Below are positions 1 through 42,997 of a DNA stretch of 42,997 nucleotides, piece after piece. Numbering within the stretch: the first letter of the stretch is position 1; the number at the start of each line of letters is the position of its first letter. Source of the stretch: a virus. Lineage: Duplodnaviria; Heunggongvirae; Uroviricota; Caudoviricetes. The notes beneath the pieces were generated by a model. That model did not search any database, had not been told where the DNA came from, and saw nothing but the letters and a program-made list of their open reading frames with translations. The translations under genes were made by a program, and so were the position numbers. The stretch lies in IMG/VR virus record IMGVR_UViG_2563366800_000007; one strand, written 5' to 3'.

Positions 1-1194
1 ATGATCACCGACACAAAGCTCAGGAAGGCGCTCGGCAAGAAAAGAGATGATATCGAGATTATTTCTGATTCGCACGGGCTCAACGCCAGAATCAGCCAGG
101 CCGGAAAAATATCATTTTTCTATCGGTATCGCTGGGCCGGTAAAGCGGTAAAACTCAATGTTGGTGATTATCCTGCAATGAGTATCACCCAGGCAAGAGA
201 GCGTCGCCAACAATTCAGAAACTGGTTAACTGAGGGACTGGATCCGCGAGAGCAGGTGAAGCTGGATAAGCAGACCCGACAGGAAGCGATGTCCGTTGCC
301 GAAGCGTTCAATTACTGGATTGAAAGGCACTGTATCGCTAACGGGCTAGTTAAAGTCGATTACTATCGCCAGGTGTTTGAGAAACATATCGCCGAACCGA
401 TGAAGAATGTCAAAGTCGATAACACAGCGAAAATGCACTGGATCAACGTCTTCGATTCTATAGAAAGCAGGGTGATGGCTCATTACATGCTTTCGCTGTG
501 CAAACGGGCGTTTAGGTTCTGCGTTAACAGAAGTGTGATCGCCTCAAACCCACTCGAGGGATTACTGCCATCTGATGTCGGGCAAAAGCCTAAAAAGAGA
601 ACTCGCAGGATGGACGATGACGATCTGCGCAAAATCTATCAGTGGTTGAAAAGCCATATGTCGATAGAGTCCGTTTTCCTGGTGAAATTTATTATGCTTA
701 CCGGATGCCGTACGGCTGAGATTCGACTTAGTGAGAGATCATGGTTTCGATTGGATGATAATGAGTGGGTCGTGCCTGCGGGCAGTTATAAAACTCGGGT
801 ACATATTAGAAGGGGACTCTCAGACGCCGCCGTTAACCTGGTCAGAAATCACCTCAAGAAAATAAACACCAATCACCTGGTGACTTCACAACGTAAAATT
901 GATGGCGGGATCAAAGATTCGCCCGTTCATTCACCTGTGGCATCCAATTACGCCCGTTCTATTTGGAATGGAACAGGTATGGCAGAGTGGTCGCTTCATG
1001 ATATGAGGCGGACGATAGCCACAAATCTCTCTGAGTTAGGTTGCCCGCCGCACGTAATTGAAAAGCTGCTCGGGCATCAGATGGTGGGGGTTATGGCGCA
1101 TTACAACCTTCATGACTATATCGATGATCAGAAACACTGGCTCCGCGTTTGGCAGAGCCATCTTGAAGAGATCATCGGAGAGCCCTTCAGTTAA
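1..1194 (+). CDS. int: Tyrosine-type site-specific integrase (P4-like phage integrase)
   Basis: 397-aa ORF starting at the window edge; C-terminal catalytic region shows integrase-type motifs ([18 protein letters not shown]...HY); an AlpA/Xis-like gene overlaps its stop on the opposite strand. Confidence 0.85.
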
Positions 1195-1433
1195 TTTATC
1201 TTCTTTTTATCCTCCCACTCTTTGATTGACTCAGAGCGCCAGCGGTTAGGGTTGCCGGGCCAGTCAGGGGGTGGGAACGGGCATACGAAGCCCCGAGGCA
1301 TTGTGTCTGCACTTTGCCATGACCAAAGGGTTTTGCGTGAAATTTTGTAGCGACTGGTCAGGTCTGACGTTACCAAAATATCATCCATAGCTCTCTCCAG
1401 TTGCCCGTTCGGGCCATTCAAAATCTTTTTCAA
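1191..1433 (-). CDS. AlpA/Xis-family small DNA-binding protein (putative excisionase or regulator)
   Basis: 80-aa ORF; the core SRKTLWSW...PRGFVCPFP...[11 protein letters not shown] resembles the AlpA-family winged helix (pattern ...TIYDW...W.E.EI.EW); adjacent to int. Confidence 0.65.
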
Positions 1434-1672
1434 CCAACCTGCCCGGGTAGGGAGCGGAGACGGCGCATGCCGGTCATCGCTGTGGCCACGTAGCTCGCCT
1501 TTCGGTTCACCACCTCCACCCAGACTTTCACGCCTTCAACCTTCACCGTATAAGTCTCTTTCATCTTGCTTCGCCCATAGTCGCCATATGTTTGCAAGTG
1601 AGCTGCCAGCGCGATGTCGCATGCTTGGCGAGCTAAAGGTGATTGCTTACTTCCTCGATTGATCAGTCGCAT
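1430..1672 (-). CDS. Hypothetical small phage protein
   Basis: 80-aa ORF with AGGAGA Shine-Dalgarno about 6 nt upstream of the ATG; immediately downstream of recT; no recognisable motifs. Confidence 0.4.
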   Translation of the reverse strand: MRLINRGSKQSPLARQACDIALAAHLQTYGDYGRSKMKETYTVKVEGVKVWVEVVNRKASYVATAMTGMRRLRSLPGQVG

Positions 1673-1710
1673 ATAATCTCCTTGAGGGAGGGTTACCCCT
1701 CCCGGTTTCG

Positions 1711-2829
1711 TCAGGCCACGTATTCCGGTTTCATATCCGCCAGGGTGATGCTGAATTGATCGTGCAGTTCATCGCCTAAGTGACGCTTTGAAGATGCAAG
1801 CATGCGCTCGGCTTCAGCGAACCGTTCGGCTGCATGCGGCTCGTCGGGCTGGGGCAGGGATTTAATAGCCTCCTCAACCTTGTTGCGTGCATCCACTAGG
1901 TAATAACGCTTTACGGCTTTGTTTTTCAGCTCGGTGAATAGTGCGGATCCCAGCGTAGCTTTCGCCGTTTCAATGTCGGCACGCAGCGATTTGGCGCTAT
2001 CCACGTCCTGAGCAGATTCGATGCGTTCGCGGAAATCATCGGCAAGAGAGTCGACATTTACCGACGATTCCTGTGCGCTTTGCGTGGTTGTGACGGTGTC
2101 ACCTGAGATATCAGCCAGGCTAACGCGTTGCGGCGTTGGGTTGATCTCTTTTTCTGTGCGCTGTTCAATCTCATCAGGGGTGTACACACCAAGAACAACT
2201 GCAGGGCAATACAGGCGCGCCCAGTATTTGAGTGCCAGATAAGCGATCTGCTGTTTCGGGTTTGATACCCAAAGTGGAGAATTACGTGTGATTACGCTGG
2301 AGAGGAAAACAGGCTCTCCCCAGGTGATATCACTTTCACCGCGAATAACGGCACCTACCCGTACCGACAGTCCTTGTTCATCAGCACTTTCCCAACCGCG
2401 TACCATTTCTTTCTTGTCGTACGTCCCGCCACCTTTCGCAGGCTTTTTAACGGTTATCTCGCGGCTGCTGGCACATTTCGACCAGTCGCCCTCGTACTCA
2501 TAGTGAAAGCGGCCAACGATGGCGTTTGAGCTGGAGATCACCGCATTAACCAGTTGCGCTTCGTATCCCAGGACACCGTTAACCAGGTGCGTCTTTTGCG
2601 CCACGGCGTAAGGGTTCATACCCCACTGCATCGCCTGCATGATGATGGCCATGCAGTCTGCCGGATTGCCGCGGAGGTGCTCAGGCACCGTTACGGCTGC
2701 CTGTGCCATCAACCCGGCGACAGACTGAAGCTGGGTTAAAGCCTGCACGTTGAAAATGGCATTGCTGGCTGAGATCGTGTTTGGAGTCTGCTGTTCAGCG
2801 GTTACGATATTCGTGTTTTCCATCATCAT
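1711..2829 (-). CDS. recT: RecT/Red-beta family single-strand annealing recombinase
   Basis: 372-aa ORF; segments GMNPYAVAQ...GVLGYEAQ and NSPLWVSNPKQQIAYLALKYWARLY resemble conserved RecT/Bet blocks; sits just downstream of the RecE-like gene, the usual pairing. Confidence 0.75.
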   Translation of the reverse strand: MMMENTNIVTAEQQTPNTISASNAIFNVQALTQLQSVAGLMAQAAVTVPEHLRGNPADCMAIIMQAMQWGMNPYAVAQKTHLVNGVLGYEAQLVNAVISSSNAIVGRFHYEYEGDWSKCASSREITVKKPAKGGGTYDKKEMVRGWESADEQGLSVRVGAVIRGESDITWGEPVFLSSVITRNSPLWVSNPKQQIAYLALKYWARLYCPAVVLGVYTPDEIEQRTEKEINPTPQRVSLADISGDTVTTTQSAQESSVNVDSLADDFRERIESAQDVDSAKSLRADIETAKATLGSALFTELKNKAVKRYYLVDARNKVEEAIKSLPQPDEPHAAERFAEAERMLASSKRHLGDELHDQFSITLADMKPEYVA

Positions 2830-2834
2830 TCCCC

Positions 2835-5800
2835 TTATGCCTGAGTACGCAGCGCTTCAAGGCGGCGCAGGTCGAAGTCGTTCAGTTCGTCGGTGTAGTC
2901 AGCAGTGATTGGCGCTGGCCATTCACCTGTGTCGAATCCGGTTGCGATATTGCGCATCGCTTTGCGGTACTCGAGCATACCCAGCTCCAGTAGTTCAGCG
3001 GATGCCTCGATGATGGCGATCCAGTGGTAGTTCTCGTCTTTGTTGACGAAAATCCAGAAGAACTGATCCAGCGCTGCGGTTTCGCAGTACATAGCCGCGC
3101 TCAGGTGATAATCACGTTCAATAATTTCCCGGTGTAGCCTGGCGCGCAGGCTTTCCTGCTTAACATTCCACATGCTGATGGTTTTCAGGTCTGCACCTAT
3201 ACGCACGCCATCCAGGTCGATCTCAAGGTCAGGGCGCACACGAACTTCCAAGCCCGTCTCCTCGTCAAAACCAAAGTAGCTCACCTCAACGGCTCGGCTA
3301 GGGTGGGTCAGCAGCATGCCGGCGGTCGGGTGTGCCAGAAGCGCTTTTTGAATATTCAGCGCGGTGCTCAGCTGCTGGCGGGTGACCAGCACTTTTCCTT
3401 CCGGGTTATCGCGCCAGGCATCCAGCAGTTCGTCGGCAAATACGGCATCTGGTTTGACTGCCTTCACGGCCTGGATCATGTCTGCTTTGGTACCGGACAC
3501 TTTCAGTGGTGCCGGTTTCTGTGCTTCCTGAGCCACAAGGTCAGGGTTGATGATTGCCAACTGCTCCAGCAGCGCGTCACGGCTGCCGCTGGTTTTAACC
3601 GGCGGCGGCAGGGTGGCGTTGTACTCTTTAATGCATGCCTTCATTGCCGTCGCCGTCTGCTTCTGGTCACCATCAATACGCTGGAAGTCAGCTGGCAGCG
3701 CCATATAGTTCTGTGCCGTTTCTTCCAGGTTAGCGCCAAGCGGAACCTGCGGCGGCAGGGTGGCGTTGTACTCTTCCAGTAACACCTTGATGTCGTCGGC
3801 AGATAGCAGCGCCGGCAGGCTGGCATTGTGCTCATCGATAAAGGCGCGCAGGGTCGCGGCCGTTGTGAATGCGCCTTCAGGGATCACCGGTTCAACGCTG
3901 AATTCTGCGTCCAGTAGTTCAGGCTGCAACGCCAGCGCATGCACCAAGTTGCCCATGTCCAGCACCGCTGAGCGCTCTTTGACGATGGTTTTCTCTACGT
4001 GGCGCGCATTGAAGTACATCAGCGAAACGCGCGCATCTTTCACCTGGGTTGAGCTGATGCCGTTGGCGGCGTGGTAAACCTCGTTTGGCAGCCCTTCATA
4101 GCGGCCTGGCTCGAAATAAGCGGGATAAACAACAGCTGGTTCGTCAGATTGCGCTTCTGGCTCGGTTTGTGCTGCAACTGGTTCGGTTTGGCTTACAGAA
4201 TCGCTATTTTTGGCGACAGAATCCGTATTCTGGTTTACATCGTCCTTCTGGCTGGTATCTGACTCTTCACCAGACTCCAGACTGCTTTCGCCTGGCTGTA
4301 CTTCATCACCAACATTTTTTTCATCACTGACAGTTTCTTCCATCTGCACATTGCTGGTGGTTTCCTCATTAAGTGGTGAACGGTTATCTGTTTGTGTTTG
4401 TTGATCGCCCATCAGGCCATCAATGGAGAATACGCCGTTGCCCATGTTGGCGATTTGTGGCTGTTTAGCAGCTGTTTTCTGCTCTGCAGCGACCTGCTCA
4501 TTAACCTCATTTTCCCAGCTGACGTCCGGCGCATGACCAGCATCAGCCAGCGTTTCTTCTGAGGGGTTTGAGTGGTCATTTTCGGTTAGATTGGCGTTGA
4601 TATATGCCCGCAACCGCCCAGGAAAGTTAACCAATTCTGATGATGTGCCGCGGATGAGTGCAAAGATGGCGGCGCGTGAATAGTCCAGGATGCCAGCGGT
4701 TTTGCGCAGCGCCTCAGACCATTCGCTGAACGGACTTTCTTTCTTGCTGACAATCTCTTTAGCGCGACGGTAGACCCCACCAGGTATGTCGTAGATATTG
4801 AAATCCATTGGCAAGGTGGCCAGCGCAATTTCAACATCCAAAGTGTCCAGTGTGTGGACATAGTCGGTATTACGATCGGTCTTATTTCCACCGCCAGCAT
4901 TGGTTTTGACGTCAGTACGTTGAATCTGCGCAACGCGGTTACCTTTCTGCCATTCCTTGACCAGCAGGCCACGGTCGATGTAATTAGTGTTGAACCACAC
5001 AGTCAGGAACTGGATAACTGTTGCCAGCTCCGGTTTTTTACCGTCGACAGGGAAGACTTTCTTAACAGCATTCACGACTTTATGAATATCGTGCTCAATG
5101 GCTTTTTTGAATGCTTCCACATTCTCAGCAGCCAGCAGCAGGTTCTGGATGTACGTGTCATCAGTGTCCATCTCAAGGCGGACAATCTCGTTTTTCTGCC
5201 CAGCGTCGATGTGATAGAGATATTCACCATCACCGATGAACTGAGCCAGTACGCGCTGACGGAATGGCAGGGTGGCTACGACGATCAGGTTCGGCTGATC
5301 TGGCTGCTGAGATTGTTCTTCGGTACCGACTTCATCACCAACGCTGGTGGTTTCAGTTTTGAGCAGAGGAAACCTGCCACTGCGCCAGTCTTCAACCAGT
5401 TGATTGCGATCACCTGATTCTGCGTTCACCCAGTCAGACATGAAAGCAGCGATCACTTCAGGTCCATGCTCTTCACCCTGTTCGAAGATGTCTTTAATCG
5501 CCTGAATCATTTTCCACTCAGCATTAAGACTGAGTTCGCCAACTTCAGGAACATCATTTTTAACCTGCAGCAAGTTCTGGAGATAGGTATTGCTTTCGTC
5601 CAGTGACATTTCGCTGGCAGCCAGCTGCTGCTCTTTAGTGACGTGAGTCTGGTACTTATCGCTCATCAGATGGAAGGCAAAACGGACTGCTGGAGTGCGG
5701 TTTTCTAACGATACATTCTCGTCAGAAGTCGCTACTTCATCTGTATTTTTTACATCGGCAGGGATAGTGGTGACAACGTCGCCAGCGGCCTTTGGCAGCC

Positions 5801-6170
5801 AGGTGCGCCCGTCGTCCTGCAGTTCGTAACGATCACACCAGGTGAAATCAACTTCACCTTCTTCCGGCAGGTCGTCATATATCGGGAAATCGGTGCGGAT
5901 TGGTTTGGCATAATCTTTACCGCGGCCAGTTTCTTCAATTCCGGCTTCTTCCAGTGCCACATCGAGTTGGAGATTGGCGCGCGCTACACTTTTCGCAGTG
6001 AACCAAATCACGGCATCTTTCTTGCCAGACTTCTGACTGGCTTTTATCAGATGGAAAAATTCCATGTGAGATCCTCTTTTTTGAGTGTTAGAATCCCCGG
6101 GCCAGAGATAGCGCCCATTGGATGTTTTTTGGTTTGGTATAAATTCCGGTGTAACTTTGGTCGGTGGCAC
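2835..6170 (-). CDS. recE: RecE-like exodeoxyribonuclease VIII (long N-terminal region plus C-terminal PD-(D/E)xK nuclease domain)
   Basis: 1111-aa ORF; C-terminal RPDLEIDLDGVRIGADLKT fits a PD-(D/E)xK active site; partner of RecT; internal repeated EYNATLPP motif. Confidence 0.7.
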   Translation of the reverse strand: MPPTKVTPEFIPNQKTSNGRYLWPGDSNTQKRGSHMEFFHLIKASQKSGKKDAVIWFTAKSVARANLQLDVALEEAGIEETGRGKDYAKPIRTDFPIYDDLPEEGEVDFTWCDRYELQDDGRTWLPKAAGDVVTTIPADVKNTDEVATSDENVSLENRTPAVRFAFHLMSDKYQTHVTKEQQLAASEMSLDESNTYLQNLLQVKNDVPEVGELSLNAEWKMIQAIKDIFEQGEEHGPEVIAAFMSDWVNAESGDRNQLVEDWRSGRFPLLKTETTSVGDEVGTEEQSQQPDQPNLIVVATLPFRQRVLAQFIGDGEYLYHIDAGQKNEIVRLEMDTDDTYIQNLLLAAENVEAFKKAIEHDIHKVVNAVKKVFPVDGKKPELATVIQFLTVWFNTNYIDRGLLVKEWQKGNRVAQIQRTDVKTNAGGGNKTDRNTDYVHTLDTLDVEIALATLPMDFNIYDIPGGVYRRAKEIVSKKESPFSEWSEALRKTAGILDYSRAAIFALIRGTSSELVNFPGRLRAYINANLTENDHSNPSEETLADAGHAPDVSWENEVNEQVAAEQKTAAKQPQIANMGNGVFSIDGLMGDQQTQTDNRSPLNEETTSNVQMEETVSDEKNVGDEVQPGESSLESGEESDTSQKDDVNQNTDSVAKNSDSVSQTEPVAAQTEPEAQSDEPAVVYPAYFEPGRYEGLPNEVYHAANGISSTQVKDARVSLMYFNARHVEKTIVKERSAVLDMGNLVHALALQPELLDAEFSVEPVIPEGAFTTAATLRAFIDEHNASLPALLSADDIKVLLEEYNATLPPQVPLGANLEETAQNYMALPADFQRIDGDQKQTATAMKACIKEYNATLPPPVKTSGSRDALLEQLAIINPDLVAQEAQKPAPLKVSGTKADMIQAVKAVKPDAVFADELLDAWRDNPEGKVLVTRQQLSTALNIQKALLAHPTAGMLLTHPSRAVEVSYFGFDEETGLEVRVRPDLEIDLDGVRIGADLKTISMWNVKQESLRARLHREIIERDYHLSAAMYCETAALDQFFWIFVNKDENYHWIAIIEASAELLELGMLEYRKAMRNIATGFDTGEWPAPITADYTDELNDFDLRRLEALRTQA

Positions 6171-6203
6171 CGGACGTGAATCCCGCCTTGCGCGGGGTTT
6201 TCG

Positions 6204-6365
6204 TTATGCTTCGTGGGCCATCTGGTCGAACGAAGCGCAACGTACTGAACAGTAATCACGTTGCTCGCGTTTCAACTGCGTGCCGTGGATAAAGAGCAGT
6301 TCGTTTTTAACTTCCTTCCCTTGCTTGATCGGCTTGCGGCAGTACGCGCATTTTTTCTCCTGCAT
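6204..6365 (-). CDS. Small Cys4 zinc-ribbon protein (YdaE-like by position)
   Basis: 53-aa ORF below the 60-aa track cutoff, translated by hand: MQEKKCAYCRKPIKQGKEVKNELLFIHGTQLKREQRDYCSVRCASFDQMAHEA; two Cys pairs (CxxC ... CxxxC); lies between the KilR-like ORF and recE as in Rac-type prophages. Confidence 0.45.
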   Translation of the reverse strand: MQEKKCAYCRKPIKQGKEVKNELLFIHGTQLKREQRDYCSVRCASFDQMAHEA

Positions 6366-6376
6366 AACTCACTCCG

Positions 6377-6583
6377 TTAATGGCTAAGGCCATGTCCTAA
6401 ACCGTTTAGATAAACCTCAACCAGCAAATCTTTGGTGTAGGTACGTTCGATGCCACGGTGAAGATACAGGCGACCGCGTGCGTTAGCAGATGCGGTCCAG
6501 GTTGAGTCTTTGTGTTTTACAAGCATCCCCGGCTGAACTGCGCCGCGGTTTACTGTCTGTGTACCGTAGTGCTGATGAACCAT
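6377..6583 (-). CDS. KilR-like small protein (assigned by synteny); a longer 116-aa reading to 6727 is possible
   Basis: Internal ATG at 6583 is preceded by GGAGAA about 7 nt upstream and gives a 68-aa product (MVHQHYG...EVYLNGLGHGLSH); function inferred only from position relative to recET in Rac-like prophages. Confidence 0.35.
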   Translation of the reverse strand: MVHQHYGTQTVNRGAVQPGMLVKHKDSTWTASANARGRLYLHRGIERTYTKDLLVEVYLNGLGHGLSH

Positions 6584-6938
6584 GATGTTCTCCACTATTG
6601 CTGAGTGAACTTCGCTGGTGGTGCCGTGACGCTGATCTTCACAGTTGAGCGTTTTAACTCTGCAATTCACCACCGCGAAGCTCACTTCTGTGTTTGCCCT
6701 TGTCGCCAGGCTGGCGGAACGTTTCAAACCTACTGCGCGTTAATATCACCACCTCATTCCGGTTTTCGTATGCCCCGGACGGCTACTTCGTGGGCTCCAT
6801 GCCTGGGTGGTTCGTGGTGCGTCTTGGTGAGTTAGATTAAATCACTGGTTTATATATATGTCAACTTAAGGTTAGTGTTAATTGTAAATCTGAGGTTTAT
6901 GTGGCTGGGTTTTGTGACACGTCTGCAGAATCGCAGGC

Positions 6939-6967
6939 AAAAAAAATCCCGACGCTAAGGTCGAGAT
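6939..6967 (-). terminator. Rho-independent terminator candidate (minus strand)
   Basis: Imperfect 8-bp stem (atcccgac / gtcgagat on the plus strand) with a 6-nt loop, followed on the minus strand by a run of 8 U. Confidence 0.45.
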
Positions 6968-7017
6968 CGGGGACTTCGTGGCTGGGTGTTGGCGGCTGAG
7001 ATGGTGGGTGAGGGTGT

Positions 7018-7041
7018 AAAAAACCCGGCGCTGTGGCCGGG
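7018..7041 (-). terminator. Rho-independent terminator downstream of the HicAB-SecB-like operon
   Basis: GC stem cccggc / gccggg with a 6-nt loop, followed on the minus strand by a 6-U run; lies 8 bp past the stop of the 7049..7474 gene. Confidence 0.55.
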
Positions 7042-7048
7042 TTGGAGA

Positions 7049-7474
7049 TTATTTTCTAGATGATGTTGGGGACCAAGGTAACGTTATAGTATCTAACACT
7101 GTGTTTTTGAACATATTTTCAAAAACTGTTTTTGTACATACATATACATAATTTTCAAAAAACCAAGCATTTTCATTATAAAAATCCTCAGTTACTTCTT
7201 CATCGAGGTCACACTCAAATGTTAGTGTCAAGGTAGCCTCTGCCTTGAACAATACATCCTCACCATCATCAAAATCTTTTTTATCGCGAGGGAAACCAGT
7301 TATCGATGGCTTAACTTCAATAAAGAGCCAATTTCCATCTTCATCTTTTTGAGGAACAACGTGATGCTCAGAAAATTTTAAGCTATATTTTCCGCCTTCA
7401 GAATTATCACTGTCGTCGATAAAAAGGGAAGAACCCTCGAGATCAAATCCCTTAAAGCGAATTTTATCAAGCAT
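7049..7474 (-). CDS. Acidic SecB-like chaperone candidate (third gene of the hicAB operon)
   Basis: 141-aa acidic product (MLDKIRFKGFDLEG...); its ATG overlaps the HicB stop (TGATG), implying translational coupling; N-terminal IRFKGFDLE and C-terminal FENYVYVCTKTVF...ITLP segments loosely match SecB (IQRIYTKDISFE, LFPYARECI...LNLAP); AT-rich by eye. The track ORF begins 36 nt upstream at 7510. Confidence 0.5.
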   Translation of the reverse strand: MLDKIRFKGFDLEGSSLFIDDSDNSEGGKYSLKFSEHHVVPQKDEDGNWLFIEVKPSITGFPRDKKDFDDGEDVLFKAEATLTLTFECDLDEEVTEDFYNENAWFFENYVYVCTKTVFENMFKNTVLDTITLPWSPTSSRK

Positions 7475-7932
7475 CAATGTGGCACTCCGTTGTCTACTGA
7501 AACTTCCCAATAGGTCTCTTCTGTACGTCTACGGGATGAGAAGAAAGTAACTTCTCTAACATCCCTCGGTTTTTCAAAGTGGTAGTGAACCTCTTTTTTC
7601 CCATTAACTGACTCACTGACAGCCTGTTTTACATAATCGTTTAAAGTCATATTCTTAGCTTTAGCAGCTAAATATGCTTTTTTATGCAGGGATTCACCTA
7701 TCCGGATGTTAAACGAACCACTCATTGTCTTATCTGGAGATTTTCCTATCTCTTCACAAGTGGAGAGGTAATCGTCCACGGCCTCCTCAAAGGCTGCACG
7801 GAGTTCTGCAACCGTTGCACCCTCATAAGTGACGAGATCATTTATACATTCGAGTTTTCCATGCATCACCCCATCTTCAAATGAAATGCTGGAGCTACCA
7901 TAGTAACCTTTGTATTTCATCAAGTTATTCAT
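7474..7932 (-). CDS. hicB: HicB-family antitoxin (RNase H-like fold plus ribbon-helix-helix) with an about 45-aa aromatic-rich C-terminal extension
   Basis: MKYKGYYGS...HGKL...TYEGATVAELRAAFEEAVDDYL is a typical HicB N-domain; SGSFNIRIGESLHKKAYLAAKAKNMTLNDYVKQAV looks like an RHH DNA-binding motif; an extra tail ...KKEVHYHFEKPRDVREVTFFSSRRRTEETYWEVSVDNGVPH follows. Start 7932 or 7920 (track ORF starts at 7947). Confidence 0.8.
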   Translation of the reverse strand: MNNLMKYKGYYGSSSISFEDGVMHGKLECINDLVTYEGATVAELRAAFEEAVDDYLSTCEEIGKSPDKTMSGSFNIRIGESLHKKAYLAAKAKNMTLNDYVKQAVSESVNGKKEVHYHFEKPRDVREVTFFSSRRRTEETYWEVSVDNGVPH

Positions 7933-8179
7933 GATCATCAATCTCATCTAACAGCTGTTTAACTTCTTCCAAGACGTACCTTTTGAGGGTGTTTTCAGGA
8001 TGAGGCTCATGAAAAATGACCAATCTATCAACACGTTGGTTGTAAAATTTACGGCCAGAACCTCGTTTAGCATTCAAAAGCTTGAAGCCATACTGGTTCA
8101 TGAGAGTAACGAACTCATCCCAAGTAAAATTTTTGGGTAAGCCGTCTAACTTTGACTTTAGCTTTTCCTTTCTTCCCAC
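7925..8179 (-). CDS. hicA: HicA-family toxin (putative mRNA interferase)
   Basis: 84-aa ORF (GTG start) MGRKEKLKSKLDGLPKNFTWDEFVTLMNQYGF...RGSGRKF...IFHEPHP matches the HicA pattern (KxFTWDE...GSH/GSxR...H); 3-prime end overlaps the hicB start. Confidence 0.8.
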   Translation of the reverse strand: MGRKEKLKSKLDGLPKNFTWDEFVTLMNQYGFKLLNAKRGSGRKFYNQRVDRLVIFHEPHPENTLKRYVLEEVKQLLDEIDDHE

Positions 8180-8205
8180 GAAGGATACATCCTCTGTTAA
8201 AGGTA

Positions 8206-8227
8206 GTGCAACTGAAATCTAGTTGCA
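8206..8227. promoter_or_regulatory. Palindromic operator candidate upstream of hicA (GTGCAACT-n7-AGTTGCA)
   Basis: 7 to 8-bp inverted repeat with a 7-bp spacer, 27 to 50 bp upstream of the hicA start codon; RHH antitoxins typically bind such palindromes. Confidence 0.4.
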
Positions 8228-8339
8228 AGCTATGCTATCTATAGACAAAATGTTTCATTGTTATATCAGAAGATACCCGATCTGTTTCACCTTCAACTAC
8301 TATAATTTGTTATAAGCTATCAACCGGTGGAACTGCGAA

Positions 8340-8438
8340 TTAGCCGCTGGGTGTTGCGTATCCATCGATGATAAACCATGCCATAAACCCCATAGCTACG
8401 ATGAACACCAAGATCGGAAACACTATACCAATTCTCAT
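8340..8438 (-). CDS. 32-aa hydrophobic peptide (candidate small membrane protein)
   Basis: Hand-translated ORF MRIGIVFPILVFIVAMGFMAWFIIDGYATPSG with AGGGA about 7 nt upstream of the ATG; a single predicted transmembrane helix; lies between repressor 1 and the hicA promoter. Confidence 0.3.
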   Translation of the reverse strand: MRIGIVFPILVFIVAMGFMAWFIIDGYATPSG

Positions 8439-8483
8439 GATTTTATCCCTGTCTACCCATGCTTCCTGGGCACCAGCGGCTCG

Positions 8484-8876
8484 TTACTCGGCATCGCCCT
8501 TAATCCGCCGCCCCATATATTTGGCGTACAGATCGTCGAGTTCCTTCAGGCGCAGTGATACCGCCTTAAGAACTCCACCCTGATTCTCTTCGGGGAGTTG
8601 ACGGAAAAGGCGTAAAAGCTCTTGCTCATTACTTTTTAATCCATCATTGGGCCCTATATCCTGCCCCAAAACCCAGGCTAAATTCACACCAAGCGCATCA
8701 GCTAGCTTAAGTGCGGAGTTTTTCCCAATAGTTCCCCTTACAAACCAGTTGTTAACCGACTGGGATGTTACGCCACAAATTCTGGCCAGATCTGCTTTTG
8801 AGAGATGTTTACTATTCGTGATCTCATTGAGTCGTCTGACCTGTGGGTTATCTGATTCGTGTGTATTTTTTCTCAT
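8484..8876 (-). CDS. CI-like HTH repressor, paralog 1
   Basis: HTH segment LSKADLARICGVTSQSVNNWF followed by a coiled C-terminal region (LKELDDLYAKYM); leftward orientation opposite the Cro-like ydaS, typical of an immunity repressor. ATG at 8876 chosen (track ORF begins with GTG at 8891). Confidence 0.7.
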   Translation of the reverse strand: MRKNTHESDNPQVRRLNEITNSKHLSKADLARICGVTSQSVNNWFVRGTIGKNSALKLADALGVNLAWVLGQDIGPNDGLKSNEQELLRLFRQLPEENQGGVLKAVSLRLKELDDLYAKYMGRRIKGDAE

Positions 8877-8895
8877 GTACAAGAGTATCACTTAG

Positions 8896-9279
8896 CTAAT
8901 CAGCATCGCCCCTGATTCTGCGATTCATGTACTTGGCATATAGTTCATCGAGTTCCTTCAGACGCAGGGAGAAGATCCTTATCATATTCTGCTGTTCTTC
9001 TTCCGGTAACTGTCTGTAGAGCTCCAGAATACGTTGTTCATCAGGCTTAAGACCATCCTTCTCTCCAACATCCTCACCGAGTAGCCAGGCGACAGAAATA
9101 CCAACAGCGTCGGCTATGGCCAGTGCCGATTTCTTACTAATCACGCCTTTTTTGAACCAGCCGTTTACGGCCTGAGGGGTGACTCCAGCTATTCTTGCCA
9201 TGTCTGCTTTGGTAACGCCGCGATCAGTGATCTCAGTAAGGCGCTCCACCAGAACGAGGTTGGGTTCTTCTTTTCTCAT
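8896..9279 (-). CDS. CI-like HTH repressor, paralog 2
   Basis: Internal ATG at 9279 gives a 127-aa product (MRKEEPNLVLVERLTEITDRGVTKADMARIAGVTPQAVNGWF...LKELDELYAKYM) roughly half identical by eye to paralog 1; the track ORF extends upstream through the divergent promoter region and is probably not translated. Confidence 0.7.
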   Translation of the reverse strand: MRKEEPNLVLVERLTEITDRGVTKADMARIAGVTPQAVNGWFKKGVISKKSALAIADAVGISVAWLLGEDVGEKDGLKPDEQRILELYRQLPEEEQQNMIRIFSLRLKELDELYAKYMNRRIRGDAD

Positions 9280-9381
9280 ATGGTCATTGTAAATATTTGG
9301 TTTATGCACGCAATAAATCCAAAGTTTGCATGAAGTATAAATCTGTGGTTTACTTCTGCTATCAATAAGCAGGAGAAGCAC
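9280..9381. promoter_or_regulatory. Divergent immunity promoter/operator region between the repressors and ydaS
   Basis: 102-bp AT-rich spacer with repeated TTTAT / ATAAA half-sites (for example TTTATGCACGCAATAAA); candidate rightward promoter TTGCAT-n17-TTTACT ahead of the AGGAGAAG ribosome-binding site of ydaS. Confidence 0.5.
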
Positions 9382-9600
9382 ATGTCCGCACTCGATAAAG
9401 CAATTAAAGCCGCTGGCTCTGCCAGAAAGCTCAGCATCGCGCTTGGTGTGACGAGTATGTCTGTAAGTCATTGGAAGAATCGTGACCAAGGGATCGTCCC
9501 GCCAAGCTATATCTTCCCGATTTTCAAAATGACAGGCGTAACCCCCCACGAGCTGCGCCCTGATCTCTATCCAAATCCCACTGACGGATTACCAAAGTAG
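9382..9600 (+). CDS. ydaS: YdaS-family Cro-like regulator
   Basis: 72 aa; MSALDKAIKAAGSARKLSIALGVTSMSVSHW... is the characteristic YdaS N-terminus and HTH; first rightward gene from the immunity region. Confidence 0.75.
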   Translation: MSALDKAIKAAGSARKLSIALGVTSMSVSHWKNRDQGIVPPSYIFPIFKMTGVTPHELRPDLYPNPTDGLPK

Positions 9601-9611
9601 GAGCACTGACA

Positions 9612-10169
9612 ATGCAAACACTTTCTTTTCAACAGAATAACAGAGCGCCATCAGAGCACCTGAAATTCCAGTATCAACACAGTGAGGCTGAAGGCCAGCC
9701 GGTCGATCACCGGGCTATCTGTTCTGCCGTCCGCGCCTGGGCGGCGGCAGAGGGCCGCGTGGCGGTCGCTCTGGCGATTAAAGAGGCTGCCGAACAGGCC
9801 GAGCTTGACAGCATTGACATGACCGGCAGCGCCGATGTGTGGAACGTGAAGCTGTTTCGCTGGCTGGACAACCACGAGAAATCACCGGCCTACCGGGCGA
9901 ACGTCGAGCAGCTGGCGCCGGTAATAATTTCGGTTCTGCCGCTGGCGTACCGGGATCGCGTGATTAAGCACGACTGCTTTGCGGTTCGTGTCGCCAGGTC
10001 GGTGAAAGAAGACGCTGAGGCGATACAGGCTGTCGTCCTCAAAGCCCCCAGACACGAACGGATGAAGGAAATCAGCGAGAGCATCGTAGCCAAGCTCTAC
10101 CTGGACGGACCTGATTCTGTGGCGCCCATTATGGCGATGGTTACAACGATGCTGGGTGGTGCGCTATGA
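9612..10169 (+). CDS. ydaT: YdaT-family protein (CII-like regulator)
   Basis: 185-aa ORF immediately downstream of ydaS, as in Rac-type prophages; assignment by synteny and general similarity. Confidence 0.6.
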   Translation: MQTLSFQQNNRAPSEHLKFQYQHSEAEGQPVDHRAICSAVRAWAAAEGRVAVALAIKEAAEQAELDSIDMTGSADVWNVKLFRWLDNHEKSPAYRANVEQLAPVIISVLPLAYRDRVIKHDCFAVRVARSVKEDAEAIQAVVLKAPRHERMKEISESIVAKLYLDGPDSVAPIMAMVTTMLGGAL

Positions 10170-10253
10170 CGGGCTCAGAAATGGCGAAAGCCGCGGTGCT
10201 CGAACACCAACGGCTTTCAGGTGCAAAAACTGTGCGTAATTGCGGAGAACAGT

Positions 10254-11162
10254 ATGTCAAATACCGCTGAAATAATCAATTTCCCAAATAAAACCGAACA
10301 ACCGGGAGGTCGTATGGCCGACCTGTCGAACGGGTATACCAAGGTCGCTAACGAGATCCAACAGCTTAAGCCTCGCCTGAGACTGTCAGGCCGGGAATGG
10401 CAATGTTTTGAGGCGGTGATCTGGCTTACCTACGGCTGGAACAAGAAACAGGACCGCGTGACAAATACGGTTATTGCCGAGCTTACGGGCCTGAGCGATA
10501 CGCATGTATCGGACGCGCTTAAGTCTCTCGCAGAACGCAAAATCATCTTTTCACAGAAGCAGGGCATGATGAAAATCGTCGGTGTAAACACTGACCTTTC
10601 AGCATGGATTTTAGACAAACCGGAAACGGGAAGAAAATTCCCGAAAACGGGAAAATCCTTCCCGAAATCAGGAATAACCTTCCCGAAAACGGTAGACACC
10701 CAATACAAGAACAAGAACAGTATTAAAAGATCTTCGTCCGAGAATTCTGACGAATCCTCTGACGCACGTCTGAAGAAATTTTTATCAACTCATCCTGAAG
10801 CTGCGGTCTACACACCATCCGGTGCGAAGTGGGGCTCTGCTGAAGACCTCGAGACAGCTAAGTGGATTTCCTCCAGGGTGAAGCTGATTAACCCAACCTG
10901 CAAAGCCCCGGACATGACCTCCTGGTCTAACACTGTTCGCCTGATGCGCCAGATAGACAACCGGTCGCACCAGGACATCTGCGCGCTGTATGACTGGGCT
11001 AGCAAACACCACTTCTGGCAGACCAACATCCTGAGTCCCGAAAGCCTGCGTAAGCAGTGGGACAAGCTGACAATGCAGCGTAACGCCGGAGGTGAGCAGC
11101 GCGCTGTCAAGCCAGATCTGGACTTCAACAACACTGACTGGGCCTATGGGGTGATCCGATGA
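10254..11162 (+). CDS. Replication initiator, lambda O-like replisome organiser
   Basis: N-terminal LSGREWQCFEAVIWLTYGWNKKQDRVTNTVIAELTGLSDTHVSDALKSLAERKII is typical of the phage replisome-organiser domain; contains in-gene iterons; followed by a P-like gene. Start at 10254 (GGAGAA upstream). Confidence 0.8.
   Translation: MSNTAEIINFPNKTEQPGGRMADLSNGYTKVANEIQQLKPRLRLSGREWQCFEAVIWLTYGWNKKQDRVTNTVIAELTGLSDTHVSDALKSLAERKIIFSQKQGMMKIVGVNTDLSAWILDKPETGRKFPKTGKSFPKSGITFPKTVDTQYKNKNSIKRSSSENSDESSDARLKKFLSTHPEAAVYTPSGAKWGSAEDLETAKWISSRVKLINPTCKAPDMTSWSNTVRLMRQIDNRSHQDICALYDWASKHHFWQTNILSPESLRKQWDKLTMQRNAGGEQRAVKPDLDFNNTDWAYGVIR
10617..10700 (+). repeat. Origin iterons: four direct repeats of about 21 bp (core CCCGAAAACGG) inside the O-like gene
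   Basis: Read directly: ccggaaacgggaa / cccgaaaacgggaa / cccgaaatcaggaa / cccgaaaacggta at 21-bp spacing, encoding the repeated FPKTGKS / FPKSGIT peptide; an AT-rich stretch follows, as at lambda ori. Confidence 0.6.
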
Positions 11163-11848
11163 AATCTCTTGCAGAGCAGATGCGTAACCACGACCGCGAG
11201 CAGATGAGCCGCATGGCCCATAACCTGCCAGAGCAGTACCAGGAGTGCGCGCCGGTCGAGCAGGTGGCGCAGGTATTCAACAAGCTGTTCAACGAGCTGC
11301 GCGCCGCGTTCCCGGCCAGCATGGCGAACTTCCGCACCCAGGAAGACCTGAACGAATTCCGCCGTCAGTGGCTGCTGGCGTTTCAGGAGAACGGGATCCA
11401 CACCATGGCTCAGGTCGATGCCGGCATGCGCATTGCCCGCCGCCAGGAGCGCCCATTCCTGCCGTCGCCGGGCCAGTTCGTCGCCTGGTGCAAGCAGAGC
11501 GGCGGCGCGCTGGGCGTCAACGTTGACCAGGTGATCGCCGAATACTGGGACTGGCGTAACCGCTCGTTCGAATTCATCTCCAGCGAGCAATTTCCATGGT
11601 CGCAGCCGGTCATGTACCACATTTGCGTAGAATTGCGCCACCGCAGCACCGAGCGCCAGTTAACGCATGGTGAACTGGCACGCGAGGCAGGCGATCTGCT
11701 GGACATGTGGGAAAGGCGCGTCACCGAGGGTAAGCCAGTGCCGCCGGTACGCCGGGCTATTGCCGCACCAGCTGCCGAGCAAGGGCCGACGCCGATCCAG
11801 CTGCTGCTGGCCAAGTACAACCGCAACAAGTCGAACGGGATGGTGTGA
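11159..11848 (+). CDS. Replication protein P-like (DnaB helicase loader)
   Basis: 229-aa product matches lambda P over its length by recall (AEQM.N.DREQM.R.A.N.PEQY...VQQVAQ..N..F..L...FPAS.AN...RRQW.LAF.ENGI.TM.QV.AGMR.ARRQ.RPFLPSPGQFVAWC). Confidence 0.85.
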   Translation: MKSLAEQMRNHDREQMSRMAHNLPEQYQECAPVEQVAQVFNKLFNELRAAFPASMANFRTQEDLNEFRRQWLLAFQENGIHTMAQVDAGMRIARRQERPFLPSPGQFVAWCKQSGGALGVNVDQVIAEYWDWRNRSFEFISSEQFPWSQPVMYHICVELRHRSTERQLTHGELAREAGDLLDMWERRVTEGKPVPPVRRAIAAPAAEQGPTPIQLLLAKYNRNKSNGMV

Positions 11849-11849
11849 C

Positions 11850-12090
11850 ATGAACATAACAATCCGTGAGCAGGTGCTGGCAGCCCTGCGCAACAACCCA
11901 GGGTTGAACAACGCCAAACTGGCAGGGCTTCCCGGAGTGGTACATCATCGATCAGGACTATCGGGGGCAGAAGTACGCGAAGGACAAGCAGGTTGCGCGT
12001 TGTGGCAACGCAGTTCCGCCGCCATTCGCCGAGGCACTGGTGAGGGCTAATTTACCGGAGCTTTGTCAGCAGAAAGAGATCGCAGCTTAA
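11850..12090 (+). pseudogene. Remnant of a C5-cytosine DNA methyltransferase (3-prime end only, no in-frame start)
   Basis: One frame encodes ...EWYIIDQDYRGQKYAKDKQVARCGNAVPPPFAEALVRANLPELCQQKEIAA, the C-terminal block of C5-methyltransferases, preceded by a stop; an overlapping 67-aa ORF in another frame has no recognisable similarity. Confidence 0.5.
12031..12090 (+). repeat. Direct repeat copy 1 (methylase 3-prime end), partner at 12619..12678
   Basis: 60-bp segment gaggcactggtgagggctaatttaccggagctttgtcagcagaaagagatcgcagcttaa, about 85% identical to the downstream copy. Confidence 0.6.
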
Positions 12091-12151
12091 TGTCCGAGTT
12101 TCAGAACATGGTGTAACAAATCCTGCTACTTCAATGACGTAGATTCAAACC

Positions 12152-12160
12152 TGATATAAT
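12152..12160 (+). promoter_or_regulatory. Extended -10 promoter candidate (TGaTATAAT) for the 12190..12426 gene
   Basis: TGnTATAAT motif about 30 bp upstream of the start codon; a leader hairpin (aggctc ... gagcct) would pair with part of the GAGGAG Shine-Dalgarno. Confidence 0.4.
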
Positions 12161-12189
12161 TAGGCTCTTCACAACACGAGGAGCCTAAA

Positions 12190-12426
12190 ATGCACCATTA
12201 CATGATCCCTATCAACGGAATTGTTCACCTGATCAAGACTGACTCTCTAATCCCTGAAGGGACTGAGTATAGCTTTGAAGGAGAAAGTCTAATCTGCGCT
12301 CATGCCACTTTTAAATCTGGGACGTATGGCTTCCTGATACCAAAGGGAAATCAGTTGAATAGAGAGCATGCGTTCTGGCATGTAAGTGGAATTCACCCTA
12401 ATCCCCTGGGAATGGATAAATCGTAA
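12190..12426 (+). CDS. Hypothetical 78-aa protein (orphan moron gene)
   Basis: Strong GAGGAG Shine-Dalgarno 7 nt upstream of the ATG; AT-rich; no recognisable motifs (MHHYMIPINGIVHLIKTDSLIPEGTEYSFEGESLICAHATFKSGTYGFLIPKGNQLNREHAFWHVSGIHPNPLGMDKS). Confidence 0.5.
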   Translation: MHHYMIPINGIVHLIKTDSLIPEGTEYSFEGESLICAHATFKSGTYGFLIPKGNQLNREHAFWHVSGIHPNPLGMDKS

Positions 12427-12434
12427 TCCATAAT

Positions 12435-12471
12435 ATGCATGCCATCGTCCTGAACATACGGTGGCATGCAT
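12435..12471. other. 13-bp near-perfect inverted repeat (ATGCATGCCAtCG - n11 - CGgTGGCATGCAT)
   Basis: Read directly, 9 bp downstream of the stop of the 78-aa gene; 12 of 13 arm positions pair; no U-run follows. Confidence 0.5.
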
Positions 12472-12618
12472 CCGGCACTACAACAGAAACGTTAAAGTGC
12501 AAACAATACAATTCGAGCAATATTCAACCTGTCACAGATGGCGAATACCACCGCCATTTCGTGCATTCTGTGGTTTCTATTACCCATTGCGTTAATGCTG
12601 TCCAATCATCAGCTCGCT

Positions 12619-12678
12619 GAGGCGCTGGTTAGGGCTAACCTACAGGAGCTTTGTCAGCAGAAACAAATAGCGGCGTAA
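12619..12678 (+). repeat. Direct repeat copy 2 (degraded methylase 3-prime end with a frameshift)
   Basis: gaggcgctggttagggctaacctacaggagctttgtcagcagaaacaaatagcggcgtaa; encodes ...LAEALVRANLQELCQQKQIAA out of frame with the upstream ...HCVNAV segment. Confidence 0.55.
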
Positions 12679-12785
12679 TAAAACATCGCTAATTCAACCC
12701 GCTACGGCGAGTTTTCTTTTTTTACTACTGACAGAAAATTAACAATTTGTGCTCTTAAAGCGTTGATCATTTCCGCGCATAGGTA

Positions 12786-12805
12786 TACTGTATAAAAACA
12801 CAGTA
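12786..12805. promoter_or_regulatory. LexA box (SOS operator) upstream of dinI
   Basis: TACTGTATAAAAACACAGTA fits the CTGT-n8-ACAG consensus; 19 bp upstream of the dinI start. Confidence 0.75.
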
Positions 12806-12823
12806 AATGCAATGGGGGCCATT

Positions 12824-13057
12824 ATGAAAGTTGAATTAACCATTGATCGCATGAAAGAACTTCCTAAAGGCGCAGTACCAGCACTGGAGAAAGAACTGCT
12901 TAAGCGCCTGAATGATCACTATGACAATTGCAGGCTCACAATCCGCCGTGCCGGGGCCGATGGGTTAAGTGTTTTTGGTGGTGACAAGGACGATAAAAAG
13001 AAAATTGAATCAATCCTCCAGGATACCTGGGAAAGCGCTGACGACTGGTTTTATTAG
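12824..13057 (+). CDS. dinI: DinI-family DNA-damage-inducible protein
   Basis: MKVELTIDRMKELPKGAVPALEKELLKRLN...ESILQDTWESADDWF matches the DinI pattern (…ISEILQETWESADDWF); LexA box upstream. Start 12824 (track ORF begins at 12812). Confidence 0.8.
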   Translation: MKVELTIDRMKELPKGAVPALEKELLKRLNDHYDNCRLTIRRAGADGLSVFGGDKDDKKKIESILQDTWESADDWFY

Positions 13058-13174
13058 AATTGCGCTTAAGGCTGGCGCGCATTTTTCAGAATACCGCAAT
13101 TTGCGTAACCCTCTGATGCTGCTGCCGACAATCTTTAATCGCGTCTGTTAGTCGCTCGAAGGGAGAACATAAAT

Positions 13175-13423
13175 GTGAGTGATTCAGCTTTGCAAACGTC
13201 AGAAGACAACTGGTATGACATTGTAAGAAGGTCTGACGGCTGCGTGGTGTTTAGCTTTCCTTCATCGGGCAGGCATCTAATTTATCGCGTCAATGGCATG
13301 GTTTCTATGCGGCCTTTGCTGGATGATGAAGAGGTCTTTACTCCTAATGGTTTTATGCAGTTTATTCACCGTCTCGGCTACCGGGTAACCCCACCTTCTG
13401 ATAATATGAAATCAACGGTCTGA
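13175..13423 (+). CDS. Hypothetical small protein
   Basis: 82-aa ORF with GTG start, GGGAG about 9 nt upstream; no recognisable motifs. Confidence 0.4.
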   Translation: MSDSALQTSEDNWYDIVRRSDGCVVFSFPSSGRHLIYRVNGMVSMRPLLDDEEVFTPNGFMQFIHRLGYRVTPPSDNMKSTV

Positions 13424-13457
13424 ACAACCGTAACCTACTGCGCCACGGAGAGAAACC

Positions 13458-14057
13458 ATGGCGCACGAACTACAACTCATCAAGCATTCCTCAGGAATCC
13501 TGATCCCCGCTACGCCGGAGACCAGTGATTTACTGCAATCAAAAATCAAACTCGGCTCCGTACTGGTGGCTGAGTTCCGGCAGGTACGCAACCCGGCCTT
13601 TCACCGTCGTTTCTTCGCGTTACTCAATCTCGGTTTCGAATACTGGGAACCCACCGGCGGGGCAATCTCCTCCAACGAACGCAAGCTGGTAACCGGCTAT
13701 GCCAAGTTCCTTGCCTCATTCGCGGGAAGTGAAGCAGCACTCCTGGATGCTGCTGAGCAATATCTGGACCGCATCGCCGATAAGCGTACTGGTAGCATCT
13801 GCGCCTGTAAGTCATTCGATGCATATCGTGCATGGGTCACTATTGAGTCCGGCCATTACGACGCCATTCAGCTGCCTGACGGCACCCTCCGCAAACATCC
13901 CCGCAGTATCTCATTCGCAAATATGGATGAAACTGAGTTCCAGCAGCTGTACAAAGCCGCGCTCGATGTTCTGTGGCGATGGATACTCTCCCGATCATTT
14001 CGCAGTTGTGAAGAGGCAGAAAACGCCGCCGCCCAGCTGATGAGCTTTGCGGGGTGA
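13458..14057 (+). CDS. Conserved lambdoid nin-region protein (DUF1367-like)
   Basis: 199-aa product (MAHELQLIKHSSGILIPATPETSDLLQSKIKLGSVL...FANMDETEFQQLYKAALDVLWRWIL) resembles proteins found between replication and Q genes in enterobacterial prophages; assignment from recall. Confidence 0.6.
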   Translation: MAHELQLIKHSSGILIPATPETSDLLQSKIKLGSVLVAEFRQVRNPAFHRRFFALLNLGFEYWEPTGGAISSNERKLVTGYAKFLASFAGSEAALLDAAEQYLDRIADKRTGSICACKSFDAYRAWVTIESGHYDAIQLPDGTLRKHPRSISFANMDETEFQQLYKAALDVLWRWILSRSFRSCEEAENAAAQLMSFAG

Positions 14058-14263
14058 TGGCGATGAAATTTTCCTGGTTCCACCATCACGAATGCACCAC
14101 CGAACAGGCCGACGAGCTGGTGGAGAAATACCGGGCGCGCGGTGTAAAGACAGAGCGCAGCCTGAATCGCGACAACATCACCTGGACCGTCAGCGCGCAA
14201 TTGCCGGAAGGCGATAACGCGCCTCGCCCGAGCCGGGTATGGCAAAGCAAGGCGTGGGGGTGA
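14054..14263 (+). CDS. Hypothetical small nin-region protein
   Basis: 69-aa ORF whose ATG overlaps the upstream stop (ATGA); no recognisable motifs. Confidence 0.4.
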   Translation: MMAMKFSWFHHHECTTEQADELVEKYRARGVKTERSLNRDNITWTVSAQLPEGDNAPRPSRVWQSKAWG

Positions 14264-14265
14264 GC

Positions 14266-14556
14266 ATGGCAAATTTACGCAAAGAGGCTCGTGGTCGTGA
14301 TTGTCAGGTTCGAATTCCCGGCGTCTGCAACGGTAACCCGGAAACGTCTGTACTGGCGCACATTCGCCTGGCCGGGTTATGTGGCACCGGAATCAAACCG
14401 CCTGATCTGATTGCCACCATTGCATGCTCTGCCTGTCACGACGAGATCGACCGCCGTACACATTTTGTCGATGCTGAGTATGCTAAAGAATGCGCGCTGG
14501 AAGGTATGGCGAGAACGCAGGTTATCTGGCTGAAAGAGGGGGTAATCAAGGCGTGA
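14266..14556 (+). CDS. YbcO-like (DUF1364) Cys-rich putative nuclease
   Basis: [35 protein letters not shown]...CSACHDEID with conserved Cys and His; GGGGGTGA ribosome-binding site; directly upstream of rusA as in DLP12-type prophages. Start 14266 (track ORF begins at 14239). Confidence 0.6.
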
Positions 14557-14915
14557 ATACTTACAACATCACATTGCCCTGGCCGCCGAGCAATAACCGC
14601 TACTACCGCCATAATCGCGGGCGCACGCACATCAGCGCAGAAGGGCAGGCATACCGCGATAACGTCGCCCGAATCATTAAAAACGCAATGCTGGATATCG
14701 GTCTGGCTATGCCTGTGAAAATCCGCATTGAGTGCCACATGCCGGATCGCCGTCGCCGTGACCTGGATAATCTGCAAAAGGCCGCTTTTGACGCACTCAC
14801 CAAAGCAGGTTTCTGGCTGGACGATGCTCAGGTCGTTGATTATCGCGTTGTGAAGATGCCCGTTACCAAAGGTGGAAAGCTGGAACTGACAATCACCGGG
14901 CTGGAGGCCGTATGA
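14553..14915 (+). CDS. rusA: RusA Holliday-junction resolvase
   Basis: From the GTG at 14553 the product [100 protein letters not shown] is near-identical to E. coli RusA as recalled; GTGA overlap with the upstream stop. Confidence 0.9.
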
Positions 14916-15049
14916 CATTTGAATCCTGTTTTTCCGATCACCTCCGCGTTCGCTGGCAGCGGCTTCGCTTATACCACTTTCCCGGCTCTGTGCTAACGGA
15001 CTACCGGATACTGAAGAACTACATCAAAACCATAGGCGGTGCAGTATGA
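14912..15049 (+). CDS. YlcG-like 45-aa protein
   Basis: Hand-translated [45 protein letters not shown]; ATGA overlap with the rusA stop and with the next start; same position as ylcG between rusA and Q in DLP12. Confidence 0.5.
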
Positions 15050-15735
15050 ATACTCAATTTCTCGAATACGTGCGCCAGCAGTTGATGGTGGCCACCGCCG
15101 ATTTAAGTGGTGCGACGAAAGGGCAGTTGATGGCGTGGCTTGAAAACGCGCAGTTCGATACGGGAACGTTTAAACGTAAAAAGCCTCGAGTGCTGGATGA
15201 AGTGACCGGGGAAATGATTACGCTGGATAACCCGCCAATACCGGGCAAGCAGTCGCATGCCAAGGGTTCGCATATTCCCCTGGTGCAGCCGGTTGAATAC
15301 TCCAGCGCATCGTGGCGCCGCGCACTGATGTCACTCGAAGAACACCAGAAAGCGTGGCTGCTATGGAACTATAGCGAGAACGTGCGCTGGTGCTATCAGG
15401 TGGAAATCACTCAATGGGCGTGGGCAGAGTTCCGGGAGCAGCTCGGCGCGAAGAAGGTGGCCGGCAAAACGATGGAGCGCCTGAAGAAGCTTGTCTGGCT
15501 CGCGGCTCAGGACGTGAAAGCAGAGCTGGCAGGGCGTGAGATGTACGAATATCAGGCGCTGGCGTCGCTGGTTGGCGTAACGCCAAAAAACTGGTCAGAG
15601 ACCTTTACTGACCGCTGGGTTGAGATGCGCAGCATCTTCCTGCGACTGGATAGCGGGGCTTTATTGCAGGTTACGCGATCACGTTCACAACAAAAGGCGA
15701 CAAATTTAGACTCAAGTCTTGCAAAACTGGATTGA
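15046..15735 (+). CDS. Putative late antiterminator (Q-like), assigned mainly by position
   Basis: 229-aa ORF at the end of the nin operon, followed by a terminator, a strong promoter and a second terminator-like hairpin (the PR-prime/tR-prime layout); sequence family not confirmed. Confidence 0.5.
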   Translation: MNTQFLEYVRQQLMVATADLSGATKGQLMAWLENAQFDTGTFKRKKPRVLDEVTGEMITLDNPPIPGKQSHAKGSHIPLVQPVEYSSASWRRALMSLEEHQKAWLLWNYSENVRWCYQVEITQWAWAEFREQLGAKKVAGKTMERLKKLVWLAAQDVKAELAGREMYEYQALASLVGVTPKNWSETFTDRWVEMRSIFLRLDSGALLQVTRSRSQQKATNLDSSLAKLD

Positions 15736-15800
15736 AACGCATATATTTCATGTAAATCTGATATCGTCGCCATAGCTTCGTAGGTCGACAAAGAATTAAG

Positions 15801-15824
15801 AACCCGCCATCGAGCGGGTTTTTT
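15801..15824 (+). terminator. Rho-independent terminator after the Q-like gene
   Basis: Stem cccgc / gcggg with a 6-nt loop, followed by TTTTTT. Confidence 0.6.
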
Positions 15825-15924
15825 GTCGAAACTTTGTTTTTATATTTGGATTGTTACGTGCATCAAAAAAGATGATGAATAATCCAAAAAAGCCGTTTTT
15901 ATGAGCTTTTAATCCCTTTTTTAC

Positions 15925-15954
15925 TTGTCAAATCTGTAATTGACTCGCTATAGT
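15925..15954 (+). promoter_or_regulatory. Candidate late promoter (PR-prime-like): TTGTCA - 18 bp - TATAGT
   Basis: Near-consensus -35 and -10 hexamers read directly; positioned downstream of the Q-like gene and upstream of the late and lysis genes. Confidence 0.45.
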
Positions 15955-15985
15955 CTGTTTAGTTCTTTATCAAAAAGACTCTTTT

Positions 15986-16012
15986 AAAGCCTCGTTTTGA
16001 GGCTTTTCGTGT
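15986..16012 (+). terminator. tR-prime-like hairpin (aaagcctc / gaggcttt) with a U-rich tail
   Basis: 8-bp stem and short loop about 30 nt downstream of the putative late promoter; the tail UUCGUGUAUUU is only moderately U-rich. Confidence 0.4.
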
Positions 16013-16032
16013 ATTTAAAGACCGTAAATCAC

Positions 16033-16073
16033 TACATCTTGTGTTTGTTGTTTTGTTTTTGAGCTAGATGTAG
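16033..16073 (+). promoter_or_regulatory. Leader stem-loop (8-bp arms CTACATCT / AGATGTAG, U/G-rich 25-nt loop) just upstream of the first late ORF
   Basis: Read directly; ends 8 nt before the GAGGGA ribosome-binding site of the 16094 ORF. Confidence 0.35.
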
Positions 16074-16093
16074 CTATAACGAGGGACAAAATC

Positions 16094-16294
16094 ATGGGCG
16101 CTGCAGAATTTTACGAAAAAGTAGGTATTAAATCAGAGGAACTCCATAAAGGTGAATCTGTACAACACTATGCTATGCGCGTTCTTGCTCAGCAAGACGA
16201 CCAGGCTATACGTAGTGGTGTTCTATACTCCTACAGCACTGTAAGTTCAGTTGAAGCTGTAGAGCAACAATCTCATCAACTGTACTCATATTGA
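16094..16294 (+). CDS. Hypothetical 66-aa protein (first gene of the late-leader moron)
   Basis: GAGGGA Shine-Dalgarno 8 nt upstream of the ATG; AT-rich; no recognisable motifs. Confidence 0.45.
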   Translation: MGAAEFYEKVGIKSEELHKGESVQHYAMRVLAQQDDQAIRSGVLYSYSTVSSVEAVEQQSHQLYSY

Positions 16295-16306
16295 TAAAAG
16301 AAGAAC

Positions 16307-17206
16307 ATGCCAAATTGGATAGACGTGTTGGGCGAGATGGGTACTATTGCTCAACGTACACCAGCGGATGAGGTTCGCCACAAGTACTTACGAGAGTTGT
16401 CGAAGCATACAGGCCGAAACGTAATTTCATATTACTCAGGCTTCCTCCAGAAGGGGGGGCCTGGGTTGCAGCATTTAATACAAATGTCAGATGACGATAA
16501 AAATGGTCTTATGTCAGCCATTAACGGCTTAGACACGTCATTAGGGCTGGATATCTTGCTTCATACCCCAGGGGGAGATATTGCAGCATTGGAATCTATT
16601 GGTCATTATCTTCGTTCAAAATTTGGGACCAATATCCGGGCAATTGTTCCTATGATCTCAATGAGTTGTGGGACCATGTTGGCTTGCTGTGCCGAACAGA
16701 TTGTATTGGGCAAACAGTCAAATTTGGGGCCAATTGATCCGCAGCTTGGTGGTTTATCATCTCATGCGATCATAGAAGAGTATGAGCGAGCTAAGAAAGA
16801 GATTTCTGAAAATGCTGCAGCGATCCAATGGTGGCAATTTACTCTTCAAAAGCTAAACCCGACTCTCATTGGTGAATGTGAAAAGGCTATTGTTTGGGCT
16901 AATGAAATAGTACAAAAATGGCTGTGTACTGGTATGTTTGCAGGTCATGCTAACGCTCAAGATAAGGCTAAGCGAATTTGTGATGAGCTAAACAATCATC
17001 ATACAACCTATGCGCATGCTAGACATATTCATCTGGATAAAGCGCAAAGCATTGGTTTGAACATTATGGAGCTGGAGAGCGACCAAACTCTGCAGGATCT
17101 TGTGCTGACTATACATCATTGCTACATGCATTCATTTGGTACGAGTCCTGCTGCGAAAATTATTGAAAATCATAATGGCAGCACGATGATGTGGAATATT
17201 CGCTAA
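16307..17206 (+). CDS. ClpP/crotonase-fold serine peptidase (SDH / S49-like family)
   Basis: 299 aa; LLHTPGGDIAALES resembles the ClpP/SppA oxyanion-hole motif and IVPMISMSCGTMLACCAEQIVLG the nucleophile-serine block; AT-rich; starts 12 bp after the small ORF and ends at a strong terminator. Confidence 0.7.
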   Translation: MPNWIDVLGEMGTIAQRTPADEVRHKYLRELSKHTGRNVISYYSGFLQKGGPGLQHLIQMSDDDKNGLMSAINGLDTSLGLDILLHTPGGDIAALESIGHYLRSKFGTNIRAIVPMISMSCGTMLACCAEQIVLGKQSNLGPIDPQLGGLSSHAIIEEYERAKKEISENAAAIQWWQFTLQKLNPTLIGECEKAIVWANEIVQKWLCTGMFAGHANAQDKAKRICDELNNHHTTYAHARHIHLDKAQSIGLNIMELESDQTLQDLVLTIHHCYMHSFGTSPAAKIIENHNGSTMMWNIR

Positions 17207-17228
17207 ACGATATATCCTCGAATCACAT

Positions 17229-17255
17229 AAGGCCACCTTCGGGTGGCCTTTTTTA
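17229..17255 (+). terminator. Strong rho-independent terminator
   Basis: Perfect 7-bp GC-rich stem ggccacc / ggtggcc with a ttcg loop, followed by TTTTTT. Confidence 0.75.
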
Positions 17256-17300
17256 TTCCCCTCATTCCTGAGAGGACTCACAGCAATAAGAGGGGGCTTA

Positions 17301-17696
17301 ATGTCCGATCCTGTTTCTGGCACTACGGTCGCGGCTGGTGGCCTGATGGGAGCCAGCGTATTTGGTCTTGCAACCGGTATTGATTATGGCGTGGTATTTG
17401 GCGCATTCGCTGGTGCAGTATTTTATGTAGCGACAGCGGCAAATATCACACGAGTACGATTGATTGCTTACTTCATGACGTCATTCATTGTTGGCGTTCT
17501 TGCCGCTGGACTGGTGGGTTCAAAGCTGTCACAGGCTACCGGGTATAGTGACAGACCATTAGACGCACTTGGTGCTGTTGTAGTGGCGGCGATGACAATC
17601 AAAGTGCTCACATTTTTCAACAGTCAGGATTTGGGAAGCCTGTTCAGTATTCTTTCGCGATTCCGTGGAGGAGGGGCCAGCAATGGTAACAAGTGA
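17301..17696 (+). CDS. Holin-like membrane protein
   Basis: 131 aa with several hydrophobic helices (GLMGASVFGLATGIDYGVVFGAFAGAVFYVA..., FIVGVLAAGLVG...); first gene of the lysis cassette with an AGAGGGGG ribosome-binding site. Confidence 0.6.
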   Translation: MSDPVSGTTVAAGGLMGASVFGLATGIDYGVVFGAFAGAVFYVATAANITRVRLIAYFMTSFIVGVLAAGLVGSKLSQATGYSDRPLDALGAVVVAAMTIKVLTFFNSQDLGSLFSILSRFRGGGASNGNK

Positions 17697-17964
17697 TCCG
17701 TCAGCGATGGTGAATGCAGGTATTTGTGCGGTCATCGTCCTTGTCCTGATGTTCTACCAGCGTGAAGGGGCAAGACATCGCCCCGCTATATCATTGCTGG
17801 CGTACTTCGTTGTGCTGGTTTATGCCAGCGTTCCATTCCGATATCTGTTCGGCCTCTACCAGGAGTCACACTGGATGGTGGTCATCGTAAACCTTCTTAT
17901 TTGCGCTGCCGTGTTATGGGCTCGTGGGAATGTGGCGCGTCTCGTTGATACGCTGAGGCATTAA
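17683..17964 (+). CDS. Second holin-like or antiholin membrane protein
   Basis: 93-aa product from the ATG at 17683 (GGAGGAGG upstream) with two or three hydrophobic helices; overlaps the preceding stop. Track ORF begins at 17665. Confidence 0.5.
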   Translation: MVTSDPSAMVNAGICAVIVLVLMFYQREGARHRPAISLLAYFVVLVYASVPFRYLFGLYQESHWMVVIVNLLICAAVLWARGNVARLVDTLRH

Positions 17965-18581
17965 TGAACCAATCACAATTTCAACAGGCGGCTGGTGTAA
18001 GCGCCGGGTTAGCTACGCGCTGGTTTCCGCACATTGACGCGGCAATGAAAGAGTTCGGCATTGTTAAGCCTGAAGACCAGGCAATGTTTATTGCTCAGTC
18101 AGGACATGAATCAGCGGGATTCTCTGCGCTGGTGGAGAGCTTCAACTACACCCCAGCCGCTCTGCTGACCACATTTGGACGCCGCATTACGAACTATCAG
18201 GCATATATGCTTGGGCGTGACAAAGAAAAAGGGCACGTAGCCAATCAGCCAGCCATTGCAAATCTGGTGTACAGCAATCGCCTCGGTAACAAAGCATCAG
18301 GCGATGGGTGGAAATATCGTGGCCGTGGGCTGATTCAGATTACCGGTCTTGATAATTACCGCCGCTGCGGAACGGGATTAAAACTGGATTTAGTCAGTAA
18401 TCCTGAGTTGCTGGAAAAGGATATCAACGCGGCACGTTCAGCTGCATGGTTCTACGCCACCAGCGGATGCCTGAGCTATTCCGGCGATCTGGTTCGCATC
18501 ACCCAGATCATCAATGGTGGACAGAACGGCATTAACGACCGTCGTGCACGCTACGCCAAAGCAAAAGCCGCACTGGTATGA
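17964..18581 (+). CDS. Endolysin, glycoside hydrolase family 19 (chitinase-like)
   Basis: FIAQSGHESAGF ... YRGRGLIQITGLDNY blocks are typical of GH19 phage endolysins; ATGA overlap with the upstream gene. Confidence 0.8.
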   Translation: MNQSQFQQAAGVSAGLATRWFPHIDAAMKEFGIVKPEDQAMFIAQSGHESAGFSALVESFNYTPAALLTTFGRRITNYQAYMLGRDKEKGHVANQPAIANLVYSNRLGNKASGDGWKYRGRGLIQITGLDNYRRCGTGLKLDLVSNPELLEKDINAARSAAWFYATSGCLSYSGDLVRITQIINGGQNGINDRRARYAKAKAALV

Positions 18582-18588
18582 GGTCGCT

Positions 18589-18864
18589 ATGGGACTTGAA
18601 ATGATTATCGGCCTGGCTGTTGCTGTGCTGGCTGCAATTGCAGGTGCTTTTGGTCTGGGTAAATCGCGCGGTACTAACATCGCTGAGACAAAAGCGGACC
18701 AGCAACGCACTGAAGAACGTGCAACAGCTACTGAAGCTGTTGCTGAACGCCGGGTAGAAACAACGAAAGAGGCCAGCAATGTACAGCAGAGTGTTAACCA
18801 TATGCTTGGCGACGATGTTGATCGTGAGCTGCGCAACAACTGGACCCGCCCCGGTAGTCGTTGA
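18589..18864 (+). CDS. i-spanin (Rz-like)
   Basis: N-terminal transmembrane helix (MGLEMIIGLAVAVLAAIAGAFGL) followed by a charged periplasmic region; directly after the endolysin. Start 18589 (track ORF begins at 18514). Confidence 0.65.
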   Translation: MGLEMIIGLAVAVLAAIAGAFGLGKSRGTNIAETKADQQRTEERATATEAVAERRVETTKEASNVQQSVNHMLGDDVDRELRNNWTRPGSR

Positions 18865-19030
18865 TACCGCCTGTGATTGGGTAAAGCCCATCTATCTTAC
18901 TGACCACGATATTGCCGTTATGGATAAGCAGACGAAGCGCGACATCCTAGTGCATAACAAAGCATGGAAGGTGAACTGTAATCCCAAAAAGGTAAAGACG
19001 AGCACTCTAAAATTTGTGGACAAGCCATGA
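18779..19030 (+). CDS. o-spanin (Rz1-like) lipoprotein, overlapping the i-spanin gene in another frame
   Basis: Signal peptide with a lipobox-like LIVSC followed by a Pro-rich stretch; the gene starts inside the i-spanin gene, the classic nested arrangement. Confidence 0.65.
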   Translation: MYSRVLTICLATMLIVSCATTGPAPVVVDTACDWVKPIYLTDHDIAVMDKQTKRDILVHNKAWKVNCNPKKVKTSTLKFVDKP

Positions 19031-19092
19031 AGTACCCGTTATCCTTTCTATAGGATTCCAAAGGAATACCATAGGAAACCAAAGGTAACATT

Positions 19093-19344
19093 ATGGCAAA
19101 AACATATTTCCCCATCGAAGACTCTGTAGAGTTAGTGACAGCATCTAAACCACACCCAAGTAACACGCATTACAAAGTTTCTCGTGGAACTGAAATCTGG
19201 GATGGTGAAAATGTTGAGGTAATCAAAGTTCAGATGGTTTACAACGGCGAAGTGGCCGGAAGAAGAAGCCCTTCATATCCCGTTGGGACTGATGATTATC
19301 AACGTGTCCATTTAGCTATAGAAAAAATCATCAGGTCAAGATAA
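19093..19344 (+). CDS. Hypothetical 83-aa protein (monocistronic moron)
   Basis: ORF followed 8 bp later by a rho-independent terminator; no recognisable motifs. Confidence 0.4.
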   Translation: MAKTYFPIEDSVELVTASKPHPSNTHYKVSRGTEIWDGENVEVIKVQMVYNGEVAGRRSPSYPVGTDDYQRVHLAIEKIIRSR

Positions 19345-19351
19345 AAGCAAA

Positions 19352-19374
19352 AGGTCGCTTAGGCGGCCTTTTTT
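19352..19374 (+). terminator. Rho-independent terminator
   Basis: Stem aggtcgc / gcggcct (one G-U pair) with a ttag loop, followed by TTTTT. Confidence 0.6.
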
Positions 19375-19582
19375 CATCGATAATACATTCACTGGGTTAT
19401 ATCCAATCCCGTGGTTGAGAGGCATGCTGTATTGCTACTCGACTAACTGCATTACAGAAAGCATTCACTGAGTGCCTGCGATAATGCAAATTGACGGACT
19501 CGTCAGAAATCCTTTACAAAACATGATGTTGAATTAAATTGTTGCGTGGGTTAGCTTGAGGTTAGTTCACACAGGAGGTCAT

Positions 19583-19825
19583 ATGTCACAATCAGCGCTT
19601 GCTACTGAATTAGAACTCACTGACGATGAGTTGGATTCCATACCTCTATCACCTGAAGACCTTGAGGAGAATACAGGGCATTCAGGCGATATGGTATATG
19701 AGTACTATTTCTATGTTCCCGATACTACCCCTGAAGATATTCTTAGCAAGAAAGGATGGGAAATAGGTGAGTGTGTTTACTTATCTATTAATGTTTTTGA
19801 TGACCCGGATTCGGAGCAAGAATAG
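19583..19825 (+). CDS. Strongly acidic 80-aa protein (monocistronic moron)
   Basis: AGGAGG Shine-Dalgarno 5 nt upstream of the ATG; about 22 Asp/Glu against 2 Lys by hand count; bracketed by terminators. Track ORF begins at 19556. Confidence 0.45.
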   Translation: MSQSALATELELTDDELDSIPLSPEDLEENTGHSGDMVYEYYFYVPDTTPEDILSKKGWEIGECVYLSINVFDDPDSEQE

Positions 19826-19842
19826 AACGATAAGCATAATGC

Positions 19843-19864
19843 ACCGCCTCCGGGCGGTTTTTTT
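19843..19864 (+). terminator. Rho-independent terminator
   Basis: Stem accgcc / ggcggt with a tccg loop, followed by TTTTTTT. Confidence 0.7.
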
Positions 19865-19886
19865 ATGTCAGTACACTGGAGCGTTT

Positions 19887-20525
19887 ATGGCAACACTCAA
19901 AGACCTTTCTCAGCAATTAAAGAAGGTACAAAAGCAGGTGCCATATGCTACAGCACTAGCTATGACAAAAGTTGTTCGTCAAATAGAAACGGCACAGAAA
20001 ACAGCGTTCGAACGACATCTGGAGAGCCCGACACCGTTTACCGTTAAATCAGTTGGTTCGGTGGCGGCAAGGAAGAACAACCTGACTGCAAAGGTTTTTG
20101 TCCGCGATACCGCGGCTGGTTATCTGGAACCATTCGAGTTAGGTGGAGAGCATAAGCTCAATAGCCAAGCGCTATTGAACCCCAAGAACGTCAAGCTAAA
20201 CAAATACGGCAACATGCCGCGTAATAAGCTCTCACAGCTTAAAGCAAAGGAAAATGTATTCGTAGGTGAGGTTGATGGCGTTAACGCTGTCTGGCAGCGT
20301 AAGAAGCCGATGAAAGCTAAGAAGCGACGGGCCAAACGTTCCGCTAACGGGACGCGAAGACCGAAACGCAAACAGCGTTCTCCAAAGCTTTTGATCCGGT
20401 TTGGTGATGCGCTACCTGTGACTCCAGTGCTGGGGTATATGGATAGGGCCCGTACCATGGCGAACGCACTGCTACCGTCTGCTTTAAATCAGGCGATAGC
20501 AGAAGCCATCAGGACGGCAAAATAA
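19887..20525 (+). CDS. Hypothetical 212-aa protein with a Lys/Arg-rich segment
   Basis: Internal ATG at 19887 with GGAG upstream; contains KKPMKAKKRRAKRSANGTRRPKRKQRSPK, suggesting nucleic-acid binding; no family recognised. Track ORF begins at 19767. Confidence 0.45.
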   Translation: MATLKDLSQQLKKVQKQVPYATALAMTKVVRQIETAQKTAFERHLESPTPFTVKSVGSVAARKNNLTAKVFVRDTAAGYLEPFELGGEHKLNSQALLNPKNVKLNKYGNMPRNKLSQLKAKENVFVGEVDGVNAVWQRKKPMKAKKRRAKRSANGTRRPKRKQRSPKLLIRFGDALPVTPVLGYMDRARTMANALLPSALNQAIAEAIRTAK

Positions 20526-20535
20526 AAGCAGTAAC

Positions 20536-21039
20536 TTATAAGTTAATTTCGCAAGCTTTTATGAAGCTGTTTACTGCAGTTGTCGATCCAGAAACATTGG
20601 CTGACATGGAATGCTGGTTTCCGCCATCCTTTGTTTGCACACCAACTAACACTTTGGATTTCGCCCCCTGAAGCTGCTTAAGCACTGTTTTTAGTTGGTC
20701 CGCGTCATCCGATTGAATCTGGAGGCTCTGAACATTACGTCTTGAAAGGGTAGCATCGAGCTTCACTGCGGTATTCCCGTCGACCTTCATTATCAGGTCC
20801 ATTGGTACCTCTGATAGTGATTCGGTGCTTTTATCCATTTCAACGTATGCCGCCGATAGCTTTTCTTTAGTGCAGTCAAACACAATGGCGCCATTGTCGG
20901 ATGAAACCTCGCCAAGCATCATTGCTTTCTTACCACCAGAGAAAAGGTCATCTTCAGTATTAGTTACCCACTGGGCATGAGCAATTGGTGATGCCAGCAC
21001 TGCGGCTACGAAAGTTATTTTGATTATATTGTTACCCAT
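20536..21039 (-). CDS. Secreted or periplasmic protein of unknown function
   Basis: ATG at 21039 preceded by AAGGAGAA; N-terminal signal peptide MGNNIIKITFVAAVLASPIAHA then QW; two Cys in the mature part; transcribed opposite to the late genes, next to cos. Confidence 0.5.
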   Translation of the reverse strand: MGNNIIKITFVAAVLASPIAHAQWVTNTEDDLFSGGKKAMMLGEVSSDNGAIVFDCTKEKLSAAYVEMDKSTESLSEVPMDLIMKVDGNTAVKLDATLSRRNVQSLQIQSDDADQLKTVLKQLQGAKSKVLVGVQTKDGGNQHSMSANVSGSTTAVNSFIKACEINL

Positions 21040-21130
21040 TACATTCTCCTTGTATTGAATAGGAATAATCATAGTCGGAGCGAATGGTCGAAGCCAATAA
21101 AAAAATGGGTCCTTCCTGAGACTTTTGTAA

Positions 21131-21160
21131 GGTACGGGCATTGCGCGCCGCGGTGTTTTC
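21131..21160. other. cosN-like GC-rich segment (candidate cohesive-end site)
   Basis: tacgggcattgcgcgccgcggtgttttcc resembles the lambda cos region (tacggggcggcgacctcgcgggttttcgc) in layout; about 170 bp upstream of the terminase small-subunit gene. Confidence 0.4.
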
Positions 21161-21183
21161 CTAGCTACAACTTTCAGATTTGT

Positions 21184-21330
21184 GTCCCATGTCCCACCTC
21201 TGGCGATCATTACGGACACCTCGCCAGCTCTGGCTATTCCAGTTTATTCCAGTGGGACATTCTGGTGGGACATGGCAAAAATGTCCCAGGCGAATGTCCC
21301 ACCCCAGAAAATGTCCCAGGTGATGTCCCA
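21184..21330. repeat. Eight copies of GTCCCA / TGGGAC (candidate terminase small-subunit binding sites, cosB-like)
   Basis: Hexamers at about 21184, 21191, 21283, 21296, 21313, 21325 (forward) and 21253, 21266 (reverse), mostly as ATGTCCCA with 12 to 17-bp spacing, ending at the terS start codon. Confidence 0.5.
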
Positions 21331-21899
21331 TGACCACGATGAACCAGAGTCAGTACGCACAACATTCAGGTGTGGATCGCAAAACAATTGGTCGGTGGAT
21401 TAAAGCCGGGCGCTTCATTGTGATGGACGGAGACCTGATTGACGTAGAGGCCAGCGATGCGGCATTGAAGAAAAACCGCGATGGCAAAGACCCGCGCGCC
21501 TCGAACGCGAAGAAAAAGAAAACTCCCGTCGTTAGCGATAACGATGATGACGGTGATGAAATCAATAAAACTGTCCGCCAGATAATGCTCACTGAAGGGG
21601 CAGATCTTTCGAGAGAGGAAGCGGGACGTATCCGCGAGAATTACATGGCCCTGCAGGCAAAGCTGCAGTATGAAAAAGACAGCGGCCAGCTTATTGAGCT
21701 GACAGCAGCCGAGGAGGTTTTATTCAACGCCTTTCGCCAACAGCGTGATGCCTGGCTTAACTGGCCGTCCAGGGTGGCGCCGCTAATGGCTGCTGATCTG
21801 GATGTACCGGCGGACAGGATGACAGAGGTGCTGATTGAACATGTCCACAAACACATCTCAGTCCTCGGAGAGCCAGAGTTTAACCCGGCAGAAGATTGA
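21330..21899 (+). CDS. Terminase small subunit (lambda Nu1-like)
   Basis: N-terminal HTH (QYAQHSGVDRKTIGRWIKAG) as in Nu1; immediately upstream of and overlapping the large-subunit gene; preceded by the repeat array. Confidence 0.75.
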   Translation: MTTMNQSQYAQHSGVDRKTIGRWIKAGRFIVMDGDLIDVEASDAALKKNRDGKDPRASNAKKKKTPVVSDNDDDGDEINKTVRQIMLTEGADLSREEAGRIRENYMALQAKLQYEKDSGQLIELTAAEEVLFNAFRQQRDAWLNWPSRVAPLMAADLDVPADRMTEVLIEHVHKHISVLGEPEFNPAED

Positions 21900-23964
21900 G
21901 CGTCTTGAATTAAGCGTCCGCAAAGGCTGGACACCCCCGCCGCGTATCAGTGTGCCGCAGTGGGCAGATGACTATCGTAAGCTGGCAAAAGAGGCTGGGA
22001 GCACTTCGGGAAACTGGGAAACATCGACGGTAGAAATTGCCCGCGGACCGATGCTTGCCGCGACGGAGTCCGGGGTTCATATCATCACTGTAATGTGCTG
22101 TACCCAGTTGATGAAGACAGCACTGCTGGAAAACCTTTTTGGCTATTTTGCCCACCTCGATCCTTGTCCGATACTGCTGCTGCAGCCGAAAGAAGAAGCC
22201 GCTGAACAGTTTTCGAAAGAGCGTATTAGCCCGCTGGTAAGGGTGACGCCGGTACTGCGTAAAATCATCGGTGATTCGAAACAGAAAAGCTCGAAAGAAA
22301 CCATTCTTTACAAGGCGTTCACTGGCGGATTTCTGGCGCTGGCGGGTGCTGGTAGCCCTGATAACCTTGCGCGTCGTCCGATTCGTGTCCTGCTGGCGGA
22401 TGAAGTGGACAAGTACCCGATAACCCGCGAAGGCGATCCAATTGCGCTGGCCGAAGAGCGTACAGCGACATTTGGCCTGACCTGGCTGTCTGTACGCGCC
22501 TGTTCGCCGACGGTGGAGGATGAGAGCCGCATTGCTGACAGCTACGCCGACTCCGATCAGCGCCGGGCATCTGTGGTTTGCCCGCACTGTGGCCACCGCC
22601 AGTTCCCCGACTTTTTCAAACACGTTCAGTGGCCGAAAGAGGGAGATAAACACCTGACTAAATCGGCGATGCTCTATTGCGAATGCTGTGGTAGTGGCTG
22701 GTCCGAAGGACAGCGCCTCAGAGCTCTGCAAACTATTCGATGGCATCAGACGCGCCCATTTGAGTGCTGCGGGGAGCGGCACTCACCGCTGATGGATTAT
22801 GACCTTGCCTGGCGGGCGGCAGACGAGGGCAGCGTTGAAAAGGTCTGGCAATGGTCAGAGTCGGAACGGCATGCGGTCTATCGCGCAATCTGCCCCTCCT
22901 GTGGAAAGGAGGCAGTCGATAACCACCACGCGGGGTACCAGGCATCCAAGCTTTTCAGCCCCTGGCAAAAAGATAAGCCGTCGGATATTGCGAAAAAATA
23001 TATCGATGCGAAGGGCGATCCGGATAAGGAACAGGCGTGGTGGAATACCCAGATGGGGCTTCCGCACCGACCTAATCATGGGAAACAGCTCCCTGTTGAT
23101 GTTCTGCTGGCGCGCCGGGAAATATTTCCGGCCGTCGTTCCGGACGGGGTGGCATTGTTAACAGCTGGAGTTGATACCCAGGACGATCGCTTCGAAATTA
23201 CGATCACCGGCTGGGGGAGAGATGAAGAATCGTGGTCGGTCGCGCATGACGTTATTTATGGTGACCTTGAGACGGAAGAACCCTGGAAGCGACTGGATGC
23301 ATACCTGAAACAGATCTGGCGACGTGGTGACGGGCGCGGCCTGAATATCATGGCAACGTGCATGGACTCCGGTGGCCACCATACGCAGAAGGTATACGAA
23401 TTCGCCAAAGAGCGTCTTGGCCGTCGTGTCTGGGCAATTAAGGGGGAGTCTGCACAGGGAGGTAAACGCAATCCTGTCTGGCCGACCAAACGACCATCAT
23501 CGAAAAGCAAAGCCAGTTTCCGCCCTGTCATTCTGGGGGTTAACTCAGCGAAAGACGTGATACGCGGTCGCCTGCATCTTGAGCCACCCAAACCTGGCGC
23601 CGCCGCTGCGGGTTATATGCATTTTCCTGACGATCGCGATCTCGGGTACTTCAATCAGCTGCTGGCGGAGCGACTGGTTTACAAAGTCATTTCCGGGCAG
23701 CGGTACAGTATCTGGGAAGCAATACCAGGACGAGCTAACGAAGCGCTTGACTGCCTCGTTTACAGCTATGCCGCGCTGTGCGGTCTCAAACATATGGGGT
23801 TAAAACTCAACGTCCGGGCCGCCAACCTCGAAGCCGATCCGGATAAGTTCCTGCCAGCGCCAGTTGGACAGGAAGAAAAAATCAATTACGAGCTGCCGGG
23901 TGCGGTTATTGAAGAACCAGCGCCGGTCAAACGTAAGCGAATATCGCAACTCCTGCCGAAATAA
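21835..23964 (+). CDS. Terminase large subunit (lambda gpA family)
   Basis: 709 aa; Cys-rich region CPHCGHRQF...CECCGSGW, ATPase and nuclease blocks and a C-terminal ANEALDCLVYSYAAL motif parallel lambda gpA; start overlaps the 3-prime end of terS. Confidence 0.9.
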   Translation: MNMSTNTSQSSESQSLTRQKIERLELSVRKGWTPPPRISVPQWADDYRKLAKEAGSTSGNWETSTVEIARGPMLAATESGVHIITVMCCTQLMKTALLENLFGYFAHLDPCPILLLQPKEEAAEQFSKERISPLVRVTPVLRKIIGDSKQKSSKETILYKAFTGGFLALAGAGSPDNLARRPIRVLLADEVDKYPITREGDPIALAEERTATFGLTWLSVRACSPTVEDESRIADSYADSDQRRASVVCPHCGHRQFPDFFKHVQWPKEGDKHLTKSAMLYCECCGSGWSEGQRLRALQTIRWHQTRPFECCGERHSPLMDYDLAWRAADEGSVEKVWQWSESERHAVYRAICPSCGKEAVDNHHAGYQASKLFSPWQKDKPSDIAKKYIDAKGDPDKEQAWWNTQMGLPHRPNHGKQLPVDVLLARREIFPAVVPDGVALLTAGVDTQDDRFEITITGWGRDEESWSVAHDVIYGDLETEEPWKRLDAYLKQIWRRGDGRGLNIMATCMDSGGHHTQKVYEFAKERLGRRVWAIKGESAQGGKRNPVWPTKRPSSKSKASFRPVILGVNSAKDVIRGRLHLEPPKPGAAAAGYMHFPDDRDLGYFNQLLAERLVYKVISGQRYSIWEAIPGRANEALDCLVYSYAALCGLKHMGLKLNVRAANLEADPDKFLPAPVGQEEKINYELPGAVIEEPAPVKRKRISQLLPK

Positions 23965-23972
23965 GGAAAATC

Positions 23973-24236
23973 ATGTTCAACCGGAACACCAGCCTGCTTG
24001 CCGGCGCAATGACTGACGATCAGCTCAGGGATGCGCTTGCGAAAGCTCAGCAGGCGTACATTGATTTAGCAACCGGGAGCCACGGTGTTTCGTTTTCCTA
24101 TACGCAGGGAGACGGGACGCGATCAGTGTCCTATCAGCAAAGCACCCTGGCTGATCTGCTGGCCCTGATTCAACTTCTGCAGGCGCAACTGGGGATTATC
24201 TCTCGTCCCCGGAAACCAGCGAGGTTTAGATTCTGA
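23973..24236 (+). CDS. Head-tail joining protein (lambda gpW-like)
   Basis: 87 aa; pattern ...AYIDLATGSHGVSFSY...SVSYQQSTLADL...RPRKPARFRF parallels lambda W; sits between terminase and portal. Confidence 0.6.
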   Translation: MFNRNTSLLAGAMTDDQLRDALAKAQQAYIDLATGSHGVSFSYTQGDGTRSVSYQQSTLADLLALIQLLQAQLGIISRPRKPARFRF

Positions 24237-25873
24237 TGAATAAAGTACAGATACTGGGCTCTGATGGGCAGCCGTTGCGACAGCAGCGTCCCTCTATGCT
24301 GGTGGGGGGGAGCCGCGTACCTTATGACGCAGCTGACTCTTTCAGCGATCAACTGGCGAACTGGCAACCCGCGCTGTGGTCCCCGGACAATGAAATTAAC
24401 ATTTACCGGGATCGCATCGTGTCCCGCGCACGCGATCTGGTCCGTAATGACGGCTGGGCAAACGGTGCGGTCACACGTCTGCTGGATAATGCGGTTGGTG
24501 CCAACTTCCGCCCCATCATGAAACCCGATTACCGTGTTCTCAGAATGATCACCGGAAACAAGGCGTTTGATGCGTCCTGGGCGGAAGAGTACGGAAAAGC
24601 ACTGGACGGGCACTGGCGGACCTGGAGTAACGATCCTGGCCGGTATTGTGATGTTGAACGAAAACTCACCGTGTCGCAGATGTTACGCCTGGGATTTCGT
24701 CACAAGCTTATTGACGGGGATGCTCTGGCCATTCTCCAGTACAGAACTGACAGGCTTGGTCCCGGAAGAGGGCGTTACGCCACCACGGTACAGATTGTCG
24801 ATCCTGACCGCCTCAGTAATCCTCAGCAGAATTTCGATATGCCAAATGTCCGTGGTGGCGTTGAAATTGATGCGGACGGTGCGCCGGTTGCTTACCACAT
24901 CAGGGAGGCCCATATCGGTGACTGGTGGAGCGGGGCTAAAACCATGACGTGGCAGCGTATCCCGCGTGAAACTGACTGGGGCCGCCCGCATGTGGTTCAC
25001 GATTTTGATCATGAGCGTGGCGCGCAGCACCGTGGTAACGGCATCCTGACTCCGGTTATTCAGCGTCTGAAAATGCTGGTGAAGTATGACCAGAGTGAGC
25101 TTGAGGCAGCAATTCTTAATGCCATATTTGCCGCTTACATTGAGTCACCCTATGACCCTGCGATGGTTCAGTCTGCCCTGGGCGAGACCTATGACGAGTC
25201 GGAGTTAGGCACTTATCAGGACGGGCGTGTTGAGTTCCATAACGATCGGCGTCTGACACTTCAGAATGGTGCCCGAATGCCCATTCTTTATCCTGGTGAG
25301 AAAATCACGACGGTTAACGCGGCGCGGCCCTACAGCAATTTTGAAGTCTTCGAATCTGCTGTTCTCCGTAATTTTTCTTCAGGAACAGGGTTGTCCCCAC
25401 AGCAGGTCACCCAGGACTGGTCTGACGTTAACTACAGTTCTGCACGCTCCTCGTTGCTGGAGGCATGGAAAACACTGACTCGCCGCCGGGACGATTTTTC
25501 TACCGGCTTCGCTCAGCCCATTCTCACCGCCTTTGTTGAAGAAGTTCACGACAATGAGGATTTACCCCTGCCCGCAGGCGCACCTGATTTTGTTGACGCC
25601 AGAGCCGCGTATTCTCGCGCGCGCTGGATGGGGCCAGGGCGCGGCTGGGTGGATCCGGTTGCAGAGAAAAAAGGCGCCATTCTTGGTCTGGATGCCGGAC
25701 TTTCCACCCTCGAGATTGAGGTGGGTGAAAACGTCGGTGAAGACTGGGAAGAAGTGCTTGATCAGCGCCAGAGAGAAATTGAGTCATGTCTTAAACGCGG
25801 ATTACCGCTTCCGAGCTGGGCACAGGCTGACCAGTTTGCGAGCCAGACCATTACCGATCCGGAGGAAAAGTGA
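24236..25873 (+). CDS. Portal protein (lambda gpB family)
   Basis: 545-aa ORF between the gpW-like and prohead-protease genes; ATGA overlap with the upstream gene; assignment by size, order and general similarity. Confidence 0.8.
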   Translation: MNKVQILGSDGQPLRQQRPSMLVGGSRVPYDAADSFSDQLANWQPALWSPDNEINIYRDRIVSRARDLVRNDGWANGAVTRLLDNAVGANFRPIMKPDYRVLRMITGNKAFDASWAEEYGKALDGHWRTWSNDPGRYCDVERKLTVSQMLRLGFRHKLIDGDALAILQYRTDRLGPGRGRYATTVQIVDPDRLSNPQQNFDMPNVRGGVEIDADGAPVAYHIREAHIGDWWSGAKTMTWQRIPRETDWGRPHVVHDFDHERGAQHRGNGILTPVIQRLKMLVKYDQSELEAAILNAIFAAYIESPYDPAMVQSALGETYDESELGTYQDGRVEFHNDRRLTLQNGARMPILYPGEKITTVNAARPYSNFEVFESAVLRNFSSGTGLSPQQVTQDWSDVNYSSARSSLLEAWKTLTRRRDDFSTGFAQPILTAFVEEVHDNEDLPLPAGAPDFVDARAAYSRARWMGPGRGWVDPVAEKKGAILGLDAGLSTLEIEVGENVGEDWEEVLDQRQREIESCLKRGLPLPSWAQADQFASQTITDPEEK

Positions 25874-26736
25874 ATCTACCCCATCTGGCCCAGCGATTAT
25901 TTAACACCCCGCTGGCGCTGCACCCGAGTAAAGCCGAAGTCATCATGGCATCCGTAATGGACCGATTTGGTATCAGTAAAATCGAATCTTCTCTTGCCAT
26001 GGAGGATGACTGGTACGGATATGACGATAACCGGGGACGTGAATCCCGTAGTGATCCGGGTTATGACAATGTGCTGGGTGTCGCCGTCATCCCGATATGC
26101 GGAACGCTGGTGCAAAAACTGGGCAGTCTGCGTCCGTACAGTGGAATGACAGGGTATGACGGCATTCGTCAGGCGTTTCTTACTGCGATGGAAGATCCCG
26201 ACATTTCGGGCATTTGCCTGGATATCGACTCACCCGGCGGCGAGGTCGCTGGATGCTTCGATCTGGTTGATGTCATTTACGGCTCCCGGGGGAAAAAGCC
26301 TATCCATGCCATTCTGACGGAAAGCGCTTATTCCGCTGCGTATGCCATTGCCAGTGCAGCGGACCGGATTTCTGTTCCGCGCACCGGCGGAGTGGGTTCT
26401 GTGGGTGTGATCACCATGCACCTTGACTGGACGCAGCGGATTAAAGATGACGGTCTTAAAGTTACGATCATCACCTATGGATCCCGCAAGGCTGAAGGTT
26501 CGCCGCTGAGAGAGTTGTCAGATGAAGCTCTGGCCGCCATCCAGCAGGACATTAACACCATGGGCGAATTGTTTGTGAACACTGTTGCCAGAAACCGGGG
26601 GATTAGCGCAAAGGTTATAAAAAGTACCCAGGCCGCCTGTTTTATGGCTGCTGATGGCGTTGAAATTGGACTGGCTGATGAGGTGTGTCCTCCTGACGCT
26701 GCGTTCAAAAACTTACTTGAAAAAACAGGAGCCTGA
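25870..26736 (+). CDS. Prohead maturation protease (S49 / ClpP-fold, lambda gpC-like)
   Basis: Blocks ICLDIDSPGGEVAG and ILTESAYSAAYAIASAADRI are characteristic of S49 head proteases; GTG start overlaps the portal stop. Confidence 0.8.
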   Translation: MNLPHLAQRLFNTPLALHPSKAEVIMASVMDRFGISKIESSLAMEDDWYGYDDNRGRESRSDPGYDNVLGVAVIPICGTLVQKLGSLRPYSGMTGYDGIRQAFLTAMEDPDISGICLDIDSPGGEVAGCFDLVDVIYGSRGKKPIHAILTESAYSAAYAIASAADRISVPRTGGVGSVGVITMHLDWTQRIKDDGLKVTIITYGSRKAEGSPLRELSDEALAAIQQDINTMGELFVNTVARNRGISAKVIKSTQAACFMAADGVEIGLADEVCPPDAAFKNLLEKTGA

Positions 26737-26737
26737 A

Positions 26738-27328
26738 ATGGCAAAGAAAAAGACGTTTAGTTTTGCTCACCTCATTGGTCTTGGCCCTTCCGCTTCTGAG
26801 GAAGAAGAGGATAAAAAAGCCAAAAAAGCGAAAGCCCGTCGCGCGGAAGAGGACGAGCGCGAAGATGATGCCGATGATGATGAGCGCGACGACGACGCGG
26901 AAGAAGACGAACGCGACGATGATGCTGAAGATGACGGCGATGATCCGGATGCGTCAGAAGATGATGATTCTGAAGACGACGGCGACGACGATCGCAAAGA
27001 GAGTAAGGCGGTAAAAAATGCACGCGCTGCTGAGCGTAAACGCTGCGCCCGTATTTTCGGCAGTAAGCATGCAGCTGCGAATCCTTCACTGGCCGCGTCA
27101 CTGGCTTTCAATACCGGGATGAGTTCTGCGGCAGCAATTAATGTCCTAGCCTCTTCGGCTCCGGCCGCAGCCGCATCTCAGCCATCCCGTAAACGCTCTC
27201 TCGATCAGCGTATGCAGGAAAGCCACCAGGTCCGGCTTAATCCGGATAGCGGACAGAAAGAGACCGGAAAGTCTGCGCTGGTAAGTAAAATGACCGGCCT
27301 CTACAACTCCACAAGAGGAGAGAAATAA
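26738..27328 (+). CDS. Scaffold-like acidic protein (Nu3 position) with low-complexity Asp/Glu repeats
   Basis: 196-aa product from the ATG at 26738 (AGGAG upstream); about 26795..26995 encodes EDDERDDDAEEDERDDDAEDDGDD-type repeats from tandem DNA repeats; Ala-rich C-terminus. Track ORF begins at 26654. Confidence 0.45.
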   Translation: MAKKKTFSFAHLIGLGPSASEEEEDKKAKKAKARRAEEDEREDDADDDERDDDAEEDERDDDAEDDGDDPDASEDDDSEDDGDDDRKESKAVKNARAAERKRCARIFGSKHAAANPSLAASLAFNTGMSSAAAINVLASSAPAAAASQPSRKRSLDQRMQESHQVRLNPDSGQKETGKSALVSKMTGLYNSTRGEK

Positions 27329-27732
27329 TGGATCAGTTTGGTCAGAATGCGTTTGCGCCTGGCATGAAGAGCGCGCTGTTTGTTCCGGATCAGCTTGTCG
27401 CTGGCACGCTCCAGCTGGTGACTGACACCGGGATCATTACGGGCGGTGCCTTTAAGCGTGGTACTGTCCTGGGCCTGGTGGCTGCCAGCGGGAAATACAC
27501 GCAATGTGTGAAAACGGCTGAAGATGGCAGTCAGTTACCCGTTGCTATTCTGGTTGATGATGTTGATGCATCGTCTTCCGATCAGAACGGCGGCCTGTAT
27601 CTGATGGGGGAATTCAACCAGCACCGAATTATTTTTGATAACTCCTGGACGACCGCTGACCTGAAAAAAGCGCTCCGACCGCTGGCTATCTTCCTGAAAG
27701 ACAGTGACCAGGCACCTGTAACCACCTCCTGA
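27328..27732 (+). CDS. Head decoration protein (lambda gpD-like)
   Basis: 134 aa located between the scaffold-like and major-capsid genes; segment PVAILVDDVDASSSDQNGGLYLMGEFN resembles decoration-protein families. Confidence 0.55.
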   Translation: MDQFGQNAFAPGMKSALFVPDQLVAGTLQLVTDTGIITGGAFKRGTVLGLVAASGKYTQCVKTAEDGSQLPVAILVDDVDASSSDQNGGLYLMGEFNQHRIIFDNSWTTADLKKALRPLAIFLKDSDQAPVTTS

Positions 27733-27829
27733 TTTCCCCCACGGCTCTCCTGACGAATGCTTTAACCGGCAGGGGCTGGCTCGTTTAAATTTTTTGCCAG
27801 CTGCGGCTGGCACTATCAAGAGACTGAAT

Positions 27830-28879
27830 ATGGAAAATATTTTTGATACCAGCGTGCTGGTGCAGGTTGTTCCTAACCTGAAAACCAGTCAGAACTGGCT
27901 GCTCGATCGCTTCTTCCCGAATGTCGTGACTTACGAGACTGAAGAAGTGGCGATTGATGTTGATGTCGGCCTGCGTCGTATGGCGCCGTTCGTCTCCCCG
28001 CTGGTGGAAGGTAAGCTGGTCGAATCCCGTAAATACCAGACCAATACCTTCAAACCGGCATACATCAAAGATAAGCGCGCTCCGGACCTGCGCAAACCTA
28101 TCCGCCGCCAGATTGGTGAGCGTATTGGCGGGGAATATACCGCTGCCGAGCGCGAAATGCTGAACCTTCAGTTTGAAATGACTGACCAGATTGACATGAT
28201 CAACCGTCGTCTGGAATGGATGGCGGCGAGTGCGCTGGTGTCTGGGACCGTAACCGTCGCCGGGGAGGGCTATGAAACTAAGGTGGTGGATTTCGGGCGT
28301 GCTTCGGATCTGACCATCACTCTTAGCGGCTCGGATAAATGGCCACTGACCGTTGCAGCTGGCGCTACCAATACCCAGCCATCAGATGACATTGAAATCT
28401 GGCAGACTACTTTCCTGAAAGAGTCCGGCTCTGTCGCCACGGATCTGGTCTTTACGAATAAGTCATGGCGTGCATTCCGACTGGATACCACCATCAAGGA
28501 TAACGCCATTACATTCCCGGCGCTGAGCCCGTTTGGTAACCAGATTAACGCCGGCCCACAGGTAATGAAGGGCGCAATTTATAAAGGGCGCTGGGGTAAC
28601 TTTGACCTCTGGTTATATAACGACTGGTTTATTGACCCGCTGGACAACGTCGAGAAGCCTATGATCCCCGATGGCGCTGTCATTATGAGTGGTGCCGATC
28701 TGATGGGTACCCGCGCCTTTGGCGTTATCCTGGACCCGGCTTTCAACTACGGTCCGCTGGCTTATGCGCCAAAATCCTGGGTGAAAGAAGATCCAGCCCA
28801 GCGTCTTATCCTGATGCAATCCTCCCCGCTGGTTATTCCGAGCCGGGTAAATGCATCCCTCTGCGCAACGGTGGTCTGA
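27830..28879 (+). CDS. Major capsid protein (lambda gpE-like)
   Basis: About 350 aa; N-terminal FVSPLVEGKLVESRKYQTNTFKPAYIKDKR parallels lambda E (YVSPIVSGEVIRSRGG...FTPGYVKPKH); follows the decoration gene. Track ORF begins at 27794. Confidence 0.8.
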   Translation: MENIFDTSVLVQVVPNLKTSQNWLLDRFFPNVVTYETEEVAIDVDVGLRRMAPFVSPLVEGKLVESRKYQTNTFKPAYIKDKRAPDLRKPIRRQIGERIGGEYTAAEREMLNLQFEMTDQIDMINRRLEWMAASALVSGTVTVAGEGYETKVVDFGRASDLTITLSGSDKWPLTVAAGATNTQPSDDIEIWQTTFLKESGSVATDLVFTNKSWRAFRLDTTIKDNAITFPALSPFGNQINAGPQVMKGAIYKGRWGNFDLWLYNDWFIDPLDNVEKPMIPDGAVIMSGADLMGTRAFGVILDPAFNYGPLAYAPKSWVKEDPAQRLILMQSSPLVIPSRVNASLCATVV

Positions 28880-28880
28880 T

Positions 28881-29261
28881 ATGGCAAAACAACCTAATAC
28901 CGGGCTGGCTGATGATCTGAATGCAGAAGGATCTGCCAAAGACGGCCTGAGCGTTGACAACCTGAATGCTGGCGATAACACCCAGGAAAAACAGCCTTTG
29001 AGCAAAACAGATGATGCCGAATTGTCTGTTGATGACGATGGTGGTGACGAAAAATCCGGAGACACTGAATCGCAGGAGTATGTGGTGTTGAAAGGGAATT
29101 GCATTCGTCATGACGGGGAGATGTACCGCGAAAATATGCGCATCCCTGTAACCGGCAAAGATGCTGAGCGTCTTCTGCAGTCCGGCGTTATTGCTGATGT
29201 TGATGTGCTTCGTAAGCGAGTTCTTGCTTCTCAGCCATCAGTTTCAGTTACGACAGGGTAA
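28881..29261 (+). CDS. Hypothetical acidic protein (gpFI position)
   Basis: 126-aa product between the capsid and FII-like genes; role in packaging inferred from position only. Track ORF begins at 28851. Confidence 0.35.
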   Translation: MAKQPNTGLADDLNAEGSAKDGLSVDNLNAGDNTQEKQPLSKTDDAELSVDDDGGDEKSGDTESQEYVVLKGNCIRHDGEMYRENMRIPVTGKDAERLLQSGVIADVDVLRKRVLASQPSVSVTTG

Positions 29262-29265
29262 TGAC

Positions 29266-29625
29266 ATGGGCGTGGACTGGGATTCTCATCTTCTGAGTCC
29301 GCTGCATGATGTCTTTGGCGATGAGCACGAGTACCGTCCACGTAACGGTACTCCTTTTACAATTAACGGGATTTTTGACCGTGGTTATGCGCAGGTTGCT
29401 GAAAACCTTGATGGCGATTCAGAAATTAACACCTCCAGCCCGATGTTGGGTGTGCGCGATGCTGAATTTCGCAAGCTGGGTAAATCGCAACCTGCTGTAT
29501 CTGACCGGGTATTTATAAAGACGGTCGGTGGTCACATCATCAATCAGTTATTTGTTGTGTCAAACGTCGAACCCGACAGTCATGGCGGATCTCGTCTTGT
29601 CCTCAATGTGGTAAAACCGCGATGA
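29266..29625 (+). CDS. Head-tail joining protein (lambda gpFII-like)
   Basis: Blocks GIFDRG, TSSPMLGVRDAEF and VEPDSHGGSRLVL align with lambda FII (GVFDDP, GSSPSLFVRTDEV, VSPDDGGSCHLWL). Track ORF begins at 29161. Confidence 0.7.
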   Translation: MGVDWDSHLLSPLHDVFGDEHEYRPRNGTPFTINGIFDRGYAQVAENLDGDSEINTSSPMLGVRDAEFRKLGKSQPAVSDRVFIKTVGGHIINQLFVVSNVEPDSHGGSRLVLNVVKPR

Positions 29626-30167
29626 ATTCAGCAGCGATACGGCAAATGGTTGTCACTGCACTAACCGGGACAACCAGCGCGGGCGACCGCGTATTCTCTC
29701 CACGCGACTGGTCAACTTCACCAGATATGTATCCTGTGTTGTTGGTTCAGACGCCTTTTGAACAGAAAAAATCACAGGGGCGTAATACCCCTGCTTTTAC
29801 CACCCTCACCACTGTCAGGATCACTGGGCGCGTTCAGGAGTATGACGGCGATACAGTGGATGATGGAGCCATGCGGGCAGAGCTGGCGCTTGAAAGCCTT
29901 CGCGAGCAGGTGGAGCGCGCGGTGATCAACAGCTACGAACTGACGCGGAATATTCAGAAATACGCGGAAGTTCGTTCAACCATCAATGTTGATTCAGAAG
30001 GAGAGGCCCATATGGGGCAGCTTCTTTTCGAGATCGACATAGAGCATTACCAGGGGCCGGAAGATTTTTATCCTGTCCAGTCGGTTCCCCTTGAGGGCAT
30101 GGATATTGCGGTCGATATGCCAGACGGCACAGTTAAACCGGGTATCAGCCTCAATCTTCAGGAGTAA
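29622..30167 (+). CDS. Putative neck or tail-completion protein
   Basis: 181-aa ORF between the FII-like gene and the tail sheath gene; function from position only. Confidence 0.35.
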   Translation: MNSAAIRQMVVTALTGTTSAGDRVFSPRDWSTSPDMYPVLLVQTPFEQKKSQGRNTPAFTTLTTVRITGRVQEYDGDTVDDGAMRAELALESLREQVERAVINSYELTRNIQKYAEVRSTINVDSEGEAHMGQLLFEIDIEHYQGPEDFYPVQSVPLEGMDIAVDMPDGTVKPGISLNLQE

Positions 30168-30170
30168 TCC

Positions 30171-30368
30171 ATGTTTGTTAAGCCGAACAACGGGCTCAGC
30201 GTTCGCTGCCCCGTCAAGGGCATCCCATTGCCTAAAGAGGGTGCTGAAGTACCTGACAATATTTTCTGGCGTCGCCGTCTGAGCGATGGGGACGTGATCC
30301 TCTCTAAAAAGGATGAGGGCGCGCCAGAGAAACAATCATTACCTAAAAAAGCGGGAGAAAATGAATGA
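30171..30368 (+). CDS. Small conserved protein preceding the tail sheath gene
   Basis: 65-aa ORF overlapping the sheath gene start; small proteins occupy this position in Mu-like tail modules. Confidence 0.35.
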   Translation: MFVKPNNGLSVRCPVKGIPLPKEGAEVPDNIFWRRRLSDGDVILSKKDEGAPEKQSLPKKAGENE

Positions 30369-31867
30369 CCGTACCTTTCGCTCGTGTTCCCGATAACCTG
30401 CGGGTAGGGCTTTTCTTCGTTGAGTTTGATAACTCAATGGCGAATAACGCCACTGCCACGCAGCGCACCCTGCTTATCGGTGGGATGCTCAGTACCGGCT
30501 CAACCCCCCCTGGTATTCCGCAGCGAGTTTCCTCTTCGGATACCGTCGGTGAGCTGACAGGAAAAGGGGGAATTCTGCAGGCCATGATGGCGGCGTATCA
30601 GAAAAATGATACCGCAGCCGAAGTCTGGATCCTGCCGCTGGAGGAAGACTCCGATTCCATGGTGGCTGCAACCGGCACCATTAAAGTGAGCAGCGCACCG
30701 ACGGCAACCGGAGTGATCTCCCTTTATATTGCTGGTGAGCGCATTCAGTTGACCGTTGTAGCAACAGATACGGTGACAGCGATCGCCACCTCTCTGGCCG
30801 CGGCGATTAACGCAAAAACCACGCTACCTGTAACCGCAAGTGCGACTACGGATACCGTAACCCTGACCGCGAAGAATCTTGGTGCTACGGGTAATGGGAT
30901 CGACATTCGCCTGAACTTCCTCGGCTTACCTGGAGGCGAGTCCACACCTGCAGGCCTGGAACTGACGATTACTGCTATGTCTAACGGAGTCGGGGCTCCG
31001 GATATTACCGGCGAGCTGGCAAACCTGCAGGATCGGACATTCGATTTCATCATCAACCCTTACGACGATACAACCTCGTTGAATGTGATGAAGGAGTTCC
31101 TGTCAGACACTGGCGGTCGCTGGGCATGGGACAAGCAGCTTTATGGCCATTCCTTTGGTACCACCACCGGGACTTACGCCCAGCTCGGTACCAAAGGTGA
31201 GCTGCGCAATAACCAGCATGAGACCCTGCTGGGCGTAAATAAATCGCCGTCCCCTTCCTGGGCATGGTCTGCAGCTTACACCGGCGCAGCTGCGGTGAGT
31301 CTGCGTAATGACCCCGGCCGCCCGCTACAGTCGCTCGCTGTTCAGGGGGTGCTTGCGCCAGAACTGCAGGATCGCTTTGAGCTGACCGAGCGTAACAATC
31401 TGCTGTACAGCGGCATTTCGACATTTACGGTCGATGACGATGGCACGGTGCGCATTGAAAACCTGATCACCACCTACCAGAAAAACAGCTATGGCGATGC
31501 AGATGACAGTTATCTGGAAGTGGAGACGCTGTTCAGCCTGATGTTTGTGACCCGCTACCTGCGCACAGCGGTGACCAGCAAGTTTGGCCGTATGAAGCTT
31601 GCTGCGGATGGAACCCGATTTGCACCTGGCGCGGCGATCGTCACGCCAAACATTATCAAGGCCGATCAGATTGCCGAGTACCAGACTCTGGTATGGAACG
31701 GTTATGCGCAGGATGCGGAGGCATTCGCAAAAAATATCATCGTCGAGCAGAACGCCAAAAATCCGAACCGCGTCGATGTGCTGTGGCCGGGAACCCTCAT
31801 GAACCAGTTGCGCATTTTCGCGCTGCTCAATCAGTTCCGCACTCGGGCTGAATCAACAGGAGCTTAA
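30365..31867 (+). CDS. Contractile tail sheath protein (Mu gpL-like)
   Basis: 500 aa; N-terminus ARVPDNLRVGLFFVEFDNS...RTLLIGG fits the sheath N-terminal pattern; followed by tube, chaperone and tape-measure genes. Confidence 0.75.
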   Translation: MTVPFARVPDNLRVGLFFVEFDNSMANNATATQRTLLIGGMLSTGSTPPGIPQRVSSSDTVGELTGKGGILQAMMAAYQKNDTAAEVWILPLEEDSDSMVAATGTIKVSSAPTATGVISLYIAGERIQLTVVATDTVTAIATSLAAAINAKTTLPVTASATTDTVTLTAKNLGATGNGIDIRLNFLGLPGGESTPAGLELTITAMSNGVGAPDITGELANLQDRTFDFIINPYDDTTSLNVMKEFLSDTGGRWAWDKQLYGHSFGTTTGTYAQLGTKGELRNNQHETLLGVNKSPSPSWAWSAAYTGAAAVSLRNDPGRPLQSLAVQGVLAPELQDRFELTERNNLLYSGISTFTVDDDGTVRIENLITTYQKNSYGDADDSYLEVETLFSLMFVTRYLRTAVTSKFGRMKLAADGTRFAPGAAIVTPNIIKADQIAEYQTLVWNGYAQDAEAFAKNIIVEQNAKNPNRVDVLWPGTLMNQLRIFALLNQFRTRAESTGA

Positions 31868-31870
31868 ACG

Positions 31871-32242
31871 ATGGCAGGTGATACTACTAACCGCCTGGCG
31901 GGAACCGCCTATGTCACTGTTAACGGTGTGACGGTAATGGTGGAGGGCTCGTTTAAATACCAGGCTGCCACCGTAAACCGTACCACCCTGACAGGGATGG
32001 ATGGTGTGCACGGATATAAGGAAAAACCTGTGGCGCCATACATTTCTGCCCGACTGCGTGACAGTGGCGGAACGAATGTGCAGGGCTTTAACCAGCAGAC
32101 GAACGTCAACGTGATCGCCGAGCTGGCTAACGGGAAAACTATCATTGGCCGTTCACTCTGGACGGTCAACGTCCAGGAAGTGGAAAGCGAAGATGCAGTA
32201 TTTGATGTTCGCTGGGAAGGCCGCGACGTAACGGAGAACTAA
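31871..32242 (+). CDS. Tail tube protein (Mu gpM-like)
   Basis: 123-aa ORF directly after the sheath gene; size and position typical of tube proteins. Confidence 0.65.
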   Translation: MAGDTTNRLAGTAYVTVNGVTVMVEGSFKYQAATVNRTTLTGMDGVHGYKEKPVAPYISARLRDSGGTNVQGFNQQTNVNVIAELANGKTIIGRSLWTVNVQEVESEDAVFDVRWEGRDVTEN

Positions 32243-32243
32243 G

Positions 32244-32522
32244 ATGGCTGAGATTGAACGCGTTAAAACCATTCCATTAACCGTAGCGCTGGATGATGCT
32301 GCGGAGAAGACCACTTATACGCAGCTGGAGCTGAAAGCACCCACGCTAAGCCAGGCTGAGCAGTTTTACGAGAAACAGGCTGCGTCAACGTCGCTCGCGG
32401 CGATGCGCCTGCTTATTGCGCTGGTTTCCGGTACGCGTGAAAGCGTACTGCAGCCGATGGATTTTCTCGACTTCCGTAAGTGTGAGGAGTATCTGCTCAG
32501 TTTTTTGACCTGGAAGCCCTGA
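32244..32522 (+). CDS. Tail assembly chaperone (short product)
   Basis: 92-aa ORF directly upstream of the tape-measure gene; contains a slippery heptamer near its 3-prime end. Confidence 0.6.
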   Translation: MAEIERVKTIPLTVALDDAAEKTTYTQLELKAPTLSQAEQFYEKQAASTSLAAMRLLIALVSGTRESVLQPMDFLDFRKCEEYLLSFLTWKP

Positions 32523-32671
32523 CAACCTGGCAGGAAATGGCCGCTGACGTCACCTTCTATTTCCGCTGGTCTGAGGACAGGGCGTGGGGAATGACCCGCG
32601 CCCGGCTGAAATGGTGGGTGGCGCAGGCATCCCGGATAAACAAGCTTAGGAAACCTGAAGACGATGAGTAA
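32244..32671 (+). CDS. Tail assembly chaperone, predicted -1 frameshift extended product
   Basis: Slippery T TTT TTG at 32501..32507 in the zero frame; the -1 frame reads through to a TAA at 32669..32671 (FFDLEALTTWQEMAADVTFYFRWSEDRAWGMTRARLKWWVAQASRINKLRKPEDDE), overlapping the tape-measure start. Confidence 0.5.
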
Positions 32672-34592
32672 TTCTTTTGATTTTGAGCTGGTGGCCAGCG
32701 ACCAGGTTAGCGAGGCTATAGACCGCATTAATGAGGCTGTCCGTGACCTGGAGCCGAAGCTAGATAAAACTAAAGAAGGGCTCAAGTTAGGCGGTCAGGA
32801 AACAGCCGACGGACTGAGCGGTTTTATTTCTCGCCTCGAGAATATGTCGAAGAGCGCGCGGGATAACGTGCAGTTTATTGGCGACATGGTTCCCCCTCTG
32901 AAAATGGTGGGGGAGCTCACGGGGAAGATGGGGGCGCTGGGGTTAGCCGGTGCTGCCGGCTACGGACTGAAACAGGTCGCTTATGGATTTCGGGAGGCAT
33001 CCCGTCAGGCCTATAATCTTGATGTCTCGGCAAAAAATGCGGGAATGCGCGTTGACGATTTTACCCGACTTTCCGGGGCAATGCGTATTCTTGGGGCAGA
33101 CAGCGAGAGCGCTAATGCATCAATAGAAGGTATTTTCAAAGCATTCAATGAGGCTGCCAGTGGTAAAAACGAGGGGGTTATGGCAGCGATGGCGCAAATT
33201 GGTGCTCAAATCCAAAAAAACAGCGATGGTTCAGTAAATACCCTTAAAACACTGGAGTCTATCGCAAAAATTTTTCCAACCTTGCGACCTGAACAGCAGA
33301 AGTCCGCCGCTGATGCACTTGGGCTGACGCCCGAATTGCTGGCGCTAATGCGTGACGGTGAGCGCATGAAAAAGCTGCTGGCGAAATCGGATGAATTTGG
33401 TCTGACTGTGGATCCGGCACTAAATCAGCAATTGAGTGAAGTGAACGGCACTATGAATGAGCTCAGCGCATCCTGGGATGGTCTGTGGCAACGTTCAAAA
33501 AACAAGGCACTTAAGACCATTCTTTCGGATGGTTCAGTCAAAGACGGCCTTGAAGGTGTTACCGATCTGTTCACTAATGGTGATTTTACTGGGCTGTCTC
33601 ATGCTCTCGGTTTTATCAACAGCAATGATGCTGAGAAACTACGGCGCATTCAGAACGATAAGGAACTTTATAACAGCTTACCCCGCAGTGAACGTGGGCA
33701 GGTTGACGCGGGTTTCATGACTGATGCTGTAAGAAAGCGGTACGATGCGAATTACCGCGCGACCGATTCTGCGATTCAATTGCAGAATGACTTATCCGCT
33801 ATCAGCCAGCCACAATCCAACGTTGCACGCGGCAATGTTCCTTACGGGGAAACAAGGAATAACGCAATTGGCTTCAGAAATAATAATCCCGGTAATTTGA
33901 GAGTTGCAGCAAACGCAACGGGTAAAAATGGCGGATTTTCTACCTTTGCGAATGATGCCGACGGAAGAACTGCAATGGCGAGACAGCTGATGTTGTATGG
34001 TGACAGGGGGAATAATACTCTGGATGGGATTATTCATACCTATGCTCCGCAATCAGAGAATAATACTCGTGCATATATTGACTCCGTCTCAAAAGCCACT
34101 GGATATGGAGCCAAAGAGCAAGTAAATCTGCACGATCCGGAAACATTAAAAACGATAATGGCAGCCATGATTAAACATGAGAATGGCGCACAACCTTATA
34201 CTGAGGAACAACTGCTAAACGCCATCCAGACCGCCATTACTGATGATCGGTGGTCAGGGAAGAGAAATCCGGATGTGCTGGCCCAGCAGCGGTATGACAT
34301 TATCTCAGGTTCGCAAACTGGAAATCGTGACTCCAGCACTCTTAGTAACCCGAGTGATGAAACTGATATTCTCTCAGGCTCGCAGAACAGAAATCGGGAA
34401 TCCATCATTCTGAGTGATACGGGTAAGAAAAGTGATGAAAGTGTACTCGGCGACAATCTGGCTAAGTCTCTTAAAGAGGCAATGTCAGAACAACCACTTA
34501 AGCTCGAAATCACAATGGTTAATGATAAGGGTGAGCGAAAAACCTATAATGCGGAAAATAATGGCAGAATAACAACGGCCATGAATTACTGA
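32664..34592 (+). CDS. Tail tape measure protein
   Basis: 642 aa with an alpha-helical, Ala/Gly-rich N-terminal two thirds; downstream of the frameshift chaperone; the C-terminal third looks like a separate conserved domain (GFRNNNPGNLRV...). Confidence 0.75.
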   Translation: MSNSFDFELVASDQVSEAIDRINEAVRDLEPKLDKTKEGLKLGGQETADGLSGFISRLENMSKSARDNVQFIGDMVPPLKMVGELTGKMGALGLAGAAGYGLKQVAYGFREASRQAYNLDVSAKNAGMRVDDFTRLSGAMRILGADSESANASIEGIFKAFNEAASGKNEGVMAAMAQIGAQIQKNSDGSVNTLKTLESIAKIFPTLRPEQQKSAADALGLTPELLALMRDGERMKKLLAKSDEFGLTVDPALNQQLSEVNGTMNELSASWDGLWQRSKNKALKTILSDGSVKDGLEGVTDLFTNGDFTGLSHALGFINSNDAEKLRRIQNDKELYNSLPRSERGQVDAGFMTDAVRKRYDANYRATDSAIQLQNDLSAISQPQSNVARGNVPYGETRNNAIGFRNNNPGNLRVAANATGKNGGFSTFANDADGRTAMARQLMLYGDRGNNTLDGIIHTYAPQSENNTRAYIDSVSKATGYGAKEQVNLHDPETLKTIMAAMIKHENGAQPYTEEQLLNAIQTAITDDRWSGKRNPDVLAQQRYDIISGSQTGNRDSSTLSNPSDETDILSGSQNRNRESIILSDTGKKSDESVLGDNLAKSLKEAMSEQPLKLEITMVNDKGERKTYNAENNGRITTAMNY

Positions 34593-34895
34593 TCACTGTC
34601 GTCATTTCGTTAAGGAAGAAGTTATGAATGAAAAAGTTTTTGGAGCAAAAGCCATTTAGACTCCAAAGGTTTTTGCGCTTGTTTACCTGGTAATTGGCAT
34701 TTTCCTCGTTTTTTCTGTTGTCTCAATGAATTTCACGGCGATTACGATATCGGTGGTAAGTGCATTGCTTTTACGTGTGCTTTATGAGTTCCTAATGAAC
34801 TCATTCAAGGCGACTGAGCATCTTTACAGGATCGCCGAATCTCTTGACCGTAATGGATCCAGCGATAAATAGATAAGTCATTTCAGTGCATATGT

Positions 34896-34921
34896 AAACC
34901 GCCGACATGGCGGTTTTTTTA
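34896..34921 (+). terminator. Rho-independent terminator
   Basis: Stem accgcc / ggcggt with a gacat loop, followed by TTTTTTT; just upstream of the DNA-circularisation gene. Confidence 0.65.
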
Positions 34922-34935
34922 TTTCCGGAGGCGTG

Positions 34936-36339
34936 ATGCCGTCAATTATCCAGGACGCAATAACTTCTCTTTTGGGGGGAGATACCAGCGATGACTGGCA
35001 GGGGCAGTTACGGCCCAGCTCATTCAGAGGTGTGCCATTTGCAATTGTTGCTGAGGAAGGGAGCCACGGCCGACGCCAGGCGGTACATGAATATCCCTAC
35101 CGTGATACAGCCTGGATAGAGGATATCGGGCGGGCAACACGGCGATTTGTTATTCGCGGTTTCTTGATCCAGAACAGCCAGGTTTACGGCGGCGGCGATG
35201 CTATCACGCAGCGCCAGTCACTGATTGAAGCCTGTGAACAAAAAGGTAGCGGTACGCTTGTCCATCCGACACTGGGCGAATTAACGGTTTCCATCCCTGA
35301 GAATGGTTTGCGTATTTCCGGTTCGATGGAGAACGGGCGAGTATTTGAATTTACCCTGATGGCAATTGAATCAGGGCTTAAAGTGTTTGCTGTCACGGGC
35401 AGTACCGTTGCAGGCGCCACGGTGAAAACCAACTATCTGAAACTGGTCAGCACTGCTGTGCTGAGCACGATTGCCAGAGTTAAGAGTGAAATCCGCGGTG
35501 TCACGCAGGCTATAAACACCATCAGAGGCACGGTCACGTTCTGGACTAACATGGTTGACAGCACCATCAGTCAGGTCACGAATCTCAGCAATGTCCTGAA
35601 CTCCACGTTCGGGAATACCCGGTACGGACGTTACAGTAAAGGCTCTGTGGGCGGTAGTTCCTCTGCTGTTGCTGGCAAATCGTCAGTTGCTGATGTGGAT
35701 GATGAGAGAGCACTGGCTGACAAGGTAACAGCCCAGTCGGTAATGGACCGGAAAAATGTTACCGACAGGTCGAGCCAGCTTAGCAGCTCCAACACACCTG
35801 ATGAGTTTGTCCAGGGCGTCGCCGACGTGGTAAACGCAATTCTTAACAGCGCCGGCAGCGTTAATGACCGAATCACAGCGCTGGAAAAACTGGCTAATTC
35901 AATCAGCACGGAGTACCAGCAGTCCGACAGCAGCAAAGCGATTTCGGCGACCATGAACACGCTGATTGTTGTGCTATGTACTGGTGCCATGACCAGTGCC
36001 GCTGCGGACTCCAGACCAGCCAGTACAGACGAGGCAGAAGAGTTAACTCAACGAGTTTCTGTGCAACTTGATACGGCGCTGGTTCTGGCTGGAGACCGCG
36101 CAGACGATGATATGTATAACGCGCTTCTCGCCGTCAGATCGGCATTCCTTTCTACGATGAGTGAGCGTGCTTCTGGTCTGAGCGAGCTTCTGCAGGTTAC
36201 TACCGCTCAGCCGCTTCCGGCGCTGACGCTGGCAAACCGATTATACCAGGATGCCACCCGTGCAGATGAACTGGTACAGGAAGCGCGCGTACCGCATCCG
36301 GCGTTTATGCCGACAACCATGAAGGTACTGAGGCAATGA
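34936..36339 (+). CDS. DNA circularisation protein (Mu gpN-like)
   Basis: N-terminal SFRGVPFAIV...GRRQAVHEYPYRD...EDIGRATRRF parallels Mu N (SFRGVPFHVV...GRRYQLHEYPGRD...EDLGRKARRF). Track ORF begins with GTG at 34933. Confidence 0.75.
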   Translation: MPSIIQDAITSLLGGDTSDDWQGQLRPSSFRGVPFAIVAEEGSHGRRQAVHEYPYRDTAWIEDIGRATRRFVIRGFLIQNSQVYGGGDAITQRQSLIEACEQKGSGTLVHPTLGELTVSIPENGLRISGSMENGRVFEFTLMAIESGLKVFAVTGSTVAGATVKTNYLKLVSTAVLSTIARVKSEIRGVTQAINTIRGTVTFWTNMVDSTISQVTNLSNVLNSTFGNTRYGRYSKGSVGGSSSAVAGKSSVADVDDERALADKVTAQSVMDRKNVTDRSSQLSSSNTPDEFVQGVADVVNAILNSAGSVNDRITALEKLANSISTEYQQSDSSKAISATMNTLIVVLCTGAMTSAAADSRPASTDEAEELTQRVSVQLDTALVLAGDRADDDMYNALLAVRSAFLSTMSERASGLSELLQVTTAQPLPALTLANRLYQDATRADELVQEARVPHPAFMPTTMKVLRQ

Positions 36340-37421
36340 ATGCAGACAGCGATCTGGATGTTGTTTCTTTGACGGTCGACGGCAAAATCATCGAGGGGTG
36401 GGATTCTGTCCGGGTAACGCGGGGTATTGAGCGTTTTCCCTCTGATTTCGATCTTGGGCTAATGGATTACTTCCCTGGCAACGAAGATCGTCAACTCGTT
36501 GAAGAGGGAATGTCTTGTGAAGTTCGTATCGGAGATGATCTGACACTGACGGGATATGTTGATGACTGGGAACCCGCACTATCGCGCTCCCGCCATGAGG
36601 TCCGCGCCACGGGCAGGAGCAAATGTCAGGACCTGGTGGATTGCTCAGCCGAGTGGCCTAACAACGTCATCAATGCCAGTAATGCGCTTGAAATTGCTTC
36701 TCGCCTGGCATCCTACTACGGCATCACCGTAACCACGGATGTTGATGAACTTGTGAAGGTACCCCAGTTCACTCTGAACTGGGGTGAGTCTCCGCAAGAA
36801 GTCATCGATCGGGTGGCCAGATGGTCTGCTCTGCTTTACTACGATCAGCCCGATGGAAACCTGTTACTGACCTGGGTGGGAACACGTCGTGCGGCAAGTG
36901 GGATAGCCGAAGGGGTAAATGTCGAGCAGGCATACTACCGCAAATCGATGGCTGACAGGTTTTCAGATTATGTCGGTGTATCAATGAGCGTTTCTCCAAT
37001 TGCAGGGTATTCGCCTGATACGGCCTATGACGCTGTGACTCTGGCAACGGCGAGAGATCCGGAGGCCGCCCGCATGCGGTACCGAAAACATATATCGATT
37101 GTGGAAAGTACCCTGATGGCTACTCAACAGGCACAAAGTGCGATCGACTGGGAAATGAACCGGCGGTACGGACGTTCAAAACAGCTCTCGGTAACCATCG
37201 ATTCCTGGCGGGATAAAGACGGGAAACTGTGGGAACCAAACACATTGATCCCCGTTGATCTTCCCACCTTACGGTTGCCGAAGACTGAATTGCTACTGGC
37301 AGAAGTCACCTATATGCGCGATGACTACGGCACCCATGCACGCATGACGCTGATGCCGCCTGAAGCATTCTCCGTTCAGCCATATGCCTTCTACCAGAAC
37401 CTGGCGGGATTCAATACATGA
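36336..37421 (+). CDS. Baseplate hub or tail protein (Mu gpP / late control D-like)
   Basis: 361-aa ORF following the N-like gene, as in Mu; ATGA overlap with the upstream stop. Confidence 0.6.
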   Translation: MNADSDLDVVSLTVDGKIIEGWDSVRVTRGIERFPSDFDLGLMDYFPGNEDRQLVEEGMSCEVRIGDDLTLTGYVDDWEPALSRSRHEVRATGRSKCQDLVDCSAEWPNNVINASNALEIASRLASYYGITVTTDVDELVKVPQFTLNWGESPQEVIDRVARWSALLYYDQPDGNLLLTWVGTRRAASGIAEGVNVEQAYYRKSMADRFSDYVGVSMSVSPIAGYSPDTAYDAVTLATARDPEAARMRYRKHISIVESTLMATQQAQSAIDWEMNRRYGRSKQLSVTIDSWRDKDGKLWEPNTLIPVDLPTLRLPKTELLLAEVTYMRDDYGTHARMTLMPPEAFSVQPYAFYQNLAGFNT

Positions 37422-38002
37422 AGCAACTATTTAAACATGCAGCGACCAGGATCGCCGGCATGCTGGGGATTGGCCGGATCACGGCTATGAAAGATGGTGG
37501 GGTGGTGCAGTCTATCCAGTACCAGACTCCGCTGGAGGTGGCCAGCGCTCCGCGGATGGCAGAATTTGGCTTTTCATCCGGCCTGCCGTCAGGGACTGAC
37601 GTGGTTCTGGCTTTTATTGGCGGTGATCGTTCCAGCGCGGTGGTAATTGCGTCCAACCATCAGGGGTTCCGTCATACAGGCCTGAAAGCGGGCGAAACGG
37701 TCATGTATAACCAGTGGGGCCTTAATATTCTCCTGACGGAGAAGGGGATCTTCCTGGATGCAAAGGGCCAGAATGTTGAGGTCAATAACGCCACTAACGT
37801 GACCATCAATGCCAGCCAGGGGATCCTTGCAAATACCCCGATCCTGAGGTGCACGGGTGACATTGTTGATAACTGTGAAACCAATACCCGAACACTGAAA
37901 GAGCTGCGGGATGCACATAATGACCATGATCATGTGGTTAAAAATGCCCAGAGTGGCAATGACAATATCCGCAGCCAAAAAACAGAGGATCAGGTGACAT
38001 GA
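37418..38002 (+). CDS. Baseplate assembly protein V-like (spike)
   Basis: 194-aa ORF in the Mu-like order between the hub and gp46-like genes. Confidence 0.6.
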   Translation: MKQLFKHAATRIAGMLGIGRITAMKDGGVVQSIQYQTPLEVASAPRMAEFGFSSGLPSGTDVVLAFIGGDRSSAVVIASNHQGFRHTGLKAGETVMYNQWGLNILLTEKGIFLDAKGQNVEVNNATNVTINASQGILANTPILRCTGDIVDNCETNTRTLKELRDAHNDHDHVVKNAQSGNDNIRSQKTEDQVT

Positions 38003-38436
38003 GTGACATCGCTTCATTCTGGAATGTGGATGAGATGTTTGCTGACTGGCAGAAAGGGCTGGGTGAACTCACCACGGGGAACGATTTACAGACTGCAATA
38101 CTGGACAGCCTGTTTACCGACAGGCTGGCGCGCGCTGACGATGATTATGAGGATAGCGATCGCCGCGGCTGGTGGGGGGATTCCGGGGAGGAATCCCAAC
38201 TGGGATCCCGGCTGTGGCTGCTACGGCGGAAAAAACTGACCCCGGATGTAGCAAAAAAAGCGGAGGAATACTCGAGTGAAGCGCTCAACTGGTTAAAGGT
38301 TGATGGCGTTGTCAGCGAGGTTATTCCTGTTGCAAGGATCGTCCTGCCTGACCGGCTCAATCTCATTATCCGCTATCAGGCACCGGGGAAGGACTGGCAG
38401 GAATTCAGGTTTTACTGGATATGGGAGCAACGTTAA
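37999..38436 (+). CDS. Baseplate protein (Mu gp46-like)
   Basis: 145-aa ORF immediately before the baseplate J-like gene. Confidence 0.6.
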   Translation: MSDIASFWNVDEMFADWQKGLGELTTGNDLQTAILDSLFTDRLARADDDYEDSDRRGWWGDSGEESQLGSRLWLLRRKKLTPDVAKKAEEYSSEALNWLKVDGVVSEVIPVARIVLPDRLNLIIRYQAPGKDWQEFRFYWIWEQR

Positions 38437-38437
38437 T

Positions 38438-39580
38438 ATGCCGTTTAAACGACCGACGCTGAGCGAACTCCGCGACGGAAACCGGAAATTTATGCAGGCG
38501 GAGCTTGAGGATGTTGGTGCGCTCCTGCGCTTCGCGAACCTGAAGGTACTGGCTGACATGGATGCGGGGATGGGGCATCTGCATTACGCCTACCTTGACT
38601 ATATTGCCCTGCAGACAAACCCGTTTACCTCTACCGATGAGTATCTCGCCGGGTGGATGGCCCTTAAGCAGGTATTCAGAAAACCAGCTGCAGCGGCGAA
38701 GTCGCCTGCGGTACAGGCTAGTGGCAGTGTTGACTGTATTATCCCTGTTGGCTCGATCATTAACCGCGGGGACGGATACCAGTACCGGACGGATGCAGAT
38801 CTTAAAATTCAGGCAGATGGATTTGGTATCGTCGCGGTGACGGCCATACTGCCGGATATTACCAGTGATGTAACGGGTGGAGGCGCGCGCGGTAACGCTG
38901 ATGCCGGGACCATAATGACCCTGGACGCGAATATTGCTGGCGTGGATCCACAGGTAACGTTACTGTCCGCTGCGACCGGCGGAGCCGATATTGAAACGGA
39001 AGAGGATTTTCGCAGTCGTGGCTTGCTGGCATGGCAGAATCCGCCTCAGGGTGGAAGCGACGCCGATTATAAAAAATGGGCGCTTGAGGTTTCGGGCGTC
39101 ACCCGCGCGTGGGTAAAGCGGCGTCTGAACGGGGCCGGGACCGTTGGCGTGTATATCATGTGTGATCGGAATGACAATGGTGGGTTTCCGGTCGGTACCG
39201 ACGGAATATCCCAACTTGAGGACTGGGGGGCTGTTAAAGCCACCGGAGACCAGCTCGCTGTCGCCGACCACATCTATCCGCAGCAGACAGACACTGCCAT
39301 TGTTTTCGTATGTTCCCCGATCAAGAAAGTCATCAATATTGAAATCTCTGGGATCAAAAATGCCGACAGCACCACAGTTCAGGGGATAAAAGACGCGCTG
39401 ACGGCGCTGTTTTTTGATGAAGCTAACCCTGATGGTTCCGGGAAAGTTTACCTCTCTGATATTAACGGGAGTATCGGCGGTGTTAGCGGCACGACGGGCT
39501 ATATTCTTAACTCTCCGACGGCCAATATCACCTTTGCTGTTGGCGAAATTCCGGTGCTTGGCGGGGTGAATTTTGTATGA
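38438..39580 (+). CDS. Baseplate J-like protein (Mu gp47-like)
   Basis: 380-aa product from the ATG at 38438; order and size as in Mu-like baseplates. Track ORF begins at 38300. Confidence 0.7.
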   Translation: MPFKRPTLSELRDGNRKFMQAELEDVGALLRFANLKVLADMDAGMGHLHYAYLDYIALQTNPFTSTDEYLAGWMALKQVFRKPAAAAKSPAVQASGSVDCIIPVGSIINRGDGYQYRTDADLKIQADGFGIVAVTAILPDITSDVTGGGARGNADAGTIMTLDANIAGVDPQVTLLSAATGGADIETEEDFRSRGLLAWQNPPQGGSDADYKKWALEVSGVTRAWVKRRLNGAGTVGVYIMCDRNDNGGFPVGTDGISQLEDWGAVKATGDQLAVADHIYPQQTDTAIVFVCSPIKKVINIEISGIKNADSTTVQGIKDALTALFFDEANPDGSGKVYLSDINGSIGGVSGTTGYILNSPTANITFAVGEIPVLGGVNFV

Positions 39581-40170
39581 GCCTCTTTTCAAAAAATGAT
39601 TATGCCGGTGCGCTTGGTGCGCTGCTACCGACGGGCAGGGCGTGGCCCCGGTCGCAAAGAACGGTACAGGCTGCGGTATTACGGGCACTGGGCAGCGCGT
39701 TTCAGCGTTCTGACAACGATGCGCAAAGCCTGATTACTGGTGCTTTTCCCCCTACAGCGACGGTAATGTTGTCAGAATGGGAAAGCTCTCTGGGGTTACC
39801 AGATGATTGTGCGATTGGTGAATCCGGTGGCGTCAGCGATCGCCAGCGCGCCGTGGTGGCAAAGTTAATCAGCACCGGCGGCCTGAACCGCGATTATTAC
39901 ATCCGGGTGGCTGCAGCTCTTGGTTATACCATCACTATCACACAGTTCCGGCCCGCTATGAGTGGCATGTCAGTATGCGGTGATGCGCTTAACGGTGACG
40001 AGTGGCCATTTACCTGGCGGATAAATGCGCCACAAACAACGATCAAGTATTCGCTTGCTGGCGCGTCCTACTGCGGAGATCCGCTCGCATCGTGGGGCAA
40101 TAAACAACTGGAGTGTTCAATCAACAAAATTGCCCCATCCCATCTGAACATCATTTTCAATTATTCATAA
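39577..40170 (+). CDS. Tail protein (Mu gp48-like)
   Basis: 197-aa ORF between the baseplate J-like and tail-fibre genes. Confidence 0.55.
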   Translation: MSLFSKNDYAGALGALLPTGRAWPRSQRTVQAAVLRALGSAFQRSDNDAQSLITGAFPPTATVMLSEWESSLGLPDDCAIGESGGVSDRQRAVVAKLISTGGLNRDYYIRVAAALGYTITITQFRPAMSGMSVCGDALNGDEWPFTWRINAPQTTIKYSLAGASYCGDPLASWGNKQLECSINKIAPSHLNIIFNYS

Positions 40171-40221
40171 CTGATATTTCCCCCTCTGATTTTATCGCTT
40201 AACACTAAGTGAGGATTAACT

Positions 40222-40863
40222 ATGCTCCGAATCGGGCAAGTCGAAGCCACTGCAACGCAGGATGGCAAATATACTGATGGAAGTGTTGCTGGTGGTATTG
40301 CCGCAACGAGGCTGCGGGCAGCAGCGTTTAATGCCATGCAGGAAGAGTTAGCGCATATCGTAGAGTCAGCAGGATTGGCGCTCGACATTAACGATATGAC
40401 TCAGGTTTTAAAAGCCATTCAAAAACTCACACTGAGCCGTGCAAACCCATTTGCCGATATCAAATCAGATGGTGCAGCGGCGATTTCTACGGCTCTCACA
40501 AACCTTGGTTTGGGAGAAGCGGCGAAAAGGGATGTGGGCACAGGAGATAATCAGATACCGGATATGGGAGCATTCGCTTCTGGTTCGGGATGGTTCAGGC
40601 TACCAGGTGGATATATTGTTCAGTTTGGCACTTTTGCAGGAAACACGACCCGCTTTATCAGTGGACACTTCCCTATACCATTCCCTAATCAGCCGATGGT
40701 TTCAGTCAGTGTTATGTCTGATGCCGTTCAGTCAGACCCGTCGATTCCTGCCCCGCAGGTTTTGTCTGTAAATTTTGAACATATCAGTAATTCAGCGTGG
40801 CGTGTGGCAACCAGTGATATCTCACAGCAATACAGATTCAGTTATATTTCGATAGGACGGTAG
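40222..40863 (+). CDS. Tail fibre protein (constant N-terminal part plus variable C-terminal part in the current orientation)
   Basis: 213 aa; a gix-like crossover site lies inside the gene at codons 92 to 100 (LTNLGLGEA); followed by a tail-fibre assembly gene. Confidence 0.7.
   Translation: MLRIGQVEATATQDGKYTDGSVAGGIAATRLRAAAFNAMQEELAHIVESAGLALDINDMTQVLKAIQKLTLSRANPFADIKSDGAAAISTALTNLGLGEAAKRDVGTGDNQIPDMGAFASGSGWFRLPGGYIVQFGTFAGNTTRFISGHFPIPFPNQPMVSVSVMSDAVQSDPSIPAPQVLSVNFEHISNSAWRVATSDISQQYRFSYISIGR
40494..40519. other. gix/hix-like recombination site inside the tail fibre gene
   Basis: TCTCACAAACC TT GGTTTGGGAGAAG, an imperfect dyad around a central TT; 14 bp identical to the inverted partner. 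Confidence 0.6.
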
Positions 40864-40865
40864 AA

Positions 40866-41306
40866 ATGCAGAAATATATTTTCAGTGCCGATAAAAATGC
40901 GTTTTTCCCTGTGGAGCTTAAAATCGCTTATCAGGAATCCGGCGAATGGCCCGATGATGGAATCGAAATTGACGACACTGTTGCTGCCGAATTTATGAAG
41001 GAAGCACCAGAAGGAAAATACAGAGGTGTCATCGACGGAATGCCTGCATGGATTGATATTCCACCGCCAACTCATGAGGAACAAATTGCCGCAGCCGAAC
41101 TGAAAAAGCAGCAATTGATTAATCAGGTCAACGAATACATAAACAGTAAGCAATGGCCTGGTAAAGCGGCGATTGGTCGCCTGAAAGGTGAGGAACTGGT
41201 GCAATATAATTTGTGGCTGGATTATCTGGACGCACTGGAACTGGTCGATACTTCCGGTGCGCCAGATATTGAATGGCCTACGCCTCCGGCAGTTCAGGCC
41301 AGATGA
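40866..41306 (+). CDS. Tail fibre assembly protein (for the current fibre variant)
   Basis: 146-aa ORF immediately after the fibre gene; the C-terminal LVDTSGAPDIEWPTPP mirrors the C-terminus of the opposite-strand paralog (DTSTAPDVIWPELP). Confidence 0.7.
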   Translation: MQKYIFSADKNAFFPVELKIAYQESGEWPDDGIEIDDTVAAEFMKEAPEGKYRGVIDGMPAWIDIPPPTHEEQIAAAELKKQQLINQVNEYINSKQWPGKAAIGRLKGEELVQYNLWLDYLDALELVDTSGAPDIEWPTPPAVQAR

Positions 41307-41880
41307 CATCAGGCGCGGTGCTGGTATCTGTTGCCTCCACCGCGTCAATGTAATCCAGCACAGCGTTAAGTCGGGTGGTTTCTGCCTGCGTCAGCTTCCG
41401 CCCGGCCCGTAATTTCATCTGAATCAGACTGATGGAAGCCATTGCAGCATCAATCAGCGACTGGCGCTTTGCTTCTGCCGCGTCTAGTGCGGCGCTATGC
41501 TGTGCCTCGGTATCCGTCACCCATTTCTCACCATCCCATTTATCGAATGGCGTTAACGGGGCGATAGTGGTTGTATTTTCAGGGTAATCACCCAGAGCTG
41601 TGATTTCTTTCGATTCTCCTGTTTCGGTGCTATAGATGATTTCACCGCGATGGTCTGGTACATATTCCCATGAGTTAAAATCTGCAGAACGGCAGATTGT
41701 ATAACCAGCTTTATGTGTAACTGGTGCATCTAAACAAGAACATGCCGGGATACCGACGCCAACCGCAAGATATTCAGTTGATGTGGAAATATATTCCCGC
41801 GTTTCGCCATCATAGTTATGTACGATGATTTCCCCATCATTTAAAGCGTAACCGTCTTTTCCCAAAATAGCCTGTTCCAT
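41278..41880 (-). CDS. Alternative tail fibre assembly protein (inverted orientation)
   Basis: 200-aa minus-strand ORF converging on the plus-strand assembly gene; shared C-terminal motif. Confidence 0.7.
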   Translation of the reverse strand: MEQAILGKDGYALNDGEIIVHNYDGETREYISTSTEYLAVGVGIPACSCLDAPVTHKAGYTICRSADFNSWEYVPDHRGEIIYSTETGESKEITALGDYPENTTTIAPLTPFDKWDGEKWVTDTEAQHSAALDAAEAKRQSLIDAAMASISLIQMKLRAGRKLTQAETTRLNAVLDYIDAVEATDTSTAPDVIWPELPEA

Positions 41881-42396
41881 TTATGCAGCCCTCACAATGT
41901 AGTTAAATGCAATGTTTCGCGGGCTACCATCACCGGCGCCGGAACTGACATGATTTGTTCTATCCATTCGTTTACTGTCATTTGTTGTTCCACTCCCATC
42001 CTTCCACGAATACAATAACCCGCCATCGCCAATGCTCAACTGCACCGCAAATACGGATGAAACGGATGAATAAACATCACTAGCCATGAGTGGGTTCCCG
42101 GTCCATCCATGCATTTCATGGTTATGTTCAAGGATAGATGCCGCCTGACTTGAAAGTAGCAGTCTCGCGGAATCAACACCTCGCCCATCATCCCACCCGC
42201 GAATAAACTCACCGCGCAAATCCGGTAATTTTAACTTTGGGTAAGCCTTTGCCAGTTTTGGGTACTCTTCGGCAGAAAAAGGTGCACCGTTGCATTTCAG
42301 CCAGCCTGTTGGTGGTGTGGCTGAAGGCCACGGAACAGGCACACCAACGGGTAACGCTGAGCCTTCTCCCAAACCAACCTTTTTTATAACCATCAA
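41881..42396 (-). CDS. Alternative tail-fibre C-terminal variable segment (expressed after inversion)
   Basis: Minus-strand ORF whose codons 7 to 11 (VGLGE) share the 14-bp crossover sequence with the plus-strand fibre gene, in frame; collar-type C-terminal domain (PLGEGSALPVG ... LPDLRGEFIRGW ... NIAFNYIVRA). Confidence 0.65.
   Translation of the reverse strand: MMVIKKVGLGEGSALPVGVPVPWPSATPPTGWLKCNGAPFSAEEYPKLAKAYPKLKLPDLRGEFIRGWDDGRGVDSARLLLSSQAASILEHNHEMHGWTGNPLMASDVYSSVSSVFAVQLSIGDGGLLYSWKDGSGTTNDSKRMDRTNHVSSGAGDGSPRNIAFNYIVRAA
42364..42389. other. gix/hix-like recombination site next to the invertase gene
   Basis: TTCTCCCAAACCAACCTTTTTTATAA; matches the recalled hix consensus (TTCTTGAAAACCAAGGTTTTTGATAA) at about 20 of 26 positions and is inverted relative to the first site. 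Confidence 0.6.
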
Positions 42397-42448
42397 AAAT
42401 CTGGTGATGCTTCGCCGTTTCTCCTGTTTTCATAACAGGAGAAATCCC

Positions 42449-42997
42449 ATGATTTACGGTTATGCCCGAGTATCAACAAACCACCAGGACACTGAATTGC
42501 AACTAACGGCGCTCAAGTCAGCGGGTTGTGAGAAAATTTTTGAAGAGCATGCCAGCGGGAGGAAATCGAATCGGCCGGTTCTAAAACGGCTCATCGCCAC
42601 TATGCAGCCGGGGGATGAACTGGTGGTCTGGAAGCTGGACAGGATAGGCCGCAACGTTCTGCATGCGCTGTTGATGTTCCAGCAGTTACAGGAAAAGGGT
42701 ATCAACTTCCGCAGTATTACCGATGGCGTGGATCTCAAAACAGCCAGCGGCCGCTATAACTTTCGTAACATCCTTTCCGCAGCACAATATGAATCTGATC
42801 TTAATAGCGAACGTACCTTAGCAGGGCTGGCCGTAGCCAGGGCAAAAGGGCGAGTTGGTGGTCGCAGGCCTAAGTTCACGGATGAGCAATGGCGGGAAAT
42901 GGGGGAGCGGATGGCAACCGGTGAATCACGACAAAGCGTATCAAAAACGTATGGAGTAGGGCTCTCAACTCTGTATAAAAAGTTTCCAGCTAGCTGA
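42449..42997 (+). CDS. Serine DNA invertase (Gin/Hin/Pin family)
   Basis: MIYGYARVSTNHQDTELQ...VVWKLDRIGR and a C-terminal HTH (GESRQSVSKTYGVGLSTLYK) are diagnostic; AGGAGA ribosome-binding site. Track ORF begins at 42290. Confidence 0.9.
   Translation: MIYGYARVSTNHQDTELQLTALKSAGCEKIFEEHASGRKSNRPVLKRLIATMQPGDELVVWKLDRIGRNVLHALLMFQQLQEKGINFRSITDGVDLKTASGRYNFRNILSAAQYESDLNSERTLAGLAVARAKGRVGGRRPKFTDEQWREMGERMATGESRQSVSKTYGVGLSTLYKKFPAS

Follow-up and report, generated by a model that had tools for sequence, protein, structure and literature searches.

In phage lambda, of bor and lom only bor is found between the lysis genes and cos, and lom is located in the tail region. Known exclusion factors include membrane-embedded proteins (gp15, SieA and Imm) and lipoproteins that mask receptors (Llp and Cor). 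Bor is a lipoprotein of about 97 aa with a lipobox cysteine. In HK97, superinfection exclusion is caused by gp15, a small YebO-family protein of the inner membrane, and its gene adjoins the tape-measure gene (PMC3594210). Morons, the class of added genes to which it belongs, are mobile between positions and commonly have cellular homologues (PMC3594210). In the sense of Juhala and Hendrix, a moron is extra DNA that is missing at this position from close relatives, has a promoter and a terminator of its own and a base composition unlike that of its neighbours, and is expressed from the repressed prophage (PMC3594210). In the Serratia phage BZS1, a cohesive end with a 12-nt 5' overhang was determined with PhageTerm and PCR (PMC7556043).

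We analysed a stretch of 42,997 nucleotides (the window), which is a complete temperate phage genome in prophage order. It carries first the integrase (1-1194), RecE/RecT-like genes, the repressor region, cII, O and P, and these are followed by NinB, RusA, Q (15046-15735), an SDH-type protease and the lysis genes. Two holins, an endolysin and spanins occupy 17301-19030, after which come small unknown genes and a gene for a protein of 214 aa. On the other side of cos lie a Nu1-like terS (21330), a gpA-like terL, lambda-like head genes, a Mu-type contractile tail and an invertible tail-fibre segment with a Gin-type invertase.

The gene under study lies on the minus strand between the 214-aa gene and cos. 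Like lambda bor, it occupies the slot that separates the lysis genes from cos, runs antisense to the late operon and, at this right extremity of a cos genome, would be a separate transcription unit with a single secreted product. The preliminary description had placed it where lambda carries bor and lom; the slot and the orientation are those of bor, whereas lom belongs to the tail region, and the protein is homologous to neither. Unlike Bor, the product has 167 aa and a predicted signal-peptidase-I site without a lipobox, and no Pfam match links the two sequences. It resembles the HK97 gp15 moron in having cellular homologues and in that several members of its family adjoin the tape-measure gene as gene 15 does (PMC3594210), but it differs in its fold, in its unrelated sequence and in being predicted as soluble and periplasmic. 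Its identity to IalB (invasion-associated locus B, PF06776, PDB 3dtd) is only 13%.

Several other features of the phage genome were recorded. A ClpP-like serine protease of the SDH type (299 aa; PF01972, E 2e-21) is encoded at 16307-17206 (+), after the Q antiterminator and before the holin, and this may be another accessory gene. A gene for a HicB-like antitoxin is found in the early-left region at 7474-7947 (-; phrog_9151, E 5e-55). Residues of about 390-540 of the tape-measure protein (32664-34592, +) match PHROG families that are annotated as endolysin or tail-injection transglycosylase, which points to a domain that cuts peptidoglycan and would be active in the periplasm. At 40866-42997, the Gin/Hin-type serine invertase (42290-42997) stands beside opposed cassettes for a tail-fibre C-terminus and tail-fibre assembly, an arrangement that looks like a host-range switch of the Mu G-segment type.

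The gene and its position beside cos

The coding sequence runs from an ATG at 21039 to a TAA stop at 20538-20536, and the strong ribosome-binding site ascribed to it earlier is present as AAGGAGAA (Table 1). AAGGAG or AAGGGG is found at an equal distance from the ATG in all cos-adjacent alleles. This ATG was taken as the start because the N-termini of the homologues and the position of the ribosome-binding site agree on it; a mechanically called frame of 227 aa, which starts from a GTG at 21219, runs across cosN, has no homologue support and was rejected. In comparison with seven diverged alleles, pN was 0.09-0.30 against a saturated pS of 0.68-0.91, indicating purifying selection. By these sequence comparisons, 20536-21039 is a real conserved gene.

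Table 1. Coordinates of the gene, its predicted control elements and its neighbours in the window
Feature	Position	Strand	Basis or remark
Coding sequence, 167 aa	20536-21039	-	ORF call, homologues and phrog_19473 match
Predicted signal peptide, residues 1-22, MGNNIIKITFVAAVLASPIAHA	20974-21039	-	Hydrophobicity and AxA motif
Ribosome-binding site AAGGAGAA	21044-21051	-	6 nt between GGAG and ATG
Predicted -10 hexamer TATGAT	21068-21073	-	Kept in alleles down to 60% protein identity
Predicted -35 hexamer TTGGCT	21092-21097	-	18-nt spacer; adjoins cos-flank element and T-run
cos-flank element AAAAAAATGGGTCCTTCC	21099-21116	+	Identical in window, phiNP and BZS1
cosN, 12-nt cohesive-end sequence GCATTGCGCGCC	21138-21149	+	Identical to annotated cosL of BZS1
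Seven GGGACAT/ATGTCCC heptamers	21189-21329		Between cosN and terS; 7/7 copies of the 43-kb window
Small terminase subunit (Nu1-like), first gene of left arm	21330-21899	+	phrog_57, E 4.6e-36
Convergent neighbour, 214 aa	19881-20525	+	phrog_1924 'minor tail protein'; stop 10 nt from the gene's stop

Since GCATTGCGCGCC is the overhang of BZS1, the gene is, as read from the sequence, the last one at the right end of the virion chromosome, where it would be transcribed inward against the late operon. Its ATG is 99 nt from the right cohesive end. These results agree with the preliminary description, which had put the gene next to cos and had it transcribed against the late operon: it is convergent with the 214-aa gene and antisense to the direction that leads from lysis to terminase.

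The heptamer cluster between cosN and terS probably represents binding sites of the small terminase subunit, that is, a candidate cosB. At the same place, phiNP and BZS1 carry GGTAACA repeats, and their TerS proteins are only 33% identical to that of the window, which suggests that the repeats and the specificity of TerS were swapped together.

The 214-aa neighbour was matched by no Pfam or NCBIfam model. In phages of Rhodobacter, Dinoroseobacter, Serratia and Citrobacter, a member of its family is the final gene ahead of cos, and others occur in Acetobacter and Ralstonia phages; judged from these arrangements, the conserved position before cos is odd for a supposed tail protein, as it is far from the tail operon. 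Just 5' of this gene, a terminator-like hairpin (ACCGCC-TCCG-GGCGGT, followed by seven T) lies at 19843-19858 (+), inside the expected late transcript, and it would need Q-mediated read-through. We also considered that the 214/216-aa neighbour and the studied gene form a two-gene module and rejected this, as either gene also occurs alone and the 205-aa gene found upstream in one locus (L019) is unrelated.

In the Enterobacter relatives, the terminase is 98-100% identical to that of the window, the studied gene only 84% and the 214-aa gene only 78%, and these identities therefore point to a recombination boundary at cos. The stretch from lysis to cos in these relatives (L007-L010, 9281-10415 and 13321-13602) also holds Ivy-like (weak match), TolA-domain and Acb2/Tad1-like genes, and it seems to be a general hot-spot for accessory genes directed at the envelope or against defence.

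Mobility and predicted control sequences of the gene

Both of the two closest isolated phages, phiNP and BZS1, lack the gene. In phiNP, the 214/216-aa gene is followed by a 57-nt spacer and then by AAAAAAATGGGTCCTTCC and cosN, and in BZS1 two unrelated small ORFs occupy the slot. No homologue was found by tblastn and megablast among the 50,697 phage records of INPHARED. The element AAAAAAATGGGTCCTTCC flanks cosN towards the right end, where lambda has cosQ, and all cos-adjacent loci conserve it, while from it to the 214/216-aa gene the window, phiNP and BZS1 differ completely in sequence. By this alignment, AAAAAAATGGGTCCTTCC marks the boundary of the inserted gene unit.

The gene is predicted to have its own promoter. 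The -10 hexamer appears as TATGAT, TATCAT, TATATT or TAAGAT across alleles of 60-100% identity, the spacing is kept too, and the block of T-run, -35, -10 and ribosome-binding site accompanies the gene at a non-phage chromosomal site of Leminorella grimontii. Taken alone, TTGGCT-18-TATGAT is a 9/12 match only, and promoter-like sites are no commoner here than in shuffled sequence. The copies in other contexts have promoter-like sites of their own, some with a terminator hairpin 5' of them.

Downstream of the gene, no intrinsic terminator was found in the window: 10 nt separate the convergent stops, and a nearby hairpin has no U-run. The Salmonella allele (L011, 8505-8545) has a strong terminator with a 13-bp stem followed by UUUAUUUUG between the convergent stops, and the allele in the Mu context has an 11-bp stem. 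From this comparison, the gene of the window would have lost a terminator of the Salmonella type or never had one. The G+C content of the gene is 44.6%, compared with 49.0% in the 214/216-aa gene, 52.5% in terS, 55.4% in terL and 51% in the whole window.

A search of 5.8 billion proteins returned 33 clusters of about 167 aa from Enterobacterales, all labelled hypothetical. With a profile search of 1.84 billion representatives (50% clustering), 272 proteins were obtained at E <= 0.001, 127 of them at E <= 1e-10, and nearly all were 160-175 aa long with a signal peptide, a W two residues past the cleavage site and two cysteines. In longer proteins of 331-655 aa (P0151, P0161, P0173 and P0175), the domain is present as two or three copies in tandem, each with a cysteine pair. 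The studied protein matches PHROG 19473, its only catalogue entry and one without function, over its full length (E 1.6e-99); with 272 representatives, the family as defined by these profiles is much wider than that cluster.

The gene was found at no fewer than five different prophage positions. The arrangement of the window (214-aa gene, convergent studied gene, cos, terS and terL) recurs in about 50 IMG/VR contigs and in genomes of Enterobacter, Salmonella, Klebsiella aerogenes, E. coli, Kluyvera and Citrobacter, with proteins 60-100% identical. Identical copies occur in E. coli, Enterobacter, Kluyvera and Citrobacter, and 22 of 5426 complete E. coli genomes carry copies that are at least 99% identical. 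Mu-like prophages of E. coli carry a copy of 63% identity that follows com-mom as the final gene; a Mu-type right end (...CGTGCGCCGCCTCA) lies at a distance of 190 bp, and the sequences outside it vary by strain. A third position, flanked by the tape-measure and DNA-circulation genes, was seen in Dryocola and in two metagenomic contigs, and a fourth is just upstream of the tape-measure gene in two viral contigs, once beside a Doc-like toxin; here the Devosia copy (29% identity) is convergent with the tape-measure gene. The fifth position is between spanin/endolysin genes and a terminase from different PHROG families (phrog_83 and phrog_9) in loci without the 214/216-aa gene, and a closely similar cos sequence is still found upstream of the gene. 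Outside phages, chromosomal copies are present in Leminorella, in Kaistia and in a related metagenome contig.

The preliminary description had proposed a candidate for lysogenic conversion, and the absence from phiNP and BZS1, the conserved promoter-like site, the low G+C content and the several unrelated positions bear this out at the level of a moron. We consider the gene to be probably a moron, that is, an added accessory unit of its prophage.

The homologues of Kaistia and of the related contig sit in housekeeping neighbourhoods of Alphaproteobacteria, which suggests a cellular role unrelated to phages. From this side, the phage gene could be a passenger, namely a housekeeping-type periplasmic protein that came from alphaproteobacterial chromosomes with a cellular, IalB-like role in the envelope and without any function related to the phage. 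We regard this as unlikely, since purifying selection maintains the phage-borne branch in many phage backbones and at many positions. Such selection argues that the phage copy is selected for a benefit to Enterobacterales, whose chromosomes have no copy of their own; searched with patterns drawn from the close alignment, only 5 of 185,579 species-representative genomes gave a match.

Predicted export, cysteines and fold of the product

The N-terminus has the layout of a classical Sec signal peptide, as described at the outset, with K7, a hydrophobic core of 13 residues (ITFVAAVLASPIA) and A20-H21-A22, and cleavage is expected before Q23-W24. This call was made by inspection of hydrophobicity and the AxA motif; the Kyte-Doolittle value of ITFVAAVLASPIA reaches 2.5 in an 11-residue window. 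The pattern of AxA before the cleavage site and xW after it is kept in 22 close and 70 distant family members. The two cysteines reported for the protein are C56 and C163, which are invariant, as is W24, across 70 diverse members.

No lipobox was found in the 167-aa protein, whose first cysteine is residue 56, and sequence analysis of the mature protein showed no second hydrophobic segment, membrane anchor or beta-barrel features. Because there is no cysteine within the first 55 residues, the product is predicted as a substrate of signal peptidase I and not as a lipoprotein. The mature protein has 145 aa, a computed mass of 15.5 kDa, a pI of 4.95 and a GRAVY of -0.28. Because it appears soluble and acidic and has neither a lipobox nor a membrane anchor, we infer a soluble periplasmic protein rather than a surface protein of the Bor/Lom type. 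The earlier suggestion that genes of this kind alter the cell surface is thus unlikely to apply here.

A confident AlphaFold2 model built from 22 homologues (pLDDT 84.7, pTM 0.77) is compact and contains nine strands and two helices. In the model, C56 is at the end of a strand and C163 just after the C-terminal helix, and a C56-C163 disulfide is plausible. The best structural match is IalB, which is described as an invasion-associated protein. Its Pfam model PF06776 gave no match in the 70 members (E <= 0.01) or in the 34 members (E <= 10), and the IalB structure 3dtd was missed by the PDB profile searches and by Foldseek, so the resemblance is a model-based lead at the level of the fold and not a family assignment. 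In BFVD, only uncharacterised proteins of lytic T4-like phages had similar folds. Other matches were set aside: TEAD domains, the sole Foldseek matches in the PDB, had a TM of about 0.25, and a de novo designed protein in the PDB profile searches (E 0.0015-0.05) was taken as chance.

Pfam, NCBIfam and PADLOC gave no family for the protein or for the 70 and 34 members. Matches to DUF7767 and Rho_GDI (E 0.03-0.1) were noise, and a single PADLOC match to a type I specificity subunit (E 0.007) was at chance level. No sequence similarity to known exclusion, defence or virulence families was detected with PADLOC, PHROG and Pfam, and literature searches on IalB together with prophages, or on the RefSeq accession of the protein, returned nothing relevant.

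These results bear on the possibility of a surface factor of lysogenic conversion like Bor or Lom, which would be exposed or anchored at the outer membrane and act in serum resistance or adhesion. The position and orientation of lambda bor, the secretion signal and the description of IalB as invasion-associated agree with such a factor, but the mature protein is hydrophilic and shows none of the lipobox, membrane-spanning or beta-barrel features, no Pfam match to Bor, Lom/Ail or IalB was found in the 70 and 34 members, and the family occurs in bacteria of soil and plants (Devosia, Kaistia, Edaphovirga, Serratia plymuthica and Dryocola). We consider a surface factor very improbable. The occurrence in soil and plant bacteria also argues against a role in animal virulence.

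A homology to structural or lysis proteins, which the preliminary description had named as evidence against its proposal, was looked for in Pfam, PHROG and BFVD, and no similarity to holin, endolysin, spanin or virion structural families was found. This speaks against a protein of the lytic cycle, such as a factor that assists lysis or a periplasmic protein that helps in phage release or tail function. For such a protein it may be said that the gene comes shortly after the lysis cassette, that other phages have it within their tail operons, in the orientation of the tail genes, and that a Mu-type baseplate was present in every phage context whose tail genes were seen. However, in the window the gene is antisense to the late operon with a conserved predicted promoter of its own, phiNP and BZS1 dispense with it, a Sec signal peptide is incompatible with virion assembly in the cytoplasm, and copies exist on chromosomes outside phages. 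A lytic-cycle function is accordingly quite unlikely.

Proposed role in the lysogen

In the mechanism that we propose, a T-run, a weak sigma-70 promoter, a strong ribosome-binding site and one gene would make up a self-contained unit, placed at the outermost right end of a cos phage that is lambda-like and has a Mu-type contractile tail. Its own promoter would allow the protein to be made while the late operon is silent, and in the lytic cycle its expression should be damped by the late transcription that converges on it. The protein would be exported, cut before QW and oxidised to form the C56-C163 disulfide, and as a soluble acidic protein of 15.5 kDa it would stay in the periplasm of the lysogen.

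The protein is probably expressed in the lysogen, located in the periplasm and active by binding and not by catalysis. Its role is most likely that of a non-enzymatic periplasmic binding protein from which the lysogen benefits. Our leading guess for this benefit, drawn by analogy and tentative, lying between unlikely and possible, is that the protein blocks an incoming phage as it crosses the envelope, which would be superinfection exclusion at the stage of the tape-measure or tail-tip proteins. The guess is made because adjacency to the tape-measure gene recurs, as for the HK97 gp15 moron, and because the periplasm is where tape-measure and tail-tip proteins act; the presence of the family in soil and plant bacteria and the similar folds among uncharacterised T4-like phage proteins were also counted for it. 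The adjacency may only reflect common hot-spots of insertion. An alternative role would be a general fitness of the envelope, inherited from the cellular homologues of Alphaproteobacteria.

Carried further, exclusion would mean that the proteins form an undescribed group, remotely IalB-like and periplasmic, which was repeatedly captured by temperate phages with Mu-type tails and which serves as a soluble exclusion factor by binding the incoming tape-measure/tail-tip complex. We hold this full form to be doubtful. If true, its mode of action would be distinct from that of the known factors, which are embedded in the membrane or are receptor-masking lipoproteins.

Morons as a kind are already known, and another one is unsurprising; the new part is a protein family without annotation. 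The results are of use in annotation and in the choice of candidates for exclusion screens. If the protein is active in the periplasm of the lysogen, an uncharacterised family would join the list of prophage accessory functions, and a way would open to study what IalB-like periplasmic proteins do.

Follow-up and report, generated by a model that had tools for sequence, protein, structure and literature searches.

The closest described systems are the cohesive-end (cos) sites of phages lambda, 21 and N15, and that of Serratia phage vB_SspM_BZS1 (hereafter BZS1). In lambda, CG dinucleotides flank both nicks, the cosB segment has the order R3-I1-R2-R1, in which R2 points the other way from R3 and R1, and cosQ, a highly conserved 7-bp element, is required for termination (PMC4669245); the distance from cosN to R3 is critical (PMC9026076). 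Among the lambda, 21 and N15 classes, cosQ and cosN are shared and cosB changes together with the helix-turn-helix of the small terminase subunit (TerS), ‘simple’ and ‘complex’ forms of cosB exist within one specificity, and natural hybrids carry a foreign cosB and terS 5′-end joined to a conserved TerS C-terminus (PMC4669245). For BZS1, virion reads analysed with PhageTerm showed 5′ cohesive ends whose overhang is GCATTGCGCGCC, and phage-end sequencing compared with PCR across the prophage junction confirmed one 12-bp cos; the paper gives this 12-bp cos and does not describe repeats (PMC7556043).

Here we describe the corresponding region of a 42,997-nt stretch of viral DNA (‘the window’), apparently an intact temperate prophage whose head and packaging module is lambda-like and whose tail is contractile, of the myovirus type. 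Its positions 21107–21330 very probably form a complete lambda-type cohesive-end site (cosQ-cosN-cosB), whose array of TGTCCCA words would be read by TerS. The initial annotation had already placed a cos packaging site at the terminase genes (21131–21332), and this reading is strengthened by a 12-mer identical to the mapped cohesive end of BZS1, homology to cosQ-cosN of lambda, a cosB-like layout, covariation of the repeated word with a TerS domain, and the GpA-family large terminase (TerL), gpW and portal genes downstream. The comparison with related cos phages that it had suggested points the same way: BZS1 and Citrobacter phage phiNP share cosQ and the 12-mer, and about 100 related loci keep cosQ/cosN. 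One part of the site, the heptamer GGGTCCT, lies outside the interval first annotated. The features are, in order:

21107–21113, + strand: cosQ-like heptamer GGGTCCT, 31–25 nt upstream of the predicted top-strand nick
21138–21149, + strand: cosN, predicted 12-nt 5′ cohesive end GCATTGCGCGCC, assigned by identity with the BZS1 virion cohesive end
21150–21181, + strand: conserved spacer GCGGTGTTTTCCTAGCTACAACTTTCAGATTT between cosN and the first repeats, in the place of the lambda cosN right flank and I2
21182–21196, + strand: tandem pair GTGTCCCA/ATGTCCCA with 7-bp spacing, at +45 to +59, the R3 position
21197–21252, no strand: 56-nt spacer from the tandem pair to the inverted pair, in the place of lambda I1
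21253–21260 and 21266–21273, − strand: two inverted copies TGGGACAT, R2-like position
21281–21330, + strand: four direct copies of ATGTCCCA in two 30-bp units, R1-like position, the last adjoining the terS ATG
21330–21899, + strand: terS, small terminase, 189 aa (PHROG 57 ‘terminase small subunit’, E 4.6e-36)
21841–23964, + strand: terL, GpA-family large terminase, ATPase and endonuclease (PF05876 2.2e-64; PF20454 2.1e-78)

The proposed cosQ-cosN core and its setting

The heptamer GGGTCCT is presumably cosQ of lambda, and is reportedly given as such by Wieczorek and Feiss in 2001. When the lambda ends (from J02459) were joined and aligned with the window at the nick, this heptamer fell at −30 to −24 in lambda and at −31 to −25 in the window, and in both sequences the nick is preceded by TACGG and followed by CG(C)GGTGTTTTC:

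Lambda, joined ends: ACGGGTCCTTTCC...GGTTACG / GGGCGGCGACCT / CGCGGGTTTTCGCTAT
Window, same alignment: ATGGGTCCTTCCT...AGGTACGG / GCATTGCGCGCC / GCGGTGTTTTCCTAGCTAC

Both flanks of the nick-aligned segment tacgggcattgcgcgccgcggtgttttcc, present at 21133–21161, match the joined lambda ends, and the cosN flanks TACGG and CGCGGTGTTTTC are homologous to those of lambda. The earlier description of a GC-rich, cosN-like core resembling the lambda cohesive-end region is borne out by these flanks and by the 12-mer that equals the BZS1 cohesive end. The overhangs themselves differ (GGGCGGCGACCT in lambda, GCATTGCGCGCC in the window), although both are 12-nt and 5′, that of the window being predicted. 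The top strand is predicted to be nicked before 21138 and the bottom strand after 21149, each with an uncertainty of ±1 nt: alignment on the conserved CG flanks of lambda gives instead GGCATTGCGCGC at 21137–21148, 1 nt further left, and we kept 21138–21149 because the BZS1-based assignment is experimental. In the spacer that follows cosN (21150–21181), AGCTA and its flanking bases are conserved across specificity classes and resemble lambda CGCGGGTTTTCGCTATTTATGAAAATTTT; a − strand match to the IHF consensus, with one mismatch, lies there at +31.

A megablast search of 20900–22100 against 50,697 phage records gave no match, and sensitive blastn and tblastn searches brought up phiNP and BZS1, the only two phages matched by the sensitive DNA search. 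The BZS1 match starts at the first base of a linear record that bears the annotation ‘cosL; left cohesive end’; the left end runs GCATTGCGCGCC GCGTTCTGCGTCTAGCTATCAAC... (also read as GCATTGCGCGCCGCG...AGCTA...) and the right end ...AAATGGGTCCTTCCCTGCACTTTTGTAAAGCACGG (also read as ...GGGTCCTTCC...AGCACGG). Its 12-mer equals window 21138–21149 and has the same sequence context on its flanks, and a literature search for GCATTGCGCGCC returned the BZS1 paper as its sole result. Both phages are of the same genome type as the window, with lambda-like head genes and a contractile tail, and have an identical cosQ, an identical 12-nt cohesive end and a homologous cosN-proximal spacer. They differ in carrying GGTAACA words and another TerS N-domain, in a TerS C-domain only about 26% identical to that of the window, and in a short cosB, where three direct copies take up 65 nt (the window has eight over about 180 nt); the mapped relative BZS1 is thus a member of the GGTAACA class with a three-copy cosB, not of the TGTCCCA class. 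Between the TerL proteins of the window and BZS1, the nuclease core (residues 431–650) is 79% identical and the ATPase domain 41%, a pattern that fits the identical cosN cutting site.

The array occupies part of a 290-nt gap between a reverse-strand gene (20536–21039) and the 189-codon open reading frame starting at 21330. The terL gene begins within the 3′ end of terS and encodes a protein with 29% identity to lambda gpA (E 2e-60); gpW and a lambda-family portal follow, so that the order terS, GpA-family TerL, gpW, lambda-family portal is common to the window and lambda. Genes for a major capsid protein of the E type and for a tail sheath lie further on. Upstream lie an integrase (1–1194), RecE/RecT-like genes (RecT, 1711–2829, − strand; a RecE/exonuclease VIII-like protein, 2835–6170, − strand, unusually long at 1110 aa), a gene for a repressor-like HTH protein, one for an O-like replication protein, and lysis genes, with a ClpP-like SDH-type serine protease gene (16307–17206) just 5′ of the lysis cassette. 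Enterobacterales genomes commonly encode homologues of TerS, nearly always annotated ‘hypothetical protein’.

Two further genes border the site. The last + strand late gene before cos (19767–20525) matches PHROG 1924 ‘minor tail protein’ (E 2e-60, match from residue 41) and corresponds to the BZS1 hypothetical protein p72; this is an odd place for a tail gene, and translation probably begins at the ATG near 19887. Between it and cosQ lies the reverse-strand gene at 20536–21039, which encodes a 167-aa product with a signal peptide (phrog_19473; no match in Pfam, NCBIfam or PADLOC, the last of which gave none on the neighbouring small genes either), lies 70 nt upstream of cosQ and is shared only with two of the related loci collected below (L001 and L002). 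In other relatives (L003–L005, L009, L010, L013) the last + strand late gene runs right up to cosQ, and for that reason the reverse-strand gene looks like an inserted moron. A scan of 20400–21500 for promoters and terminators found one − strand promoter-like site (21097–21068), at chance frequency, and no terminator; this site, that of the reverse-strand gene, adjoins cosQ.

A repeat array in the position of cosB

The hexamer GTCCCA occurs 17 times in the window (19.3 ± 4.6 in shuffles), a total at chance level, and eight of the 17 occurrences lie inside 147 nt (21184–21330), where about 0.07 would be expected; the signal is therefore one of clustering and not of abundance. All seven exact ATGTCCCA octamers of the window fall within 21189–21330, the eighth repeat copy is GTGTCCCA at 21182–21189, and the array as a whole (21182–21330) stands directly 5′ of the small-terminase gene. 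These counts agree with the initial annotation, which had reported eight GTCCCA/TGGGAC elements in both orientations within about 150 bp, mostly in one longer form: six copies are direct and two inverted, and seven of the eight have the exact octamer. The copies run ++ (21182, 21189), −− (21253, 21266) and ++++ (21281, 21294, 21311, 21323). The 12- to 17-bp spacing given at that time applies to the last six (13, about 15–17, 13, 17 and 12 bp) but not to the first two, which form a 7-bp tandem pair some 63 bp from copy 3. Copies 3–6 make up a 22-nt imperfect dyad and copies 5–8 two 30-bp direct units, and the last copy overlaps the terS start codon, as had been noted, ending on the A of the ATG at 21330.

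With coordinates counted from the nick, the repeats lie between cosN and terS, the middle ones inverted (++/−−/++++), at the R3, R2 and R1 positions of lambda:

R3 position: window +46 and +53, direct; lambda R3 core +53
R2 position: window +116 and +129, inverted; lambda inverted R2 +114
R1 position: window +145, +158, +175 and +187, direct; lambda R1 +155
Small-terminase ATG: window terS +193; lambda Nu1 +191

The word itself is another matter. The repeat motif had been called unlike the lambda R sites, and rightly, the recognition word being a 7- to 8-bp TGTCCCA here and an R sequence of about 16 bp, CGTTTCC(K)TTCT, in lambda; the window moreover has two to four copies per R position, eight altogether, against three sites in lambda. 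An N15-style extra inverted site inside terS was also sought, and no TGTCCCA-like octamer with up to one mismatch occurs in 21331–27140.

A second difference concerns the spacer between the R3-like and R2-like copies (21197–21252), where no match to the IHF consensus WATCARNNNNTTR with up to one mismatch was found; a consensus scan is a weak test, and the same scan recovers lambda I1 at one mismatch. Without an IHF consensus between these copies, the bending model of lambda is not simply transferable. The spacer does contain a 7-bp inverted repeat, CTGGCGA-N14-TCGCCAG (21200–21227), and two copies of TATTCCAGT (21235 and 21245), and is poorly conserved among relatives; it may bind another factor or act as a bendable element. 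Relatives L007–L011 have a different palindrome, GTGCATA-TT-TATGCAC, at the place of this inverted repeat.

TerS domains and their words

The initial annotation had called the small terminase Nu1-like, a label that stands at the level of fold and of a weak N-terminal profile alignment and not at that of the Pfam family. At E ≤ 0.01, TerS matched nothing in Pfam or NCBIfam, Phage_Nu1 (PF07471) included; hhalign against lambda Nu1 aligned residues 4–61 only, at 28% identity (E 0.005, probability 7%), and a sequence search of the PDB gave no match. An AlphaFold model built from a 16-sequence alignment, for which all Foldseek matches had E > 1, divides the protein as follows:

Residues 1–50: strand-helix-helix-wing-helix, confident, pLDDT about 82
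Residues 52–75: disordered K/D-rich linker
Residues 75–178: helices

The N-terminus is thus predicted to be a winged helix-turn-helix, with Nu1-family domains as its best structural matches, and to judge from the model TerS would work like Nu1, with a Nu1 fold, outside the Pfam family as now drawn. Across natural hybrids, conservation of the last 97 residues does not depend on the N-domain, as would be expected of a TerL-binding module. Small MerR-like winged-helix proteins of the Xis/BldC type also bind direct-repeat arrays, but the likeness extends to fold and binding style only: they are regulators or recombination directionality factors without terminase domains, unlike TerS. Two in-frame ATGs are available to terS, M1 (21330) and M4 (21339), of which AGGTGA at 21318–21323 favours M1; homologues in the GGTAACA class begin at the equivalent of M4, and the final repeat copy runs into the Shine-Dalgarno or start-codon region in every class.

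Related loci were collected in two ways: 80 genome loci (L001–L080) were fetched via the conserved C-terminal part of TerS, a selection blind to the upstream DNA, and 120 viral loci (L081–L200) via an exact 17-mer that includes cosN. Because of this second choice, only the protein-selected L001–L080 speak to the conservation of cosN. In 36 distinct protein-selected loci GGGTCC is nearly invariant and cosN is conserved, and in such loci cosQ and the 12-mer are kept in Enterobacterales, Burkholderiales, Chromobacterium, Rhodanobacter/Dyella and Sphingomonas. Among L018–L080 (for example, L029, L032, L044 and L061), GGGTCC(T/C)...GCATTGCGCGCC stands upstream of TerS homologues in prophages of Burkholderiales, Chromobacterium, Rhodanobacter/Dyella and Sphingomonas, and the short word at the R3 position differs from one such cassette to the next and matches the TerS N-domain.

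In a set of 103 distinct cosN-to-terS regions, which 7-mer is over-represented goes strictly with the N-terminal sequence of TerS. Word, copy number, TerS N-terminal signature and number of distinct regions with at least three copies that fit are:

TGTCCCA: 5–9 copies; GV(D/N)RKT..RW; 51/51
GGTAACA: 3–8 copies (two more regions have 2); VSRKTVT.WK.RGW; 28/28
GCGAACA/GTTCGCA: 5–8 copies; CSDTLVRRAI; 5/5

Further pairs of word and domain occur in single lineages, with the words GGTTTCA, GTCCGCA, GGTTGY, TTTACAC and GTGTGAA. In the TGTCCCA and GGTAACA classes the copies have the same positions and orientations (46/53 direct, about 120/133 inverted, then direct copies to the ATG), so the two classes share one scaffold with a different word, and a tandem pair at the R3 position is found in the TGTCCCA, GGTAACA and GGTTTCA classes alike. 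Hybrids separate the two TerS domains: L149 and L106, with TGTCCCA arrays, are 71% and 56% identical to the window in the N-domain and 35% and 24% in the C-domain, whereas L013, L141 and L129, with GGTAACA arrays, are about 51% identical in the N-domain and 81–82% in the C-domain. By these sequence comparisons, the repeated word follows the N-domain of TerS, not its C-domain. As in lambda, 21 and N15, the lineage of the window keeps cosQ and cosN and swaps the cosB word with the TerS N-domain; unlike those phages, it forms a lineage of its own, in which six or more word/domain pairings, as predicted specificities, are spread over Alpha-, Beta- and Gammaproteobacteria.

Two sets of contigs deserve separate mention. 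Viral contigs L090, L128 and L173 have the same cosQ and cosN, followed about 50 nt downstream by a gene that the TerS profile does not match, with no visible repeats, and may stand for another family of small terminases, or for a satellite, that shares the cutting site. Metagenome contigs L211 (879 nt) and L212 (851 nt), which are independent of each other, encode a TerS with 90% identity. Both begin within about 3 nt of the right nick, one of them 2 nt short of the end of the 12-mer and the other 1 nt beyond it, which hints, and no more, at traces of virion left ends or at assembly breakpoints in a conserved cassette; as graph branching at a conserved cassette also produces ends, contig ends are an ambiguous proxy for virion ends, and the locus boundaries of viral contigs, which looked like storage chunks, were left out.

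The covariation bears on whether the array might be regulatory, that is, whether cosN is real and the repeats are operators for a transcription regulator of the head-gene operon or of terS. The last copies do overlap the terS Shine-Dalgarno/ATG region, the 22-nt dyad of copies 3–6 is operator-like, and covariation with the TerS N-domain could stem from linkage: the array adjoins the terS 5′-end, so that word and domain could in part travel together in recombination modules. Linkage is insufficient, however, because it does not account for a different word standing in place of every copy at preserved positions. Operators are improbable for other reasons as well: the word tracks the DNA-binding domain of TerS through independent domain swaps, the intergenic region has no + strand promoter-like site, the tandem pair lies at the cosN distance that is critical for lambda R3 (PMC9026076), and phages of the BZS1 type retain no more than three copies, packed tightly into the stretch from cosN to terS. 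TerS binding might bring autoregulation as a side-effect, which would be compatible with packaging as the main role of the array.

It is highly improbable that the locus is a decayed cos remnant, or that its repeats are neutral products of slippage or duplication without a binding function. The reverse-strand gene inserted 70 nt upstream of cosQ might be taken for decay, and nothing else specific speaks for it, but head, tail, lysis, replication and integration modules are all present as long open reading frames, the copies hold the same positions and orientations in two classes with different words, and motif columns are far better conserved than spacers (in the TGTCCCA class, 90% against 64% for cosB spacer columns; Mann-Whitney p = 7e-15, 63 distinct sequences). 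A pac-type site, at which TerS would bind the repeats and headful packaging would proceed from an imprecise first cut without defined cohesive ends, has a parallel in the pac phage SPP1 with its several TerS sites flanking the cut site (PMC4669245) and might suit an array of eight sites where lambda has three, but is barely credible given a TerL of the GpA family with a gpA endonuclease domain, a 12-mer that is a mapped 5′ cohesive end, a nuclease core so close to that of BZS1, and conservation of cosQ and cosN to the base across bacterial classes, as expected for precise cutting.

Proposed packaging at the site and its meaning for the lineage

On the cohesive-end reading, the N-terminal winged helix-turn-helix domains of TerS would bind the TGTCCCA words, and the array would serve as the equivalent of cosB, with the tandem pair as R3, the inverted pair as R2 and the four direct copies as R1. 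Bound TerS would anchor the GpA-family TerL, and the tandem pair, at the critical R3 distance, would place the nuclease on cosN, where staggered nicks by the TerL endonuclease would leave 12-nt 5′ overhangs GCATTGCGCGCC (21138–21149). Packaging would then run rightward, into terS and the head genes, and end at the next cos of the concatemer, with GGGTCCT upstream of cosN as the termination signal (cosQ). In this scheme we infer from lambda and BZS1 that the site is cut here, that TerS binds the repeats, that the heptamer signals termination and that packaging runs rightward.

It is conceivable, if doubtful, that the eight paired words organize a larger TerS-DNA assembly than that of lambda, independent of IHF, in which a pair of winged helices would sit at each R position and the 22-nt dyad and the two 30-bp units would wrap DNA round a TerS oligomer. 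If that were true, the lineage would be a natural library for the recognition code of winged helix-turn-helix domains and for the engineering of orthogonal packaging.

The kind of element described here is textbook and well understood, and the 12-bp cos of a relative is already published; the understanding of cos packaging is unchanged, and the value of the site lies in annotation. New features are the putative specificity for TGTCCCA, the arrangement of eight copies in pairs, a spacer that apparently has no IHF site, and the breadth of a cosQ-cosN cassette with swappable pairs of TerS domain and word. For a widespread and mostly unannotated group of Enterobacterales prophages, the site would set the genome ends, predicted to the base, and the direction of packaging. 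The comparative set could also be of help in designing orthogonal cos/terminase pairs for cosmid-like delivery. Different 7-bp words paired with TerS recognition helices on a constant cosQ-cosN extend the specificity story of lambda, 21 and N15: a single cosQ-cosN serves prophages of Alpha-, Beta- and Gammaproteobacteria, with at least six apparently interchangeable pairs of TerS domain and word.

Follow-up and report, generated by a model that had tools for sequence, protein, structure and literature searches.

The question raised by this locus is whether a short segment at the right end of an Escherichia coli prophage is a working inversion switch that selects between two tail-fibre tips, and whether the recombinase encoded beside it belongs with the classical DNA invertases. 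The window, that is, the whole stretch of 42,997 nucleotides that was analysed, is a complete E. coli prophage that adjoins yciI, near an attachment site annotated as phi80-type in phage mEp237, and the switch lies at its right end. Its genes include a tyrosine integrase, RecET, lambda-type terminase, portal and capsid genes, a contractile tail and a Mu-type baseplate. A Mu-type transposable prophage was ruled out on the basis of the integrase, RecET and the lambda-type terminase, portal and capsid.

Recombination sites and fibre cassettes

The initial annotation had proposed two inverted gix-like sites sharing 14 bp, and this proposal was borne out. The left, pixL-like site occupies 40493–40518 (CTCTCACAAACC TT GGTTTGGGAGAA), with the crossover dinucleotide at 40505–40506, and the right, pixR-like site occupies 42364–42389 (TTCTCCCAAACC AA CCTTTTTTATAA), with the crossover dinucleotide at 42376–42377. 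The two 26-bp sites are inverted relative to each other, and in each the 12-bp half-sites flank the same asymmetric 2-bp core, TT/AA. The 12-bp inner half-sites are identical; together with the core, they account for the 14 bp that the sites have in common. One further base also matches, giving an exact inverted 15-mer (40505–40519 and 42363–42377) that has no further exact copies across the 43-kb window; the chance expectation for inverted 15-mers of this kind was estimated to be approximately 0.006 per 3.5 kb. A scan of positions 36000–42997, allowing up to two mismatches to AAACCNNGGTTT, detected no third site, and shufflon-like multiple inversion was rejected because only two sites occur in the 36–43 kb region. 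The left site falls within the + strand fibre gene at codons L-T-N-L-G-L-G-E, and the right site lies at the 5' end of a minus-strand ORF (M-V-I-K-K-V-G-L-G-E), both located as claimed (LTNLGLGE and KVGLGE). In 80 related loci, conservation switches exactly at the right site, with the outer side conserved and the inner side variable. The segment delimited in this way (40505–42377) measures 1873 bp from core to core, and its ends are, to within a few bases, the limits of homology to many unrelated phages.

The fibre gene (40222–40863, + strand) carries a Gp53-like_C domain, and its exact 213-aa product is present in public data. The 94 codons before the crossover (40222–40504, + strand) constitute the constant N-terminal part, presumed to attach the fibre to the baseplate; they match tail-fibre PHROGs and the N-termini of Mu S and e14 StfP, and are 100% identical among strains with different cassettes. 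The variable C-terminus A (40519–40863, + strand; Pfam Gp53-like_C, E=1.4e-8) is joined to this constant part in the window and is therefore in the expressed state. It is followed by its assembly gene (40866–41306, + strand; Pfam Caudo_TAP, E=9e-34), which is TfaP-like with 56% identity. The second assembly gene (41278–41880, − strand; Pfam Caudo_TAP, E=1.4e-32), TfaE-like with 86% identity, is convergent with the first over a 29-nt overlap and belongs to the variable C-terminus B, a collar-type domain in the silent position (41881–42393, − strand; Pfam Collar, E=5e-15) that is 51% identical to e14 StfE. Each variable end was thus found to have its own assembly gene, as had been predicted. NCBIfam gave no specific family name for any of these proteins. 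The prediction that the frames match was upheld by an in silico inversion, which fused the constant N-terminus in frame to the collar-type C-terminus to give a 259-aa protein; this fused form is annotated in E. coli PCP06171. On the silent side, an in-frame ATG (42393) is provided by the outer half of the right site, so that cassette B reads as a 170-aa ORF (MVIKKVGLGE...) in the window; the ORF is complete in both states of the switch, with a length of 170 aa or 124 aa, and both exact proteins are present in public annotation.

Both orientations in sequenced genomes and the nearest known system

In E. coli PCP06171, the same prophage occupies the same chromosomal position, and its segment is flipped, with 99.73% identity on the opposite strand. 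Its flanks showed no mismatches to the window over 2520 and 635 nt, five SNPs were found in the segment, and the inversion junctions lie within 40505–40519 and 42363–42377, i.e., inside the 15-mer. The switch therefore exists in both states in nature, in different strains. A single orientation combined with an inactive invertase had been named there as evidence against a switch; this objection fails because the PCP06171 segment is inverted at exactly the sites of the window. The catalytic Ser9 of the invertase is intact. For the flipped state, a 124-aa chimera is predicted, and this exact protein was found on 15 public contigs. Among 5426 complete E. coli genomes, the junction of the constant part with the gp53-like cassette was detected in one genome and that with the collar cassette in 15. 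In IMG/VR prophages with the window invertase lineage, the TfaE-like cassette was in the silent orientation in 11 loci and in the expressed orientation in 13, a ratio of approximately 1:1. An inverted partner site was present 1.2–3.0 kb upstream in 52 of the 80 lineage loci. An all-against-all search of 82 lineage loci returned only one near-identical flipped pair, the window with PCP06171, and one partial pair, because the cassettes are too diverse; this scarcity is a point against the switch. Strain 1368KP was rejected as a clean flipped copy, its flanks being the same and its cassettes just 87–89% identical. These data confirm the initial observation, with both orientations in nature and breakpoints inside the shared core.

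The locus had been likened to the G segment of Mu. The type of switch was correctly recognized in that comparison, but in gene order and site core the window most closely resembles, among characterized systems, the P segment of e14 and its PinE, rather than Mu G/Gin. The e14 P segment of E. coli K-12 (ymfQ-stfP-tfaP-tfaE-stfE-pinE) has a gene order identical to that of the window, and the two loci share a Mu gp48/YmfQ-type baseplate gene upstream, short fibres of approximately 210 aa, a 29-nt overlap of the convergent assembly genes, and the 15-bp core TTGGTTTGGGAGAAG with its TT/AA crossover. The left site of the window is identical to e14 pixL at 24 of 26 bases, and the segments are similar in size (1797 bp in e14 and 1873 bp in the window). 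The proteins are 86% (TfaE), 56% (TfaP), 51% (StfE) and 47% (StfP N-terminus) identical. The e14 repeat, which has the same 15-mer core, was experimentally shown to invert, and the e14 pix sites are inverted by PinE and also by the distant, 38%-identical PinQ (PMC12529663). The two elements differ in that e14 is a defective remnant at icd, whereas the window is a complete prophage adjoining yciI. With Mu G/Gin and P1 C/Cin, the window shares the general logic of a constant fibre N-terminus and two inverted cassettes of C-terminus plus chaperone (S/U and S'/U' in Mu), as well as 26-bp sites with AAACC..GGTTT half-site cores and an invertase placed approximately 70 bp outside the right site. However, the Mu fibres (504 aa) are much longer, the G segment measures 3 kb, gix differs from the window sites in the core dinucleotide and the flanking sequence, and Mu, unlike the window prophage, is a transposable phage.

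The adjacent invertase and its leader

As the initial annotation stated, a serine invertase adjoins the segment. The gene (42449–42997, + strand) encodes a small serine DNA invertase of 182 aa (Pfam Resolvase, E=3.6e-39; HTH_7, E=1.5e-9), whose catalytic residues R7, S9, D64, R65 and R68 align with those of Gin, Pin and Cin and are kept in at least 118 of 119 lineage representatives. Gin was the best solved-structure match (E=1e-56; 52% identity, gapless over 181 aa), and PinE is 55% identical. The assignment to the Gin/Pin family therefore holds for fold and chemistry, but the enzyme belongs to a divergent, separate and unstudied clade in which the Fis/enhancer hallmarks known from Hin, Gin, Cin and Pin are missing. 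It is 51–55% identical to Pin, Gin and Cin (51–56% with the Pin-like invertase of L022 included), whereas Pin, Gin and Cin are 77–83% identical to one another (76–88% with the L022 enzyme included). L022 is a sister prophage with the same constant fibre and a classical Pin-like invertase; L010, a member of the window lineage, has a Pin-like DNA-binding domain with Q/R/L. The lineage occurs in E. coli, Citrobacter, Klebsiella, Enterobacter, Salmonella, Serratia, Morganella and related genera. Purifying selection is strong, with the catalytic residues and a 30-aa helix-E block invariant and synonymous-site variation of approximately 0.5–0.6, and in most of the 80 lineage loci the gene is linked to a right site at a fixed distance. 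In the papers that were searched, no relevant earlier work on the window invertase, on mEp237 or on naturally Fis-independent enzymes of this kind came to light.

In the Hin/Gin/Cin/Pin paradigm, regulation is defined by Fis/enhancer control. Gin requires Fis together with an enhancer whose two Fis sites lie in the 5' coding region, and these sites are conserved in gin, cin and pin but not in the window lineage. We take the classical Fis-site positions to be gene nt 23 and nt 71. This placement was checked indirectly, through the consensus and the 48-bp spacing in four classical genes, through the synonymous profile of nine, and against the published separation of hixL and the proximal site, approximately 100 bp. 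In a sequence-pattern test, the pin, gin, cin and L022 genes matched the Fis consensus at 7/7 positions at both nt 23 and nt 71, while the window lineage matched at 5–6/7 positions at nt 23 and at 3–6/7 at nt 71. In the window, the position of the canonical proximal site (42471–42485, + strand; gene nt 23–37) is degenerate, with 6/7 consensus positions, and that of the distal site (42519–42533, + strand; gene nt 71–85) has neither the boundary G nor the boundary C, and its synonymous sites are not constrained; position −7 of the distal site is C, not G, in 12 of 12 lineage sequences. The nine classical invertase genes displayed two dips in synonymous-site variation, at codons 5–16 and 25–36. 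In 14 lineage genes profiled over codons 1–140, synonymous variation was reduced at codons 5–16 (relative rate 0.53–0.59) and the second dip was absent, and no conserved second Fis-like site was found in the lineage 48 bp from the proximal one. The search for an enhancer element that the initial annotation had recommended thus came out against the canonical two-site pattern. Nevertheless, Fis tolerates degenerate binding sequences, and since the proximal 6/7 match lies under a synonymous dip, the lineage may use a non-canonical enhancer.

The protein itself also departs from the classical enzymes. The Fis-contact residues of Hin include Q151, R154 and L155, which have been called "uniquely conserved among DNA invertases" (PMC3798978); their equivalents in the window are E150, E153 and R154, and these positions vary freely across the lineage. 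Of the basic helix-B residues (47, 48 and 51 in Hin), the first two are kept as K46 and R47, and position 50, the equivalent of Hin K/R51, is A, T, G, D or S and never K or R in the lineage. In 118 of the 119 representatives of the lineage, the helix-E sequence is YNFR..I..A..Y, compared with FFFH..M..L..M in the classical enzymes, and YNFR is restricted to the window lineage among 150 family representatives. The substitution F105N renders inversion by Hin Fis-independent (PMC4513852), and N104 of the window enzyme corresponds to this position. More generally, the hyperactive Fis-independent mutants (Hin F105N/L/I/M, Hin H107Y and Gin M114V) are altered at the same positions at which the wild-type window lineage has N (Hin-105), R (Hin-107) and Y (Gin-114). 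The hyperactive Hin and Gin variants are laboratory mutants of classical enzymes, several of which damage DNA, whereas the lineage residues are invariant in a natural clade, inside the fully conserved 30-aa block. With respect to the two Fis sites, the contact residues, and the high identity with the FFFH motif, the lineage seems to fall outside the Fis/enhancer-dependent "Din" family, and control of the recombinase probably differs from that of the classical enzymes.

The leader of the invertase gene contains two hairpins. A small conserved hairpin (42403–42416, + strand), terminator-like and followed by a T-rich run, keeps its stem through a C/T change opposite G, and its loop varies. Next to it, the 3' arm of a 12-bp hairpin (42417–42445, + strand) holds the invertase Shine-Dalgarno sequence AGGAGA (42437–42442); most lineage loci retain this hairpin, in which one base pair has undergone a compensatory change from T-A to C-G, and it is absent from pinE and gin. 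The 76-nt leader including both hairpins (42395–42470) folds at −25.5 kcal/mol (z=−4.6), and none of 200 shuffled sequences was as stable. A promoter scan between the right site and the ATG revealed no convincing invertase promoter, with matches at chance level.

Competing explanations and implications

The locus is best explained as a pix-type programmed inversion switch, like the e14 P segment, that chooses between two fibre tips, a reading to which we assign a probability of approximately 0.88. According to this model, the small serine recombinase would bind both 26-bp sites and cut each at the central TT/AA dinucleotide, and subunit rotation would then invert the 1873-bp segment, placing either cassette behind the constant 94-codon N-terminus, gp53-like with its assembly gene or collar-type with the TfaE-like gene. 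As one of the two cassettes stands behind the constant N-terminus, virions formed after induction would carry one of two tips, which presumably bind different receptors. A frozen relic, in which the differences in orientation reflect rare ancient events or cassette replacement by homologous recombination, is very improbable. The cassettes are indeed highly mosaic among prophages with an identical invertase, the five SNPs between the window and PCP06171 all fall in the segment and none in the flanks, and some loci, such as that of mEp237, have degenerate sites or none; but neither window site is degraded and their 15-bp core is perfect, the breakpoints lie exactly at this core between 100% identical flanks, and orientation is close to 1:1 across the lineage. 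Moreover, RecA-dependent inversion is inefficient on 15-bp repeats, and the repeat here is too short for it. We infer that the adjacent invertase performs the inversion. Because the sites are near-identical to those of e14 pix, on which both PinE and PinQ act, another resident recombinase (PinE, PinQ/PinR or a classical Pin-like invertase) could act in trans with the adjacent enzyme inactive or irrelevant, and the pairing of the same constant fibre with a Pin-like invertase in L022, as well as the four places in PCP06171 that match the window module, would agree with this. We consider it unlikely, given the purifying selection on the invertase, its invariant catalytic residues and helix-E block, and its fixed distance from the right site in most of the 80 loci, 52 of them with a partner site. 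It is likewise unlikely that the relevant output is a phenotype of the lysogen, with the silent-side ORF expressed and blocking adsorption of other phages instead of setting host range. The complete ORFs from ATG 42393 and their presence in public annotation are in line with such a role, as are a weak leftward promoter-like match (42476–42449) and the e14 analogue StfE2, which blocks T2 adsorption (PMC12529663). On the other hand, no convincing Shine-Dalgarno sequence precedes this ATG, and promoter matches of this quality occur at chance level (6 found versus 4.2 expected). Virion host range is the simpler role because the prophage, unlike e14, is complete and has all its head, tail and baseplate genes; one role does not preclude the other.

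How the enzyme is controlled is a more evenly balanced matter. That the clade operates without canonical Fis/enhancer activation and is limited mainly by low expression, through the leader hairpin hiding the ribosome-binding site, has in our estimate about an even chance. The fuller proposal, namely that a widespread natural enterobacterial clade gave up Fis/enhancer activation, that YNFR..I..A..Y in helix E makes the enzyme constitutively competent for synapsis, as in the hyperactive laboratory mutants of Hin and Gin, that safety is provided by very low expression through the leader hairpin, and that the enzyme still recognizes the pix-type sites used by classical Pin, falls only just short of that. 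The competing view, in which the lineage is simply a divergent member of the Hin/Gin/Cin/Pin group still dependent on Fis through a non-canonical or relocated enhancer, is a tentative possibility to be taken seriously, if on balance doubtful. It accommodates the 6/7 proximal match and the low synonymous rate at codons 5–16, the retained K46 and R47, the Q/R/L residues of L010, and hosts that are all Fis-bearing Enterobacterales, but it sits poorly with the missing second site and second dip, the Fis-contact positions that are free to vary, and the N104 counterpart of Fis-independent Hin F105N.

The locus is thus an ordinary invertible tail-fibre switch of a kind already well known, by which the prophage can release virions with either of two predicted receptor-binding tips, and its recombination sites act as the borders at which cassettes have been shuffled very extensively between P2-like, Mu-like and lambdoid phages. 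The enzyme is the greater surprise. To our knowledge, Fis/enhancer control has so far been bypassed by laboratory mutants only. If a natural, widespread clade does act on the same sites free of this control, it would offer a ready-made comparison for studying the gating of tetramer formation and subunit rotation in serine invertases, and synthetic biology would gain a compact inversion tool that needs no host factor.

The invertible segment and its nearest relatives

The fibre locus was read, with a probability of about 0.88, as a pix-type serine-recombinase inversion switch that swaps a fibre tip together with its chaperone. The left site (CTCTCACAAACC TT GGTTTGGGAGAA, 40493-40518) lies within the plus-strand fibre gene at 40222-40863, in the codons L-T-N-L-G-L-G-E, and the right site (TTCTCCCAAACC AA CCTTTTTTATAA, 42364-42389) at the 5' end of a minus-strand ORF, in M-V-I-K-K-V-G-L-G-E. 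Common to both are the 2-bp core, the entire 12-bp inner half-site and one further base, and the 14 shared bp noted in the initial annotation extended to an exact inverted 15-mer (40505-40519 and 42363-42377), present in only two exact copies in the 43-kb window. A search of 36-43 kb for a third site with up to two mismatches to AAACCNNGGTTT found none, which ruled out a multiple-inversion region and argues for a simple two-state switch.

In-silico inversion produced an in-frame 259-aa fibre, confirming the frame match claimed across the segment. Pfam and PHROGs assigned a Gp53-like C-terminal domain to the fibre gene at 40222-40863, a Collar domain to the alternative C-terminus (41881-42393, minus strand), Caudo_TAP to the two assembly genes, which are convergent with a 29-nt overlap, and Resolvase plus HTH_7 to the 182-aa invertase (42449-42997), in agreement with the proposal that each variable end has its own assembly gene and that a serine invertase lies alongside. 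The recombinase would invert the segment at the pix-type sites and thereby bring the other fibre tip and chaperone into place. An ATG at 42393 (minus strand), supplied by the right site's outer half, opens the ORF at 41881-42393 with MVIKKVGLGE, so that the cassette in the "silent" position forms a complete ORF in every case. A 24-nt inverted repeat (41216-41239 and 41336-41359, 79% complementary), which is common to both assembly genes and codes for their conserved C-terminal motif (LDYLDALE and LDYIDAVE), could serve as a substrate for homologous exchange within the segment.

Among known systems, sequence comparison placed the e14 P segment with its invertase PinE nearest, ahead of Mu G. The gene order in K-12 e14 is identical (ymfQ-stfP-tfaP-tfaE-stfE-pinE), with protein identities of 86% for TfaE, 56% for TfaP, 51% for StfE, 47% for the StfP N-terminus and 55% for PinE. 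The e14 sites are CTCTCGAAAACCTTGGTTTGGGAGAA and TTCTCCCAAACCAACGTTTATGAAAA, and the published e14 inverted repeat, TTGGTTTGGGAGAAGG, includes the 15-mer of the window (PMC12529663), whereas alignment to the Mu gix sites found only the AAACC..GGTTT core in common. The initial kinship with the Mu G segment thus stands for the type of switch, but not for the closest relative.

Both orientations and cassette exchange

Both orientations were found in nature. In E. coli PCP06171 the prophage is the same and its flanks (38000-40519 and 42363-42997) match the window at 100%, while the interval 40505-42377 is inverted and 99.73% identical to the window; inverting the window in silico reduced the mismatches from 1426 to 5. 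The breakpoints are confined to the shared 15-mer, which holds the central dinucleotide. The refutation envisaged for the switch, a single orientation throughout, therefore fails. The flipped-state chimera of 124 aa (MVIKKVGLGE plus the gp53-like C-terminus) was matched exactly on 15 public contigs, and 5426 complete E. coli genomes contained the junction of the constant part with the gp53-like end (the window state) once and with the collar end 15 times. Among 80 IMG/VR prophage loci with an invertase of this lineage, the TfaE-like cassette was silent in 11 and expressed in 13, and an inverted partner site lay 1.2-3.0 kb upstream in 52 (median 1.86 kb).

The five SNPs between the window and PCP06171 all fall in the 1873-bp segment (40505-42377), with none in 3155 bp of flanks (probability by chance ~0.007), a distribution that suggests that the cassettes recombine or turn over faster than the remaining prophage. 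Many unrelated phages, among them HK97 and P2-like Klebsiella phages, share homology that starts and stops within a few bases of the two sites, and the right-site core is the exact point where conservation changes character among related loci; the sites therefore also bound cassette exchange.

The window is a complete prophage: a tyrosine integrase (1-1194) stands at one end, followed by RecT/RecE, a lambda-type terminase, portal and capsid, a tail sheath and a Mu-type baseplate with gp44-48 homologues, and the stop codon of the invertase ends on the final base of the window; the baseplate and fibre module is of Mu/e14 type. The same prophage adjoins yciI-tonB in three E. coli chromosomes, and the identical invertase of phage mEp237 lies beside an attachment site annotated as phi80-like in that record; a transposable Mu-like phage was therefore rejected. 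The mEp237 module (JQ182730.1, locus 4367-5049), in a lambdoid siphovirus, is an orphan invertase beside the prophage attachment site, with the right site, a 63-bp relic of a gp53-like cassette and no left site. A sister prophage in an E. coli mussel strain (NZ_CM174221.1, locus 1-6626), integrated at a different site (tRNA-Pro/yejM), has baseplate and constant fibre genes 99% identical to those of the window, and homology stops at the right recombination site. Its invertase is classical Pin-like, with FFFH, the Q/R/L patch and both Fis sites at 7/7.

An invertase lineage and the hallmarks of Fis control

The window invertase is 100% identical to that of mEp237 and shares 51-55% identity with PinE, Gin and Cin, a trio whose mutual identity is 77-83%; the sister-prophage enzyme is 76-88% identical to these three and 55.6% to the window invertase. 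Relatives from other genera share 62-88% identity with the window invertase and 44-52% with classical enzymes. At 50% clustering, full-length lineage members formed one cluster, and the next full-length relatives were at most 53% identical. In Pseudocitrobacter vendiensis (locus 4001-4558), a lineage invertase carries a Pin-like C-terminal DNA-binding domain that keeps Q/R/L, and therefore catalytic and DNA-binding domains seem to recombine between two invertase clades; the right site there is degenerate (AATTGAAC).

The catalytic residues of the window invertase are intact by alignment. Three hallmarks of Fis/enhancer control, namely enhancer DNA, Fis-contact residues and the classical helix E, are absent from this invertase as judged from its gene and protein sequence. 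In pin, gin, cin and the sister prophage's Pin-like gene, the four classical genes compared, the Fis consensus KNNYRNNWNNYRNNM was matched in full (7/7) at both gene nt 23 and gene nt 71, 48 bp apart, versus 5-6/7 at the first of these locations and 3-6/7 at the second in lineage genes; the boundary G was replaced by C in 12/12 lineage sequences. Synonymous-site variation served as a control: in nine classical genes it dipped twice, at codons 5-16 (relative rate 0.38-0.52) and again at codons 25-36 (0.61-0.68), and was normal in the stretch that separates the two dips. The 14 lineage genes compared kept only the first (0.53-0.59), the second being absent at codons 25-36 (0.97-0.98). [quoted passage not shown] The suggested enhancer search in the invertase gene thus recovered a partial nt 23 site and the first dip, but neither the nt 71 site nor the second dip.

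Published work describes the conservation of Hin Q151, R154 and L155 as unique to Fis-dependent invertases (PMC3798978). Their equivalents in the window invertase, E150, E153 and R154, vary freely across the lineage, and the helix-B position matching Hin 51 is basic in no lineage member. The classical FFFH..M..L..M of helix E is replaced by SGRYNFRNILSAAQYESDLNSERT, invariant in 14 lineage genes from different genera, and the key residues Y103, N104, R106, I108 and Y114 occurred in 118/119 lineage representatives. N104 corresponds to Hin F105, whose replacement in F105N gives faster, Fis-independent inversion (PMC4513852). R106 falls where the activating mutation H107Y lies in Hin, and Y114 where M114V lies in Gin, the variant that was crystallised. 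Among 150 family representatives, positions 103-106 held mostly two hydrophobics, F, then H or N, and YNFR was confined to this lineage.

Between the right site and the invertase ATG lie two tandem hairpins: one of 5 bp with a variable loop, terminator-like (42403-42416), and one of 12 bp (42417-42445) whose 3' arm holds the Shine-Dalgarno sequence AGGAGA. The 76-nt leader containing both (42395-42470) has a predicted fold of -25.5 kcal/mol (z=-4.6), and both hairpins are kept in most of ~87 lineage loci, and one base pair has changed in a compensatory way from T-A to C-G; no such two-hairpin leader was found in pinE or gin. It is a reasonable inference that the hairpins would hold invertase translation very low. 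IMG/VR loci L076 and L081-L083, a sub-branch at 86% identity, are without this leader and have an alternative stem (TTCACC...GGTGAA) ~50 nt upstream of the ATG, overlapping the presumed ribosome-binding site.

Competing explanations and significance

That this recombinase clade operates without canonical Fis/enhancer activation has, in our estimate, roughly even odds, given the missing hallmarks; continued use of Fis through a non-canonical enhancer is a serious possibility, if short of even. That other Pin-like enzymes carry out the inversion in trans is improbable but still plausible, because the e14 pix sites, near-identical to those of the window, are inverted by PinE and even by PinQ, and because the sister prophage joins the same constant fibre to a classical Pin-like invertase. 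The silent-side ORF recalls e14 StfE2, reported to block phage T2 adsorption; that lysogen defence by this ORF is the relevant output, as with StfE2, is similarly improbable. A frozen relic is very unlikely.

The basic reading of the locus as a pix-type inversion switch is unchanged under any of these alternatives, and the initial observation and interpretation both hold. Tail-fibre inversions are a recognised, enriched class (PMC9881135), and as a switch of this kind the locus is ordinary. The added value lies in the divergent invertase lineage, which is apparently uncoupled from Fis.
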